Shown: positions 1 to 64,000, counted from the first letter of the stretch. The stretch: DNA of 64,000 nt from Oceanispirochaeta sp. (GCA_963666275.2 CAXXOA010000002.1:320001-384000); one strand, 5' to 3'. The notes: generated from the sequence alone by a model not told the origin. Program-made: numbers and translations.

Positions 1-22
1 TATAACCGTATATAGAATTCCC

Positions 23-1240
23 ATGAAGGGCGGACTGCTGCTGTTCGATTTTTTCATTTCCATGATGTTTATCGTGGACATCTATCTGGAATCCCATACC
101 GGATTCTATGAACAGAGAGAACTTATCGATGACAGAGAGACTGTGTTCAAAGAGTACAGACGCAGATATCTCTATCTGGATATTGTGGCTGCTCTTCCTC
201 TCTATATGTTTCTGACCCTGTTCAACAACCCCCTGATTATGGAAATAGCCATCTACGTCAATATGCTGCGGCTGGTTAAGATTTTCAGAATCGGTCGAAC
301 CATTTCCCGCATAAGAAACAGCAAGAGGATGAATCCCAGCTTTATCCGGATGGCCCTCCTGATTTTCTGGATTCTCATAGTAGCCCATCTGATTTCCTGC
401 GGCTGGATTTTCATGACCGGAGGCCTGGGGGAGGCTGATCAGCTCAACCGTTACATTGTTGCCTTTTACTGGACAGTGACAACTCTGACAACCATCGGCT
501 ACGGTGACGTGACTCCCGACACGGCCGACAATGCCCAGGTCATCTTCATAGTCATCATAGAGCTGATCGGTGCGGGTATGTACGGTTTTATCATTGGTAA
601 TATTGCCAATATCATTGCCAATATCGACATTGCCAAATCCCAGTATCAGGAAAAGATGGAAAAGGTCACAACCTTCATGAAATACAAACATATCCCATCC
701 GACCTGAAAGATAAAATAAATGACTATTACGAGTACCTCTGGGAGAGCCGGAGAGGCTATGACGAATCGTCCATCCTGGCGGATCTACCCAAACCCCTTC
801 AGACATCCATATCCCTGTTCCTCAACAGAGATATCATTCAGAAAGTACCTTTGTTCCAGAATACCTCGGAGGAATTTATTAAAGACATTATTCTGAACCT
901 GGAACCTGTTGTCTTCACTCCCGGAGACTATGTCGTTATCAAGGGAGAGATAGGATATGAGATGTACTTTATCAGCCGGGGTTCTGTGGATGTTGTCTCG
1001 GAAGATGAAAAGATTGTCTATGCCACCCTGGGAGCGGGATCTTTCTTCGGCGAAATAGCCCTTCTGTTCAGTGCCCCCAGAAATGCAACCATAAAAGCCA
1101 GGGAATACTGCGACTGCTACTCTCTGAACAAGGAAACCTTTGACGAGATCCTGGGACGATTCCCCGAATTTGCCAGAAAAATGCGGGAAGAAGCGGAAAA
1201 AAGGAAAGCTGAAACCGAACAGAAACAGAAGGATAAATGA
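23..1240 (+). CDS. Cyclic nucleotide-gated K+ channel (SthK-like); 5' end probably upstream of the window
   Basis: S4-like LRLVKIFRIGR, selectivity filter TTLTTIGYGD, C-linker, CNBD with FFGEIALL..PRNATIKA; frame is open back to base 2. Confidence 0.92.
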   Translation: MKGGLLLFDFFISMMFIVDIYLESHTGFYEQRELIDDRETVFKEYRRRYLYLDIVAALPLYMFLTLFNNPLIMEIAIYVNMLRLVKIFRIGRTISRIRNSKRMNPSFIRMALLIFWILIVAHLISCGWIFMTGGLGEADQLNRYIVAFYWTVTTLTTIGYGDVTPDTADNAQVIFIVIIELIGAGMYGFIIGNIANIIANIDIAKSQYQEKMEKVTTFMKYKHIPSDLKDKINDYYEYLWESRRGYDESSILADLPKPLQTSISLFLNRDIIQKVPLFQNTSEEFIKDIILNLEPVVFTPGDYVVIKGEIGYEMYFISRGSVDVVSEDEKIVYATLGAGSFFGEIALLFSAPRNATIKAREYCDCYSLNKETFDEILGRFPEFARKMREEAEKRKAETEQKQKDK

Positions 1241-1261
1241 TTTATCCGCGCCCCTGTTTTT

Positions 1262-1293
1262 ACCCCCTTCCTCACTGAAGGGGGTTTTATTTT
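1262..1293 (+). terminator. Rho-independent terminator
   Basis: ACCCCCTTC-ctcact-GAAGGGGGT followed by TTTATTTT. Confidence 0.75.
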
Positions 1294-1385
1294 GCCTGAT
1301 GCATAAAGCGAAAAAGTCACTTTCCGGGCGACAGAACACCTGTCAGAAGCTATGAGGAATCACCCCAGCCGGAAGAAACGGAAGA

Positions 1386-4139
1386 TCAATCATCATCATT
1401 GAGCATCCGGGCACCCGGATTATCGGGAATATGGAGAATATCCCGGGGTTTACTTCCGTTCTGAGGGCCTACAATCCCCTGGATTTCCATTTCCTCCACC
1501 AGCCGGGCCGCCCGGTTGTATCCGATCTTCAAACGCCGCTGCAGATACGATGCGGATGCCTTTCCCGCCTGCATGACAATCTCCAGGGACTTATTGTAGA
1601 GAGGATCACTGAAAGAGCTGTCTCCTCCCCGGCTTTCGCTGTCGTACTCCTCTTCATCATCCAGAAAGATTTCATCATCGATATACTCGGGATCCCCCAG
1701 AGTTTTCACATAGGACACGACCCGCTCCACTTCGTCTTCCGAAAGGAATGAACCCTGCATTCTTGAAGGAAAAGGATCCCAGGCCGAGGTAAAGAGCATA
1801 TCCCCCTTACCAAGGAGCTTCTCCGCTCCCATCATATCGATGATAATCCTGGAGTCGGTTTTGCTGGCAACCATAAAGGCGATCCTGGAGGGAAAGTTTG
1901 CTTTGATCAGACCTGTAATTACATCGATAGAGGGCCGCTGGGTGGCCAGAACCAGGTGGATCCCCACCGCCCGGGACATAGCGGCCAGCCTGGCGACGAT
2001 CCCCTCCAGCTCTTTTCCCGAAGTCGCCATCAGGTCGGCAAACTCATCGATCACAAGGACGATGTAGGGGAGTTTTGTGGTGGCGATGTCTCTCTCTTTG
2101 ATCCTTTTGTTATAGCTTTTGATGTCACGGACCCCCATGGCATCCAGCAGGGAGTAGCGCCGTTCCATTTCATAAAGACACCACTGAACCGCCTGAAATG
2201 CCCGCTTGGGCTCTGTTATGACCGGAGTCAGGAGATGGGGGATATCATTGTAGAGCTTCAGTTCCACGATCTTGGGGTCCACCATCATAAGCTTGACTTC
2301 CTGGGGAGACTTTTTGAACAGAATGGAACAGATAAGGGAGTTTACACAGACCGACTTTCCCGACCCGGTAGACCCCGCGATGAGCAGGTGAGGAGTTCTG
2401 GCAAGATCGATGATCTGATTCTTTCCGCTGATATCCTTACCCAGAATAACGGGTATTTCAAACTCTCCTTCTCCAAAATCAACAGAACCCACAAGCTCAC
2501 TGAAAGAGACAATGGCCCTCTTTTTATTGGGCACCTCTATACCGATGGCCTGTTTGCCGGGAATGGGAGCCACGATCCTGATGCGGGAGGCGGCCAGACG
2601 AAGGGCCAGGTTATCCTGAAGGTTTACGATACGGGAAACCTTGACTCCCGGAGCCGGCTGGATTTCAAACATGGTAATAACTGGCCCTTTGGAGATACCT
2701 GAGACCTTAGCGTCAATCTTAAACTCCAGAAGGGTCTCTTCCAGAGCCCTAGCGGCCCGGCGGGTATCCTCATCGATCTGATCAAACCCATTATCGGGGT
2801 ACTCTTTCAGGAGCCCCGAAACCGGCACCTTATAGGCCTTTTTCCGATGATGCCTGGGTGGAAGCCCTCCGGAGATCGTACCGAGCTTTTCGGTTTCTCC
2901 GTCCGGACTGAGTTTATCCTCAACCGAGTGGGACTCCTCCTGGAATTCCTCATCTACCGGAAAATCCCCGGAATCCCCGTCCTGAGAGTCCATGGGTGCG
3001 CCGGTTCGCCAGGGATCAAGATCCTCAATACGGTCTCCCATATACCCGGCGTCCTCGTAGGCCTGGTCATCCGCTTCATCCTGATCAATCTCATCCAGGT
3101 ATTCGGGATACCCCCCTTCATCATAATCCGGAGAGCTTTCGGATTCGGGTGTATGATCAGAACCATGCGGAAGGTCAGGGTAATCTTCCTCCTGATCGAA
3201 ATCCTCCCTGGAAGGAGGGACAGGTTCCTCCCGGTTTACGGAAAGATCCTGCTCCATCAGAAACTCAATCCCCGGATCACTCACGGGATGAGAGAGCTCT
3301 TCCGGATCCTCTGCCTCCTGGAGCTGTTCCGGTTCTTCTGTTCCGGGCCTGCCAGTTCCGTGCTCTTCCCGGTCAACAAGGTCCGAAATGCTCAGAGTTT
3401 TCTCGGGATTAAAACCCTCCGGCTCGGAAACTGGACCAGTCTGCTCCCGGTCGGAACGGGAGAGAGAAGGTTTGAGAACCGAGGAGATCAGGGACTGGAT
3501 CTCACTGTCATCAGTTTCGGGTATAGGATCAATAGGCGCAGGCAGATCGGGAAAGGGAAATGTCTCTCTTGTATCTTCCACCGGTTCATCCTCTTCAGGA
3601 AGCTCCGTAGGGGCCGCAGGGGATGATCCGGAAAAACTCAGCCTGCTGAAATCAAAACCCTTTCGGATTTTCTGTACAGATTTATTCAGACTCATTGGCT
3701 CTCCGGGCAGCCGTGGCAGCCAGGAGAGATCGGGAAAAATGAGATTGACAAGCTTATACACAAGGGCAGTTTCCACAGCCAGAAGAGCCAGAAGGAACAG
3801 GGAAGACAGGACAGTCCCCAGCTGATCTATCATGATCCTGGACAGCGCGATATTTCTGTTGCCTGAAAGGACGTGCAGCAGGGCTGTTAAGGTCAGAAAG
3901 GGAAAAATCGAAAGGTTCAGTCCGGCTAAAAGTTTCTGGCTCTTTTCCGCCAGCAGCGCATAGGCGCAGGCAATCAGGAAAAAAGGTATATACAGAGAAA
4001 CCAGATGGAAGGATGAGACAAGAAAAGCTCCCAGACCATTTGGAACACCCGAGGCTCCGCCAATGATGACAACCAGTATTATTAAAGCCAGTCCGGTCAG
4101 GACGGCAGCGGCAATTTTCTGAAATTTTCTGGAATTCAC
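1386..4139 (-). CDS. ftsK: DNA translocase FtsK (GTG start)
   Basis: N-terminal TM helices, long acidic/Pro linker, PHLLIAGSTGSGKS, VIDEFADLM, LATQRPS, C-terminal gamma domain SASYLQRRLKIGYNRAARL. Confidence 0.97.
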   Translation of the reverse strand: MNSRKFQKIAAAVLTGLALIILVVIIGGASGVPNGLGAFLVSSFHLVSLYIPFFLIACAYALLAEKSQKLLAGLNLSIFPFLTLTALLHVLSGNRNIALSRIMIDQLGTVLSSLFLLALLAVETALVYKLVNLIFPDLSWLPRLPGEPMSLNKSVQKIRKGFDFSRLSFSGSSPAAPTELPEEDEPVEDTRETFPFPDLPAPIDPIPETDDSEIQSLISSVLKPSLSRSDREQTGPVSEPEGFNPEKTLSISDLVDREEHGTGRPGTEEPEQLQEAEDPEELSHPVSDPGIEFLMEQDLSVNREEPVPPSREDFDQEEDYPDLPHGSDHTPESESSPDYDEGGYPEYLDEIDQDEADDQAYEDAGYMGDRIEDLDPWRTGAPMDSQDGDSGDFPVDEEFQEESHSVEDKLSPDGETEKLGTISGGLPPRHHRKKAYKVPVSGLLKEYPDNGFDQIDEDTRRAARALEETLLEFKIDAKVSGISKGPVITMFEIQPAPGVKVSRIVNLQDNLALRLAASRIRIVAPIPGKQAIGIEVPNKKRAIVSFSELVGSVDFGEGEFEIPVILGKDISGKNQIIDLARTPHLLIAGSTGSGKSVCVNSLICSILFKKSPQEVKLMMVDPKIVELKLYNDIPHLLTPVITEPKRAFQAVQWCLYEMERRYSLLDAMGVRDIKSYNKRIKERDIATTKLPYIVLVIDEFADLMATSGKELEGIVARLAAMSRAVGIHLVLATQRPSIDVITGLIKANFPSRIAFMVASKTDSRIIIDMMGAEKLLGKGDMLFTSAWDPFPSRMQGSFLSEDEVERVVSYVKTLGDPEYIDDEIFLDDEEEYDSESRGGDSSFSDPLYNKSLEIVMQAGKASASYLQRRLKIGYNRAARLVEEMEIQGIVGPQNGSKPRDILHIPDNPGARMLNDDD

Positions 4140-4155
4140 AGGACCTCCCCTATCA

Positions 4156-4182
4156 TTATCGGCTTCTGAGCAGACCTCTTGA
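4156..4182 (-). promoter_or_regulatory. sigma28 (FliA)-type promoter upstream of ftsK
   Basis: Minus strand TCAA-N15-GCCGATAA, followed by SD GGAGG and the GTG start. Confidence 0.7.
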
Positions 4183-4206
4183 CCCCTCAGCCAAGAGGGA
4201 GACTGA

Positions 4207-5001
4207 CTAGAAAAAGATCAGACCGAGAATTCCCAGGGGTACCAGATAGAATGAAAAGTAAAAGAATTTGCCGTTATCGATCAGTTTCACAAGGAGTTTC
4301 AGAGCCAGAAAACCAGAAACCAGGGTGGTCACAAATGCCACGGCCAGAACAGGTAAAGAAACAGTATCCAGAAGGTTTCCCGCATCTTTCAGATCCAGAA
4401 GGAGAGCACCCAGAACCGCAGGGATGAAGATAAGGAATGAGTACTCAGCGGCAACATCACGGTTCATCTTTCTATAGAGACCAGTGGAAATGGTAATGCC
4501 CGAACGGGAAATCCCGGGAAGGACACCGAATCCCTGAGCGATCCCCATGATAAAACCATCAAGGAGGTTCAGCTCTCTGTAGGACCTGCCTGCAGGGGCT
4601 TTCCTTGTAAACCAGAGGATAACAGCCGTAACCAGGTACAGAGGGAAAACCACTTTCGGGGTAGACGATAGATCCAGACTGTCGATAAGCAGCCCCAGAA
4701 CGCCAGTTACAAAAACAGTCACAAGAAGAATCCCGATCAGACGCATATTGGACTTATCCTGATCATCCGATTTTCTGGCGATCCATTTCCCCAGAGAAAA
4801 AAGAAGTTCCACGACTTTTCTGCGGAACATGGCTATCACAACTATCAGCGTCGCTATGTGGAGCAGTACATCAAAAAGGACGGGGATCTCACCCAGTCCC
4901 ATAATATTCCTCATCATAAGAAGATGTCCAGAACTGGACACGGGCAGGAATTCAGTTACGCCCTGCAGTACGCCAAGAAAAATTCCCTGAATAAAATTCA
5001 T
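4207..5001 (-). CDS. uppP: Undecaprenyl-diphosphate phosphatase
   Basis: LQGVTEFLPVSSSGH and PGISRSG motifs; multi-TM. Confidence 0.96.
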   Translation of the reverse strand: MNFIQGIFLGVLQGVTEFLPVSSSGHLLMMRNIMGLGEIPVLFDVLLHIATLIVVIAMFRRKVVELLFSLGKWIARKSDDQDKSNMRLIGILLVTVFVTGVLGLLIDSLDLSSTPKVVFPLYLVTAVILWFTRKAPAGRSYRELNLLDGFIMGIAQGFGVLPGISRSGITISTGLYRKMNRDVAAEYSFLIFIPAVLGALLLDLKDAGNLLDTVSLPVLAVAFVTTLVSGFLALKLLVKLIDNGKFFYFSFYLVPLGILGLIFF

Positions 5002-5022
5002 TAATAACCACCTGTATAATTA

Positions 5023-7167
5023 CTAGTTTACCTCAAAAGGCTGAAAAAACAGATCCAGCCATTCTGCCGGGGGCTGCCCTGTATTAAGATACCTGTATGT
5101 TCCCGCTGCGACAATGACTTTGCGCACATAATTCCTTGTTTCACTGTAGGGAATACTCTGAATGAACAACTGGAGATCCAGATCTCCGAAGCTCCTCTTC
5201 CACCGCCTCAGATTGCCGCCCCCTCCGTTGTAGGCAGCAAGGATTTCAGCATAACTGGAAGTCCAGGGTCTCTCTTTGAGCCAGTTCACATACAGGGCTC
5301 CCAGGCGGATATTATCCCCGGGATCGGCCAGATTCCAGCCTTCAATCCTGTAGCGTCCGGCCAGATCCGATGCGGTTGCCGGCATAAGCTGCATCAGCCC
5401 GACAGCTCCGGCATGGGATTCGATCGTTTTATGAAAAGCACTCTCCCGGCGGATGATCCCCAGAATCAGCTCTTCGGGTATACCCTGCTTCAAAGCGTGC
5501 AGATTCACTGGCAGAGTCCTGTCCTGCGGATAGAGCCAGGGAATCAGATGGAGAGCCTGCTCCGGAGGCCAGCGGTAGTACCAGTAACCCGTAAACTGTA
5601 TGCACCGGTAGAACTCTCCCATTTTGAAAAGCCGGCTGCTGAACATATCCACAACATGGGGACTCAGGGAGTCATGCCTTCTGTTCCAGAGCGCCCAGCC
5701 CAGCTCAATCTGCCCCGCTTCCAGAACAATCCTGTAAACCTGTTCAACCGCTTCCTCATCAGGATCCAGACCGGCGGCAGCGGCAGAGTCTTCCCGCTCC
5801 TCGAAAAGAGGCCATACTCCGGGAGAGGAAACAAGGTAGTAATATCCCAGAGGATCCCTCTCCAGACTCTCCGTATAAAAAGAGGAGCTGAAGAAATCGG
5901 GTCTCCTGAGTCTGCCGTCTTTTACAGCCTGATTCAGAAGAAATGCTCCCTGGGAGGTTGGCTGCTTCAGCTCCGTTCCGCCCAGAATCTCCACAGTCTC
6001 TGCGAGATGAACCCAGTCCTTCCTGCGGACCAGATAGGTGAAATACTCATCCAGAAGGTCATCAAAATAGGAGGAATCCCCCCAGTCCGGAGCATTCTCT
6101 GCCAGAAAAGGGGGAATCTCATCGGGACTGTTCCGGACGAGAAGTCTCATTTCATACCACAGGGCGCGCCGTACCTTTTCAAAAGAACCACCTGTTTCCC
6201 GGGCGGTCCTGTAGGAGGAGAGAGCCCCCTGATGATCGCCGGAACTCTCCTGAAGAGAACCGATCAGAAAAGCTCCCCCGTATCCCTGGTTTAAGAGATC
6301 AGCCGTCTCAAAGATCCTCAGCCAGGAAGAGGCAAACCGGTCCAGTCTGAGCATATCCCTCAGAGAGAGGAGAAAACTCTCGGGAAGGGGGCCGGCCGCT
6401 GCGAGAGTGTCCTGCCAGAGGGTCTTCAGCAGAGGCTCCGCCCGGTCATACTCTCTCTGCTCCAGGGCATTTTTCAGATGCAGAATATTCTGGACATCCG
6501 CATCCTCTTTCAGTGGGGATTTCCATAGAGAGAAAAAATCATAGAGATCTCCCGCACCGGCTGACAGGAGAATTCTGACCATCCGCTCTTTTGTAAGATC
6601 TCCGGTCTCCTCCAGAAAGGGGATTGCCCATAGTACATCAGCCTCTTCAGGGTGGGATATTGCATCCGCCCTGCCATGACTGCGATAGGCTGCCATGAGT
6701 GTCCTGTTCAGCCAGACCCGTCCGTTCTCATCAGGACCGATGAATGCAGAGGAGAACTCGGACAGGTCCTGCCATTTTTTCTTCCTTTTCAGAGATTCCG
6801 CCAGAAGGGTACGGGCCATGTCTCCCAGAGGATCTGTACCATCCGAAACCTGCTGAAGCAGAAAGTCTGCGAAACCGGAATATCCCTGATTCTCCAGAAG
6901 AAGGGAGGCGGCAAGCAGTTCTGAACGCCTGTAAGCTGTAAAAACGGTCTCGAAGGCTTTCGGACTGACCCTGCCAAGCCCCATGATCTCCCTGGTAGAG
7001 ACAGAGGAACCTGCCAGTGTTTTATCCAGAACAATCTGTACCCTTTTGATTCTGGACGAGGAGAACAGAAGGGCCCCTGTCACCAGAGAGGATACTACGA
7101 TGATAAGTGAAACAAAAAGGATGAGTGGAATTTTATCTCTTCTGCTGCTGAATGATGCAAATGTCAT
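5023..7167 (-). CDS. Membrane-anchored soluble lytic transglycosylase (SLT domain) with helical/TPR-like N-terminal region
   Basis: C-terminal IIRRESAF, GAVGLMQLMP, AAYNGG, ETRNYV motifs; N-terminal TM. Confidence 0.9.
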   Translation of the reverse strand: MTFASFSSRRDKIPLILFVSLIIVVSSLVTGALLFSSSRIKRVQIVLDKTLAGSSVSTREIMGLGRVSPKAFETVFTAYRRSELLAASLLLENQGYSGFADFLLQQVSDGTDPLGDMARTLLAESLKRKKKWQDLSEFSSAFIGPDENGRVWLNRTLMAAYRSHGRADAISHPEEADVLWAIPFLEETGDLTKERMVRILLSAGAGDLYDFFSLWKSPLKEDADVQNILHLKNALEQREYDRAEPLLKTLWQDTLAAAGPLPESFLLSLRDMLRLDRFASSWLRIFETADLLNQGYGGAFLIGSLQESSGDHQGALSSYRTARETGGSFEKVRRALWYEMRLLVRNSPDEIPPFLAENAPDWGDSSYFDDLLDEYFTYLVRRKDWVHLAETVEILGGTELKQPTSQGAFLLNQAVKDGRLRRPDFFSSSFYTESLERDPLGYYYLVSSPGVWPLFEEREDSAAAAGLDPDEEAVEQVYRIVLEAGQIELGWALWNRRHDSLSPHVVDMFSSRLFKMGEFYRCIQFTGYWYYRWPPEQALHLIPWLYPQDRTLPVNLHALKQGIPEELILGIIRRESAFHKTIESHAGAVGLMQLMPATASDLAGRYRIEGWNLADPGDNIRLGALYVNWLKERPWTSSYAEILAAYNGGGGNLRRWKRSFGDLDLQLFIQSIPYSETRNYVRKVIVAAGTYRYLNTGQPPAEWLDLFFQPFEVN

Positions 7168-7220
7168 AGATTATGGACGGGATCTCCTGAAAAAGTATCG
7201 GGAGTATACCTCAATTCCCC

Positions 7221-7787
7221 CTAAAAGGCCAGAGAGCGCCAGCAGTCTGTCAGATGATCATTCACAAGACCTGTGGCCTGAAGATGGGCATAAAGGATGA
7301 CGGGCCCCAGGAAAGAGAATCCCCTTCGTTTCATGTCCTTACTGATTGTACGGGACAGTTCTGTTTCTGCCGGAACCTGATCCATGGAGGACCAGTGATT
7401 GACAACAGGTTTATCACCGACAAATCCCCACAGATAAGCGGAAAATGAACCGAACTCTTCCTGAAGGTCCAGAAAGATCCGAGCGTTCCTGATGGAGGCT
7501 TCTATTTTTTTTCTGTTTCTGATAATTCCCGCATCATTCAGGAGACCCTCGACGTCCCCCTCATCAAACTGAGCGACCTTCCGGGGATCAAAATCCCGAT
7601 AAGCCCTCCGATAGGCTTCCCTTCTTTTCAGAATGGTCAGCCAGCTCAGACCGGCCTGTGCTGATTCCAGGACAAGGAATTCAAACTGTTTTCTGTCATC
7701 CCGTACAGGGACGCCCCACTCTTCATCGTGATACCGGATATACAGGGGATCATTAAGACACCAGGGGCATCTGATTTTTTCTGCCAT
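7221..7787 (-). CDS. tag: DNA-3-methyladenine glycosylase I
   Basis: RCPW..YHDEEWGVP, LESAQAGLSW, IIRNRKKI, GLVNDHLTDC. Confidence 0.96.
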   Translation of the reverse strand: MAEKIRCPWCLNDPLYIRYHDEEWGVPVRDDRKQFEFLVLESAQAGLSWLTILKRREAYRRAYRDFDPRKVAQFDEGDVEGLLNDAGIIRNRKKIEASIRNARIFLDLQEEFGSFSAYLWGFVGDKPVVNHWSSMDQVPAETELSRTISKDMKRRGFSFLGPVILYAHLQATGLVNDHLTDCWRSLAF

Positions 7788-7844
7788 AGACTCTCCCGCT
7801 GACTTTTAGTATAGCACATCAGCGGGAAAATCCTGCGGCATTGA

Positions 7845-8690
7845 TCATGCCGCTGCTGTTCTGTTGCGGGGTTTTCTCCGGTTTTCCAGCATATTCACAT
7901 ATTTGGCGGCTTCATTGAGTTTATAGAAGTTCAAATTTGTGTACTGAAAATGTCTGAGCAGAGCCGGTCCCATGTCTTCCAGGTTGGAAACTCCGCCGTT
8001 ATCGCCAAGTCCCGCAACAGTCACGCTGATGGATTCAGCACCACCGCGGATTGCCCGGAGGGAACTTTCATTGGCTGTTCCGAGTTTATTATGGCCATGA
8101 AATTCCAGGGGAGCATTGGTTCTCATTTTCACTGTTTCAAAGAATTTCTGAACATCCTCGGGAGAAACTCTTGTTTCCGAGTCTGCCAGTCTTACTCTCA
8201 GAGCGCCGTGATGGACTGCCCGGGATATAAACCTGTTCAATTTGATCAGATCCGCATTAAAAGGGTTGGAAACCCCCACGCTGACATAATCAAAGGATTT
8301 AAAACACTCTTTAATCATCTTTCCCATATCGTTTAGGGAAGATTCGAACTGGGTGGAAGAGACATTCCTGTCCACAATCTCTTCTGGAAAACAGAGATGA
8401 ATAGAGTTTGCGGAGCAGCGCCTGGCCAGTTCAATGGACTCCATGGACGCCTTGGCCCAGCAGGTAACCAGTGTATGGGGATTTTTGATTCTTATCTGCC
8501 TGATAACCCGGCTCTCTTTTGACCCTTTAGAGGGAATTCCCGCCTCAATTTCATGCACACCGGCTTTTGCAAGAAGATCTGCAACCTTCAATTTTTCGGC
8601 ATCAGTGTAATCCCGACCCTTCATCATGCTGCGTTCCCGAAGTGTAGAGTCGATAATCCATAAAGATTTACTTGCATCAAAATGTACCAT
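7845..8690 (-). CDS. Homocitrate synthase (NifV)/DRE-TIM-like protein, short and with divergent motifs
   Basis: IIDSTLRE, GVHEIEAGIP, RVRLADS, LEFHGHNKLG, GLG; canonical DTTLRDGEQ and GLGERAGN are altered. Confidence 0.75.
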   Translation of the reverse strand: MVHFDASKSLWIIDSTLRERSMMKGRDYTDAEKLKVADLLAKAGVHEIEAGIPSKGSKESRVIRQIRIKNPHTLVTCWAKASMESIELARRCSANSIHLCFPEEIVDRNVSSTQFESSLNDMGKMIKECFKSFDYVSVGVSNPFNADLIKLNRFISRAVHHGALRVRLADSETRVSPEDVQKFFETVKMRTNAPLEFHGHNKLGTANESSLRAIRGGAESISVTVAGLGDNGGVSNLEDMGPALLRHFQYTNLNFYKLNEAAKYVNMLENRRKPRNRTAAA

Positions 8691-8742
8691 AACATCCTCC
8701 TGCTGAGAGTTTTTTTATCTCAGCCTCTATACTCAATACAAA

Positions 8743-8759
8743 TTGCAAGAGATGTGCCA
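8743..8759 (-). promoter_or_regulatory. sigma54 (-24/-12) promoter
   Basis: Minus strand TGGCAC-ATCTC-TTGCAA, matching the consensus, 52 bp upstream of the NifV-like ATG. Confidence 0.8.
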
Positions 8760-8982
8760 AAAAAATTGTCAGCGTTCTGTGAGAAAACAGTTATTTTCTA
8801 TATAAACATTTACGTGGTATTTTGACAGATCGGGGATTTAAGAAGAAAACAATATTCATACAATTTTGTATGATCGAAGGGTTTATCCAACAAATCTGTA
8901 GAAATAATTCCAGAGTGCTCTGTTGACAGCAGATTCGGCAGTAGCTAAATTCAAAAGCAGGAAATCCTTAAGGGAGAATCAT

Positions 8983-10929
8983 TTGAAACCTTTTAACTTT
9001 TTACGAATAACAGCTCTTGTCCCTCCGGTAAAACCCGGAGGTGTGGAAAAAAATATCCGGTATATTCTCAATGGACTTGATAAACTCAGTCAGGAGTCTC
9101 CCGATCTGGTGGTTCTGCCAGAACTAAGCCTCTCCGGATATACCTGCGGAGATCTGTTCCGGCAGCGCACACTTCTGGAAAAATCCCTGGAAGCCCTTTC
9201 AACACTGGCAGAGCAGTCCCAGAAGTGGAACTTCCTTGTTATCGCGGGACTTCCTCTTATCTATAACAGCCGCCTCTACAACTGTGCGGCCCTTCTGGGG
9301 GGAGGAAAAGTCATCGGGATTGTCCCGAAGACCTATCTGCCCAACAGCAATGAATTCTATGAACAGAGATGGTTCGCCTCGGGGGCGGACATAAAAGGAA
9401 AAGAGATTCACCTGGGAGGGAACCCTGTACCCTTTGGAACGGACCTGATCTTTCAGGACAGGGAGAACCCTCTGTTCCGCCTGGGAATTGAGATTTGCGA
9501 AGACCTCTGGGGCCCTCTTCCTCCCAGTACCTATCAGGCTCTGGCCGGCGCCCTGATCATCGCCAACCCTTCGGCCAGTAACGAGCTTGTAGGAAAAGCC
9601 GACTACCGGAAAACGGTCACCTCCCAGCAGTCGGCCCGTTGTATCGCCGCCTATGTCTACACATCCTCCGGCCCGGGAGAATCCACCACCGACACAGTTT
9701 ACGGGGGGCATACCCTGATCTGTGAAAACGGACATATCCTCAGGGAGGGAGAACGTTTCTGCCAGGAGGAAACATCGATCACATCCGATGTGGATCTTGA
9801 GTTTCTGGAACATGAGAGGCTGAACTCGCCCTCTTTTTCCCAGACCGCGGAAAAGGAGCAGCAGAACCTGAATTTCCGCTCGATCCTCTTTGACCGCAAA
9901 AAAGTCACAAACCGGAAGGATCTGAAGAAAAACATCAATCCCCGGCCCTTTGTACCGGCGTCTCATCAGGACAGAGAGATCCGCTGCAGGGAAATATTCT
10001 CCATTCAGAGTACCGGACTTGTTTCCCGGCTGAAGCACATAGGCTGCCGGGATGTGGTTCTGGGCCTTTCGGGTGGACTGGATTCCACTCTGGCTCTGCT
10101 TGTAACAGTTGAGGCCTTCAAACGTCTGGGGCTGGACCTTCAGGGACTGCACTGCTACACCATGCCTGGATTCGGAACAACAGGAAGGACAAAAGGAAAC
10201 GCCCGGCTCCTTTGCGAAGAACTCGGCCTCCCCATTGAAACCATAGACATCCGGGATGTCTGCACTCTTCAGATGGGAGAACTGGAACATTCGGGAGAAC
10301 CTTCCGATGTAGCCTATGAAAATGTCCAGGCCCGGCAGAGAACCATGTTTCTTATGAACAAAGCCAACATGATCCGGGGAATTGTCATCGGTACGGGGGA
10401 TCTTTCCGAACTGGCTCTGGGCTGGTGTACCTATAACGGGGACCATATGTCCATGTATGCTGTCAATACGGGCGTTCCCAAAACCCTGGTTCAGTATCTG
10501 GTTCAGTATGTGGCGGATCATCATGAGAACAGAAAGGCTGCAGATATCCTCTACGATATCATCGACACACCGATCTCGCCCGAGCTTCTTCCTCCCGACC
10601 GGCAGGGAAACATTGCCCAGAAAACGGAAGATCTGATAGGCCCCTATGAACTGCATGACTTCTACCTCTATCAGATGATCCGCTGCGGCTTTTCTCCTGA
10701 GAAAACCCTGTTCCTGGCGGAAAATGCCTTCCAGGGGAAATACAGCCCCGAGATCATACAGAAATGGCTGGAACAGTTTATCAGGCGTTTCTTCTCCCAG
10801 CAGTTCAAACGATCCTGTCTGCCCGACGGGCCGAAAGTGGGAACCATTGCGCTGTCTCCCCGGGCTGACTGGCGGATGCCCAGTGATGCGGATATGGAAA
10901 TCTGGCTGAAGAATCTGCCTTCCAAATAA
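8983..10929 (+). CDS. nadE: Glutamine-dependent NAD+ synthetase
   Basis: Nitrilase domain (PELSLSGY, PKTYLP, EICEDLW) plus synthetase domain (LGLSGGLDST, ENVQAR, QQFKR); TTG at 8983 follows SD AGGGAG (ORF track starts at 8923). Confidence 0.96.
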   Translation: MKPFNFLRITALVPPVKPGGVEKNIRYILNGLDKLSQESPDLVVLPELSLSGYTCGDLFRQRTLLEKSLEALSTLAEQSQKWNFLVIAGLPLIYNSRLYNCAALLGGGKVIGIVPKTYLPNSNEFYEQRWFASGADIKGKEIHLGGNPVPFGTDLIFQDRENPLFRLGIEICEDLWGPLPPSTYQALAGALIIANPSASNELVGKADYRKTVTSQQSARCIAAYVYTSSGPGESTTDTVYGGHTLICENGHILREGERFCQEETSITSDVDLEFLEHERLNSPSFSQTAEKEQQNLNFRSILFDRKKVTNRKDLKKNINPRPFVPASHQDREIRCREIFSIQSTGLVSRLKHIGCRDVVLGLSGGLDSTLALLVTVEAFKRLGLDLQGLHCYTMPGFGTTGRTKGNARLLCEELGLPIETIDIRDVCTLQMGELEHSGEPSDVAYENVQARQRTMFLMNKANMIRGIVIGTGDLSELALGWCTYNGDHMSMYAVNTGVPKTLVQYLVQYVADHHENRKAADILYDIIDTPISPELLPPDRQGNIAQKTEDLIGPYELHDFYLYQMIRCGFSPEKTLFLAENAFQGKYSPEIIQKWLEQFIRRFFSQQFKRSCLPDGPKVGTIALSPRADWRMPSDADMEIWLKNLPSK

Positions 10930-11095
10930 GAAGATGCTAACCTATACTTAGGAGAAGACCGTAAATTTTACCGGTTGGGAAAAACAATTTCCCGGCCTGA
11001 AGATACCGGCTGATGCGTTGCATCCCAGGCCATTTTCATTGTGCCGCCGTGTCTCATCCAAGAGATTCCGGAGGACTTAAATACAGGAGATTCAA

Positions 11096-12550
11096 GTGAA
11101 AGAGACTGCAGATATTGGATTGATCGGTTTAGCCGTAATGGGGCAGAACCTGGTTCTGAATATGAACGACCATGGTTTTACTGTAGCTGTTTACAATAGA
11201 ACCACCTCTGTGACACAGCAGTTCAAAGAAGGTCCGGCAAAAGGGCGGGATACCATTCTGGGAACAGAGACTGTCGAAGAGTTCATTGGCTCACTCAAAC
11301 GTCCCCGGAAAGTCATGATCATGGTCAAAGCCGGGAAAGTCGTGGACATGGTAATTGAACAGCTGCTGCCCTACCTTGAAACAGGCGACATTATCATAGA
11401 CGGGGGAAACTCCCACTACCCGGATACCACAAGACGGGTGGAGGCCCTGGCGGAAAAGGGAATCCTCTTTGTGGGAAGCGGCGTATCAGGCGGAGAAGAG
11501 GGAGCCAGAAAAGGCCCTTCTCTCATGCCCGGTGGAAATCCTGCGGCCTGGGAATCGGTCAAACCGATCCTGCAGTCCATTGCAGCCCATGTTGACGGAG
11601 AACCCTGCTGCGACTGGGTCGGAGAACAGGGAGCCGGTCACTTTGTGAAAATGGTTCACAACGGAATCGAGTACGGGGACATGCAGCTTATCGGAGAGGT
11701 CTGGCACCTTATGAAAGACGGGGCGGGCCTCAACTACGATGAGACCAGCGCTCTTTTCAAAAAATGGAACACCGGGGCTCTGGACAGTTATCTTATTGAA
11801 ATAACAGGAGACATCCTTGCTTTTCGGGATGAGAAGGGAGAGCCTCTTGTTGAAAAGATTAAAGATACAGCCGGACAGAAAGGTACGGGAAAGTGGACCG
11901 GTATTGCCGCACTGGATGCGGGTATCCCCCTGACCCTGATTGCTGAAGCGGTATTCAGCCGCTGTCTGTCTGCCATAAAAGATGAAAGGCTCCTGGCCGA
12001 AAAGGCCTATCCTTCGGCAAAACCAGCGCCTCCTTCCGAAAAAGGAGCCTTCCTGAAGGATCTGGAAAAAGCTCTTCTGGCCTCCAAGATTATATCCTAT
12101 GCCCAGGGATTCATGCTTATGAAACAGGCGGCCGATGAAAACGGCTGGAATCTGAATTACGGCGGGATCGCTCTGATGTGGAGGGGAGGATGTATCATCC
12201 GCAGTACCTTCCTGGGAGAGATTAAAAAGGCCTATGATAAAAACCCGGCGCTGAAGAACCTGCTCCTGGACAGTTACTTTCAGAACATTATCAAAGAGAG
12301 CGAAGCCGCCTGGAGACGGGTGGTTATGAAGGCTGTGGAATGGGGCATTCCCGCTCCCGCCATGTCTTCGGCTCTGGCTTTTTTCGACGGATATAAAAGC
12401 GGCAGGCTTCCGGCCTCTCTGCTTCAGGCTCAGAGAGATTACTTCGGAGCCCATACCTATGAAAGGCTGGATAAACCGGCGGGAGAATTTTTCCATACCG
12501 ACTGGACCGGTCAGGGCGGTTCTGTCTCAGCCTCTACCTATACGGTCTAG
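11096..12550 (+). CDS. gnd: 6-phosphogluconate dehydrogenase (NADP, decarboxylating)
   Basis: GLIGLAVMGQN, GHFVKMVHNGIEYGDMQ, QKGTGKWT, QRDYFGAHTY. Confidence 0.98.
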   Translation: MKETADIGLIGLAVMGQNLVLNMNDHGFTVAVYNRTTSVTQQFKEGPAKGRDTILGTETVEEFIGSLKRPRKVMIMVKAGKVVDMVIEQLLPYLETGDIIIDGGNSHYPDTTRRVEALAEKGILFVGSGVSGGEEGARKGPSLMPGGNPAAWESVKPILQSIAAHVDGEPCCDWVGEQGAGHFVKMVHNGIEYGDMQLIGEVWHLMKDGAGLNYDETSALFKKWNTGALDSYLIEITGDILAFRDEKGEPLVEKIKDTAGQKGTGKWTGIAALDAGIPLTLIAEAVFSRCLSAIKDERLLAEKAYPSAKPAPPSEKGAFLKDLEKALLASKIISYAQGFMLMKQAADENGWNLNYGGIALMWRGGCIIRSTFLGEIKKAYDKNPALKNLLLDSYFQNIIKESEAAWRRVVMKAVEWGIPAPAMSSALAFFDGYKSGRLPASLLQAQRDYFGAHTYERLDKPAGEFFHTDWTGQGGSVSASTYTV

Positions 12551-12643
12551 AGGCGAAAAACAGGAAAAACCGGGAGGGAAAGATCTGTTTTAACTCTGCT
12601 CCCGGTTTGACTTAGCACTTGCCCGCAGGGTATACTAACTGCT

Positions 12644-13144
12644 ATGGAAAAAACCAAGGAAACCCTTTTTAAAGCGGACCAGGAAGTGGTCTACCCCACG
12701 CAGGGGGTAGGTAAAGTTTTAAAAATAGAAGAAAAAGAGTTCAAAGGGCAGAAAGTCCTTTACTACGTTATTTATCTGGAAGTTTCAGATATGACCGTTA
12801 TGATCCCCACCTCAAAAGCTGAGGAACTGGGATTAAGAGCGATTGTTTCAGCCGATGAGTCCAAAAAAGCTCTGGAGCTGATCACCAAAGAGTACGAGCC
12901 TGTTCCCACAGACTGGAAAATGCGCTACCAGATGAATGTGGACCTTCTTAAAAAAGGTTCTGTTCTGGATATCGCCACTGTTGTAACCACCCTTTATCAC
13001 AGAAGCAAGATCAAAGAGCTGCCGATTCTGGAAAGAAAACTCTATGACAATGCTCTGAAACTTCTGATTGATGAGATTTCGTTCTCTCTGGGAAAAAGCA
13101 AGGACGATGTTGAACAGCTGATTTTCAGCAAACTAGAAGCATAA
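12644..13144 (+). CDS. carD: CarD family RNA polymerase-binding regulator
   Basis: VVYPTQGVGKV N-terminus, MTVMIP, DWKMRY; typical carD-ispD-ispF order. Confidence 0.9.
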   Translation: MEKTKETLFKADQEVVYPTQGVGKVLKIEEKEFKGQKVLYYVIYLEVSDMTVMIPTSKAEELGLRAIVSADESKKALELITKEYEPVPTDWKMRYQMNVDLLKKGSVLDIATVVTTLYHRSKIKELPILERKLYDNALKLLIDEISFSLGKSKDDVEQLIFSKLEA

Positions 13145-13148
13145 GCAG

Positions 13149-13805
13149 ATGATCAAAGCAGCCATTATTACCGCAGCCGGCCTCAGCAGCCGAATGCAGG
13201 GTAAAGGCAAAAAGGAACTGCATAGATTAAAGGGAAGAACCGTACTGGAACAGTCAGTTCTTCCTTTTGTTCTTTCTGAAGAGTTTAACTTTATTGTTGT
13301 CACCTATCCTGCAGGAAAAGAAGAAGATCTCAGAAAAGCCCTGCATCATATAAATTTTCCCATTTTTTATGTCGAAGGGGGGCAGACCCGTCAGGAATCT
13401 GTAAGGAACTCCCTGCTGGAGCTGGAAAAGAACAATACGGATATTGTCCTGATCCATGACGGAGCCAGACCTCATATCTCGGAAGCCCTGATTCAGAGAG
13501 TCCTGAAAAAAACCATTGAGCAGGGCAACGGAACCCCTGTTGTTCCCTCGACCAGTGCGATGAAACTCCTTTCACCTTCTGGAGATATTGAATCTCACCT
13601 GACAAGGAACCGCACCTTCAGTGCCCAGACACCTCAGGGATTCTCTTTCCCGGAAATCCTGGACGCCCATAACAGGGCCGATGAAGACAAGGGCAGCTAT
13701 ATCGATGATTCTGAGATCTGGAGCGTTTACGTCGGACCGGCCCATACCGTAGAGGGAGATCCTGACAATATAAAAATCACATACCCAGGGGATCTCCGCA
13801 AATAA
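13149..13805 (+). CDS. ispD: 2-C-methyl-D-erythritol 4-phosphate cytidylyltransferase
   Basis: AAGLSSRM, GGQTRQESV, VLIHDGARP, AQTPQGF, NIKITYP. Confidence 0.95.
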   Translation: MIKAAIITAAGLSSRMQGKGKKELHRLKGRTVLEQSVLPFVLSEEFNFIVVTYPAGKEEDLRKALHHINFPIFYVEGGQTRQESVRNSLLELEKNNTDIVLIHDGARPHISEALIQRVLKKTIEQGNGTPVVPSTSAMKLLSPSGDIESHLTRNRTFSAQTPQGFSFPEILDAHNRADEDKGSYIDDSEIWSVYVGPAHTVEGDPDNIKITYPGDLRK

Positions 13806-14284
13806 TGAGAATAGGACAGGGATATGACATCCACCGCCTGACAGAAGGAAGACCTCTCATCCTGGGCGGAGTGACAATCCCCTTTGAAAAGGGAGAGGAC
13901 GGTCACTCCGACGGAGATGTTCTGATTCACGCGGTTATAGACGCTCTTCTGGGCGCCCTTGCCCAGGGAGATATCGGAACCCACTACCCCCCTTCGGATT
14001 CCCGATGGAAGGGCGTTTCCAGCCGAAAACTGCTGAAGGAAACCATGGAAAGGGTCAGCGGCAGCGGCTACAGCGTGGGAAACCTGGACTGCACCGTTAT
14101 TATGGAAAAGCCCAAACTCCTTCCCTATAGAGAGGCGATCAGACGCACCCTTGCCGAGGATATGGGCATCCCTTTAGAGGATATCTCTTTTAAAGCCAAA
14201 ACAAAGGAAAAACAGGATTCTGTCGGTCAGGGACTGGCCGTGGAGGCCATGGCGGCAGTCCTCCTGAAACGGAAGGATGCCTGA
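13805..14284 (+). CDS. ispF: MEcPP synthase
   Basis: RIGQGYDIH, GHSDGDVLIHA, GDIGTHYP. Confidence 0.97.
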   Translation: MRIGQGYDIHRLTEGRPLILGGVTIPFEKGEDGHSDGDVLIHAVIDALLGALAQGDIGTHYPPSDSRWKGVSSRKLLKETMERVSGSGYSVGNLDCTVIMEKPKLLPYREAIRRTLAEDMGIPLEDISFKAKTKEKQDSVGQGLAVEAMAAVLLKRKDA

Positions 14285-14927
14285 CTGGCCGGCAATCTTT
14301 GCAGAGCTCAATAAACTCAAAGAATCGGTAGACCTACCGTCGGTCTCCCTGATCGGAGAAGAAAACCGGGATCCCTACAGGATTCTGGTGTCGACTGTCA
14401 TTTCATTAAGAACAAAAGACGATGTCACCCTGAAATCCTCCAGAAAACTCTTTGAAGCAGCTCCGGACCTGGCCTCCCTGGATACCATGAATGAAGAGGA
14501 GATTGCCGAAAGGATCTACCCGGCAGGGTTTTACAGGGTGAAAGCCGCCAATCTGAAAAAAATTGCCGCCACTCTCCTGAGCGAAAACAGAGGAGAGATT
14601 CCTTCGGATCTGAATTCTCTTTTGAAACTTCCCGGAGTGGGACTGAAAACTGCGAACCTGGTTCTGAGCCTGGGATTCGGGATACCGGCCATATGCGTGG
14701 ATACCCACGTCCACAGGATTGCCAACCGAATGGGATGGATTTCCACAAAGAAGCCGGATGATTCTGTCCCAGCCCTGGAGGGAGTCCTTCCCCGGGAATA
14801 CTGGATCCCCGTCAACGAACTGCTTGTGCTCTATGGCCAGCAGATCTGCACTCCCCAGTCTCCCCGCTGTTCCCTCTGCCCCCTTACCACTCATTGCCGG
14901 AGGGTGGGGGTGGAAAAATCCCGCTGA
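14277..14927 (+). CDS. nth: Endonuclease III
   Basis: HhH motif LPGVGLKTA, VDTHVHR, C-terminal C-x6-C-x2-C-x5-C Fe-S cluster. Confidence 0.94.
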   Translation: MPDWPAIFAELNKLKESVDLPSVSLIGEENRDPYRILVSTVISLRTKDDVTLKSSRKLFEAAPDLASLDTMNEEEIAERIYPAGFYRVKAANLKKIAATLLSENRGEIPSDLNSLLKLPGVGLKTANLVLSLGFGIPAICVDTHVHRIANRMGWISTKKPDDSVPALEGVLPREYWIPVNELLVLYGQQICTPQSPRCSLCPLTTHCRRVGVEKSR

Positions 14928-14934
14928 GCCGTTT

Positions 14935-16536
14935 TTAATCTGTCAGTTCAATGGGGAGTTTCTTTCTATCGAACCGTTCTGTTTTCAAAGGATTCCCTCT
15001 GTCGTCATACTCCCAGACAGCCATGGCGGCGCCATCCCGGTTTTCCACGATCTGTTCATCAATACCGTAATAGGACTCAGACAGAATATTCCCGTATTTA
15101 TCATACTCCCACTGATAGATCGCCACCCCTTCGGGATTGGCTTTGTACTGACCGTAAAGACCGTACTGGCTCTGCTTGACCGCATTGCCTTCCTCATCGT
15201 ATTCCCAGCGGTAGGACGCGATGCCCTCTTTGTTCTCCACAGGTTTCTCCCTGTCATCCAGGTGTACTTCCGAAACCTTGTTGCCCTTGTCATCATAATC
15301 CCAGCGGTACAGAGCCACCCCGGTATTGTCTGAGATCAGTTCATCATAGTTGGAGTAGCTTCTCGATTCCACCATATTGCCCGCATCATCAAATTCATAC
15401 CGGTACATGGCAATCCCCCAGTAATCTTTCTTAAGGGTATTATCCACGTCATAATACTTCTCTTCGGTGATATGGCCCCGTTCGTCAAATACCCAGCGAT
15501 AGGAAGCAAAGCCCTTGTCATCCAGGACCAGCTGCAGATCTGGATCCAGATTTTTCTGTTCAAGCTCGTTCCCCTGGGGATAGTGGATCCAGCGGTACAC
15601 GGCGACCCCTTTGCTGTCGGGCACCAGGTTTCCCATAGCATCGTAGTGCTCTTCCCTTATCCTGTTGCCGAACTCATCATAGAACCAGCGGTACCGGGCC
15701 ACGTTGTTCAGATCCGAAGCGACCTCCCCGTTCACATCGAAATTCACTTTCCCCAGCCTGTTTCCTCTGTCATCCCAGCTGTAGGAGCAGGAGGAGATCC
15801 CCTGAGAGTTCAGAACAGGTTCTTCAAAGCTGTTGAGCCAGCTCTCCCGAATCAGATTCCCTTTTTCGTCCCACTCCCTGTGTACAGCTGCTGCGCCGTC
15901 TTCTCCTTCGACGGGTAGTCCCCGTTCATCCAGCTGCAGAACCAGACTCAGATTCCCGTTGCTGTCATAGAGATACTTATATTCATAGACCCCGTGGCCG
16001 TTGCTGACCCGGTTCCCCTTGGTATCAAAGAAGAGGGCGGAAACCTTTCTGTTGTTTTTATCCACGTCCCACATAACCGAAGCGACCCCGTCCCTGTCGG
16101 CTTTGAGGTTTCCATAGCGGTCATAATGAAACGAAGCGGTAACCGCTCCGGCGGGATTCTGTTTCATCCGGACCGAGTAGATACCCTGTTCATCGGGGAT
16201 CTCTCTTCCCCTGGAATCCAGATAAACCCGGCGGACATAGGAGCCGTTGTACTGAAACTGAATAACAGGCACTCCGAGAAGCGGGTCCGCCAGGGAGGTC
16301 CCGCTGCGGAGGTACTCGATCCGGCTGATCCTGCCGTCGGATGTTTTAGATATCTTATAGGAGTTAACCTTCTGGGCCGTCTCCTCAGTCAGGGGATAGA
16401 CTCCCTGAATCCTTTCACTCTCATCGATCCGGATCTTCCGGAAGTAGGCAATCTCTTCCATCGCCGATAGAGAGGAAAGGGCCACACCCGTAAATACAAG
16501 TATTATAACAATAGTTTTCAATATTCTGCTCATCAA
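14935..16536 (-). CDS. Secreted YD/RHS-like beta-repeat protein
   Basis: Signal peptide followed by about 13 tandem ~30-aa units resembling G(V/I)AxYRWxYDxxGNxxxExxYD. Confidence 0.8.
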   Translation of the reverse strand: MMSRILKTIVIILVFTGVALSSLSAMEEIAYFRKIRIDESERIQGVYPLTEETAQKVNSYKISKTSDGRISRIEYLRSGTSLADPLLGVPVIQFQYNGSYVRRVYLDSRGREIPDEQGIYSVRMKQNPAGAVTASFHYDRYGNLKADRDGVASVMWDVDKNNRKVSALFFDTKGNRVSNGHGVYEYKYLYDSNGNLSLVLQLDERGLPVEGEDGAAAVHREWDEKGNLIRESWLNSFEEPVLNSQGISSCSYSWDDRGNRLGKVNFDVNGEVASDLNNVARYRWFYDEFGNRIREEHYDAMGNLVPDSKGVAVYRWIHYPQGNELEQKNLDPDLQLVLDDKGFASYRWVFDERGHITEEKYYDVDNTLKKDYWGIAMYRYEFDDAGNMVESRSYSNYDELISDNTGVALYRWDYDDKGNKVSEVHLDDREKPVENKEGIASYRWEYDEEGNAVKQSQYGLYGQYKANPEGVAIYQWEYDKYGNILSESYYGIDEQIVENRDGAAMAVWEYDDRGNPLKTERFDRKKLPIELTD

Positions 16537-18131
16537 TGACTCCTCGTCTCTATGCCCTGTCTCAGCCGGACCAGCTGGTCTCGTTCCCGGGTTTGAAGCA
16601 GGATCTCCGACATTTCCATAAAATCCTCTTTCCCCTGATTTCTTCTCTTTTTCTCCTGCTGCCGGAGATTGTACTCCCTGTAGAAGAGAAGCTCATCCTG
16701 AACATCATAGGGCTTTTTCACCGAAAAAAAGATCAGAGGCTCCCCTCTTCCAGCCGTTTCAATCTCCACATTGCCAAAGTTCAGCAAAAGCGGGAGAAGT
16801 CCTTTCTGTACGGATGTGACATTCAGAACCAGTCCCAGTTCAGTCTGCTTTCTAATATCTTCCTTACCGAAAGGTTTTCTCTCAATATCCCAGATATAGG
16901 GAAACTTGATCATATAAACATCATTCCACCAGTCCAGAGCAAGCCAGAAAATCCTGAATCCACCCAGAACAAGCAGAACCGATCCTACAGACCTCCAGAT
17001 CATCTGAGCTCCCTGTGGGGAGAAGAACAGAAATCCTGTAATTCCCCCGCAGATCAGAGCAGGAAAGAATACCTGCCCCAGAAGAATCCAGGGACTCTTT
17101 CTGAAAACCCGTTTTTCCCGGATAGTTGTCTCCTCCGCAATGGAACGGTCACCCCTGTAAAGATATTTATCAGAAGAACCGGGAGTAAAGCGCTCTGAGA
17201 TCAGTTCCCGCAGCCCCTCTTTTTCCCGTCCTTTTTCTTCATAAACCCCGCGGGCCTTTAAATCCATAAGCATTTTCTGCAGCTTCCCGGGATTGTCGAC
17301 ACCCTCAAAAACGAGCCCCTTTCCTGCGGTCTGAACTTCCAGATTTCCCACACGGAAGATTTTTGAAAGGAGCCCCCTTGTGGTGATCACAACGGTCTGA
17401 ATCTGGTCCACAGGGATCACCTGCTGGTCCTGCCTGAAGCGGCGGAAATCAAAATACCTCTTCACAACCGCTTTATCGCTGACTTTGTACAGAGTCAGAT
17501 TTCGAAGAAAAATCTGACAGAAGGAGATGAATACTCCTCCCAGGGCGATCAGCGCAAAAAGGGGATTCCGGGCGGCCAGGACCAGGCCGCTCAGAATGAG
17601 AAGCAGGGGGAAAATCAGGGAGAAAGAGAACGCTTTGCGGCTGCTTCTTCCCTTGAAATGAATAAGAGCCCCCTTCTTTTCCTGCCGGGAAGTTAAGGCA
17701 CGCAGGTCTTTCCAGAAATTCCGGGGAACCCCTTTGATCTGTAAATGTTCGGGATTCTCCTCCGGTTTGAATCCCCTGTAAAATCCGGGAGAATCCTTCA
17801 ACAGCCTGCGGAAAGCTTCGGAACGGAGCCTCATCAGGACACACTCCCTGTTGGCGGCGTACGCCTCTCTGTGGATATCCGGACGGGTCAGGTTCTCCAG
17901 GCCCCAGAAATCCCCTTTGAAATAGAGTCTCTGCCCGCAGACAACCTCTCCCGAAAGGAGAACAAACAGGGAATCCGCCGTATCTCCGGGAAAGAGGAAC
18001 CGCGCTCCTTCGGGTATCATCAGGATCTGATAATACCGGCGGATCTGAGAGAACTGCTCTTTCCGGAACCCCCTGAAAAGCGGGTGTCTTGAAAGTTCCT
18101 TATGTAAATATGAAATTCCTTCTGGTTCCAC
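16533..18131 (-). CDS. Membrane protein with an N-terminal cNMP-binding domain and two bacterial PH (bPH_2) domains (GTG start)
   Basis: HPLFRGF..PGDTADSLFVLLSG..GDFWG; two TM-hairpin units ending in GNLEVQTAG and FGNVEIETAG. Confidence 0.75.
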   Translation of the reverse strand: MEPEGISYLHKELSRHPLFRGFRKEQFSQIRRYYQILMIPEGARFLFPGDTADSLFVLLSGEVVCGQRLYFKGDFWGLENLTRPDIHREAYAANRECVLMRLRSEAFRRLLKDSPGFYRGFKPEENPEHLQIKGVPRNFWKDLRALTSRQEKKGALIHFKGRSSRKAFSFSLIFPLLLILSGLVLAARNPLFALIALGGVFISFCQIFLRNLTLYKVSDKAVVKRYFDFRRFRQDQQVIPVDQIQTVVITTRGLLSKIFRVGNLEVQTAGKGLVFEGVDNPGKLQKMLMDLKARGVYEEKGREKEGLRELISERFTPGSSDKYLYRGDRSIAEETTIREKRVFRKSPWILLGQVFFPALICGGITGFLFFSPQGAQMIWRSVGSVLLVLGGFRIFWLALDWWNDVYMIKFPYIWDIERKPFGKEDIRKQTELGLVLNVTSVQKGLLPLLLNFGNVEIETAGRGEPLIFFSVKKPYDVQDELLFYREYNLRQQEKKRRNQGKEDFMEMSEILLQTRERDQLVRLRQGIETRSH

Positions 18132-18138
18132 TCTTCTA

Positions 18139-18166
18139 CTATCGGCGTTTCAGTCGGCCTGATTTA
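18139..18166 (-). promoter_or_regulatory. sigma28-type promoter
   Basis: Minus strand TAAA-N16-GCCGATAG, 7 nt before the GTG at 18131. Confidence 0.65.
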
Positions 18167-19043
18167 GAAGACTCCTTCGGGAGGTTCTGTTTATCTCAAG
18201 AATTTCTGAAATAAGGACGCCTCCGATGATAAGAACAGCGCCCCCTGTCTGAATCAGAGAAAAAGGGTCGTTCATTACCAGGATCGCCAGAAAAGCAGAT
18301 GAAACAGGTTCCAGAGAGTAGAGAATGGCCGCCCGTGTGGGAGTAACAGCATTCTGGTAGCGGGTCATCACATAGACAGCAACCACACTGCCCAACAGAC
18401 TCAGATACAGGAGATTTCCCCACAGAACCGGGGAAGGATCCAGAAAGGGGGCCTCGAAAAACGGCATAAGCCCGAAGGCCAGAAGGGATGTAATGAGGAG
18501 CTGTAGAGATGTGAGAGCCCTCACATCTTCATCGCTGCCTATATTGTCCAGCAGAACGATGTAGAGACTATATCCCACAGCGCTGAAAAGGGTCAGAGTG
18601 TCACCCAGATTAAAAGCCCCCCGGCTCATTCCCCCTGTAATGAGAAAAAGGCCTAAGAAAGCGCAGAAAAGGCCCAGCAGATTTCCCCAGAAGGGGCGCT
18701 TTTTCAGTATCAGAAACTGAAAAAATGGGGTCATCAGAGCATAGAAATAGGTTATGAATCCCGACCTGCTGGCAGTTGTGTACTTCAGGCCGATCGTCTG
18801 CAGACCATAACCTAAGAACATTAAAAAACCCAGGAGAAGACCCTTTTTCAGAATCTCCGGGGTGTATTCTCTGAAGCGGACCCTGTAGAAAAGGGAGAAA
18901 AAGAAAAAGGCAGAAAAGAAGCGCAGCCCCATAAGCATAAGGGGAGAGGTATAGTTCAATGCTGTCTTAATGGAAACAAAAGTCCCCCCCCAGATCAGAG
19001 TTATCATAATAAGGGAAATTTCAGCTTTTCTTGTCTTCTGCAT
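18150..19043 (-). CDS. DMT/EamA family transporter
   Basis: IWGGTF, LQTIGLKYTTAS, GDTLTL, LEPV; about 10 TM; ATG at 19043 preferred over ORF-track start 19085, which lies in the upstream terminator. Confidence 0.9.
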   Translation of the reverse strand: MQKTRKAEISLIMITLIWGGTFVSIKTALNYTSPLMLMGLRFFSAFFFFSLFYRVRFREYTPEILKKGLLLGFLMFLGYGLQTIGLKYTTASRSGFITYFYALMTPFFQFLILKKRPFWGNLLGLFCAFLGLFLITGGMSRGAFNLGDTLTLFSAVGYSLYIVLLDNIGSDEDVRALTSLQLLITSLLAFGLMPFFEAPFLDPSPVLWGNLLYLSLLGSVVAVYVMTRYQNAVTPTRAAILYSLEPVSSAFLAILVMNDPFSLIQTGGAVLIIGGVLISEILEINRTSRRSLLNQAD

Positions 19044-19083
19044 AAGGGAACAAGATACCAGAGCCATCCTGTTAGGACAAGAC

Positions 19084-19111
19084 AAAATAAGGCCATCCCC
19101 AGGGATGGCCT
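19084..19111 (-). terminator. Terminator of the reverse rubrerythrin gene
   Basis: AGGCCATCCC/GGGATGGCCT hairpin followed by TTATTTT on the minus strand. Confidence 0.7.
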
Positions 19112-19137
19112 CTGTTTATACCTGATGGAGGCAGATC

Positions 19138-19683
19138 TTATTTGAAGTATCTGTTCAGGAGGCCTTCGAAGGCGCAACCGTGACGGGCTTCGTCTTTACA
19201 CATTTCATGAACTGTGTCGTGAATGGCATCGTAATTGAGTTCTTTTGCTCTGGTAGCCAGCTGTTTTTTACCTTCACAGGCACCGTTTTCAGCGGCCACA
19301 CGCATTTCCAGATTCTTTTTGGTAGAATCGGTCACAACTTCGCCAAGAAGTTCTGCAAATTTTGCGGCATGTTCAGCCTCTTCCCAGGCGATTCTTTTGT
19401 AGGCTTCCGCTATTTCAGGAAGTCCTTCTCTGTCAGCCTGACGGCTCATAGCCAGGTACATACCAACTTCGGTACATTCACCCATGAAGTTCATTTTCAG
19501 ACCTTCTACGATTTCAGGATCTACATCCCTGGCTACACCTACAAAGTGCTGATCTGCCCAGGCCATTGATCCGGTGGACTGTTCCTGGAATTTTTCTGCA
19601 GGGGCTCCGCACTGGGGACATTTTTCGGGAGCAGAATCTCCCTCATGCATATAGCCGCAAATAGAACAAATAAATTTTTTCAT
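19138..19683 (-). CDS. Reverse rubrerythrin (NADH peroxidase)
   Basis: N-terminal rubredoxin CSICG..CPQCG; ferritin-like [24 protein letters not shown]. Confidence 0.93.
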
Positions 19684-19701
19684 GACATATCTCCTTAGTA
19701 A

Positions 19702-19716
19702 TAGTAATCATTCCTA
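19702..19716. promoter_or_regulatory. Putative Fur/PerR-family 7-1-7 box
   Basis: TAGTAAT-C-ATTCCTA inverted repeat (1 mismatch) just upstream of the rubrerythrin SD. Confidence 0.5.
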
Positions 19717-19904
19717 CCTAAATCCTACAGGAACTTGCTGTTTCTATCAATAGTTTTTTATCTTTTTTTTATGGGAGTGGAAAGGGGATGTCATTTTTCT
19801 TCCCCTGGCAGATCCGCCCCGCCCTGTTTCAGAGAAACGTCTGGGATGCACAATATGGAATTATTTATATAAAAGAGCAAATCTTTCGATTCGTCCTTAT
19901 GCTG

Positions 19905-19922
19905 AAGCGAAAGACGGGACTT
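19905..19922 (-). repeat. 18-bp duplicate of the tRNA-Gly 3' end
   Basis: AAGCGAAAGACGGGACTT occurs at both 19905-19922 and 20082-20099. Confidence 0.9.
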
Positions 19923-20044
19923 CTTTCCAATGGTCATCTTCCTGATGACTCTTTACAAGCCGCCTTCATGAACTAAAACGGCATCCATGCCGGTTTGCGC
20001 TGCGCGACTCGCGCCGTTTATTTCCCTTCAAATCCCGTATAAGC

Positions 20045-20073
20045 AAAAAAAAGGCCAGCTCTTCGAGCTGGCC
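20045..20073 (-). terminator. tRNA-Gly terminator
   Basis: GGCCAGCTC-gaa-GAGCTGGCC followed by T8. Confidence 0.85.
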
Positions 20074-20082
20074 ATAAGTTTA

Positions 20083-20154
20083 AGCGAAAGACGGGACTTG
20101 AACCCGCGACATCCACCTTGGCAAGGTGGAGCTCTACCACTGAGCTACTTTCGC
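20083..20154 (-). tRNA. tRNA-Gly(GCC), CCA not encoded
   Basis: GCGAAAG/CTTTCGC acceptor stem, TAGCTCAGTGGTAGAGC D-arm, CCACC-TTGCCAA-GGTGG anticodon arm, GGTTCAAGTCC T-arm. Confidence 0.97.
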
Positions 20155-20296
20155 ATTTACGGTGCTATTTATATACAATATCGGCCCTCCTGATCAACCC
20201 CCTGAGGAATATTTTTGAAAATCCCTTTGACGACGATTCCCCAATTTCACCTGACAAGGTATCATAATCTGTTAATAACTCATCAAGGCGGGTTTT

Positions 20297-21235
20297 ATGT
20301 CTCTTATACTCTGGATACTGGTTTTAGCTGCTGGATTGCTCATTCTGAGCTATAGTTCCGACTGGTTCATAGATTCTGCGGAAGCCATAGGAGTCCATTT
20401 TCATCTGCCCCATTTTATCATAGGCGTTGTGATCATAGGCTTCGGAACGTCCCTTCCCGAACTGGCGTCCTCCATAGCTGCAGTGGTTCAGGGAAATTCG
20501 GAAATCGTCATAGCTAATGCTGTTGGCTCCAACATAACCAATATTTTTCTGGTTCTGGGTGTCAGCGGCCTTGTGGCAGGATATTATGCTCTGGAACATG
20601 ATATCTTCCAGACGGACATCCCCTTCCTTGTGGGCTCCGCGATCCTTCTGTCCCTGATGACCTACGACAGACACTTTACAAAAATCGAAGCAGTCATCTG
20701 CCTGGCCGCCCTGGCAGTCTATCTCTACCGTTCCATTACCAGCGGATCAATCGCTGAACAGCTGGAAGAGGAGGAAGACAGAAAAAAACTGGGAGTCCTT
20801 CCCTGGATCATACTTCTCCTCTGCCCTGTCGGAATCACTCTGGGAGCCAATCTGACTGTGGAATCTGTAGTCAGGATTTCAGGAATTATCGGAATAGGAA
20901 CAGATATTATTGCGGTAACAGCCGTTGCGCTGGGAACGTCCCTCCCGGAAGTCATGGTTTCCGTGCAGGCAGCCCGGAAGGGAAAAGGCGAAATAGCCGT
21001 AGGCAATGTGATCGGCTCCAATGTATTCAATACCTTTGCGGTGATGGGAGTCAGCGCCCTCTTCGGCCCTCTGACAATCACAGGATCCTATCCTGAAAAG
21101 GTGCTTCCCATGTTCCTCGGGGCCACAGTTATGGGGGTCTATATACTTCAGGATAAAAAAGTATTCCGCTTTGAAGGGGTCCTGCTCCTCATCTTTTACG
21201 CCTTCTTTATAGGATTTTCCTACGGGCTTTTCTGA
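20297..21235 (+). CDS. Calcium/sodium antiporter (CaCA, YrbG-like)
   Basis: Two GTSLPE alpha-repeats with GSNITN and GSNVFN. Confidence 0.95.
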   Translation: MSLILWILVLAAGLLILSYSSDWFIDSAEAIGVHFHLPHFIIGVVIIGFGTSLPELASSIAAVVQGNSEIVIANAVGSNITNIFLVLGVSGLVAGYYALEHDIFQTDIPFLVGSAILLSLMTYDRHFTKIEAVICLAALAVYLYRSITSGSIAEQLEEEEDRKKLGVLPWIILLLCPVGITLGANLTVESVVRISGIIGIGTDIIAVTAVALGTSLPEVMVSVQAARKGKGEIAVGNVIGSNVFNTFAVMGVSALFGPLTITGSYPEKVLPMFLGATVMGVYILQDKKVFRFEGVLLLIFYAFFIGFSYGLF

Positions 21236-21924
21236 GATTCCTCTCGGATAGTCCACTGCCCCGCCACAAGAAGTTCGTAGGGACGGAATCTTCCTTTGTA
21301 GGCCATCTTTGAACAGTCGGCAATATAGTATCCGCTATAGTAGTAGGGATATCCCCGTCTCCGGGTCTCTTCAATTTCCGCCAGGATACTGAAGGTCCCG
21401 GGACTCAGAGAACTGAAATCCGGATCATAGGAGAAGTAGACGGAGCTGAGACCGGATGCCGCCTCATCCAGGATTCCGAATCCGATGAGTTTTCCCTCAC
21501 TGTAAAATTCAGACTGGAAGGAGGGAACCGCAGGCTGAAAGAAATTCCGGAAGAACTCCTCCTCGTTCACCTCCTGACTGAATTTAATCCGGCTGTGTTT
21601 TTCATAGATCCGGAAGAGTTCGTCCCTGTAGGTCAACTCCCGGAAGATCACACGGGTATCCCTGTTTTTTCTGAGGACCCGTTTCTGACTGGCACTTGGC
21701 TGAAAATCATCAACTCTGACTCTAATGGGAATGCACTGACGGCAGTCCGGGCATACAGGTCTGAAAAAAATAAGGCCGAACCGTCGCCATCTGTCGCTGA
21801 GAAGGGTATCAAACTGCTCTGCACCGGCGCCAATTCCTGCAAAATACTCCTGCTGATAGCTCCTTCCCTTCAGATAGGGACAGGAGGAATGACTGCTTAA
21901 CTCGGGTCTGGACAATAACCTCAT
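21220..21924 (-). CDS. Arginyl-tRNA-protein transferase-like (Ate/Bpt)
   Basis: CPYL, WRRFG..FRPVCPDCRQCIPIRV, LSSVYFSYDPD, SPGTFSIL, KMAYK. Confidence 0.92.
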   Translation of the reverse strand: MRLLSRPELSSHSSCPYLKGRSYQQEYFAGIGAGAEQFDTLLSDRWRRFGLIFFRPVCPDCRQCIPIRVRVDDFQPSASQKRVLRKNRDTRVIFRELTYRDELFRIYEKHSRIKFSQEVNEEEFFRNFFQPAVPSFQSEFYSEGKLIGFGILDEAASGLSSVYFSYDPDFSSLSPGTFSILAEIEETRRRGYPYYYSGYYIADCSKMAYKGRFRPYELLVAGQWTIREESQKSP

Positions 21925-22014
21925 AGGGAAAAAATATACCAGAGAAGCCGGGAAAACAAGAGAATGGACAGGACAAAACTATACAAAGGGTGGGAGCGAT
22001 GCTACATTGACCCC

Positions 22015-24150
22015 ATGAAAAATACAGAACTCCTGGCACCGGGCGGCAGTTTCGACTCCGCCATGGCAGCACTGGAAAACGGCGCCGATGCTGTTTATTG
22101 CGGACTGCAGGAATTTTCAGCCAGAAAAGCGGCAAAAAACCTGAGTTTAGACCAGCTCAGCCGGCTGAGAAACTATACTCTGAAGAATGATAAAAAGATC
22201 TATATCGCCCTCAATACCATCCTGAAAGAGAGCGAGATTCCCAGAGTGATAGAGCTGCTGATTCAGCTGCAGGATCTGTCTCCCGACGGTGTGATCCTTC
22301 AGGATCCGGGACTGATCAAAATACTGAAGGACTATTTTCCCCGCATTCCCCTCCACGGTTCCACACAGATGGCGGTCCACAACAGCTGGGGGGCAGGAGT
22401 CCTGAATGAGCTTGGATTCCAGCGGATTGTCCTGCCCCGGGAGATATCAGCCAGAGAAATAGAAGCAATCCATAAAGCTCATCCCTCCATGGAACTGGAA
22501 GTATTCATTCATGGGGCCCAGTGCTATGGTTTTTCAGGAATGTGTCTGGCTTCCGGACTCCTTCTGGGACGGTCCGGCAACAGAGGCGACTGCGGACAGA
22601 TCTGCCGGACCTGGTTCCGCCATGACGAAGAACAGGGATATTTTTTCTCCTGCAATGACCTTTATGCCGGCACGGACATCCTTGCCCTGGCAGAGGCGGG
22701 AGCCTGCTCGCTTAAAATCGAAGGGAGAATGAAATCACCCGCCTATGCGGCGGCCGTCTCCCGTTTATACAGATATATCCTTGACGGGAAGGATCCCGAA
22801 GGGATTGCCCCCCTGGAGGAGGATGCCAGGATCACCTATGCCCGGACACCTGTGAAAGGCCATCTTTTCTCTGAAAAGGGAAGAGAGATGATCAATAGGG
22901 ACTTCCCTTCCCATCTGGGGATTCCCGCCGGAACTGTCACATCCCGGAAAGGCGGCATACTGACCGTCGAATCGCCGGTACCCCTGGAAGGCCGGGACGG
23001 ACTGATGTTCTTTGATGCAAACGGCAAAACCAGGGCTTTCTCCGTTGATCCTGTGAAAAAACCCGCAGGGGGCCGATACTCTCTGAAAGCCCCCGGGGCC
23101 AGTCCGTCCCGGGGAACAGCTCTCTACAAAGTATCCTCCCACAGTCACCACTGGAAAGAGCTGAATCCGGGAAGCTTCAGGCCCTATGTCCTTCCTGTTC
23201 CGGCTCAGATCGAAATCTCCCCGGATGCTCTGAAAATCACACTGGAGATCTGGGATCTGTCTCTCAATTATCCTCTCTCTTTTCAGGAGTCCCGGGATAA
23301 GACCTCAGGGTTTCAGGAAAAACTGGCACAGGAACTGGCGAAATCATCAGATTTCCCCTTCCGGATCGAACCGGAGTTTACGATAGAAGAGAGTGAAACC
23401 GTCTCCCGGTGCTTCCTTCCTCCTTCACAGATAAAAAAAATGCGCCAGGAAATCTACAGCCGCTGTGATGAAGCCAGGAAAAGCCGGAACAGTCAGTTTG
23501 CCCTGACAGTGCAGGAAAAGCTCACAGAAGAGTGGAATCTGCTGCTCCGGACCAACCCTCCGGAAGAACTCCCGTCCCGGGAGAGCTGGTTCTCCCGGAA
23601 ATCCGACCATCCCTATATTACAGATCTCTCAAAGCAGGCAGAGGGATCCTTTCTGCCTCTCTCTCCTCTTCAGTTCCCCCGGGAGGAAGAAAGATTTTCA
23701 AAAGACCTTTTTAAAATCCTGGGAGAATCAGCGGAAAGGACAATCGGTTTGAACAACTGGGGCCATATCGGCCTACTCAGACAGAAAGCCGGAAAACAAA
23801 AACCCTCCTCTCTGATCGATACAGGCCTGCTGGCAGCAAACAAACCTGCCTACATGCTCTTTGCCGAACTGCTGGGAGACAGCCTGAAAGGAGCCTACGG
23901 ATGGATAGAATCACCGGAAGAAGAGCTTCCCTCCTGTTACACCCCAATCCGGGAGAAATCCGCCTTCCCCCTTTTTCTAAGCCGGAACTGTTTTAAGAAA
24001 CACTCATTGAACAGATCCTGCCAGGGATGCAGCCGGAGAGGCCGCTTTCCTCTGGAACAGAACGGAAAGGCCTACACTGTAATCGTGGAAAACTGCCTGA
24101 CCTGGGTTTATCAGGGAAAAAGAGACTCTTCTATGGACCGGGAGATCTGA
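22015..24150 (+). CDS. U32 family protein (RlhA-like, long form)
   Basis: ELLAPGGS, GADAVYCG, HGSTQM, FIHGAQC..SGMC, NRGDCGQICR, SLKIEGRMK; ATG at 22015 preferred over 21964. Confidence 0.9.
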   Translation: MKNTELLAPGGSFDSAMAALENGADAVYCGLQEFSARKAAKNLSLDQLSRLRNYTLKNDKKIYIALNTILKESEIPRVIELLIQLQDLSPDGVILQDPGLIKILKDYFPRIPLHGSTQMAVHNSWGAGVLNELGFQRIVLPREISAREIEAIHKAHPSMELEVFIHGAQCYGFSGMCLASGLLLGRSGNRGDCGQICRTWFRHDEEQGYFFSCNDLYAGTDILALAEAGACSLKIEGRMKSPAYAAAVSRLYRYILDGKDPEGIAPLEEDARITYARTPVKGHLFSEKGREMINRDFPSHLGIPAGTVTSRKGGILTVESPVPLEGRDGLMFFDANGKTRAFSVDPVKKPAGGRYSLKAPGASPSRGTALYKVSSHSHHWKELNPGSFRPYVLPVPAQIEISPDALKITLEIWDLSLNYPLSFQESRDKTSGFQEKLAQELAKSSDFPFRIEPEFTIEESETVSRCFLPPSQIKKMRQEIYSRCDEARKSRNSQFALTVQEKLTEEWNLLLRTNPPEELPSRESWFSRKSDHPYITDLSKQAEGSFLPLSPLQFPREEERFSKDLFKILGESAERTIGLNNWGHIGLLRQKAGKQKPSSLIDTGLLAANKPAYMLFAELLGDSLKGAYGWIESPEEELPSCYTPIREKSAFPLFLSRNCFKKHSLNRSCQGCSRRGRFPLEQNGKAYTVIVENCLTWVYQGKRDSSMDREI

Positions 24151-25853
24151 TAGGCCTGGGATCTCAGCCGGCCGGAGGGTTCAACCACTCCCGATGCAGC
24201 CTGAGTCCCGTCGGGGAAGCTCACAACGTAGTCCAAAACCCCGTTTTCTCCCTGATGAAGACGAAGAACCGGTTCATATCCAGTATAGGATTTCAGGACT
24301 TTTATTCCCTGTCTCCCCAGGGTCCGGGTTATTTTTCTTTCAAGCGCCGCGGAATGAAATCCCGAAAACCTGATTGAAACAGGCAGAGCGAGTCCGTACT
24401 GCTTCAGTCCTCCGGAATTGCTCCTGTAGACAGCGGAAGCCGCCTCTACCGCAGAGACATTCTCTGGCATTTTTTCCAGCAGCATCTGCCTGTAGCTCTC
24501 CTCGACCATACTGGCTTCCCACTCCTTCTGGAAGCTGACAAGGCTCCTGTAGAGCAGATCCGCATCACGCCTTTCCCTTCCCAGTTCAAGATCATACCAG
24601 GGAACGGACAGGGGTTCGTCTTTTTCAAGGATCATGGCTCTCAACCAGTATTTACCGGCAGTGGCCGGGAAACCTTCGGCAGCACTGGCAAGAGTGAGAG
24701 CCCCCCGGAGCCTGCTGCTCCTTTCCCACTGAACCTTTCCGACCCGGAATGTCTGGATCCGGAAAAGGCTGTCATAGTAACGGGAGAGGACAAAATACCT
24801 GGCAAGGCGTCCCAATCTCCGGATCTTCCCTGAAATCCCGGCCCGGGCGGTCAATCTCTCCTGGTGGAATTTCCCCTTATAGATCTCTTTTTTAAGCTCA
24901 ATCATATCCGTCTCAAAGCGGCGGCTGTCGATCCCGTAATAGTACATCCAGGAATCATCACGGTTTTTTTCCAGAGCTTCCACCTGAAAAAGTGCCGCGT
25001 CCAGCCTGCCCCTCTGTCTCTGGAAGGAGGCCAGACTCATGGCGGAAAGGGGTGTTTCATCCAGAGCGGCGGCCGCTTTTATCTGCTTTTCCGCCTCCGC
25101 ATAGTCCCCTTTGGTCAAAAAAAGATCCCCCAGAGCCAGATGACCTCCCGAGCGCTCCATCTCCTGGAGAGAGAGCCGGGCATATTCGATGGCCTTCTCA
25201 TAAGAGTAGAAAGACTGCTCCGCTATAGAGAGATTGTAATAGGCCACTGAGGCAAAATAGTGGTCTCCGCTTTTCAGAGCACTCTCGATAGCCTCCAGAT
25301 AATACTTCCGGCACAGGTCCTGATTGTTCTCTTCTGAATAGAGGGTCCCCAGAGTCAGGGCCAGGGACTTCCGGAACTCCTTTGAAAGAGCCTCTTCCAG
25401 CAGGGGAATTCCTTTTCCGGCCTGATGGGTTTTGAAATACATCCAGCCCAGATCATCAATCAGATAGCTGTCGTACTCTTCTGTTACCAGTTCCTCCAGA
25501 TAGACCAGAGCCTCTTCATTCCTGTCAAGGAATCCCAGAATAGAAGCGATTTCCTTTCGGATTTCCCGGTTTTCCGGGTTCAGCCTTTCAACTTCCCTGT
25601 ACGCTTCCAGGGCCAGATTATAGAGTTTTCTGTCGCTGTAGAGATCCCCCTCTTCTCTGGCAAAGCGGGGGTCTTCAGGATAGGAGGCCTTCCCCTGATC
25701 GATCAGTTCCAGAGCCTTGCTGAAAAACTCTCCCGCCACAGCCCTGTCTATACTTTCCAGCAGGTCCTCCTGAGCCCAGACAGAAGAGGAGACTGTCAGC
25801 ATGAACAGAACCGGAACAAAGAAAAATCCGAAAAGAGAGGTTCGATCAGACAT
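24111..25853 (-). CDS. Exported TPR-repeat protein
   Basis: Signal peptide ending VWA; multiple TPR-like helices (LGWMYF, LGTLYS, LGDLFL). Confidence 0.8.
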   Translation of the reverse strand: MSDRTSLFGFFFVPVLFMLTVSSSVWAQEDLLESIDRAVAGEFFSKALELIDQGKASYPEDPRFAREEGDLYSDRKLYNLALEAYREVERLNPENREIRKEIASILGFLDRNEEALVYLEELVTEEYDSYLIDDLGWMYFKTHQAGKGIPLLEEALSKEFRKSLALTLGTLYSEENNQDLCRKYYLEAIESALKSGDHYFASVAYYNLSIAEQSFYSYEKAIEYARLSLQEMERSGGHLALGDLFLTKGDYAEAEKQIKAAAALDETPLSAMSLASFQRQRGRLDAALFQVEALEKNRDDSWMYYYGIDSRRFETDMIELKKEIYKGKFHQERLTARAGISGKIRRLGRLARYFVLSRYYDSLFRIQTFRVGKVQWERSSRLRGALTLASAAEGFPATAGKYWLRAMILEKDEPLSVPWYDLELGRERRDADLLYRSLVSFQKEWEASMVEESYRQMLLEKMPENVSAVEAASAVYRSNSGGLKQYGLALPVSIRFSGFHSAALERKITRTLGRQGIKVLKSYTGYEPVLRLHQGENGVLDYVVSFPDGTQAASGVVEPSGRLRSQAYQISRSIEESLFP

Positions 25854-27981
25854 TGTGTTCCTCCCTGTAGAAAAGGATCAGCTTGAGAATGGAGAGCAAA
25901 TACTGGCTCTTACCTGCCAGCCCCGAAAAGTCCTTCCTGACCTGCCGGGAAAACCGGAACCAGCGGCGGAGATCAGGAGGATCTGCACTGAAAAGAAGAG
26001 CCTGATATCCGGCAGTATACTTATAAAAGGATTTCAGTCCTTTTCCCCGACAGAACTCTGCCAGCTCCCCGACAGAAAGCCCCCCGGCCCCTTCAGCCCT
26101 GTAGACAGAGAGGAGCAGGGCTCTATTGATTCTATAGGAGGAGATAATACCTTTCCGCCCCCCGGCTGCTCCTGTGAACAGAAAGAGAAGAGAGGCCACT
26201 CTTGCAAGGAGAAGAAAAACAAGGGTGAAAACAAAGATCCGTCCCGGGTTTTCTTTCACAGCGTCCCAGGTTTGATATATCCGGAAGAGAAGACTTCTTT
26301 CTGCCCCCCCGGCGGAGCTGCTGATCTCGGAAAGAGAGGTCTGGTTGTCCAGAATTTCACGGATATACGGTTCCAGTTCATCCGGATTATAGGAAGTGAA
26401 TTCAAAATCCTCTCCCGGGGCCAGAGTCCGGGATGTCGGATCAAATTCAATCCAGCCGTATTCGGGAAAGTAAACCTCTACCCAGGCATGGGCCTGATTG
26501 GCATTGACAGGATAAAAATTGAGGAGGCCGTTCTGTGTATCCACCCAGAACCCCAGAACCACCCGGGAGGGAATGCCCAGACTGCGGCAGAGCAGGGTCA
26601 TGGAGAAAGCGAAATAGGAACAGTAACCCTTTTTTCCCTCAAACAGGAAGTACCGCAGCTGATCTCCCGCAGGAGAGGTCCCGGGGTTCAGGGAATACAG
26701 ATATTCCTTCTGAAAGTAGTCACTGATAGCCGAAGCCTTCAGATAGGCCCCCGGCAGATCTCCGGTTATTTCCATCGCCAGAAGACGAAGATCCTCCTGG
26801 TGCCCGTAGTCCGTATAGTAGCTGTAGAACTCGTCATCAGGGCGGCCCTCCCGGGATGAATTGATATCTCCATCGATAAGCTCCCAGGGCCCGACTCTGC
26901 TCACAAGAGAATCAACCCTGTAAATCCGGGAAAAGGAGGAGTCCTCCCAGGAAAAATAGGGAACAACGCTTTCCGGGATATTCATGCCAAGGAAGGCAGC
27001 TCCGTCAAAGTTGATATAGTAGAATTTCTGAACCACCCTTTCCCGTTCTTTATAATCCGGGGTCTCCCAGCGAACAGCCCCTTCGGGAATCCTGTAATCA
27101 GGGAACATCCTGTCAGGACTCTCATAGCTCTTTTCCCTGTCTGAATAAAAGCCTCCCTCTCTGCTGTAGCCCCCCAGAATGAACCGTCTCAGGTAAAGTT
27201 CCTCGGGAGGCCCCTCTTTCTGCACAAGAAAAACGAGCTCATCCTTCATGGAAATTTTACTTTCCAGGCTCAGAAAAGGCGCAAAATCAAAATTGAAAAG
27301 GGATGACTCCAGAAGTCCCCCTCCCTCTTTCAGAGATTCTGCCTTGTACAAACGCCCGGCTGGAATAAGGAGAAGCCCCATAAGAAGGAGTATGGGGAAA
27401 AGTTCTTTCCTGAATCTGAAATCCTTCCGGCTTCTGACTGTCAGAAAAATGAGAAGACTCAGAATACCGCCGGTTCCGAGGAGGATAAACACAAAAACCA
27501 TATGACCGGGAAAGGGGTTCTCCAGGGTCCAGCCCTCCCTGCCCAGAAGAAGGGCAAAAAGACCCGTGTAGAGGGAAAATTCAGCAAAGGAAAACCAGGG
27601 AAACCTTTCCCCGAGGAAAGAAACAAGAAAGAGGAGAAGGGCCGCGGGAAAAACCAGCAGGTAATAAGAGCGGAAGATGACAGGAAACGAGTCCCAGGGA
27701 AAGGGAAAGAGGGCCGCAGGAAGAGAGAGGAGCCTGATGAGTGGAAACACGAGAAAACCTGCGAGGACCGGAAATAGCGAGACAGAAAATGTCCTTTTCT
27801 TCTGATAGAGAAAGATCCCGGTCGCGAAGCACAGGGCTGAAAAGATCAGAATCCCGGGCCAGAAGGAAAGAGAACTCCTGATCCGGAGCCAGTAGATCAG
27901 AAAGAGAATATGATGAAGAGCCAGGCGGAAAATGAGCTTAAGGGATCTGGAGGACACGCCAACCTCCCTTTCTGTAGGCAT
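25846..27981 (-). CDS. Membrane transglutaminase-like protein (TgpA-like)
   Basis: Multi-TM N-terminus; KGYCSYFA, GIPSRVVLGF, HAWVEVY, WIEFDPT catalytic triad. Confidence 0.92.
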   Translation of the reverse strand: MPTEREVGVSSRSLKLIFRLALHHILFLIYWLRIRSSLSFWPGILIFSALCFATGIFLYQKKRTFSVSLFPVLAGFLVFPLIRLLSLPAALFPFPWDSFPVIFRSYYLLVFPAALLLFLVSFLGERFPWFSFAEFSLYTGLFALLLGREGWTLENPFPGHMVFVFILLGTGGILSLLIFLTVRSRKDFRFRKELFPILLLMGLLLIPAGRLYKAESLKEGGGLLESSLFNFDFAPFLSLESKISMKDELVFLVQKEGPPEELYLRRFILGGYSREGGFYSDREKSYESPDRMFPDYRIPEGAVRWETPDYKERERVVQKFYYINFDGAAFLGMNIPESVVPYFSWEDSSFSRIYRVDSLVSRVGPWELIDGDINSSREGRPDDEFYSYYTDYGHQEDLRLLAMEITGDLPGAYLKASAISDYFQKEYLYSLNPGTSPAGDQLRYFLFEGKKGYCSYFAFSMTLLCRSLGIPSRVVLGFWVDTQNGLLNFYPVNANQAHAWVEVYFPEYGWIEFDPTSRTLAPGEDFEFTSYNPDELEPYIREILDNQTSLSEISSSAGGAERSLLFRIYQTWDAVKENPGRIFVFTLVFLLLARVASLLFLFTGAAGGRKGIISSYRINRALLLSVYRAEGAGGLSVGELAEFCRGKGLKSFYKYTAGYQALLFSADPPDLRRWFRFSRQVRKDFSGLAGKSQYLLSILKLILFYREEHNV

Positions 27982-28948
27982 CCATTTTTTCCCTGTAATT
28001 CCGGTCCGGATCCATCGAGGTCAAAAGGAGAGGGGAAGAACCGGGCTGAAAAGGCCCGGGCACCCGTTCCGGCAGCTCGGAAAGAACGGAAAAAAAGAGA
28101 ATACTGCGGGTGGAATTCTTAAATGAGAGACGAGCCCCCCTCAGTGGCTCCGGGGGTACGGAAGCCAGAAAATCCTGAACTCTGACGGCCTCCGTCCCCG
28201 GTGTAAAATTCACAGGAGAAACCTCTCCCGGAGAGAGAACCGACACTCCCATACCGTTCCCTAGAGCATGCTCCATCCAGACCCGGCACTCTCTCATAAG
28301 AGAATCAACTTCAGAAGGATTCCCTGCGCCGTTCAGCAGGATAAGAAGAGACTGATCATCCGGTTTCATCCGGAACCCCTCTTTTATAAAAAAATCACCG
28401 TATCTTGCCAGTAGATTCCAGTTGATTCTTCTGGGGTCATCACCGGGATAGTAGGGACGGGATTCAAAAAAGGCCTGATCTTTGAGAATCATCGGACGGG
28501 AAAAATCTGCCGAATCAAACAGGGGATCTCCCGGAGAGGATCTGACATCTTCCCGGCCTGCTGGATACACGGTAAGAGAGAATTCTGAAGGATCGTTCCG
28601 CTGATACTTCAGAACCCCGAAAAGGTCCTCCACCCGTATATAACGCCTCAGGATCCGATAGTTCCCCCGTTCCAGTCTGTCCCGGTCCCGGAGTTTCAGA
28701 CTGCGGTACGTCTCCCACTGCATGTCAATGCCGCAGGAAAAGACCAGACTGGAGGCAGCAGGGCCGGAGCTCCCTGCTATATCCCGGCAGAGTGTCCCGT
28801 CATCGGTGCGGGAGGGCAGATCCGCAAGGGAGAGAGAGTCCCGGTTCCTGAAGAGTCTCATATGGAAACGGCAGGTCCAGAAAAACAGAAGCGCCAGATT
28901 AAGGACTGAAAAGTAGAGAATCGGAAGGTTGGAGAAGCCTATGCCCAA
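27938..28948 (-). CDS. DUF58 family protein; true N-terminus appears frameshifted (see findings)
   Basis: RGNY, DLFG, LTVYP, RPYYPGDDPRRINWNLLAR. Confidence 0.85.
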   Translation of the reverse strand: MGIGFSNLPILYFSVLNLALLFFWTCRFHMRLFRNRDSLSLADLPSRTDDGTLCRDIAGSSGPAASSLVFSCGIDMQWETYRSLKLRDRDRLERGNYRILRRYIRVEDLFGVLKYQRNDPSEFSLTVYPAGREDVRSSPGDPLFDSADFSRPMILKDQAFFESRPYYPGDDPRRINWNLLARYGDFFIKEGFRMKPDDQSLLILLNGAGNPSEVDSLMRECRVWMEHALGNGMGVSVLSPGEVSPVNFTPGTEAVRVQDFLASVPPEPLRGARLSFKNSTRSILFFSVLSELPERVPGPFQPGSSPLLLTSMDPDRNYREKMDAYRKGGWRVLQIP

Positions 28949-29017
28949 CCCCAGAAAAAGGACGGAAAGAAAAAAAAAGCCAGTCCCCCCGGGGTCATGC
29001 GGATCCCCCGGGCAAGT

Positions 29018-29977
29018 TCAGAGAATCCGGGAGATCTCATCTCTTACCACCTTATCAATCAGAAGGGACGTATCGGTTTCGGGAGACAGAGGCATAACTC
29101 TGTGAGAGAGGACAGAAGGAGCCATATCGATGAGATCCTGATCTGTCACATAATCCCGGTCCTGCGTAAAGGCGAGAGCTTTCGCCGCTTTTAAAAGCAT
29201 CAGCCCCCCCCGGGAAGAAACTCCGGCTCTCAGGTCCTTATGAGTTCTGCTGGACCGGAGGATCCTGACCAGGCACTGTATCAGTTTGTCATCACAGAAG
29301 ACCTTTTCGACCTCCTCCCGGCAGCGGAGAAAATCCTGCACCGAGCACACGGGTTTGAGAGTCGGCAGAACCGCATGGGAGGGATCCCCCTTTAAAATGG
29401 CGAACTCAGCCTGATCATCGGGATAGTCCGGAGTCAGCTTCATGAGGAACCGGTCTTTCTGGGCTTCCGGAAGAGGGTATGTCCCCTCATGATCCAGGGG
29501 ATTCTGAGTCGCCAGGACCAGAAAAAAATCTTTGAGCGGATAGGTTTCCCGTCCAATGGAAACCTGCTGCTCCGCCATGACTTCCAGAAGAGCGGACTGA
29601 ACCTTAGGCGTGGTCCTGTTGATCTCATCTGCCAGAAGGATATGGGTAAACACAGGACCCGGGCGAAATTCAAAACGGCTCGATTCCTGGTTCCACACAT
29701 CCACACCTGTAATGTCATAGGGAAGCAGATCCGGAGTGAACTGAATCCTTCTGAAATCAGCCTGATCGATCAGAGCGGCAAGGGTCTGGGCAATTGTGGT
29801 TTTTCCGGACCCCGGCAATCCTTCCAGAAGGATATGCCCTCCAGAGAGGATACCGGCGGTAAAGAGCCGCAGCAGCTCTTTCTGACCTTTTATAACCCTT
29901 TCCATCTGACTCAGTAAAAGATGAGGAAGTTTTTTTATCTCAACAATTTCCCGGGGCAGTCCGGGGAGTTCAACCAT
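29018..29977 (-). CDS. MoxR family AAA+ ATPase
   Basis: GHILLEGLPGSGKT, RIQFTPDLLPYDITG, LADEINR, ATQNP, LPEAQKDRF. Confidence 0.96.
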   Translation of the reverse strand: MVELPGLPREIVEIKKLPHLLLSQMERVIKGQKELLRLFTAGILSGGHILLEGLPGSGKTTIAQTLAALIDQADFRRIQFTPDLLPYDITGVDVWNQESSRFEFRPGPVFTHILLADEINRTTPKVQSALLEVMAEQQVSIGRETYPLKDFFLVLATQNPLDHEGTYPLPEAQKDRFLMKLTPDYPDDQAEFAILKGDPSHAVLPTLKPVCSVQDFLRCREEVEKVFCDDKLIQCLVRILRSSRTHKDLRAGVSSRGGLMLLKAAKALAFTQDRDYVTDQDLIDMAPSVLSHRVMPLSPETDTSLLIDKVVRDEISRIL

Positions 29978-30036
29978 GACTTTATTATATTGACGGAAGA
30001 GTCAGAATACAATAGATTAAATTTATACAATATGTA

Positions 30037-30065
30037 TTGACAGCTTTCAGTTATGTCATTAATAT
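30037..30065 (+). promoter_or_regulatory. sigma70 promoter of tRNA-Ala
   Basis: TTGACA-N17-TAATAT. Confidence 0.65.
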
Positions 30066-30078
30066 GGGCATACATTTC

Positions 30079-30152
30079 GGGGGTGTAGCTCAGTTGGCTA
30101 GAGCGCGTGAATGGCATTCACGAGGTCATGGGTTCGATTCCCACCACCTCCA
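30079..30152 (+). tRNA. tRNA-Ala(GGC), CCA not encoded
   Basis: GGGGGTG/CACCTCC acceptor stem with G3:U70, anticodon loop ATGGCAT, GGTTCGATTCC T-arm. Confidence 0.97.
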
Positions 30153-30156
30153 GACA

Positions 30157-30203
30157 AGAGCTGAAGCTGTCTTGAAAAAGACTGTTTTCAGCTCTTTTTT
30201 TTT
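30157..30203 (+). terminator. tRNA-Ala terminator
   Basis: AAGAGCTGAA...TTCAGCTCTT long hairpin followed by a poly-T tract. Confidence 0.8.
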
Positions 30204-30234
30204 GTACATAAATACAGCTGCAGGATAGGTTAAT

Positions 30235-31881
30235 ATGGGAAATGAGGATATTTTCTCAGGAGAAATTGATCCGGAAATTGCATCGTTATTAGGACTGGAA
30301 CAAGATTCTCAGGACAGCCCTCCGGATTATGAAAACCTTTTTGAGATCGAATCACCCGATTCTGATGATTCCCAGGACTTAACCGGCGAAGACGAGGATA
30401 TCACCCGGGAGGAATTCACCCTTCCCGAAGACTACAGCAGAGAGCCGAATCCTATCTTTTCCAACCAGAATTTCTATAAATCCGTCCTTGCCGGAGAGGG
30501 AGAGGTCTCCAACAACCTGCATGCGGCCCTTTCCCAGTTCCTGAAAACCACAGATCCCCAGGAAAAACAGCGAGTCAGATCCAGGCTGATAACCCAGTCC
30601 TGGGAACTCTTTACGAGTATGTCCGGAAAAGCCGGTGAATGGGCAACCGAACCGAAAAGGCTCTTTCTCCGCTATGGTTTTCTCCTCCCCAATATAGTCA
30701 GCAGCGAACAGCGAAAAATGCTGGGATCTATCATAGATGACAATACCTCGGGCGAACCGATCCATTACGTCGATGAATGGCTTGAAAAAGTCTCTGCGGG
30801 TATCGTTTCCCCCCTGGCTTCAGATGAAGCCAGACCTTCCCAGAGGACCCAGGATCAAAAGGTACGAATCCAGCTGGATAAAGCAAAGGGCAGCCGGGAA
30901 GCCCATCTTCACACTCTCCAGTCTCTGCAGCTGAAGAGAAAACAGAAAGAGAGCACATTAAAGTTGAAAGCCGAGGAGATCATCCGGCATACAAGCAACA
31001 CTGTATTCAAGGAACTGGAAACACTCTATTCGGAGCAGCAGAACAGAAGCCTTCAGGACATCATGAATCTCTCCCGGGAACTGCTTCAGCTCCATAGGGA
31101 GATGCTCAGTCACTACACCCACCTAAATGAAGCGGATCAGAATTTCCGGAAATTTCAGGACACGGCCAGGAAAATGGGAAGCATCATGGAGGTTGACCGT
31201 TCGGTTGTTGAAAAAGAAGCCTCCAGCCTGCGGCAGATGGCAAAGCTCTGTGTGGGAAGACAGGGAAATCATATTCCTGTTCTTATGAAACAGTTTTTTA
31301 CCTCCCGGATCGAAAATGTAGCGACCAGGGAAAATGTCATAAGAGAACTCCATGCCATCGAACAGCTGGATCCCAATATTTTCAAGAGAACCTTTAAACA
31401 GAAAACCAACAGAATTGTCCCCCATGTGATTCTGATCCCCTGTTACGGGGATACAGGGATCTGCTGGGAACCTTTTGAAAGATACAATCGCTCTACCAGC
31501 CGGGGCAGAATAGCGATCCCTCTCTACCCGAAAAGCCTGAAACTGGCGGTGATCCATGCTGTGGCGGATCTGAGATGGCAGGTAGCCAAGGAAAAAGCCC
31601 AGCATTACTGGATGGAAGAGGGTCTAACAGGGCATTACTACCAGTATTTTTCCGATAAAAAAATGCGGGGGGATGTACGGCTTAAATTCATTGAGGACTA
31701 CATCCTGTGGATAACCAAAGAGGGAGAGGGCGTTCAGAAACTGGATAAAGAGGTCCGGGGAATTTTCTGGAGGGATATGCCCTTCCCGCAGGAACTGAAA
31801 GACCGCTTACGGAACCGGGGATTCGTCTATAACGAACTGTACAAAAAAGACCTTAACCGCGCGGCATCTGACGGATATTAA
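30235..31881 (+). CDS. Hypothetical protein with acidic N-terminus, central coiled coil and Trp-rich C-terminal domain
   Basis: 548-aa ORF with no motif I recognise. Confidence 0.75.
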   Translation: MGNEDIFSGEIDPEIASLLGLEQDSQDSPPDYENLFEIESPDSDDSQDLTGEDEDITREEFTLPEDYSREPNPIFSNQNFYKSVLAGEGEVSNNLHAALSQFLKTTDPQEKQRVRSRLITQSWELFTSMSGKAGEWATEPKRLFLRYGFLLPNIVSSEQRKMLGSIIDDNTSGEPIHYVDEWLEKVSAGIVSPLASDEARPSQRTQDQKVRIQLDKAKGSREAHLHTLQSLQLKRKQKESTLKLKAEEIIRHTSNTVFKELETLYSEQQNRSLQDIMNLSRELLQLHREMLSHYTHLNEADQNFRKFQDTARKMGSIMEVDRSVVEKEASSLRQMAKLCVGRQGNHIPVLMKQFFTSRIENVATRENVIRELHAIEQLDPNIFKRTFKQKTNRIVPHVILIPCYGDTGICWEPFERYNRSTSRGRIAIPLYPKSLKLAVIHAVADLRWQVAKEKAQHYWMEEGLTGHYYQYFSDKKMRGDVRLKFIEDYILWITKEGEGVQKLDKEVRGIFWRDMPFPQELKDRLRNRGFVYNELYKKDLNRAASDGY

Positions 31882-32159
31882 AGGGACTTACCGCCCTTTC
31901 CAAAGAGAGGGTGGATATACTTTTCAAGATCCCATTTTCCGCTAATCCATTTAATGACTCTGGAGTAGATAAAAAAAGCAGCCACCACAGAAAGAACTAT
32001 CACAAGCAGAAAAGTGATCATCTTGAAGGATGGAGAGGATTCGGGAGTAACCAGAAGGTTAGCCCCGAAGAGAAAAATAAGAAAAAACCCGATCATCAGA
32101 AAAATATTCAGTACGGTTCCGCCCAGCATAAACAGGACAGTGTTAATTTTTCTATTCAC
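31878..32159 (-). CDS. Small two-TM membrane protein, coupled to lspA
   Basis: GTG at 32159 overlaps the lspA end; two hydrophobic helices; the ORF-track extension to 32294 lies inside lspA. Confidence 0.7.
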   Translation of the reverse strand: MNRKINTVLFMLGGTVLNIFLMIGFFLIFLFGANLLVTPESSPSFKMITFLLVIVLSVVAAFFIYSRVIKWISGKWDLEKYIHPLFGKGGKSL

Positions 32160-32664
32160 CCTTTTTCCCCTTGAGCCAGAGGCTGATAAATAAAAGGATT
32201 CCACAGACAACAATGGCTGAATCGGCCACATTAAATGTGGGAAACCTCTCCATACCCAGAAATCCGTAAAATCTGAAATCCAGAAAATCCACAACCCCGT
32301 CGGGTCTGAAAATCCGGTCGATCAGATTTCCCAGACCGCCGCCGACGATCCCCCCCAGACAGAATTTCTGCAGGACCGACTCTTCTCTGGAATGGATCGT
32401 ATAATAGGCCAGGTATCCCAGTATCAGCAGAGGCAGAATAATAAAAAGAATAATTCTGAGAAAACCCGGGAGCTGATCTCCCATACTGAAGGCGACACCT
32501 GTGTTTTTGACAAAAATAAGGCGAAAAAAATCATTCCACACAGAGAGTGCGACTGATCTGTAGGGAATGAACATGACAACAAGAGCTTTTGTTATCTGAT
32601 CTACGAGTATAATCCCCCCGGCGAGTAGCAGAGGGGAGTATTTTTTCAGGGATTTTTCTGACAT
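32152..32664 (-). CDS. lspA: Lipoprotein signal peptidase II
   Basis: DQITK, NTGVAFS, GGGLGNLIDR, VVDFL, FNVADS. Confidence 0.97.
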   Translation of the reverse strand: MSEKSLKKYSPLLLAGGIILVDQITKALVVMFIPYRSVALSVWNDFFRLIFVKNTGVAFSMGDQLPGFLRIILFIILPLLILGYLAYYTIHSREESVLQKFCLGGIVGGGLGNLIDRIFRPDGVVDFLDFRFYGFLGMERFPTFNVADSAIVVCGILLFISLWLKGKKGE

Positions 32665-32676
32665 GTCACCACAATA

Positions 32677-33438
32677 TCAGAGTCCTGTGGGAACATCAAT
32701 AAAAACTGTTTCCAACTCCAGTTCATTACGGACCTTTTCCATCACAGCCTTCACACCGGTGGTCTCCGTCAGATAGTGGCCGCCGAAAAGGACATTGATC
32801 CCCGCTTCCAGACTCTGATGATAGATCGTATGAGCGGCATCTCCCGTTATATACAGATCCAGCCCCAGGGCGATAGCCTCTTCTACTTCTTTTGCTCCCC
32901 CACCGGAGATCATTCCAACGGTTCTGATCTTGTCGGGACCGAAGGGCAGAATTTTTACGGACTGATCCCACCCTCCAAAGAGTTTCATTACAAGATCATC
33001 CCTTTTAATCGGTTCCGGCAGGACGCCTTTCACGCCGATTTTGGTCCCCTTGTATTCTCCAAACCCTTCCTGCTCTACCAGGCCGAGGATGTTTGCCAAC
33101 CCCGCATTATTCCCCCAGAGGGGATGCATATCCAGAGGCAGGTGGACGGCATACAGAGCCAGATTGTTCCTGATCAGAGTTTCTACACGGGAATAGTGGT
33201 CTCCTGTCACCGCCAGGGGCTTTCCCCAGAAAAGACCGTGATGTACAAAAAGGAGATCAGCCTTTTCCTCCGCCGCTTTTTTAAAAGTAGCCAGACAGGC
33301 ATCCACTGCAAAGGCTATCTTTTTTACTTCCCTTTCAGCCTCTCCCACCTGCAGTCCGTTCATTGAAAAATCACGGCCTTCCATAAGATCGATATCCAGA
33401 AAAGACCGGCACCAGTCATCAAATTTTTTTATATTCAT
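32677..33438 (-). CDS. Nif3-like dinuclear metal protein (YbgI)
   Basis: NGLQV, LFVHHGLFW, HLPLDMH, GNNA, YITGD, GHYLTE. Confidence 0.94.
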   Translation of the reverse strand: MNIKKFDDWCRSFLDIDLMEGRDFSMNGLQVGEAEREVKKIAFAVDACLATFKKAAEEKADLLFVHHGLFWGKPLAVTGDHYSRVETLIRNNLALYAVHLPLDMHPLWGNNAGLANILGLVEQEGFGEYKGTKIGVKGVLPEPIKRDDLVMKLFGGWDQSVKILPFGPDKIRTVGMISGGGAKEVEEAIALGLDLYITGDAAHTIYHQSLEAGINVLFGGHYLTETTGVKAVMEKVRNELELETVFIDVPTGL

Positions 33439-33494
33439 TTCTTAATTCTAAATAAAAAAGTGAAGAAAATCGAGACTCATTTTTAATCGTTTGC

Positions 33495-33522
33495 TTGACA
33501 ATAAAAGAAGTGAGACTATAAT
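33495..33522 (+). promoter_or_regulatory. sigma70 promoter
   Basis: TTGACA-N16-TATAAT upstream of the HDOD gene. Confidence 0.6.
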
Positions 33523-33570
33523 TTTAATATGCTATAAAAAGTATACTTTTGCAAAAATTAAGGACTAACC

Positions 33571-35049
33571 ATGCCCTCTACCGACATATCCGAAAAAATT
33601 AAAATTGCGATACAGAAATCAGTCCCTGTAACCATTACCACCTATAAGCTGAATCATGACACGGAAGTCTATGTAGAGGAAATCCTTAGCATATACCTGA
33701 AGGAGCTCGGTCAGGAAGCTCTGATCGACCGTTTGGCCTACTGTCTGAAAGAACTTGCGGTGAATGCCAAAAAAGCCAACACGAAAAGGGTCTATTTTGA
33801 AGAGAAAGGTTTGAGTCTCAACAGCAAAGAAGACTATGCCGAAGGCATGAAACACTTCAAGACAGAAACAATGGATCATATTGATCACTATCTTGAGCTG
33901 CAGAAGAAGCAGGGCCTTTACGTAAAAATTTCTTTTCACACCTTCAGTTCCAATTTCCGTATTTCCATCAGAAACAATGTGGAAATCAACAGAAAGGAAC
34001 AGATGAGGATTTACGACAGGATTGCCCGTTCACGGGCCTTTGACAGCATGGAAGAGGCTTTTTCTGAAGTTCTTGACGACTCGGAAGGAGCCGGACTGGG
34101 AATTGTAATCCTTATTCTGATGCTTAAAAAAATGGGGCTCGATGAAGAGTCTTTTGAAATTGAAGGGGAAAACGGCGAAACCACAGCATCTCTGACTATC
34201 CCCATTTCAGATATCAAACTGGAAGAGATGGATCTGCTGACCTCCCGGATTGTCAACGAGATAGACGCCCTGCCCCAGTTCCCCGAAAATATCACTGTGA
34301 TTCAGCAGCTTATCAATGATCCCGATTCGGATATCAACGAAATTGCCCGCCGGATCAGTACCGACCCCTCTCTGACCGCAGACCTTTTACGGGTTGTCAA
34401 TTCAGCTCAGTTCATGCTCCCCAACAGGGTGGATAATATTGCGGATGCTGTAAAAATGGTTGGTCTGAGAGGACTGAAGAACCTCCTCTACTCCTACGGA
34501 TCAGAAAAGATCCTGAACCTTCCCCAGAAAAAAGAGCTCTGGGATCATGCTCACAGGACAGCCTTCTACGCCTTCAACCTGGCCAGGAATGTGAGGCTCA
34601 AGAAAGATTTTATCGATGATGCCTACGTGGGTGGAATCCTTCATGATATGGGAAAGATTGTTTTTTCAAGCATCCATCCGGAGCTTCTTGAAAAAATCAA
34701 AGGATTTTCTTCAGAGAAACAGCTCTCTTCCGGCCTTTTTGAAGATCTGGCGGGAGGCTACAATCATGCTGAGATCGGAGCCAAAATTGCAGAAAAGTGG
34801 AATTTTTCCCAATCCCTGATAGAAGCGATCCGGTATCATCACGAACCCAATCAGAGCACTCCGGAATTCCGGAAGGTTGTCTATTGTGTCTATCTGGCAA
34901 ATGCCCTCTGCGATCTGGAAAAAGAGTTCATCAGCTATGAACAGCTGGATGCCAATGCTCTGAAATTCTTCAGAATCACATCCGAGGATCAGCTGGATAC
35001 CATAAGGGACAGACTGTCTCAGGCGTTCATGACAGAACTCATGGTTTAA
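33571..35049 (+). CDS. HDOD domain protein with an N-terminal HATPase-like domain
   Basis: KELAVNAKKA and GAGLG; LPQFPE, DPSLTADLLRVVNSA, GILHDMGK, NHAEIG, IRYHHEP. Confidence 0.88.
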   Translation: MPSTDISEKIKIAIQKSVPVTITTYKLNHDTEVYVEEILSIYLKELGQEALIDRLAYCLKELAVNAKKANTKRVYFEEKGLSLNSKEDYAEGMKHFKTETMDHIDHYLELQKKQGLYVKISFHTFSSNFRISIRNNVEINRKEQMRIYDRIARSRAFDSMEEAFSEVLDDSEGAGLGIVILILMLKKMGLDEESFEIEGENGETTASLTIPISDIKLEEMDLLTSRIVNEIDALPQFPENITVIQQLINDPDSDINEIARRISTDPSLTADLLRVVNSAQFMLPNRVDNIADAVKMVGLRGLKNLLYSYGSEKILNLPQKKELWDHAHRTAFYAFNLARNVRLKKDFIDDAYVGGILHDMGKIVFSSIHPELLEKIKGFSSEKQLSSGLFEDLAGGYNHAEIGAKIAEKWNFSQSLIEAIRYHHEPNQSTPEFRKVVYCVYLANALCDLEKEFISYEQLDANALKFFRITSEDQLDTIRDRLSQAFMTELMV

Positions 35050-35167
35050 CTCTCTTACATTCAGATTCCAGGCCTTTTTTCAAAAAACAGAATCTTATGA
35101 ATTGACATCACAAAACATTACTATTATATTATATATACATTTTCATATATAAGGAGATTATATAGAT

Positions 35168-35398
35168 ATGGCTGTCACAATTTATTCCACTCCGTCCTGC
35201 GGATACTGCAATATGGCAAAAGATTATTTTAAAAAGAACAGCATTCCCTTCACTGACTTTAATGTGGCCACTGATCCCGCCAAAGCGGAAGAGATGGTTA
35301 AGAAATCAGGTCAGATGGGAGTTCCCGTCATTGATGTAAATGGAAGAATTATCGTCGGATTCAATCAGGGTGCCATAGAATCAGCTCTTAAACGCTGA
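35168..35398 (+). CDS. Glutaredoxin-like protein (NrdH/YruB family)
   Basis: CGYC, SGQMGVPVI, IVGFN. Confidence 0.92.
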   Translation: MAVTIYSTPSCGYCNMAKDYFKKNSIPFTDFNVATDPAKAEEMVKKSGQMGVPVIDVNGRIIVGFNQGAIESALKR

Positions 35399-36179
35399 GT
35401 CTCTGAACCCACCGGTTCATAACCACACCAAATGCCACAGAGACATTAAGAGACCCTTTCCAACCATAAAGAGAAATTGAGGCTCTCCCGAGAGACCGGT
35501 CAGCAAGACTGAGACATTCGGGAGAGACCCCGACTTCTTCAGACCCTAAAACAAGAATCCCTTTTTCAGGGAATTGAAAAGTTTCCACAGGAGTTCCGCC
35601 TAGTTCCAGAGCAAAAACAGGGCGGTTCAGATTCATAAGTTCCTGATAATCCATCCGGCGCCAGGGCAGCTTTTCAACACAGCCCATGGAAGTCCTTTCT
35701 GCCCGGGGATGAAGAGGATCCGCTGTACCGGGAGAAAGATAGACTTCACTCACCCCCATACTCTCGGCCGTCCTGAAAATGGACCCCACATTGAAGGGAG
35801 AGCGGATCTCATCAAGATATACGGAGACTCCGGAAAAACAGATCCTCTCACCCTCTCCGGATTGATCCCCGGGGTGTATAAAATCCCAGTCGGCCTGGGA
35901 AATTTCCAGCTGATTTAGCAGAGAATGTCTCAGAGAATTGACTCCCCGCCTGAGGGCTGTACTGTCAGAGCCAAAACTCTGCCTCAGCTTGCGGACCTGT
36001 TCGCGTACCGGTTCTGATAGATCGGGATCCTCGGTCATACCCGTAAGAAGCCCCGAAAAATAACCATCCTCTGACCGGACCTCATTGAGAAGAGACTTTT
36101 CCCACTCCTCCAGAAGGCGTACAACTTTTCTGAGTCTTGTTCCGGTTTTGAGAGTATATAGTTTTTTGACTGTAATCAT
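35388..36179 (-). CDS. TrmH/SpoU family RNA methyltransferase
   Basis: IRSPFNVGSIFRTA, LGSEEVGVS, SLNVSVA. Confidence 0.92.
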   Translation of the reverse strand: MITVKKLYTLKTGTRLRKVVRLLEEWEKSLLNEVRSEDGYFSGLLTGMTEDPDLSEPVREQVRKLRQSFGSDSTALRRGVNSLRHSLLNQLEISQADWDFIHPGDQSGEGERICFSGVSVYLDEIRSPFNVGSIFRTAESMGVSEVYLSPGTADPLHPRAERTSMGCVEKLPWRRMDYQELMNLNRPVFALELGGTPVETFQFPEKGILVLGSEEVGVSPECLSLADRSLGRASISLYGWKGSLNVSVAFGVVMNRWVQRLSV

Positions 36180-37307
36180 TTACCAGCTGTCTTTGAGGAT
36201 CTGAAAAAGCTGATCCACCGTGATTCCCCCGATTTCCAGGCGGCTCATCATTTTACCGGTGGTTTCAGCGGCCACAGCCAGCTGATCCATAGGGATTCCG
36301 ATACTCCTCAGCTGCGAGGGCATAGAGTAAAATCCAATGGCTTCCCGGATCCCTTCAACAAGATCCTCCGGCCGGTCCGGTTTGTCATCCAGGCCTTTGA
36401 GAGATCCCAGAAACTCCTTCATTTCATTGTAGGAGGTCTCCATCAGATACTCCAGGATATAGGGAAGCATGACCATGGAGACGACAGAACGGGCGACCTG
36501 AAAGTGTCCGCTCACAGAGTGCACCAGCAGCCCGGGCCAGAAGAAACTGACTTCATCCTGGGCCAGAGAGGTCAGAAAGCCTGCCTCGGAAAGGGAAACC
36601 ACAAGACTGAGATCCCATTTTTTTATCAGTTGTTCTCTCACGGGCCAGAATTTTTCAAATGCCCCTCGGCTGTGAGCCCCTGTCAGAAAAGATCTCCTGG
36701 GGTGAATGACCGCCGTAAGGCTGAACAGAAGCATTTCAAAGTAGAGGGGAATCCTGTATCTTTCGGGCATTCCCAGCGAAAGAGCGGGATCCTGAATCAT
36801 GGTATCGGCGAAATGGCGTTCTCCCCTTACCATTGTTGTCAAAAGTCCGCGGCTTTCTGTCAGGGGAAAACAGCTCTGGAGCAGATAGGGTGTCCAGAAA
36901 GGAGTGGGAATTTCCACGTAGGGAAGACAGTTATCCTGTGTCAGCCCCTCCGCAAAAAGTGTATCCGGGTGAAGATTACCGGGAAGGGAGGCGGCAACCG
37001 CTCTGGCAACCGAAAGGATCTGGCTGCCTCCGAACCCTATGATCGATTCCACATAGCTGCCTTTGGCCAGGTTGATACAGGTTTCGATGGTAAAGGAGGT
37101 TCCGTGCTGTACTTCTTCGTTGAAAAGAATGGTTTTGGCTCCGTGCGATTCCAGAAGCCCCTGAAGTTTCCACAAGGGATCTTTAAGCCGGGAATCTGCA
37201 ATGATGAGAACCCTGTTTCCCAGGCGGTTGATCTCAATGCCGGCCCGGTTGATCTCATTGATTCCCATAATTATTTTTGATGGAATTCTAAAAAAAAGTT
37301 CTGCCAC
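36180..37307 (-). CDS. Iron-containing alcohol dehydrogenase-like protein with degenerate motifs (GTG start)
   Basis: IPSKIIMG, IIGFGGSQILSVAR, IPT, DPALS, MPSQLRSIGI. Confidence 0.75.
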   Translation of the reverse strand: MAELFFRIPSKIIMGINEINRAGIEINRLGNRVLIIADSRLKDPLWKLQGLLESHGAKTILFNEEVQHGTSFTIETCINLAKGSYVESIIGFGGSQILSVARAVAASLPGNLHPDTLFAEGLTQDNCLPYVEIPTPFWTPYLLQSCFPLTESRGLLTTMVRGERHFADTMIQDPALSLGMPERYRIPLYFEMLLFSLTAVIHPRRSFLTGAHSRGAFEKFWPVREQLIKKWDLSLVVSLSEAGFLTSLAQDEVSFFWPGLLVHSVSGHFQVARSVVSMVMLPYILEYLMETSYNEMKEFLGSLKGLDDKPDRPEDLVEGIREAIGFYSMPSQLRSIGIPMDQLAVAAETTGKMMSRLEIGGITVDQLFQILKDSW

Positions 37308-37338
37308 CCTCTACTCCAGTAAAACAACTGTGCTGCTG

Positions 37339-37489
37339 CAGGATCAAAGATCCCCTTCGTACAATCCTGAAAGGTGAGTTTTTATCTGACGCCGGGCAAT
37401 GACACTACCGGCAGCGTTGTGTAGCTTGTCTACATGAGCCGTCCGGACAGGAAATTGATACGCCATCAGGATCAAAGAACCCGTTCAGG
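37339..37489 (-). ncRNA. Candidate structured ncRNA or small repeat-flanked element (6S-like rod)
   Basis: Nested pairings CCUGAA/UUCAGG, GGGUU/AACUC, CUGAUG/CGUCAG, CCGG-CGGC/GCUG-CCGG, UGUAG/CUACA; 20-bp direct repeats (18/20 identical). Confidence 0.45.
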
Positions 37490-37490
37490 T

Positions 37491-37524
37491 AAAAAAAAGA
37501 CAGGATTATTTAAAAACCCTGTCT
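37491..37524 (-). terminator. flgM terminator
   Basis: AGACAGG...CCTGTCT followed by T8. Confidence 0.75.
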
Positions 37525-37545
37525 GAAATATACTACGAATACTCT

Positions 37546-37830
37546 TTAAATTCCAAAAAGATCCATCAGCTTGTCTGCGACTGAATTGACAACCGTGTCG
37601 TTAATATAATTGGGATCCTGCAATTTCGCTTTTACTTCGGCAATTCTATCTTCACGAACATCGGGAGCAGTCTTAACAGTTTCCATGGCCTGAAAAAGTT
37701 CTGCGCTTTTTCTAGCTTCCAGTGAAACATCTACAGAGTCAGCTTTTTCTTTGTTTTCAACCCGCGCCGTTTTCTCAGTTTTATTGTACCGGGATAACGG
37801 ATCAATCGGACCAATTCTATCTATCGTCAT
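37546..37830 (-). CDS. flgM: Anti-sigma28 factor FlgM
   Basis: DSVDVSLEA, PDVREDRIAEVKAKL..Y, VADKL; sigma28 promoter upstream. Confidence 0.9.
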   Translation of the reverse strand: MTIDRIGPIDPLSRYNKTEKTARVENKEKADSVDVSLEARKSAELFQAMETVKTAPDVREDRIAEVKAKLQDPNYINDTVVNSVADKLMDLFGI

Positions 37831-37857
37831 GTCAGCTCCTTTGCTCTCCTATATTTA

Positions 37858-37884
37858 ATATCGACACGCCTGCTATAATATTAA
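37858..37884 (-). promoter_or_regulatory. sigma28 promoter of flgM
   Basis: Minus strand TTAA-N15-GTCGATAT. Confidence 0.7.
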
Positions 37885-38561
37885 CCTTTTTTCTCTCCGG
37901 AAACAAGTAAAGCAAACTCCCCTTTTACATGATTTTGCGTTTCCAGATGATTAATTAACATATCGGCAGTTCCCTCGGGATATTCTTCAAATTTTTTTGT
38001 CATTTCTCTTCCGAGGAGACAAATTCTTTCAGAATCCAGTTCTGCGAGCTCCTGAAGAAGTTTGATGATCCTGTAGGGAGACTCGTAAACCATAAAAGTC
38101 TCCTCAGATTCGAGGAGCTGTGACAGCCTTTTTTTTCTTTTTCCCGATTTCTGGGGAAGGAAGCCCTCAAAATGGAAGGATTTACCCGGGAATCCGGAAA
38201 CGCTGACCAGAGCTGTAAAAGCCGAGACACCCGGTACGGGCAGGACTGTATACCCCGCATCCCGGACTGTCCTTATAAGGATCTTCCCGGGATCGCTCAT
38301 AACCGGTGTTCCCGCATCTGAAACATAGGCCACATCATTGCCTTCCTCCAGAAGCTTGAGGATACCCGGGGCACTCTGCTTTTCATTCCGTGCCCGGCAG
38401 CTTATGAGATGCTTTTTTATTCCATAATGGTTTAAAACCTTGGCGGACTCTCTTGTATCCTCGCAGGCAATGACATCCACTGCCTTGAGAATCTCCACGG
38501 CCCGGTAGGTCATATCCTGTAAATTTCCGATAGGCGTTGCCACCATATATAATGTTGCCAT
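37881..38561 (-). CDS. rsmI: 16S rRNA C1402 2'-O-methyltransferase
   Basis: LYMVATPIGNLQD, ACEDTR, VSDAGTPVMSDPG, YESPYR, REMTKKFE. Confidence 0.96.
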   Translation of the reverse strand: MATLYMVATPIGNLQDMTYRAVEILKAVDVIACEDTRESAKVLNHYGIKKHLISCRARNEKQSAPGILKLLEEGNDVAYVSDAGTPVMSDPGKILIRTVRDAGYTVLPVPGVSAFTALVSVSGFPGKSFHFEGFLPQKSGKRKKRLSQLLESEETFMVYESPYRIIKLLQELAELDSERICLLGREMTKKFEEYPEGTADMLINHLETQNHVKGEFALLVSGEKKG

Positions 38562-38619
38562 AGAATAGATGGTATTATGAATCGGGCTTCTTGGCTAGCT
38601 CAGTTCTGGGAGGAAGGAT

Positions 38620-39036
38620 CTGTTCGCTGAAATTTCAATTATTATCCTGCTGACGGGAGTTCTGGTTTTTCTGATTTTCTCAACAATCCGTAAAAAGGAC
38701 AGGGAATATTATGAACCTGAGTTTGACAGCCTTCTTCCCGAGGGGGAACAGACAACGGAATGTCCCCTCTGCGGGCGGGGCCTGAGACGGGGAGAACGGG
38801 TTCATTCGGTGATCTATTCCCAGGGAGAGGACAGGCTTATGAATATTTTCGGCTGCCCCTGGTGCTATCCGGCCCACCCTGCCGGATACCATCCTCCCGG
38901 AAGAGACCGGTCCTGTCCCTCCTGCAAAACGCCCCTTAAAGACGGCAGCTTTGCTGTTGCCAGGGTATTCGAAAGGCCGGGGAAAAAGATCCATGTTCAT
39001 GTCCTGGGCTGTCCCGTCTGCCGAAACAGCCGCTGA
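38620..39036 (+). CDS. Membrane-anchored protein with four CxxC motifs (double zinc ribbon); probable CTG start
   Basis: Frame open from the TAG at 38596; TM segment, then CPLC, CPWC, CPSC, CPVC; SD GGAGG before CTG 38620. Confidence 0.7.
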   Translation: MFAEISIIILLTGVLVFLIFSTIRKKDREYYEPEFDSLLPEGEQTTECPLCGRGLRRGERVHSVIYSQGEDRLMNIFGCPWCYPAHPAGYHPPGRDRSCPSCKTPLKDGSFAVARVFERPGKKIHVHVLGCPVCRNSR

Positions 39037-39037
39037 G

Positions 39038-39349
39038 ATGGAGAATCCCGAAAGCTTTACAGACAGGGTAAGGGCTGTGATAAAACAGGTACCCTACGGC
39101 AGGGTTGTCAGCTACGGCAGGGTTGCCGTCCTCTCAGGCTCACCCCGCAGTGCACGGCAGGTGGCCTGGATCCTGTCCCGGGACAGTGAAAAATTCGATC
39201 TGCCCTGGCACCGTGTGATTAATGCTTCAGGCAGAATATCCCTTCCCGGCAGATCCGGAGATCTCCAGAAGGCTCTTCTGGAGGCGGAAGGGATCGTATT
39301 CTCTCCTTCCGGGACAGTCTCGCTGAAAAAATTCGGCTGGTCAGCCTGA
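39038..39349 (+). CDS. Alkyltransferase-like protein (Atl/YbaZ, MGMT family)
   Basis: VPYGRVVSYG, ARQV, PWHRVIN (Trp replaces the catalytic Cys). Confidence 0.9.
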   Translation: MENPESFTDRVRAVIKQVPYGRVVSYGRVAVLSGSPRSARQVAWILSRDSEKFDLPWHRVINASGRISLPGRSGDLQKALLEAEGIVFSPSGTVSLKKFGWSA

Positions 39350-39391
39350 CCTGTTGGACAGCCCCGCAATTTCTCTGATATTCTAGGCCCT

Positions 39392-40675
39392 ATGAGTACG
39401 GTGACAATTCCGGGGATATCCCCGGACAGAAAGACAACAGGTCTGAAAGGGAGCCTCAGGATTCCCGCTTCAAAATCCCACACAATACGAGCACTGCTTA
39501 TAGGCTCTTTTGCAGATTCTCCCAGCAGGATAGACTTTCCCCTTTATTCGGAAGATACCAGGTCCTGCCTGAAGGCCTGCCGCACACTGGGTGCGGAGAT
39601 TGAGGAAACAGACCGGGGCTGGAATATCATCAAACCTGTCTCCCGGGAAACAGCTCAGTCCGAAGCCTTTATCGATACAGGCAATTCAGGAACAACCCTC
39701 TACCTCATAACAGCCATGGCGGCGCTGCTGGACAGAACCGTCCGGTTTGACGGGGATGATCAGATCCGCAGCCGCTCTGCGGCAAACCTGCTCAATGCCC
39801 TGAAAGATCTGGGAGCCGGAGTGACTGCTTCGGAGAATGGTTGTGCCCCCTACACGATTCAGGGGCCTATGACCGGTGGAGAGACTTCTGTGGAATGCCC
39901 GACAAGCCAGTATCTCTCAGCCCTGCTTCTGTCTCTGCCTCTTCTGAAGGAGGGACAGTCCAGCCTGGTGAAGGTCCCCCTCCTGATGGAAAAACCCTAT
40001 GTGGAAATGACCCTCCGCTGGATGGAGGAACAGGGGATAAACCTAGAAAACCGTAATTTCAGTGAGTTTCTCATTCCCGGAGGGCAAAGGTACAAAGGAT
40101 TCACAAGAGCTATCCCTTCGGACTTCTCCTCAGCCACATTCTTTCTCTGCGCCGCCGCCATCACAGGCTCCTCACTGACTTTTGAAGGGCTTGATATGAC
40201 AGACAGCCAGGGAGACAAGGCTGTGATTCCCATGCTGGAAGAGATGGGATGTTCCTATCGAGTGGACGGCGAAACCCTCCACTTTTCAGGAGCGCCGCTC
40301 AAAGGAACAGTCCTTGATCTGAACGATACCCCCGATGCCCTTCCCGCCCTGGCGGCAGCAGCCTGCTTTGCCTCGGGCGAAACCCATATAACCAATGTCC
40401 CCCAGGCCAGGATGAAAGAGACCGACCGGATTGCCGTTATGACAGAAGAACTCAGAAAAATGGGGGCGGATATAACAGAGCTGCCAGACGGCATGATCAT
40501 CCGACCATCGAAACTGAAAGGAGCCTCTGTAAAAGGACACGGAGATCACAGGGTGGTAATGGCCTTGAGCATTGCGGCCCTCATGGCGGAAGGAGAGACG
40601 ACAATTGATACGGCAGAAGCCGTGGATATTACCTTCCCCGGCTTTTTTCCCCTGCTGGAATCCCTGAGAGAATAG
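39392..40675 (+). CDS. aroA: EPSP synthase
   Basis: PASKSHTIRA, GNSGTT, SQYLSALL, RMKETDRI, DHRVVMA, TFPGF. Confidence 0.97.
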   Translation: MSTVTIPGISPDRKTTGLKGSLRIPASKSHTIRALLIGSFADSPSRIDFPLYSEDTRSCLKACRTLGAEIEETDRGWNIIKPVSRETAQSEAFIDTGNSGTTLYLITAMAALLDRTVRFDGDDQIRSRSAANLLNALKDLGAGVTASENGCAPYTIQGPMTGGETSVECPTSQYLSALLLSLPLLKEGQSSLVKVPLLMEKPYVEMTLRWMEEQGINLENRNFSEFLIPGGQRYKGFTRAIPSDFSSATFFLCAAAITGSSLTFEGLDMTDSQGDKAVIPMLEEMGCSYRVDGETLHFSGAPLKGTVLDLNDTPDALPALAAAACFASGETHITNVPQARMKETDRIAVMTEELRKMGADITELPDGMIIRPSKLKGASVKGHGDHRVVMALSIAALMAEGETTIDTAEAVDITFPGFFPLLESLRE

Positions 40676-40678
40676 CCC

Positions 40679-41974
40679 CTACCTCAGCTCCATATGGTTG
40701 AGATAGTCTGCTCTTGTAATGATCCCCAGCAGAGAGGACCCATTGGTGACAGGGATATGTCCTACATTGTATTTAAGAAAAAACCTTTCCAGGTCTTTGA
40801 CACCGTCATCCTTGCTGCAGGAGTGAACTTTTCTTGTCATATAGGATTTAACAGGAGCATTCATCTGATCGGAACGGCGGGCCTTACTAATATCCCGTAG
40901 AGTCAGAAACCCGCAGACTTCATCCTTTTCCGTGAGAACCGGAGCTCCCGTATGACCGACTTTCTCCAGAAAGAGGGACGCCTCCAGAACAGTCCAGTGA
41001 TCCCGGACACTCAGCACATCGGCTGTCATCAGATCTTCGGCTTTGATGGCAGGGCGGAGGGATTCTTTCAGACTTGATATAAACTTTTCATAGATATCCT
41101 CTCCCCACTGGCCTTTCAGCTGAGCCGAAGCCGCCCGAGTGTGCCCGCCTCCCCCGAAAGGAGAGAGAATTTCGCTGACATTAATGGATTCTTTCTGACT
41201 CCTGGCGATGATAAGGGTTTTTCTGGCTTTCTGAAGCCCGAAAAGGATAAAAATGGCATCGGCGTTTTCCACTTCAAAAACTTTTTCCACAATCGGAGCC
41301 AGACCACTGACCTGCTCTTTCATTTCAAAATAGCTGAGAATGATCGAATGACCGTGAATCTTCTTGTATACCAGCCTGTTGACCACCTGATGGAACAGGG
41401 AAATCTGATACTCCTGCTTCAGAGGTTTCAGGAACTGGCTCACAAGCTTCATATTGGCCCCCTGGGAGATCAGCCAGGAAGAGGCTTCAAAATCCTCTTT
41501 CACGACATTTTCATGAGTGAAATTCCCTGTATCCGCAAAGATACCTGTCAGACCGATGGTGGCATCCACAGGATCGATCTGCCCCCCCCTCTCTTTTATG
41601 GTCAGCGCCACAAGAGTGGTATTCGACCCGTAGGAGGCGGAGACAAGATTCGCTCCGGGGATATCGGATGTATCATTGATATGATGATCGTAAATTGTAA
41701 AAGCCCCGCTGTACTGGGGAAAAAAATCCAGATACTCCCTTATCCTGGCCCGTGACCTTGTATCAAAGATGATGAACTCGCTGACATCCTGATCCTTCAG
41801 ATCCCGTGAAGAGGTAAAATTCAGGTGATTTTTATAGAGATTGTACAAAGACTGGGCTACAGGATGCACAAGACGGCTTTTGACGATCAGAGCATCCGGA
41901 TAAAGATACTTACCAAGGGCGAGGGACCCGAAACAGTCCAGGTCCATATTTGTATGACCAATAAGCACTTTCAT
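40679..41974 (-). CDS. DHH/DHHA1 phosphoesterase with a C-terminal CBS pair
   Basis: HTNMDLDC, IFDT, YDHH, ADTGNF, GGGGHTRAAS; two CBS domains. Confidence 0.9.
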   Translation of the reverse strand: MKVLIGHTNMDLDCFGSLALGKYLYPDALIVKSRLVHPVAQSLYNLYKNHLNFTSSRDLKDQDVSEFIIFDTRSRARIREYLDFFPQYSGAFTIYDHHINDTSDIPGANLVSASYGSNTTLVALTIKERGGQIDPVDATIGLTGIFADTGNFTHENVVKEDFEASSWLISQGANMKLVSQFLKPLKQEYQISLFHQVVNRLVYKKIHGHSIILSYFEMKEQVSGLAPIVEKVFEVENADAIFILFGLQKARKTLIIARSQKESINVSEILSPFGGGGHTRAASAQLKGQWGEDIYEKFISSLKESLRPAIKAEDLMTADVLSVRDHWTVLEASLFLEKVGHTGAPVLTEKDEVCGFLTLRDISKARRSDQMNAPVKSYMTRKVHSCSKDDGVKDLERFFLKYNVGHIPVTNGSSLLGIITRADYLNHMELR

Positions 41975-42061
41975 AGAAGCAACTTCAACATTTTAATAAT
42001 TCCAATTTTCATCTTTTAGAGATCGGTATCTAAATTATTAACGCAACATAACCAATTAATC

Positions 42062-42097
42062 AAAAAAAAACTGCTCCCCCGGGGAGGAACAGTTTTT
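42062..42097 (-). terminator. htpG terminator
   Basis: AAAAACTGTTCCTCCCC/GGGGGAGCAGTTTTT hairpin with T-tract. Confidence 0.7.
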
Positions 42098-42116
42098 CTG
42101 AGAATCGACAGACCCC

Positions 42117-43991
42117 TTACAGAGCCTTCTCCATAATACGATTCAGCCGCAGAGCAAAATCATGGGGATTTTTCAGGGAAGCCCCCTCAACCAGGATAGC
42201 CTGGTCCAGAAGAAGCCAGCTGATATCGTCTATGAGGTCCTTATCAGAACTCTCTTTCAGACGTCCCACAATGGCATGATCGGGATTCACTTCCAGAATC
42301 GGCTTGATTTCAGGAAGATCCGTCTGCCCCATAGCCTTGAGCATCTGCTGCATCTGAGCTGTAGGATCACTTTCGTCAGCCACAATACAGCTGGGGGATT
42401 CATGAAGTCTGCTGGATGCCACAACGTCTTTGACTGAGTCGCCCAGAGCCTCTTTGATCTTTTTCAGAAGAGGTTCAACAGATTTTTCCTTCTCCTTATC
42501 CTCTTCGGTCTTCAGATCCTCACTGCTGCCGCTTTTGTTGACAGCTTTCATCTCTTTCTCTTTGTAGGTTCCCATCATGGGCGCGACGATCTCATCAATC
42601 TCATCATCCATGATCAGAACTTCTATGCCTTTTTTCTTATAGGCTTCCAGAAGAGGTGAATTTCTCAGGGTCGTTTCATTGTCACCGGTGATGTAATAGA
42701 TCCCTTTCTGGTCATCCACCATACGGTCTACATATTCGCTCAGGCTGGTCCAGCCTTCTACACTAGTCGATTTAAACCGGACAAGCTCCATCAGCTCGTC
42801 TTTATTGGCATAGTCGGAGTAGACACCCTCTTTCAGAGGTCTGTTGTACTGTTCGATAAATTCCTTATACTCCTCCTCTTTCTGAGAAAGGGTCTTCAGT
42901 TCACTCAGGATCTTCTTCACAGAAGCATTTTTGATATTTGTCAGAACCTTGTTCTTCTGCAGAATTTCACGGCTCACATTCAGGGGAAGGTCTTCAGAAT
43001 CGATAACACCCCGGATAAACCTGAGATAGGTGGGGAGAAGCTCTTTATCGTCATCAGTGATAAAAACTCTTCTCACATAAAGTTTCACACCCGGTTTATA
43101 GTCAGCCTGATACATATCAAAGGGTGCTTTTTTAGGAATAAAGAAGAGAGTATTGTATTCGAGGGTTCCTTCCGCTCTTGTATGGATCTTGAGAAGAGGA
43201 TCTTCCATGTCATTGGATATGGACTTGTAGAATTCGCTGTACTCTTCGTCTTTCACTTCCCGGGGGGACCGTTTCCATAGGGCCGATGCAGCATTGATCT
43301 GCTCAATTTTGTCTTCTTTGATCTCTTTCCTGTCATCGCCCTCTCCCTCGTAGCGGGAGGAGGTATAGTGGAGGTGAATGGGGAAGGCAATGTGATTGGA
43401 GTATTTCTTTATTATCTGTTCCAGATCCCATTTATTGGCATACTCTTTTCCCGCATCATTCAGGTGGAGAACCACAGTGGTACCGCAACCTTCTGACCTT
43501 TCCGCTTCGTCCAGAGAGTAGCTTTCACGACCGTCGCTGCTCCATTTCCAGGCCTGATCTTCTCCGGCTTTTCTTGTGATGACATCCACATGATCGGCCA
43601 CCATGAAAATGGAATAGAAACCGACACCGAACTGACCGATAAGATTGGAATCTTTCTGGGCATCTCCGGAAAGCTTGCTCATAAAGTTCTTGGTTCCTGA
43701 GCGGGCAATTGTTCCCAGAGAATCATTAAGATCGGCATCATTCATACCGATTCCGTTGTCTTTAATGACAATCGTCTCTTTTTTATCACCCTCCAGGACA
43801 ATATCAATCCGGGGGCTCCATTCCATATCCTTGAATTTTTCATCTGTCAGGGTTAGATACTTCAACTTATCCAGAGCATCCGATGAGTTGGATATGAGCT
43901 CTCTCAGAAAGATTTCGCTATGGGAATATAAGGAGTGAATCAAAAGATCCAGGAGTTGATTCACTTCGGTTTTGAACTTTTTTTTAGACAC
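42117..43991 (-). CDS. htpG: Chaperone HtpG (Hsp90), GTG start
   Basis: YSHSEIFLRELISNSSDA, DNGIGM, IGQFGVGFYS, DLPLNVSRE. Confidence 0.98.
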   Translation of the reverse strand: MSKKKFKTEVNQLLDLLIHSLYSHSEIFLRELISNSSDALDKLKYLTLTDEKFKDMEWSPRIDIVLEGDKKETIVIKDNGIGMNDADLNDSLGTIARSGTKNFMSKLSGDAQKDSNLIGQFGVGFYSIFMVADHVDVITRKAGEDQAWKWSSDGRESYSLDEAERSEGCGTTVVLHLNDAGKEYANKWDLEQIIKKYSNHIAFPIHLHYTSSRYEGEGDDRKEIKEDKIEQINAASALWKRSPREVKDEEYSEFYKSISNDMEDPLLKIHTRAEGTLEYNTLFFIPKKAPFDMYQADYKPGVKLYVRRVFITDDDKELLPTYLRFIRGVIDSEDLPLNVSREILQKNKVLTNIKNASVKKILSELKTLSQKEEEYKEFIEQYNRPLKEGVYSDYANKDELMELVRFKSTSVEGWTSLSEYVDRMVDDQKGIYYITGDNETTLRNSPLLEAYKKKGIEVLIMDDEIDEIVAPMMGTYKEKEMKAVNKSGSSEDLKTEEDKEKEKSVEPLLKKIKEALGDSVKDVVASSRLHESPSCIVADESDPTAQMQQMLKAMGQTDLPEIKPILEVNPDHAIVGRLKESSDKDLIDDISWLLLDQAILVEGASLKNPHDFALRLNRIMEKAL

Positions 43992-44222
43992 CTGAGAATC
44001 TCCTTGTTAACAGTGGAATTTTGTGACTATAAAATAATAAGAATCATAAAAAGGGACAACGAAAAAATTCGATTTTTAACTTTCATGTAAAAAAGCCCGA
44101 TTATTCCTCTAAATACAGGAAATACTGACAGTTATGGTTTATGATTAATGAGGAATCACTTTCATTCCTGCTGGGGAAGAAATCCTGCCCGTAAGGGATA
44201 ATCAGTTTACAGGGGCAATTGA

Positions 44223-45740
44223 TTATTCCGCTAACGTGATCGCTTTCCAGACTTTATTGTCGAAAAAGGCATCCACTTCCAAGGGCGGAAGATCTTCCCC
44301 TCTCATTTTCATGATAATTGATTTAGCCTTCTCAAAATCCAGAGCACTCCGGTAGGGACGGTCTGTTGTGAGAGCATCCCAGACATCACAGACCGACAGG
44401 ATTCTGGCAATCCGGGGAATACTGTCTTTTTCAAGTCCCTCGGGATATCCCTTACCGTTGAATTTCTCATGATGGTAGTACGCAGCCAGGATCACCTGAT
44501 CAAGATTGAGAAGACCGTCGAGGATTTCAATCCCCTGAACAGGGTGTTTTTTCATGACCCTGTACTCATCATCATTCAGAGGCCCATCCTTGTGAAGGAC
44601 ATCCTCGGGTACACCTATCTTTCCTATATCGTGAAGCTCTCCAGCCAGAAAGACAATTTCCTGCTCTTTTTTCTTCATTCCCAGCGCGGCAGCCAGGGCT
44701 TTCCCGTAAACTGCCACATGGACAGAGTGCTCCCTTGTGTAGGAGTCCCGTTCATCAAGAGCTCTGGCAAGAGTTTTCAGCACACCGGAAAATTCAAGAT
44801 TGTATTTTCTGATAACCCAGCTGATAAAGAGATTCATAAATGACATGGCGGCAAAGAATATCAGGGAGATATAGAGAGACTGCCTGTGAACCTGCCTTAC
44901 CGGCTCCGAATTGTCCACAAAAAAGAGGGCGCTCCCGGACTCCTCCATAAGGATTTCATCCTGTCTGATTTCTGAGATTCTCTCTTCTCTGTTTATATAG
45001 GTTGTATCTTCCATCTGAAAATAGAGAAGATCCTCATGTTCCTGAATAAATAGTCTGATTTTCTCCGGCCCGGGAGATGTGGCGGCCAGAACCTGGGCCT
45101 GAATGAAATCCGGAGAAACGGGAACTGTCTGCAGAATGCCCAGTCCGGAAATCATTATGTAGAGGAAAAGAAAGCTAATCATGGTACCATAGGAAATGAT
45201 TGTCTCAATTTTTTCCCAGATCTGAACCCTCTCCTTTCCCGTGAGCCTTTTGACAATACTCTGAGTCATCAGGCGGTCACCCCGATCCGTCGAAGCCCCT
45301 GTAAAAACGGCAATGAGAGCGGAAAGATGATCCGAAAGGAAGACCCTCAGGATCCTCATCATCCTTCCCAGCCGGGACACCAGGCGGATAAGGCGCATCA
45401 GCCTCATGGGAATGAGGGGAAACAGGGTATCCATATGAAGAAACAGGCCGTTTACAAACCAGTTCATATCCAGAAGCATTGTCAGATTGGCTGCAAGGAA
45501 AACCCAGAAGGTGAGCCTTTTATACCAGTCCCGATAGGCGATGGCGGTCAGAATCAGCTCCGACATGAGGAACAGAAAAGCCAGGGACATAAGAATTTCA
45601 AGTACCGGATCCGATGCAGGACTCAACCAGCCCTTGATGATATCTGTGAGGAAAACTGAGACAAGGACAAAAATGATAAGGATAGAACGGTATAGAGAAG
45701 AATCGAGAATTTTACGGCAAAAAAGAGAGACTCTCTTCAT
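44223..45740 (-). CDS. HD-GYP phosphodiesterase with an N-terminal voltage-sensor-like six-TM module
   Basis: S4-like RLMRLIRLVSRLGRMMRILR; HD-GYP motifs YTREHS, LHDIGK, HHEKFNGKGYP, DVWDALTTDRPYR. Confidence 0.85.
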   Translation of the reverse strand: MKRVSLFCRKILDSSLYRSILIIFVLVSVFLTDIIKGWLSPASDPVLEILMSLAFLFLMSELILTAIAYRDWYKRLTFWVFLAANLTMLLDMNWFVNGLFLHMDTLFPLIPMRLMRLIRLVSRLGRMMRILRVFLSDHLSALIAVFTGASTDRGDRLMTQSIVKRLTGKERVQIWEKIETIISYGTMISFLFLYIMISGLGILQTVPVSPDFIQAQVLAATSPGPEKIRLFIQEHEDLLYFQMEDTTYINREERISEIRQDEILMEESGSALFFVDNSEPVRQVHRQSLYISLIFFAAMSFMNLFISWVIRKYNLEFSGVLKTLARALDERDSYTREHSVHVAVYGKALAAALGMKKKEQEIVFLAGELHDIGKIGVPEDVLHKDGPLNDDEYRVMKKHPVQGIEILDGLLNLDQVILAAYYHHEKFNGKGYPEGLEKDSIPRIARILSVCDVWDALTTDRPYRSALDFEKAKSIIMKMRGEDLPPLEVDAFFDNKVWKAITLAE

Positions 45741-45876
45741 GATTTATAATTCTTGCTTCCCGCCAAATAGCTGTCAAGTGAAAATAAATCTTGAAATAAA
45801 CAGATAATTAAGAAATAATCTTTTCTATGGATGACTCAGACCCTTTTTTATACCTTTTATCTCGGAAAAATAGCAG

Positions 45877-47121
45877 ATGACCTTTGAAATTCTCCTGTTA
45901 TTTCTCCTTTTCTCCCTTTCAGCAATTTTTTCAGCAACAGAAACTGCCTTTACCTCACTATCAACTCTTCAGATCCACAATATCATGGAAAAAGGCGGGA
46001 GAAGAGGCAGGGAAGTAAACAAACTGGCACGAAAGCCGGATGTCCTTCTCACCACGCTCCTTATCGGGAACAACCTGGCGAACATAGGTGCCACAGCCCT
46101 TGTCACCTCTCTGACGATCCGTCTTTTCGGCTCACAGACAGTGGCGGTAATGACGGGCCTGCTGACCCTGTTTGTTCTTATCTTCGGAGAAGTCACTCCC
46201 AAACAGATTGCTCTGGCAAAAAATGAAGCCATCTGTCTCAACATGGCCTATCCAATTTACTGGCTCTCCACAGTATTCCGCCCTTTCATCTGGATCATTT
46301 CCACGATCAGCTCTGTCATAACCAGGCTCTTTTCAGGAAAGGAACAGAAAACCCTGACCATTGAAAACCTCCTGCAGATGGTGAGGATCGGTGAAAACAT
46401 TGGTATCGTAGAAACCTATGAAAAAGAGATGGTGCAGAATGTTTTCAGGATAAACAATACTCCCGTCAAAGGGATCACCACCTACAGAACCAATGTTTTC
46501 TGCCTGGATAAGGAATCCTATATTGAAGATGTTCTGGATGAAATCATGGATCACGGATTTTCGAGGATACCCGTTTACGAGGAAAATTCCGAGCACATAG
46601 TTGGGATCGTCCTTATGCATGACATAATGAGAGCCATTTCCTCTGGAGAAAAAGCCTTCAAACTGAAAGAAAAAATGGTGGAACCTCTCTTCATACCCGA
46701 AACAAGGATGGTCCACGACCTGTTCCTCTACTTTAAAAAAGAAAAACTAAATATGGCTGTCGTCCTGGATGAATACGGGGGATTAACCGGTATTGTTACA
46801 AAGGAAGATGTCATAGAGGAAATCTTCGGCGAACTCTACGATGAGAATGAAGAGAAAGAGGCGGACAAGATCATTTCCCGGGGAGTCCGGGAGTGGCTGA
46901 TACAGGGTGACAGCTCCTTCTATCTGATTCAGGACAAGCTTGGCATCAACCTGGAGCACGATCAGAGAACCCTCACAGTAGGAGGTTACCTGATTGAAAA
47001 GCTCGGAGAAATACCTGAAGAGGGTACCACATTGAAAATGCCCGAAGGGACCTATGTGATAGGAAAGGTCAGTCAGAACAGAATTGAAGAAGTGGTATTC
47101 CGTCAGTCAGAAGAGAGTTAG
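45877..47121 (+). CDS. CNNM/HlyC-CorC family membrane protein (DUF21-CBS-CorC)
   Basis: FSATETA, LIGNNLAN, FGEVTPK, FSRIPVY, VLDEYGG. Confidence 0.93.
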   Translation: MTFEILLLFLLFSLSAIFSATETAFTSLSTLQIHNIMEKGGRRGREVNKLARKPDVLLTTLLIGNNLANIGATALVTSLTIRLFGSQTVAVMTGLLTLFVLIFGEVTPKQIALAKNEAICLNMAYPIYWLSTVFRPFIWIISTISSVITRLFSGKEQKTLTIENLLQMVRIGENIGIVETYEKEMVQNVFRINNTPVKGITTYRTNVFCLDKESYIEDVLDEIMDHGFSRIPVYEENSEHIVGIVLMHDIMRAISSGEKAFKLKEKMVEPLFIPETRMVHDLFLYFKKEKLNMAVVLDEYGGLTGIVTKEDVIEEIFGELYDENEEKEADKIISRGVREWLIQGDSSFYLIQDKLGINLEHDQRTLTVGGYLIEKLGEIPEEGTTLKMPEGTYVIGKVSQNRIEEVVFRQSEES

Positions 47122-48306
47122 CTGTCTCGAATCCTCCGGCCGCTGAACCCCGGCAACGGTTCGGCCTCCGTATTGATGGGAGACCCGCCTTTCATAGGCC
47201 ATCACTTTTTCGGGATCAGCTTCCACCTTTTCCATCTTTTCGATGTACAGCTGAAGCTGATGGAGTTTTTTCAGCCCCATCCGTTTCTCATCCCTGGGAA
47301 GAGAACTTTTCTGAACAGTCCCCGACAGGGTCTGAATGGTCCTGTCGTAAACCTTGAGTGGAACAGGAAAAGGATGCCCGTCCTTTCCTCCGTGGGCAAA
47401 AGAGAACCTTGCGGGATCTTCAAACCGGGCTGGTTCACCGTAGATGACTTCACTGACCAGGGCCAGGGACTGTAGGGTTCTCGGCCCCAGACCTTCCACA
47501 AGAAGGAGTTCGGAAAAGGTTTTTACTCCCCGTTCAGAAGCGACTGCCAGGACGGCGCCCAATCGCTTCGGATCCACATCTTCGTTTCTGACATTGTGCC
47601 GTGAAGGCATGAGCAGATGCCGCAGCTCCCTGGTCTGCTCCCCCGAAGTGCGGCCTGAAAAATCCAGAATGGCATCCCGGGCTTTCTCGGCTCTGGTTTC
47701 ACTCAGATTCACGAGCATTCCCTGATTGATTCCCGAGATTCCCGAGTGGGGATTCCGGACAAAAGACTTCACTCCCGGAGAGTGCCAGTGATACCGCCTT
47801 GCCATTCCGGCTCTGTCGTTCATCCCCTGCTGAACCACGGCCCACTCCCCCTCTCTGGTGAGGATAAAGTTATGAAGGTATATCTGGAAACCATCCTGAA
47901 TACAGGTATTATCCACTTTTGCACTCAGCCGGGAAGCCGCGACAAGATCCTCACCGTTCAAGCCCTCTTTTCCTGAAATACTCCGGATCTCATCCGGAGT
48001 CATCCGGGAGTACCGGCCTCTGCCGCCGCAGATATAGATTCCCAGCTCCCGGGAGAGAGGATTGATTCCCTTTTTCAGGGCTCCCATGACACTGGTTGTG
48101 ATTCCCGAAGAGTGCCAGTCCATCCCCATGACACAACCAAGGGCCTGAAACCAGAAGGGATCGCTCAGCCGGCTTAAAAAAGCGGAGGGCCCCTGTTCTT
48201 CCACCATAATTCTTACGATTTCTCTCCCCAGAAGGGCCATCCTTTCAGAAAGCCACCGGGGGACCCTGCCGTAATGAAGAGGCAGGTCTGCTGTTCCGCT
48301 TTTCAT
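47107..48306 (-). CDS. DUF763 family protein
   Basis: ADLPLHYG, DPFWFQALGCVMGMDWHSSG, ARRYHW, FSFAHGGKDGHPFPV. Confidence 0.9.
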   Translation of the reverse strand: MKSGTADLPLHYGRVPRWLSERMALLGREIVRIMVEEQGPSAFLSRLSDPFWFQALGCVMGMDWHSSGITTSVMGALKKGINPLSRELGIYICGGRGRYSRMTPDEIRSISGKEGLNGEDLVAASRLSAKVDNTCIQDGFQIYLHNFILTREGEWAVVQQGMNDRAGMARRYHWHSPGVKSFVRNPHSGISGINQGMLVNLSETRAEKARDAILDFSGRTSGEQTRELRHLLMPSRHNVRNEDVDPKRLGAVLAVASERGVKTFSELLLVEGLGPRTLQSLALVSEVIYGEPARFEDPARFSFAHGGKDGHPFPVPLKVYDRTIQTLSGTVQKSSLPRDEKRMGLKKLHQLQLYIEKMEKVEADPEKVMAYERRVSHQYGGRTVAGVQRPEDSRQLTLF

Positions 48307-48365
48307 CTGAACCTCATGATCCCATTATAAACCAACACAGGAAAAAGGCAAACAAATGTATAGAT

Positions 48366-48397
48366 AAAAAAAGGCTCCCGCAATTCGGGAGCCCCTT
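48366..48397 (-). terminator. nifSU terminator
   Basis: GGCTCCCG/CGGGAGCC hairpin followed by a T-tract. Confidence 0.75.
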
Positions 48398-48416
48398 GTT
48401 TTCCATCTGTGTTCTA

Positions 48417-49376
48417 TCAGCTGACAAGGACACGGATCGAATCGGAAATCTTCTCTCTCAGGCCATTCTCAATAAAATTGAGGGTTCCCGTCAGAGCGCT
48501 GCCGCAGCTCATACAGGCTCCCTGATAGGAAATATTGACCTTGGTCACACCCTCTTCATCCAGAATATCCAGGATTTCCACATCTCCCCCGTCTTTATGG
48601 AGGAGCGGTCTGATTTCGCCTTCAAAATAGGACTCGATGACTTTCATTTTCTGGAATGTCGAGCGCTCTTCAAAGGGTTTCTCCTTCTTGGCAGCAGCTT
48701 CCATTTCCATCTGGGCTCTGGTTTCCTTGAGGATGTCAACGAGATAGTACTTTTTCATCTCATGACCGCCGGGCTTCACACAGGATTTACAAAAAGCTCC
48801 GGCTTTGGTATAAGCAGTGATCTCTTCCACGGTTTTCAGATTATTGATCCGGATAACCTCCTGAATTGTCTTCAAGGTAACTCTGGCACACTCACAGACC
48901 ATTTCATCATCATCGAGGATCCCTTTCTCTACCCCCTTGTACAGAGCGGCAGCCTGTTTGATCACATCGTATGCCATAACGCTGCAGTGCATTTTCTGGG
49001 GGGGAACTGCCGGAATATCCGGTGTATCCCTTAAGGCCTCTTCCACATCCAGATTGGTAATCTCAATGGCTTCGTCCACGGTCTTACCCAGACAGAGTTC
49101 CACCATCATATCGCTGGAAGCAATGGCGGTACCGCAACCGAAACTTTTGAAAGATGCCTTAACAATTTTTTCGGAATCTTTATCAACAGCCCAATAGAGA
49201 CGGACAGCATCACCGCAGGACTCGGCGCCCCAGTCGGCAACGACCAGTTTGGCATTCATGGCCTCAGCGTCCTTTTCAGTAATTTCCCCCAGATACCGGG
49301 GATGATTCATTCTATCGGCGACTTTATCCGAATAGTTGTCCCAGAGCGATCCGCCCAGTAAATCATTCTTTGCCAT
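48417..49376 (-). CDS. nifU: Three-domain Fe-S scaffold NifU (Campylobacterota-type)
   Basis: SCGDAVRL, SFGCG, KMHCS; BFD-like VCEC..AFCKSC; Nfu domain DGGD..GACMSC. Confidence 0.93.
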   Translation of the reverse strand: MAKNDLLGGSLWDNYSDKVADRMNHPRYLGEITEKDAEAMNAKLVVADWGAESCGDAVRLYWAVDKDSEKIVKASFKSFGCGTAIASSDMMVELCLGKTVDEAIEITNLDVEEALRDTPDIPAVPPQKMHCSVMAYDVIKQAAALYKGVEKGILDDDEMVCECARVTLKTIQEVIRINNLKTVEEITAYTKAGAFCKSCVKPGGHEMKKYYLVDILKETRAQMEMEAAAKKEKPFEERSTFQKMKVIESYFEGEIRPLLHKDGGDVEILDILDEEGVTKVNISYQGACMSCGSALTGTLNFIENGLREKISDSIRVLVS

Positions 49377-50558
<1,182 letters not shown>

Positions 50559-50707
50559 TCAGTCTCCTGTTTCAACTAATATACCTAATTTTTTCTATGA
50601 AGAAAATACCATGCTTCCTAATTACTACCAATTCTGTAACCTTTTTATTCATGAAAAACTTGTCTCTTGCACAATCCATGGTTATATTTTAGAAAAAAAG
50701 ATAACAT

Positions 50708-51592
50708 ATGAAAACAGAAATAACAGTCAGAGAAAAAACACTGGGCATGGAAGACCAGAGCGTTCTGGTACCTCTTTTAAGATCTATTGAGATTCCTCTT
50801 TCGGAATACTGCTTTGCGAATCTCTATTTTTTCAGAAATACCCATCAGTACCGGGTCATTTCAGACGGCAGCGATACATTCCTTGCCGGAGTGAGTTACG
50901 ACAGGAAAAGATATCTTATGCCGCTAATGGATCTGGAGAAAAATCCTGAATATCTGGAAAAACTGGTCCGTATGGGCAAAGATGACGGATATGACATGAT
51001 CTTTCCGGTTCCCGAAGCCTGGGTCCCTCTTTTTGAAGGGCATGATACGGTATCGGATTTTCTGGAACAGGATTCAGACTATCTGTACACCTCGGAAAAA
51101 ATGCAGACCTATCCGGGCAGAAAGCTCCATAAGAAACGGAACCTTCTGAAGCAGTTCAAGGAGAACTACCAAGCCTGTCTTAAACCTCTTTCAGAAGAGA
51201 ATGTGCATGAACCGCTGGAACTTCTGGATATATGGCAGGCCGCCTCCACCCAGGAGATGTGCGATTCCGACTACTACCAGTGCCGGGATACTCTGGTTCA
51301 CAGGGATTCCTTCAACCTGAAGGGAGCAGTTTTCTATGCCGATGAAAATCCCGTTGGATTTATGATCGGAGAAGCTGTCAGTCCGGAAGTATTCACCATT
51401 CACTTTGCCAAAGGGGATGTTTCCGCCAAAGGTGTGTATCAGTATATGTTCAACAGCTTTGCCGGAGAGTTCTGCAGAGACTACAGCATGATCAACCTGG
51501 AACAGGATCTCGGCATTGAAGGCCTGAGGAGAACCAAAAGGTCCTATCTACCCGATCAGATGGCCCATAAGTATCGAATCCATCTCAAATAA
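50708..51592 (+). CDS. DUF2156 family (aminoacyl-tRNA transferase-like GNAT) protein
   Basis: SEYCFANLY, DYLY, GRKLHKKRN, IHFAKG, INLEQDLGIEGLRRTKRSY. Confidence 0.88.
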   Translation: MKTEITVREKTLGMEDQSVLVPLLRSIEIPLSEYCFANLYFFRNTHQYRVISDGSDTFLAGVSYDRKRYLMPLMDLEKNPEYLEKLVRMGKDDGYDMIFPVPEAWVPLFEGHDTVSDFLEQDSDYLYTSEKMQTYPGRKLHKKRNLLKQFKENYQACLKPLSEENVHEPLELLDIWQAASTQEMCDSDYYQCRDTLVHRDSFNLKGAVFYADENPVGFMIGEAVSPEVFTIHFAKGDVSAKGVYQYMFNSFAGEFCRDYSMINLEQDLGIEGLRRTKRSYLPDQMAHKYRIHLK

Positions 51593-51640
51593 CATAACAA
51601 ATCATTGATTCGAGTCCCTCTGTAATGGTAAAGTCTGGCT

Positions 51641-53422
51641 ATGGAAAAAATGAAGAGAACCGTTACCTGCGGAGGACTTACCGCAAAAAACGATGGCCAG
51701 ACTGTTATCCTCAACGGTTGGGTCCATAGAAACAGAGACCATGGAGGAATCCACTTTATAAATCTGAGAGACCGTTACGGCGAAACTCAGATTGTTGTGG
51801 ATGAAGATGCTCCGGCTGAACTCAGCGAAAAAGCCGGCAGTCTAAAGTTTGAGTACTGTGTAGCCGTGGAAGGCGTCGTAAGACTGCGGCCGGAAAGCAT
51901 GATTAATACCGAGATGGCCACGGGGGAAATTGAAGTTTCAGTCAAAGATATAAGCATACTGAACACCTGTAAAACCCTGCCGTTCATGATAGAAGATGAA
52001 ACTGATTCCAATGAAACAGCCCGTCTGAAATACCGTTATCTTGACATGCGTTCCAAAGGAATGCAGGACAGGATCATCCTGCGAAACAAGGTAACCTATG
52101 CAGTCAGAGAGTATCTTCAGAAATCGGATTTTCTTGAGATCGAAACTCCCACTCTGATTAAATCCACCCCCGAAGGAGCCAGAGACTTCCTTGTCCCTTC
52201 ACGGCTCCATGCGGGACGATTTTTTGCCCTTCCCCAGTCACCCCAGCTTTACAAGCAGCTTCTCATGGTTTCGGGGTTTGACAAATACTTTCAGATTGCC
52301 CGTTGCTACCGGGATGAAGATGCCAGAGGGGACAGACAGCTTGAGTTTACCCAGATCGACCTGGAAATGAGCTTTGTCTCCCGAGAGGATATTTTTAAAG
52401 TCACCGAAGGAATGATGCGTCATATTTTCTCGGAATCCCTGGGAGTGGAACTGCCGGTGCAGTTTGAACGGCTCTCCTATGATGACGCCATGAACCTGTA
52501 CGGAAGCGATAAACCCGACCTTAGATTCGATATGAAATTCCAGGACTTTGCCCCCTATGTAGCGGGCAGCGATTTCAGTGTCTTCAAGTCGGTACTCGAA
52601 TCTGAAGGAACTGTGAAAGCCCTGGTTGTTCCCGGAGCTGCGGCGGACTATTCCCGAAAAAAAATCACAGAGCTGGAAGAGACGGCCAAAACCTACGGTG
52701 CCAAAGGACTGGCCTGGATGAAGGTGACCGCCGACGGTCTGGATGGGGGTGTTTCCAAATTCTACGCCAATCAGGCGGAAGCCATCTGTTCCGGCCTGGG
52801 TGCCACCGAGGGAGATCTGATCCTTCTGATGGGTGCATCCTGGAAGACAGCCTGCACCTCCCTGGGTGCTGTCCGCTCCCGACTGGGAAAAGATCTGAAA
52901 CTGATAGACGAGAGCATCTTCAAATTTGTCTGGATCATAGATTTCCCCCTCTTTGAATGGAACGAAGAAGAGGAAGCCTGGGAACCGGCTCACCATATGT
53001 TCTCCATGCCCCAGGAACAGTACCTGGAAACAATGGAACAGGATCCGGGCCCCGTCAAGGGAGATCTGTACGACCTGGTTCTCAACGGTTACGAACTTGC
53101 CAGCGGTTCCATCAGGGTCCACGATCCGGAGTTGCAGCAGAGAATATTCAATGTCGTGGGATTTCCCAAAGAAGCGGCAGAAGAACGCTTCGGATTCCTT
53201 CTGGAATCTTTCCGTTACGGCGCGCCTCCCCATGGCGGAATGGCTGCCGGACTGGACCGTCTGGTTATGATCATGGCGGGAAAGGAATCCATCAAAGAGG
53301 TGATTCCCTTTCCGAAAAACAGCGCAGGCATGTCCCCCATGGATGAAAGCCCCGCCAGGGTAGATGAGATTCAGCTGAAAGACCTTCACCTGGATGTGAT
53401 TCTGCCGGAAGAGACAGAATAA
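51641..53422 (+). CDS. aspS: Aspartyl-tRNA synthetase (probably non-discriminating, RDHGG)
   Basis: GWVHRNRDHGG, TPEGARDF, LPQSPQLYKQ, RCYRDED, GAPPHGG. Confidence 0.98.
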   Translation: MEKMKRTVTCGGLTAKNDGQTVILNGWVHRNRDHGGIHFINLRDRYGETQIVVDEDAPAELSEKAGSLKFEYCVAVEGVVRLRPESMINTEMATGEIEVSVKDISILNTCKTLPFMIEDETDSNETARLKYRYLDMRSKGMQDRIILRNKVTYAVREYLQKSDFLEIETPTLIKSTPEGARDFLVPSRLHAGRFFALPQSPQLYKQLLMVSGFDKYFQIARCYRDEDARGDRQLEFTQIDLEMSFVSREDIFKVTEGMMRHIFSESLGVELPVQFERLSYDDAMNLYGSDKPDLRFDMKFQDFAPYVAGSDFSVFKSVLESEGTVKALVVPGAAADYSRKKITELEETAKTYGAKGLAWMKVTADGLDGGVSKFYANQAEAICSGLGATEGDLILLMGASWKTACTSLGAVRSRLGKDLKLIDESIFKFVWIIDFPLFEWNEEEEAWEPAHHMFSMPQEQYLETMEQDPGPVKGDLYDLVLNGYELASGSIRVHDPELQQRIFNVVGFPKEAAEERFGFLLESFRYGAPPHGGMAAGLDRLVMIMAGKESIKEVIPFPKNSAGMSPMDESPARVDEIQLKDLHLDVILPEETE

Positions 53423-53442
53423 GTACAGACAAGAGAGAACAG

Positions 53443-53475
53443 AGGGGGGCGCGTCAATGCGTCCCCTTTTTTTAT
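53443..53475 (+). terminator. aspS terminator
   Basis: AGGGGGGCGC/GCGTCCCCT hairpin followed by a T-tract. Confidence 0.7.
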
Positions 53476-54810
53476 TTAAATTGTAAGGTCTTTCGTTTCC
53501 TCTCCGGAACCGTCCTTCAGGGTCTGAACGATGAATTCATTGGTTCTCTGCAGACGGTTTGCCAGAAGACGACTTATAAACAGGCCGTACTGGGGATACC
53601 TTTTCAGGACCTGAATGAAAGATTTTCTCGGGATCCTGATAAGTTTCCCCGGGGTTTCCGCAATAACCGAGGCACTGCGGTTCCTGTTCAGCAGAAACGC
53701 CATTTCACCCATAAAAACATCATCCGGCTGTATTTTTCCCACTGTCTTTCCATGGTGGATAACATTGTACTGACCGCTGGAGATGTAGTAGATGGAATCT
53801 CCCGGATCTCCCGCCCGGACCACCACATCACCCGGTTTTACCGAAATCATCTCCTCGCCGGAGAATCCGGCGGGTGTCAGTTTTTCGTGGAGCTTTCGGT
53901 TATTCATGATCATAGAGACCTGAGTGCCTTTTTTATTGAAAAGAACTCTGTCGGCAACAATCCTGGAAAGGAGGATTCCTCTCCCGTTGCTGGAACCGGA
54001 GGAGGCATTCTGCAGAGACTTTTTAAAGGCTTCCACATCGAAGCCCTCCCCCTCATCGCTTATGATAAAACGGGATTCCTCATCCGAAAGGTCCCATTCC
54101 AGAAGAACTTTTCTGGAGCCGATCCTGGGATCTTTATTTTTTTCAATGATCATCTCGATCAGACTTGACCCCTGAGATAGCCCCTGGTCCCGCTCTTCTC
54201 TGGTAATCCCGCAGTTTCCGTGCTCGATTGCATTCAGCACCAGTTCCGACAGGGCCATCTGGAGTTTGAATCTCTCCTCGTTGGAGATCCTTCCGGACCG
54301 GACCATATTGATGGAAAGGATACCCGCATACACTGAGGCTACCGCATAGTCGCTGTTGCTGATGCTGAAGGCGCCGGAGAATTTATTGAGGATATTATCG
54401 GCCAGTTCATTCTGATAGATCAGCTGTCTGTTGGCATAGACAATCGAGAGGATCTTGCTGAAATGGGTTCTGATCTGGGAGTAGTCCATCATGGCCAGCA
54501 GATTCAGGTTCCGGTACTGATCCAAAAGACGGGATTCTTCATGCCGTCCCAGGTCATAAACACCAATGAGCCCCGAGCTGTGCAGCCAGGAGTCTTCCAT
54601 TATCTTTTCTTTCAGGAGGGTGAGATCAATTTTTTTGTCCGAAAGGTGAAGGATGGTGAGATCGGGCAGCTCGAAATTCAGGATATCCAGGGCCTCGGAA
54701 ACACTCTCTGTAAATCTGAGGTGAAAATCCCCCGGGAATTCATTCTGAATAACCCTCTCTATGCCCTGATTAATGATGGAGTCACTGCAGATAACTGCTA
54801 TGGTATTCAT
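53476..54810 (-). CDS. Receiver-like + RsbW-type HATPase + cNMP-binding domain protein
   Basis: PDLTILHL pseudo-receiver; SELVLNAIEHGN, ISDEGEGFD, GRGI; GDSIYYISSG..FMGEMAFL..RSASV. Confidence 0.85.
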   Translation of the reverse strand: MNTIAVICSDSIINQGIERVIQNEFPGDFHLRFTESVSEALDILNFELPDLTILHLSDKKIDLTLLKEKIMEDSWLHSSGLIGVYDLGRHEESRLLDQYRNLNLLAMMDYSQIRTHFSKILSIVYANRQLIYQNELADNILNKFSGAFSISNSDYAVASVYAGILSINMVRSGRISNEERFKLQMALSELVLNAIEHGNCGITREERDQGLSQGSSLIEMIIEKNKDPRIGSRKVLLEWDLSDEESRFIISDEGEGFDVEAFKKSLQNASSGSSNGRGILLSRIVADRVLFNKKGTQVSMIMNNRKLHEKLTPAGFSGEEMISVKPGDVVVRAGDPGDSIYYISSGQYNVIHHGKTVGKIQPDDVFMGEMAFLLNRNRSASVIAETPGKLIRIPRKSFIQVLKRYPQYGLFISRLLANRLQRTNEFIVQTLKDGSGEETKDLTI

Positions 54811-54889
54811 AATGCAAACTTTTCCTTATTAAAATCCCGTTCATTAATATTAAGAGATATCCCGGCAAAAACCAACTCTTTTTCTTTTT

Positions 54890-54917
54890 CCAAACTGTGA
54901 ATTAATTCACAGTTTGG
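54890..54917. promoter_or_regulatory. Rex-type operator inside a perfect 28-bp palindrome
   Basis: CCAAACTGTGAATTAATTCACAGTTTGG; core TGTGAA-N4-TTCACA. Confidence 0.75.
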
Positions 54918-54955
54918 TGTTGCGGTTTTTTTTCCCTCCCTGTATAGTCCGAAAC

Positions 54956-55594
54956 ATGAGGTCAGACAAGTTTTCACAGGCTTCCCGGTTAAGGATGATT
55001 CGTCTCTATATCTACCTTAAAAATCTTGATTACCAGTGGCTTGAAACGAAACAGACCTCCCGGGATCTGGCGGCTTCCATCGGCACGACCGGCACTTCTC
55101 TCCGAAAGGATCTGAGTATCCTGGGCTGTCAGGCAGAAGGCTGGGGCTACCGGGGAGCAGAGCTGATTCCCCAGCTTGAGAAGCATCTCCTTCTGGATCT
55201 CCGTGTTGTGGCGGGGATTGCCGGGCTGGAACCCTGGGGATCGGTGCTGCTCAGTAATCCGGAGCTTCTGCCGGGCCTTCATATTACTGCCGGTTTCGAC
55301 AGCAATATGAACCGCCTGGAAAGGATGAGTACAAATATTCCCCTGTACCCCTCCCATGAGATTCCGGAAGTTTTCAGGGAGAAAGAAATTAAACTGGGTG
55401 TTATCTCTTCCGGGGGAGGGATGATACAGAAAACAGCGGAACGCATGGTCAAGGGAGGCGCCCTGGCCATTCTGAATCTGACCCCCCGGATTCTGGATCT
55501 TCCTGAAGGGGTTTTCACCTATCAGGCAGATATTCAATCAGGTATTCTAATGCTCCTGTCACAGATAAACGGGAGCTCTAACCAAAAGGAGTAG
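54956..55594 (+). CDS. Rex-like transcriptional regulator (divergent)
   Basis: R..LY, TSRDLA, LRKDLS.LG..GY winged HTH; AGFD, ILNLTP; GxGxxG absent. Confidence 0.8.
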   Translation: MRSDKFSQASRLRMIRLYIYLKNLDYQWLETKQTSRDLAASIGTTGTSLRKDLSILGCQAEGWGYRGAELIPQLEKHLLLDLRVVAGIAGLEPWGSVLLSNPELLPGLHITAGFDSNMNRLERMSTNIPLYPSHEIPEVFREKEIKLGVISSGGGMIQKTAERMVKGGALAILNLTPRILDLPEGVFTYQADIQSGILMLLSQINGSSNQKE

Positions 55595-55597
55595 AGT

Positions 55598-56776
55598 ATG
55601 TTTGCCATTCAGACATTGAACAAGATTTCCTCTAAAGGACTGGACCGGCTTCCCCGGGAAAAGTTCGAGACAGCCACCGAACTGACCCATCCGGATGCAA
55701 TCCTGGTGCGGAGCTATAAGATTCAGCCCGAGGAGATCTCAGAGACTGTAAAAGCGATCGGAAGAGCCGGAGCGGGTGTAAACAATATCCCCGTGGATTA
55801 CTGTACCGACAGGGGTGTGGTTGTCTTCAATACCCCCGGTGCCAATGCCAACAGCGTCAAGGAACTGGTACTGACAGGGCTTTTTCTCTCCTCCCGGAAT
55901 ATCAATGCCGGAATCAACTGGGTTCAGACCCTGAAAAAGGACGATGAAGTGTCCCGGCTTGTGGAAAAAGAGAAATCCCGATTTTCCGGCCCCGAAATTC
56001 AGGGCAAGAAACTCGGTGTTATCGGACTGGGGGCCATCGGAGTTCTTGTTTCCAATGCAGCTCTGAGCCTGGGAATGGAGGTAACCGGATATGACCCTTT
56101 TATCTCCATCAATGCCGCCTGGGGACTCTCTCCGGAAGTGAAAAAAGCTTCCTCTCTGGATCAGCTCATAGCCGGTTCAGACTACATAACTCTCCACATT
56201 CCCCTGACAGATAAAACAAGGGGGATTATGGATACCAATCAGTTTGAAATGATGAAAGACGGAACCAGGCTTCTGAACTTTGCCCGGGGAGGACTGGTAA
56301 ACAACGACAGCCTGAAACAGGCGATTGAAGACGGAAAAATCAGCTACTATATTACCGACTTTCCCGATGGAGACCTGCTGGGCAATCCAAGAATCATCAC
56401 GATCCCTCACCTGGGGGCGTCCTCTCCCGAAGCAGAGGAAAACTGCGCCATCATGGCGGCCAGTCAGGTACGTGACTTTCTTGAATCGGGCAAAATTGTA
56501 AATTCGGTCAACTTCCCCACCTGTTCCATGGAGTATGACGGAGGATACAGACTCCTGATCGCCAATAAAAATGTCCCCAACATGGTTGGTCAGATCTCGA
56601 CGACTCTGGCAGAAAACGGATTGAATATCCAGGATATGATGAACAAACACAAAGATGATATTGCCTACAATATCATCGATATATCCAATAAGGCCGACGA
56701 GGCTCTTCTCAGAAAACTGTCCGACATTGAAGGTGTTGTTATGGTAAGGCAGATCCTGCCCGAGGGAGAGGAGTAA
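55598..56776 (+). CDS. serA: D-3-phosphoglycerate dehydrogenase with ACT domain
   Basis: RAGAGVNNI, NTPGANANSV, GLGAIG, LNFARG, PHLGAS, NKNVPNMVG. Confidence 0.93.
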   Translation: MFAIQTLNKISSKGLDRLPREKFETATELTHPDAILVRSYKIQPEEISETVKAIGRAGAGVNNIPVDYCTDRGVVVFNTPGANANSVKELVLTGLFLSSRNINAGINWVQTLKKDDEVSRLVEKEKSRFSGPEIQGKKLGVIGLGAIGVLVSNAALSLGMEVTGYDPFISINAAWGLSPEVKKASSLDQLIAGSDYITLHIPLTDKTRGIMDTNQFEMMKDGTRLLNFARGGLVNNDSLKQAIEDGKISYYITDFPDGDLLGNPRIITIPHLGASSPEAEENCAIMAASQVRDFLESGKIVNSVNFPTCSMEYDGGYRLLIANKNVPNMVGQISTTLAENGLNIQDMMNKHKDDIAYNIIDISNKADEALLRKLSDIEGVVMVRQILPEGEE

Positions 56777-56795
56777 CTTTTTACCCCGGTTTGAG

Positions 56796-56828
56796 GGAGC
56801 TGTTCTGAAAAGGACAGCTCCTTTTTTT
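56796..56828 (+). terminator. serA terminator
   Basis: GGAGCTGTTC/GGACAGCTCC hairpin followed by T7. Confidence 0.75.
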
Positions 56829-57531
56829 ATCTCCCGGGATAGTATTTAATCTGATCGATTCCGTAGAGAATCCTGACAAAGCTGTTATAGCTGCCTGACC
56901 CGAGAGTCAAACGGGGAGAATGGCTGAAACAGAGAAGTCCCGAGACCTCCCGGGGGCGATTATAATACTGCTGCCTGAGATCTTCCCGAACAGCCTCTTT
57001 CACCCCCAGCTCCATAGCCACCCTGCCGGCATCAGCGGTTGTCACAGGCTCGCTGGCTTTCCCGCCGGCGGCTCGGTAGCGGCTCATATGGAACTGCTCC
57101 ACCCGGCGGCTCTGAAGGGGAGAAAGCCAGTAGGAAAACTGAACTGTCAGGGTTCTGTAATCATCAAAGATGGTCTCCACTCTGAGGGAGGGATCCCCTT
57201 TTTCAATCAGAGCGACCGGCGTGAGGGTGAACTCATCTTCGATCTGCTGTTCCCGGGAGCCCGGGACATACCTGTAGTGAAAACCATAGATCATACCGGA
57301 AAAGATCCAGCGGGCTTCTTCCAGTAGGATTCTCACTGCCTTATCCCGGATCTCAGGATACTCCTCGGGACTGGATGCCGTTCCGTCATCGGAAAATTTC
57401 ATCAGATTGAAATCATGAAAGGAGAGATCTTCCGACAGCTCAACAGTAAGATACGGTTCTGATGCGGCATGGAGGGAAAGCCCTGTGAGACAGAACAGAA
57501 AAATGAAAAAAGAAACTCTCAATCGCACCAT
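56827..57531 (-). CDS. Hypothetical exported protein
   Basis: Signal peptide; LLEEARWIFSGMIYGF..YVP core; coupled to the rhomboid gene. Confidence 0.7.
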   Translation of the reverse strand: MVRLRVSFFIFLFCLTGLSLHAASEPYLTVELSEDLSFHDFNLMKFSDDGTASSPEEYPEIRDKAVRILLEEARWIFSGMIYGFHYRYVPGSREQQIEDEFTLTPVALIEKGDPSLRVETIFDDYRTLTVQFSYWLSPLQSRRVEQFHMSRYRAAGGKASEPVTTADAGRVAMELGVKEAVREDLRQQYYNRPREVSGLLCFSHSPRLTLGSGSYNSFVRILYGIDQIKYYPGR

Positions 57532-58187
57532 CAGTTCCAGGGATTACCCCGGGAGTCTCTGAATACAGTGACAGGATCAGTTCCCAGGCGGACACGGAAA
57601 TAGAGGTAACCGAAGAGAAGTCCCGCCAGGTGGGTCATATGAGCCACCCCCCCCTGGAGTCCGAACACCATGGAGAACAGTTCGATTCCCGCATAGAGGG
57701 AGACCATTACCGGAGTTTTCAGGGGGATGATCCCCATCAGATAGACTCTGGAATGGGGGAAATAGACAGCAAATGCCAGAAGTACAGCAAATATGGCCCC
57801 GGAGGCTCCCATCAGAAATACTGTATAGGTCCCTGTCATCAGATATATGACAAGAGAGAAAACACCCGAAAGGATACCCGTAAAAAAGTAGTAGACCATG
57901 AACTCGGTGGACCCCATCCTCTCTTCCAGCTGAGGACCGAAGAAAAAAAGCCCCAGCATATTAAAAAGGATGTGATTCATACCCCCGTGGACAAACATAT
58001 ATGTTACCGGGGTCCAGTAGAAATGCCTTTGAAGAAAAAGGACCGGATTCATAGCCAGATACCCCTGCAGACGGGGCATCAGCATGGTTAGAAAAAAAAC
58101 GGTCACATTAATTCCAATCAGAATCAGAGAGTAATGAGAAAAATGATAGGCAAAAGGTTTTCTTAAACCGCGTCCGTGCTGTTTCAT
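57531..58187 (-). CDS. Rhomboid intramembrane serine protease
   Basis: TYMFVHGG..HILFNM, GASGA, AHMTHLAG. Confidence 0.95.
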   Translation of the reverse strand: MKQHGRGLRKPFAYHFSHYSLILIGINVTVFFLTMLMPRLQGYLAMNPVLFLQRHFYWTPVTYMFVHGGMNHILFNMLGLFFFGPQLEERMGSTEFMVYYFFTGILSGVFSLVIYLMTGTYTVFLMGASGAIFAVLLAFAVYFPHSRVYLMGIIPLKTPVMVSLYAGIELFSMVFGLQGGVAHMTHLAGLLFGYLYFRVRLGTDPVTVFRDSRGNPWN

Positions 58188-58256
58188 AAATATAAAGTAA
58201 TGCTCCCGAGGGGAAAGATCAATAAAATGCTCCTCCTGAAAGAGGGAAATCCACGA

Positions 58257-59852
58257 TTACTGAAGGGAAAAGAGGCGGACCCCTTTATTCTCCAGCTGAT
58301 CGATCAGAAGAGAGTTATCCGCAGAGAGATAGAGACTCCCCTGAGAGGATGTGAAGTCATATTCAACCACAGTCAGGACCTTGGAATCCTTTACAAATTC
58401 CCCGTAGTCTATGCGGATGGGAACGGGTTTGCTCCCGGGCTCAGGCCCAGTCGGACGATCCAGGCTGATCAGCGAAATGAGGATCCGGTTTCTTTCTCTG
58501 ATGATCCACCAGGCAAAGGATTCATCGGCCACAACCTTCAGCAGACGGCCCTTGGTGAATACAGAGGTATACCGGGTATAGACATCTTCAATCCGGTTCT
58601 GAATGTCCCCGAACTCCCTGTCGGTCAGGTAGGAGTTTCCCAGCAGCAGAGGCCGTCTGTACCCGCGAAGTCCGCTGAATCTTGTGAGAAAGTAAAACCG
58701 CAGAACCGAAGCGGGATCTCCTGATTCTGACGGCAGCAGAACTGTCCGTGAAAAGGGTATTTTCTTTTTGCTGTTAATGTCAAAGAGTCTTCCCAGGTTA
58801 TGAAACCAGTCATGGAAAGCCTGTTCATCCAGTGTTCCAATGGAGGAGAGAGGAGAACTCAGCAGATTGGTAATTTCCTGAAACCGCTGATCCTCTTCGC
58901 TTTCTGGATACTCGACAATCCATCCTGTATACTTTTTCAGATCCCCTTTCCCGGGGCTCTGAACAAGAAGAACCGTCTCTTCGGCTTCCCGGGGATTCAT
59001 GCCTTCCGGAAGAGAAAGGAATATGAAATCCAGGGAATACCGGCTCTGGAGATTCAGGAATATATCGGCAAAGTATTCGCGGCAGACAGGGTTTTCCAGG
59101 TTGAAGCAGGGAGTATCCTCCATGCTGCCAATGGTGGCTGCCGTCAGGGAGGCCCCATTCACCCTCTCCCGGATCTTCGGATAATCATAGAATCCGCTCT
59201 TCTGAAATTCTTCAGCCGTGATTCTTTCCACTTCTTTCAGGAGTGCCTGCCGGTCCCCGGGCTGCCTTCCGTTGAGGAGCCACTGAAAAAATTCGGGTTT
59301 TCTGTAGATCACAGCCGAATCGGGTGCCACCAGAGGGGAGAGATAGTACCCGACTTTAAGACCTGTCAGATGGGCGGCCGCCAGGAAAAGATGAAACTGC
59401 TCCTCCAGGGTGAGGCCGGCTGTTTCCATAAGAGGGTCCGAAAGATTCTTATCCAGCAGAGAGTGACTCACCGGATAGAGAGGAAACTCCTCCTGGATCT
59501 GGGTAACCGGCAGGAGAACCAGACCGTCAATTCTCAGATAGGGAAGAATTCTCAGAGCCTGAAAAAAAGATCCCGCATCCCTGAGCTGAAAAAATTGAAA
59601 ATTGCTTTCTCCCATCCATCGGGCATCCCGTCTCCGGCAGACAGGACTGGATGCGCTGCGGAGCAGTGAGAGCCTTCTGAAAAAATCAATGACTCCCCCG
59701 CTGCTGATCTCAGCCGAAGAGTAGTCCTCTTCATTGAGATACCCGCTGTGAGTATACTCTTTAAAGAGTTTGAGACCTTCGCTCTTTTCCGAATCTGATA
59801 AAGGATAAACAGCCGATAATCTTTGCCAGAGTTTTTTTCCTGATACTGCCAT
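58257..59852 (-). CDS. Alpha-amylase (GH13)-like protein, probably degenerate
   Basis: ILPYL..DGLVLLPV, LDKNLSDP, F..FLAAAHLTGLKV, KPEFFQW resemble a GH13 N-terminal barrel; no recognisable catalytic DxxH/E motifs. Confidence 0.5.
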   Translation of the reverse strand: MAVSGKKLWQRLSAVYPLSDSEKSEGLKLFKEYTHSGYLNEEDYSSAEISSGGVIDFFRRLSLLRSASSPVCRRRDARWMGESNFQFFQLRDAGSFFQALRILPYLRIDGLVLLPVTQIQEEFPLYPVSHSLLDKNLSDPLMETAGLTLEEQFHLFLAAAHLTGLKVGYYLSPLVAPDSAVIYRKPEFFQWLLNGRQPGDRQALLKEVERITAEEFQKSGFYDYPKIRERVNGASLTAATIGSMEDTPCFNLENPVCREYFADIFLNLQSRYSLDFIFLSLPEGMNPREAEETVLLVQSPGKGDLKKYTGWIVEYPESEEDQRFQEITNLLSSPLSSIGTLDEQAFHDWFHNLGRLFDINSKKKIPFSRTVLLPSESGDPASVLRFYFLTRFSGLRGYRRPLLLGNSYLTDREFGDIQNRIEDVYTRYTSVFTKGRLLKVVADESFAWWIIRERNRILISLISLDRPTGPEPGSKPVPIRIDYGEFVKDSKVLTVVEYDFTSSQGSLYLSADNSLLIDQLENKGVRLFSLQ

Positions 59853-59859
59853 AGGGATA

Positions 59860-60909
59860 TTATAGCATCTTCTTCAGAAATGTCTCCACCATATCGATTT
59901 GAAGGGTTAATGCCTCACAGGGATCAAAGAGCCCTTTCAGATTTTTCAGGGCTTCATCCATCATGGCTCGCGCAATGTCACCGGCTTTTGCGATCGAACC
60001 GGACTGATCCATAAAGGCGATGGCTTCTTCCACAATATCCCGGCCCTCAGCCATCCCTTTTTCCCCGGCCTGACGGAACAGGTCCGCCAGTGCAGGATAT
60101 TCTCCGGGATTGTCTCTGTGAAACAGAATGACAGGGAGGCTCTTCTTGCCTTCCACAATATCATCCCCTCTCTGCTTGCCGGGATTTCCCGTGGTGAGGT
60201 TCTTCACGTCATCCAGAACCTGGAAGCCCACACCGATCCGCTCCCAGACATCACCGGCCAGGTCCGCTTTTTCAGCAGATTCTCCGGCGATAAGGACCCC
60301 GGCCTGAGCAGCGAACCGGGCAAGAGCTCCGGTTTTGAAACGGCACATCTGAAGGTAGATCTCTTTATCCGGGATATCCCTGTGATTGTTATGCCACTGG
60401 ATATCCAGTCCCTGACCGAAATGAAGACGTCTCAGATTCTCGCAGTACGAATCCAGAAGGGCAAACTTCAGGGCGGCCGGTTTATCAAGTCCGGCAACCA
60501 GGCCGGTGGCATTGAAGTACATAAGGTTCCCCGCATTAATCGACAGATCCTCTCCATAGAGGAGATGAACCGCCGGTTTTCCCCGCCTCTCCACGGACTT
60601 GTCTTCAATATCATCAATGATAAGGGAACCGTTATGGGCCAGCTCCACCATGGGGGTCAGGGGGTATACATCGTCGGGATCCCCTCCGGCGGCTTCGCTG
60701 GACAGGACCATAACAAGAGGACGCCAGCGCTTGCCGCCCCGGTGCAGAAGCTCCACTCCGGGAGCATGGAATGTATCTATCATTCCCCCGGGGATTTCAG
60801 TTTCACGGGACCTTGTCATCCCGTCCATCCAGGCAGGAGGGCAGGTTTCGGGCATGACCCGGAACAGAGCCTCTTCAATTTTTTCCAATCTCAATCTATT
60901 ATGGTCCAT
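59860..60909 (-). CDS. Polyprenyl diphosphate synthase
   Basis: GGKRWRP, HNGSLIIDDIED..RRG, GQGLD, KTG, FQVLDD. Confidence 0.95.
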   Translation of the reverse strand: MDHNRLRLEKIEEALFRVMPETCPPAWMDGMTRSRETEIPGGMIDTFHAPGVELLHRGGKRWRPLVMVLSSEAAGGDPDDVYPLTPMVELAHNGSLIIDDIEDKSVERRGKPAVHLLYGEDLSINAGNLMYFNATGLVAGLDKPAALKFALLDSYCENLRRLHFGQGLDIQWHNNHRDIPDKEIYLQMCRFKTGALARFAAQAGVLIAGESAEKADLAGDVWERIGVGFQVLDDVKNLTTGNPGKQRGDDIVEGKKSLPVILFHRDNPGEYPALADLFRQAGEKGMAEGRDIVEEAIAFMDQSGSIAKAGDIARAMMDEALKNLKGLFDPCEALTLQIDMVETFLKKML

Positions 60910-60952
60910 AATTCATCCTTTTGAAAAACATTATAGTCAGGGAGCTGCCACA

Positions 60953-61552
60953 ATGTCCAACCGAAGCCGACCGGACTTCTATTCACAAAAAGCCAAACGC
61001 GAGGGCTACATGGCCCGATCGGTCTATAAGCTTGAAGAGATCCAGAATAAAACCAGTCTTATCAGACCGGGAGATACTGTTCTTGATATCGGAGCCTCGC
61101 CGGGAAGCTGGACGCAGTACGCTCTGAAGCTCCTGAAAGGACGGGGCCGTGTTGTAGGGGCCGATCTGAAACCTCTGGGAAACTTCAAAGCCAAAGGGGA
61201 CCTGAAATTTATCCAGGGAGATATCTTCTCCGATGAGGTCACAGGCCTTCTCTCCGAACTGGGACCTTTTCAGGTCATAATAAGCGATGCCGCTCCCTCC
61301 ACCTCTGGAAACAGACTGATGGATACCCGGCGTTCCTACGATCTGGTCGAACGGATCCTTGAGTTTACTCTTAAATGGCTGGAACCGGGAGGAAATTTTG
61401 CGGTGAAGGTATTTCAGGGCGGAGATGAACAGGAGCTTTTTGATAGAATGAAACTGGAATTCGCCCAGGTAAAAAGGCTTAAGCCCAAGGCTGTGAGAAA
61501 AGAGTCTTTTGAAACCTACTTTATTGGACTGGGAAGAAACAGCACGGACTGA
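60953..61552 (+). CDS. rlmE: 23S rRNA U2552 2'-O-methyltransferase
   Basis: ARSVYKLEEI, DIGASPGSWTQY, SDAAP, KVFQG, ESFETY; ATG at 60953 after SD GGAG. Confidence 0.95.
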   Translation: MSNRSRPDFYSQKAKREGYMARSVYKLEEIQNKTSLIRPGDTVLDIGASPGSWTQYALKLLKGRGRVVGADLKPLGNFKAKGDLKFIQGDIFSDEVTGLLSELGPFQVIISDAAPSTSGNRLMDTRRSYDLVERILEFTLKWLEPGGNFAVKVFQGGDEQELFDRMKLEFAQVKRLKPKAVRKESFETYFIGLGRNSTD

Positions 61553-62548
61553 TCAGACAGCCCGGCGCCCCCGTGCGGAAGAAAAACCCGAGATCAGCCT
61601 GGTAAGATAGAGCTGAAAGGCGATCACCTGCATCTCCTTTTTCATCTCCCGGAGGGTTCTGTCCAGCCTCTCCCCCTCCTGCTGGGCTTTGACAAGCTCT
61701 TCCAGATGGTACTTCCGCAGACCTTCACTGGTGACTCTCTGATTCTTCTTGCCTCTCACACCGTACATCTGAAAGGCTGTCTGCAGGGTCTCTCCCTCGG
61801 TGACAGCCGTTTTAACCCTCAGGACCCGGCGGATCTGTCTGAGAAAGCCTCCGATAAGGAACACAGGGTCCACATCTCCCGAGAGGATGATTGTGGAAAA
61901 GACCTCCAGAGCCGGATTCAGCTCCTTCAGCAGGACTTTTTCAAAGAGGGTGAATACATTTTCATCCTTGCTGTGATAGACAAACGTATCAATATCCTCT
62001 TCTGAGATCTGATCGCCTATATTGAAGTAGAAAGAGAGTTTACTGCAGGCTATCTTCAGATCGCTGGTGTTGTTCTCCACCATCTCCAGGAGCATATCCA
62101 CTGCCCCTGAGGTAATTTTCATTCCCTGGTCGGAAAAGAACTTAATAATCCAGCTTTTCTTCTGGTTATCAAACATTTCCCAGAATATTTTCTTCTGAGC
62201 CGCAGGCACCAGCTTTTCAACCTTTTTATCGATGGAGATCCCGTCACTGAGAAGAATCAGGGTCACATCCTCCGGCATATTGCCACAGAACTGGGCAAGA
62301 AGCTTTATATCCGCCGCTTTTTTAAGCTCCTCCATATTGTTGATGATAGCCAGCTTGTGAGCAGAAAAAAGTGATCCGTTCCGCAGGATGGAAAGGATCT
62401 GACTCATATCAGAGTCAAAGGGATAAAATTTGTGGGATTCAGGATCCTCACCCAGTTTTTTTTTCAGAGACTGCCTGATATTCGTTATGAACTGGTCTTT
62501 CTGACCTTTTTCAGGTCCCAGGAGAAGGAAAAGTTTGTCTTTAGCCAT
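61553..62548 (-). CDS. holA: DNA polymerase III delta subunit
   Basis: LLLGPE, SLFSAHKL, SKLSFY, NVFTLFE; follows lexA. Confidence 0.85.
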   Translation of the reverse strand: MAKDKLFLLLGPEKGQKDQFITNIRQSLKKKLGEDPESHKFYPFDSDMSQILSILRNGSLFSAHKLAIINNMEELKKAADIKLLAQFCGNMPEDVTLILLSDGISIDKKVEKLVPAAQKKIFWEMFDNQKKSWIIKFFSDQGMKITSGAVDMLLEMVENNTSDLKIACSKLSFYFNIGDQISEEDIDTFVYHSKDENVFTLFEKVLLKELNPALEVFSTIILSGDVDPVFLIGGFLRQIRRVLRVKTAVTEGETLQTAFQMYGVRGKKNQRVTSEGLRKYHLEELVKAQQEGERLDRTLREMKKEMQVIAFQLYLTRLISGFSSARGRRAV

Positions 62549-63143
62549 ACTGTCTTATTATTGTAATGAGTTTTCCCAGAACTTTTACGTCCTGAGTGAA
62601 TATTGATGGGTAAGCCGCATTTTCAGCCTGCAGACGCACCCGGTTTTTCTCTTTGAAAAATCTTTTTAAAGTGACGGCATCGTCCACCATGGCAACGACG
62701 ATCTCTCCGTTTTCAGCCACAGGCTGCTGAACAAATACAGCCAGATCTCCGTCAAAGATACCGGCTCCGGTCATACTCTCCCCTTCCACTCTCAGAGCAA
62801 AAAGGTTTCCCTTTCTCAGCACATCCGATGGTAGCGAGACTGTTCCGTCGTAGTTCTCCTCTGCAAAAAGAGGCAGACCCGCGGCCACATTTCCCAGTAT
62901 GGGGATTTTCTGTGTTTCGTTCTCCTCATCCTTTTCAGGAACCAGGGAGATAGCCCGGGATTTATTATGACTGATGGAAATAACCTGTTTTTTCTCCAGG
63001 GCTTTGACATGGTCATAAGCCCCTTTCACAGAAATACTGAAGTACCGGCCGATCTCCCGGATGGAAGGGGGATACTGATTATCCTGTATGAAAGTGCGGA
63101 TAAAACTGAGAATTTCGTTCTGCCTTTTAGTTAAGGTTTTCAT
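62541..63143 (-). CDS. lexA: LexA repressor
   Basis: [21 protein letters not shown] cleavage site, GESM catalytic Ser, TLKR catalytic Lys. Confidence 0.97.
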
Positions 63144-64000
63144 CTTTTAATTTCCAATCCGTACTTTTTAATCTTGCTGTGCAGATTACTGGGATATATC
63201 CCCAGATCCTGTGCCGTTTTCGCTATATTGAATCCGTTCCGTTCCAGTCTGTCCTGAAGGATCTCCGCTTCAAAAAGGTCTTTGGCCTCATTCAGCTTCA
63301 TCTCGCCGAATTTTTCAAGCAGGGGTGAGCGCCTTATGACTTTCTTCTCCCCCATAAACTTCCTGACCGTTTCCAGGGAAATAATATCCCCTTCGGACAT
63401 AATGTTAATTCTTTCGATGAAATTTTTCAATTCCCTGATATTCCCCGGCCAGGGATAGGAGACCATCTCCTCCATTCCTTCGGGAGAAATGGTTCGTCCG
63501 GCACTTTTTTCAGGCTTGAACTGGGCCATGAAATGTTCAACAAGCAGGGGGATGTCATCGACACGGTCTTTCAGGGCCGGTACATTTATGGGAACCACAT
63601 TGAGACGGAAATAGAGGTCCTCCCGGAATCTTCCCGCGTCAATCTCCTGAAGGATCTCCTTATTGGTCGCCGCTATAACTCTCACATCCACTGTGATCTG
63701 TTCGGTTCCGCCTATCCTGTCGAATTTCAGCTCCTGTATCGCCCGGAGAACTTTAGCCTGCGCACTGAGGGACATGTCCGCCACCTCATCCAGAAACAGG
63801 GTCCCCCCGTCGGCCAGTTCGAATTTGCCTTTTTTGGAACCTGCGGCTCCCGTAAAAGCCCCCTTCTCATAACCGAAAAGTTCGCTTTCTATGAGATTTT
63901 CAGGGATAGCGGCGCAGTTGATCTCTACAAAAGGGCCGTTTTTCCGGGGACTCTTATTATGAATAGCCCGGGCCACCAGCTCCTTGCCAGTACCGTTATC
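63140..64000 (-). CDS. sigma54-dependent NtrC/NtrX-type regulator, 5' end outside the window
   Basis: [39 protein letters not shown]-terminal Fis-type HTH. Confidence 0.93.

Follow-up and report, generated by a model that had tools for sequence, protein, structure and literature searches.

In voltage-sensing phosphatases (VSPs), the S4 helix is joined directly to a PTEN-like phosphatase; Ci-VSP (4g7v) combines a pore-less S1–S4 sensor and an enzyme in one chain. The adenylyl cyclases of the AC-alpha type found in protists (ciliates, apicomplexans and stramenopiles) have an S1–S4 sensor, a fifth transmembrane helix (TM5), a small external domain, a sixth helix (TM6), and then a helix and a cyclic-nucleotide enzyme, with no conventional pore. 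Earlier work on such cyclases is said to include that of Weber et al. (2004) and Schultz (1992). Bacterial HD-GYP phosphodiesterases are known with the membrane sensors MASE9–MASE12, and their catalytic domain and motifs are exemplified, with a signalling helix in front, by PmGH (4mcw), V-cGAP3 and PA4781. The AC-alpha family has been called restricted to protozoans (excerpts of PMC12414865) and restricted to Stramenopiles and Alveolates (excerpts of PMC12223298). In Paramecium, hyperpolarisation raises cAMP, AC1/AC2 knockdown removes this response, and the two cyclases are needed for fast swimming, as reported in part of PMC10587447; for recombinant protist cyclases, voltage dependence is described as not definitively characterised in the available text of PMC10651576.

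Here we describe a bacterial protein that brings these elements together. A 64,000-nucleotide stretch of the genome of an Oceanispirochaeta, a free-living spirochaete (the window, to which coordinates refer unless another sequence is named) contains, on the minus strand at 44223–45740, an open reading frame with an ATG start that encodes a 505-residue protein, P0001, composed of a voltage-sensor module and an HD-GYP phosphodiesterase. Like Ci-VSP, P0001 has a pore-less S1–S4 unit and an enzyme in a single chain, but it differs from VSPs in that two extra helices plus an external domain separate its sensor from its enzyme, and in lacking a counterpart of VSP D186. It has the six-helix layout of AC-alpha, whereas its host is bacterial, its output is HD-GYP with no class III cyclase domain, it has no GxG after TM6, the Asp of S3 is lost and S4 is more hydrophobic. 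We read P0001 as a putative membrane-bound phosphodiesterase for c-di-GMP, which in bacteria signals for motility or biofilm, with an activity that would be set wholly or partly by membrane potential, and give this reading a probability of about one half.

The voltage-sensor domain (VSD) spans residues 15–133 (45342–45698, minus strand), as delimited by an AlphaFold2 model, the match to Ci-VSP and conservation, and is preceded by an amphipathic S0 helix at residues 2–13. The model of residues 1–315, built on a 102-row alignment, has a pLDDT of 88.9 and a pTM of 0.83 and places helices at 15–38, 41–68, 76–91, 93–100 and 112–147, the last being a long S4 helix. Searching 48,161 PDB representatives with VIA-align returned the Ci-VSP sensor as the best match (Z 11.8, rmsd 2.9 over 129 residues), and every one of the top 36 rows was a protein containing S1–S4, with around 100–140 residues aligned. 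Because Z values under about 13 may reflect helical bundles in general, the fold assignment rests on the uniformity of the top rows together with an independent family-profile match to Nav1.7 (E 3e-5). For the N-terminal model, the Foldseek matches listed were all voltage-gated-family channels, the best at E 0.018 and none at E ≤ 0.001. Single-sequence methods saw little of this: Pfam Ion_trans reached only E 5–9 in P0001, a PDB sequence search gave nothing meaningful for the sensor, a 12-row bacterial profile had no match in the PDB, and the ESM Atlas held no usable match for residues 1–315. The fold match, best to Ci-VSP, and a model pLDDT of around 89 nevertheless bear out the four-helix VSD at residues ~15–135 proposed in a preliminary description of this DNA, and none of the structural claims made there fell to the refuting conditions it had set.

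The S4 helix (45342–45407, minus strand; assigned from sequence and conservation) carries seven Arg residues with a spacing of 3, 3, 4, 3, 3 and 3, confirming the earlier assignment to positions 113, 116, 119, 123, 126, 129 and 132, which fall at nucleotides 45345–45404 by arithmetic from the start codon. S4-like runs with at least seven charges occurred in none of 20,000 shuffles of P0001 (36 had at least five) and in just 2 of 10,141 six-frame open reading frames of its own genome, the second being a distant paralogue of the module; the run is therefore not a product of chance. All 19 family rows have Arg at positions 119, 123, 126 and 129, and all seven charge positions are basic in nearly all 19 members, which are mostly just 21–39% identical to P0001 in the N terminus. 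Across the 16 full-length members, mean pairwise identity is 57% in S4 versus 18–44% in the other elements of the membrane module. The lower part of S4, SRLGRMMRILR (ARLGRLLRIIK in relatives), is closely similar to ARIGRILRLVK in S4 of Nav1.7 domain IV. P0001 shares the S0–S4 fold, the S2 F/L-x-x-E pattern and the S4 periodicity with NavAb, Nav1.7, Kv and HCN channels.

The acidic residues of the VSD are D33 (S1), D44, E48 and E61 (all S2) and D91 (S3); D33 and E61 do not vary in any of the 19 family rows. E61, the inner acid of S2, aligns with the Glu of IFILE in Nav1.7, the position of Shaker E293 and Ci-VSP D164. The S2 segment FLFLMSE, previously taken as a hallmark of the sensor, is indeed present, starting at position 55, but the charge-transfer site (Shaker F290, Ci-VSP F161), placed at position 58 by alignment to Nav1.7, is Leu rather than Phe in P0001, with Phe57 adjacent; 13 of the 19 members have Phe at 58. 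Mutations of F161 hardly alter Ci-VSP, according to excerpts of PMC3440755. S3 likewise carries the LLD noted before, at position 89, but D91 is the outer S3 acid, and the inner S3 Asp (Shaker D316, Ci-VSP D186), at position 81 in alignment with WLD of Nav1.7, is replaced by Phe. This inner position, described as a conserved Asp in VSPs and Shaker in part of PMC3440755, is acidic in 0 of 19 family rows versus D/E in 83 of 83 other relatives. Its loss throughout the family counts against simple voltage gating, and the Leu at the charge-transfer position of P0001 counts against a voltage reading too. The S1–S4 unit of P0001 is thus a voltage-sensor fold but a non-canonical sensor, which may work over a different range or have taken on another role. 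We considered E179, the first residue of TM5, as compensation for the missing Asp and dropped it, because D/E stands at the next column in 50 of the 83 other relatives.

Beyond S4, the model runs as a helix into TM5, followed by an alpha/beta domain at 210–276 and a TM6 helix at 278–314. The S4–TM5 linker (residues 134–172; 45225–45341, minus strand) is modelled as cytoplasmic and helical and is basic; being long and variable (22% identity), it is unlike a tight coupling element, which also counts against the voltage reading. By hydropathy and the model, TM5 covers residues ~179–203 (45132–45206, minus strand), beginning at the family-invariant E179, and TM6 covers residues ~288–312 (44805–44879, minus strand). 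Between them lies a small alpha/beta domain (residues 204–285; 44886–45131, minus strand), predicted to be extracytoplasmic from the topology. Modelled with a pLDDT of 96–97 over residues 211–270, it consists of two helices, a beta-hairpin, a short helix and a second beta-hairpin, an element order like that of the PAS-like Cache/PDC fold but with four strands, and it is acidic, with 16 D/E versus 7 K/R. What had been described as a soluble loop containing IRQDE and flanked by transmembrane helices does contain this motif, at 258, but folds in the model into an external domain some 80 residues long. It is among the least conserved parts of the protein (23% identity across the 16 full-length members), and it has no Pfam or PDB-sequence match and, over residues 200–290, no usable ESM Atlas match; R259, E262 and D276 are its conserved residues.

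A transmembrane helix, an external domain, a second transmembrane helix, a helix and an enzyme, in that order, make up the usual bacterial receptor layout. Loss of the S3 Asp, together with the conserved external domain, leaves room for another input. The external domain could be the real input, reading a small molecule, an ion or pH, with S1–S4 serving as a modulator or as a scaffold that stays fixed in a single state over the potentials found in bacteria. The conservation of R259 and E262 (both in 18 of 19 family rows; among the 83 other relatives, 61 share R259 and 20 have a gap at its column) fits a ligand or structural role and to that extent counts against voltage. However, at 23% identity the domain is poorly conserved in comparison with S4, the best-conserved element of the membrane module; it matches no ligand-binding family; and a single sequence on a 2.3-kb contig (P0160), possibly an assembly error, is missing most of the domain and keeps both S4 and HD-GYP. 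We consider control by the external domain in place of voltage unlikely, and the domain may instead supply a second input to a voltage-controlled enzyme.

The module is shared well beyond HD-GYP proteins. A search of 1.84 billion representatives with a 4-row profile yielded 175 matches, and among the 150 listed, other enzymes or domains were Guanylate_cyc (22), PDEase_I (7), GAF (5) and RGS (4), with no GGDEF, EAL or kinase family. A survey for the module on other output domains, as suggested in the preliminary description for GGDEF or cyclases, succeeded for cyclases and, among these 150 of 175 matches, not for GGDEF. Because the same module sits on cyclase, class I phosphodiesterase, GAF and RGS domains, it appears to be a portable input module. 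In these relatives Pfam Ion_trans covers the S1–S4 part only, its matches ending by model position 133 of 241. Protist-like relatives with RGS (P0017, P0037, P0038 and P0059), GAF (P0018 and P0020) or class I phosphodiesterase domains (P0087, P0108 and P0153) are further candidate voltage-linked signalling proteins.

Cyclase-type relatives were found with profile matches down to E 1.7e-13, colinear along the whole module. The half after S4 alone aligned to theirs with HHalign at 98.3% (E 1e-14; reversed control 7.5%), using 18 versus 55 rows, both cut from one joint alignment, and the external domain is homologous in the protist-type relatives. From their architecture, with Ion_trans over S1–S4, Guanylate_cyc, GxG after TM6 and, in P0106, a TPR tail, the cyclase-type relatives are most likely the AC-alpha family. 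On these alignments the six-helix module of P0001 is homologous to that of the protist voltage-sensor adenylyl cyclases, and the likeness in layout to ciliate and apicomplexan cyclases that was first noted is borne out. Searching the PDB by profile and by fold turned up no close solved structure for a module of the AC-alpha type, and excerpts of PMC12223298 likewise describe none.

The genome of P0001 also encodes a distant paralogue without an enzyme, P0161, outside the window (L010:1986–3101, minus strand, equivalent to G000:C1:2580985–2582100). It has an S4 with eight charges, the S3 Asp, the external domain, TM6 and a short HAMP-like tail, recognized as HAMP by eye with no Pfam match. Its alignment with the P0001-type module covers 288 columns at 98.1%, and the half after S4 scores 85.5% versus 5.7% for the control. 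Such enzyme-less modules occur in 73 of the 301 Spirochaetota genomes, a set of 1.0–1.8 Mb genomes among them; the module is thus firmly established among spirochaetes and extends beyond protists. Throughout this enzyme-less spirochaete family the inner S3 Asp is invariant, and in 25 of 30 loci the gene lies downstream of one conserved gene of around 305 codons for an unknown protein.

A widespread enzyme-less module found behind one partner gene suggests that the module can act through partners, and this, with the altered set of counter-charges in P0001, is consistent with an S1–S4 unit that senses lipid, membrane tension or pH, or that anchors the enzyme to another membrane protein as partner, its Arg residues kept for folding or binding. 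We think such a role distinctly improbable, as it sits poorly with seven basic residues in gating periodicity and acids in S1 and S2 kept over long distances, and no partner is conserved beside the P0001 gene beyond genus-level synteny.

It is less probable still that the module conducts ions or protons, either through the sensor, in the manner of Hv1, or along an unconventional route of the sort claimed for the Paramecium cyclase, with the enzyme coupled to the conductance. A K+ conductance has been reported for the Paramecium cyclase (excerpts of PMC12414865 and PMC10587447), and the invariant S1 Asp D33 could be read in the same direction, but D33 aligns with an acid at the outer end of Nav S1. 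The motifs T.GYG, T.GFG and GYGD are absent from P0001, in agreement with the preliminary description, and from all 160 proteins examined. Hv1 carries a Trp in S4 that P0001 lacks. Structural alignments cover the sensor alone, with no match to a pore, and in place of the pore helix and selectivity filter of six-helix channels the TM5–TM6 segment models as a soluble alpha/beta domain. The GxG after TM6 described for AC-alpha and proposed as its pore in the available text of PMC3283738 is present, as G[FY]G, in 15 of 20 cyclase-type relatives but is missing from P0001 and from all 15 HD-GYP members. Two Phytophthora members of the AC-alpha family (PPTG_13136 and PPTG_13761) are described as lacking a pore helix in part of PMC12223298. 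As modelled, TM5 and TM6 are the flanks of the external domain, as in two-helix bacterial receptors, and not a pore.

Leading from TM6 into the enzyme, a signalling helix (residues 314–331; 44748–44801, minus strand) is the most conserved segment of P0001, with 72.5% mean pairwise identity across the 16 full-length members; such helices often precede HD-GYP domains, as noted in excerpts of Galperin and Chou (bioRxiv 10.1101/2021.11.05.467447). The HD-GYP domain itself spans residues 332–495 (44256–44747, minus strand), as defined by Pfam HD_5 (residues 323–482, E 1.1e-34), alignment to PmGH and Foldseek. Sequence and fold comparisons with the PDB both rank PmGH (4mcw) first (E 3.7e-37; Foldseek top match). 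The residues D332, Y334, H338, H370, D371, K374, K384 (the Lys of KPG), H399, H423, H424, E425, G431-Y432-P433, D452 and R461-x-Y-R464 are kept in 17 of 17 members covering the domain, except K374 in 16 of 17. The HD, HHE and GYP motifs said earlier to be kept are in place at 370, 423 and 431; the HD dyad and HHExxxGxGYP align to PmGH, as do H338, H399 and D452, which we take to be metal ligands. The predicted phosphodiesterase site is intact.

At the position of PmGH E185, P0001 differs in having Tyr334, as do 17 of 17 members, which sets it apart from the trinuclear (E185) subclass. A Tyr here marks the binuclear HD-GYP class, usually stopping at pGpG, and RxY[K/R], present as R461-P-Y-R464, specifies c-di-GMP (both from excerpts of bioRxiv 10.1101/2021.11.05.467447). 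Judged by these residues, the HD-GYP domain of P0001 belongs to the binuclear class and its product is probably pGpG. A working sensor with an output other than c-di-GMP hydrolysis, whether as a c-di-GMP receptor or as a hydrolase of cGAMP or pGpG, is the reading we rate lowest: there are HD-GYP proteins that hydrolyse cGAMP or work through interaction (excerpts of the same preprint), and V-cGAP3 is the second-best PDB sequence match of the enzyme, but all 17 members have an intact set of metal-site and substrate residues, and RxY[K/R] is present.

The family is small. One-sequence and profile searches found about 20 sequences that share the N terminus of P0001, of which 16, complete or almost complete, carry HD-GYP. 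Of 38 genomes of the order, 3 have the gene, and these belong to a single genus; it is missing from 8 of 10 other genomes of that genus, a rarity that counts against the voltage reading. It was not found in 400 other sampled Spirochaetota genomes, and a class-level sample of 401 added solely a 47-residue remnant in another Spirochaetia family (G603, L007:1429–1641), which comprises S2–S3 only and has no adjoining S4 or enzyme. In an HD-GYP tree, the 16 full-length members form one clade relative to 19 paralogues from the P0001 genome (support 0.99), and in a module tree, for which 79 of 102 rows with under 25% gaps were kept, the family is one clade on a long branch (support 1.0). With both the enzyme domains and the membrane modules forming one clade, a single fusion that has been long maintained is indicated; both trees were built with FastTree and midpoint-rooted and are silent on the direction of transfer. 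Among 7,999 scored candidates there was no longer fused form (589–2000 residues), which is weak evidence. A further sequence, P0006, has kept the module and lost HD-GYP nearly wholly except for an RGEDLPP tail; it lies on a short contig and may be an assembly error.

The nearest named relative of P0001 is from an Oceanispirochaeta metagenome-assembled genome, with 70% identity over residues 1–315 and shared gene order; orthologues in the same gene slot have N-terminal identities of 70% and 56%. The gene forms a divergent pair with that of a CNNM/CBS/CorC protein (45877–47121, plus strand), beyond which lies a DUF763 gene (47107–48306, minus strand); on the other side are htpG, encoding Hsp90 (42117–43991, minus strand), and a gene for a DHH-CBS protein (40679–41974, minus strand). 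A sigma-70-like promoter match, TTGACA-17-AAGAAT (45749–45777, minus strand), ends 9 nucleotides upstream of the ATG; it comes from a consensus scan only, with 10 of 12 positions matching and a background of 8 sites in the region versus 3.0 expected. We rejected a functional link to the neighbouring genes, the htpG–CNNM slot holding other genes or nothing in 5 of 5 gene-lacking genomes of the genus that were checked: a different gene of around 230 codons (G007 and G010), ABC-permease-like genes (G005) or no gene (G002 and G008). Base composition gave no signal of recent transfer, the GC (0.47) and GC3 (0.54) of the P0001 gene being like those of its neighbours.

Other features of the region and genome were noted in passing. 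A conserved DNA element at around 44140–44310 (minus strand) overlaps the 3′ end of the P0001 gene and lies upstream of htpG, with the pattern AGGGGAAGATCTTC ... TGCCCC ... CTTCCCC.GCAGGAATGAAAGTGATTC. It is found in 7 of 7 aligned genomes of the genus, including 4 without the P0001 gene, and may be a stub of the deleted P0001-type gene retained as a regulatory element of htpG; it has no Rfam match and a weak consensus fold. An ordinary cyclic-nucleotide-gated K+ channel gene, with Ion_trans, a cNMP-binding domain and a TTIGYGD filter, runs into the start of the window (1–~1240, plus strand; L009:2865–4241), and a Kv-like channel with TVGYGD is encoded at L011:2186–3013.

We return to P0001 as a phosphodiesterase under the control of membrane potential. 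This reading is supported by the VSD fold, the conserved S4 charges, the joint retention of sensor and enzyme, the portability of the module, the 62 GGDEF matches in the host genome (which has 19 other HD-GYP-like open reading frames) and the Paramecium precedent. S4 would move in the field, and its movement would pass through the S4–TM5 linker and TM5 to TM6. The helix continuing TM6 would then re-orient the HD-GYP domains, probably as a dimer, and so switch hydrolysis of c-di-GMP, most likely to pGpG. A homodimer prediction for the N-terminal module scored 0.36 against a mark of 0.42. If the polarity of the Paramecium cyclase were to hold, with more output on hyperpolarisation, an energised membrane might, more speculatively, lower c-di-GMP and favour swimming.

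From its sequence, P0001 is a real, new form of putative voltage-sensing enzyme, with a bacterial second messenger as its likely output. Full-text searches, mostly of literature outside subscription journals, found no report of an S4 voltage sensor joined to a c-di-GMP enzyme, and neither 'voltage' nor 'ion channel' appears in the available main text of an HD-GYP architecture survey (bioRxiv 10.1101/2021.11.05.467447). As a single chain of 505 residues with a simple enzymatic read-out, P0001 opens voltage control over a bacterial second messenger to direct testing, and if the gating is real it could be used as a voltage-to-c-di-GMP reporter. For the AC-alpha module of protists it provides a compact, intron-free model, and its predicted structure argues that helices 5 and 6 of AC-alpha are receptor helices rather than a pore. 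This is relevant to the long-standing claim of K+ channel activity in the Paramecium cyclase itself. How bacteria read membrane potential into behaviour is a largely open question, and one that P0001 touches. Tentatively, we would see in it a bacterial voltage-gated enzyme that turns potential directly into c-di-GMP level, built on a module that may be an old bacterial sensing device, common across spirochaetes in its enzyme-less form and outfitted differently in the protist cyclases.
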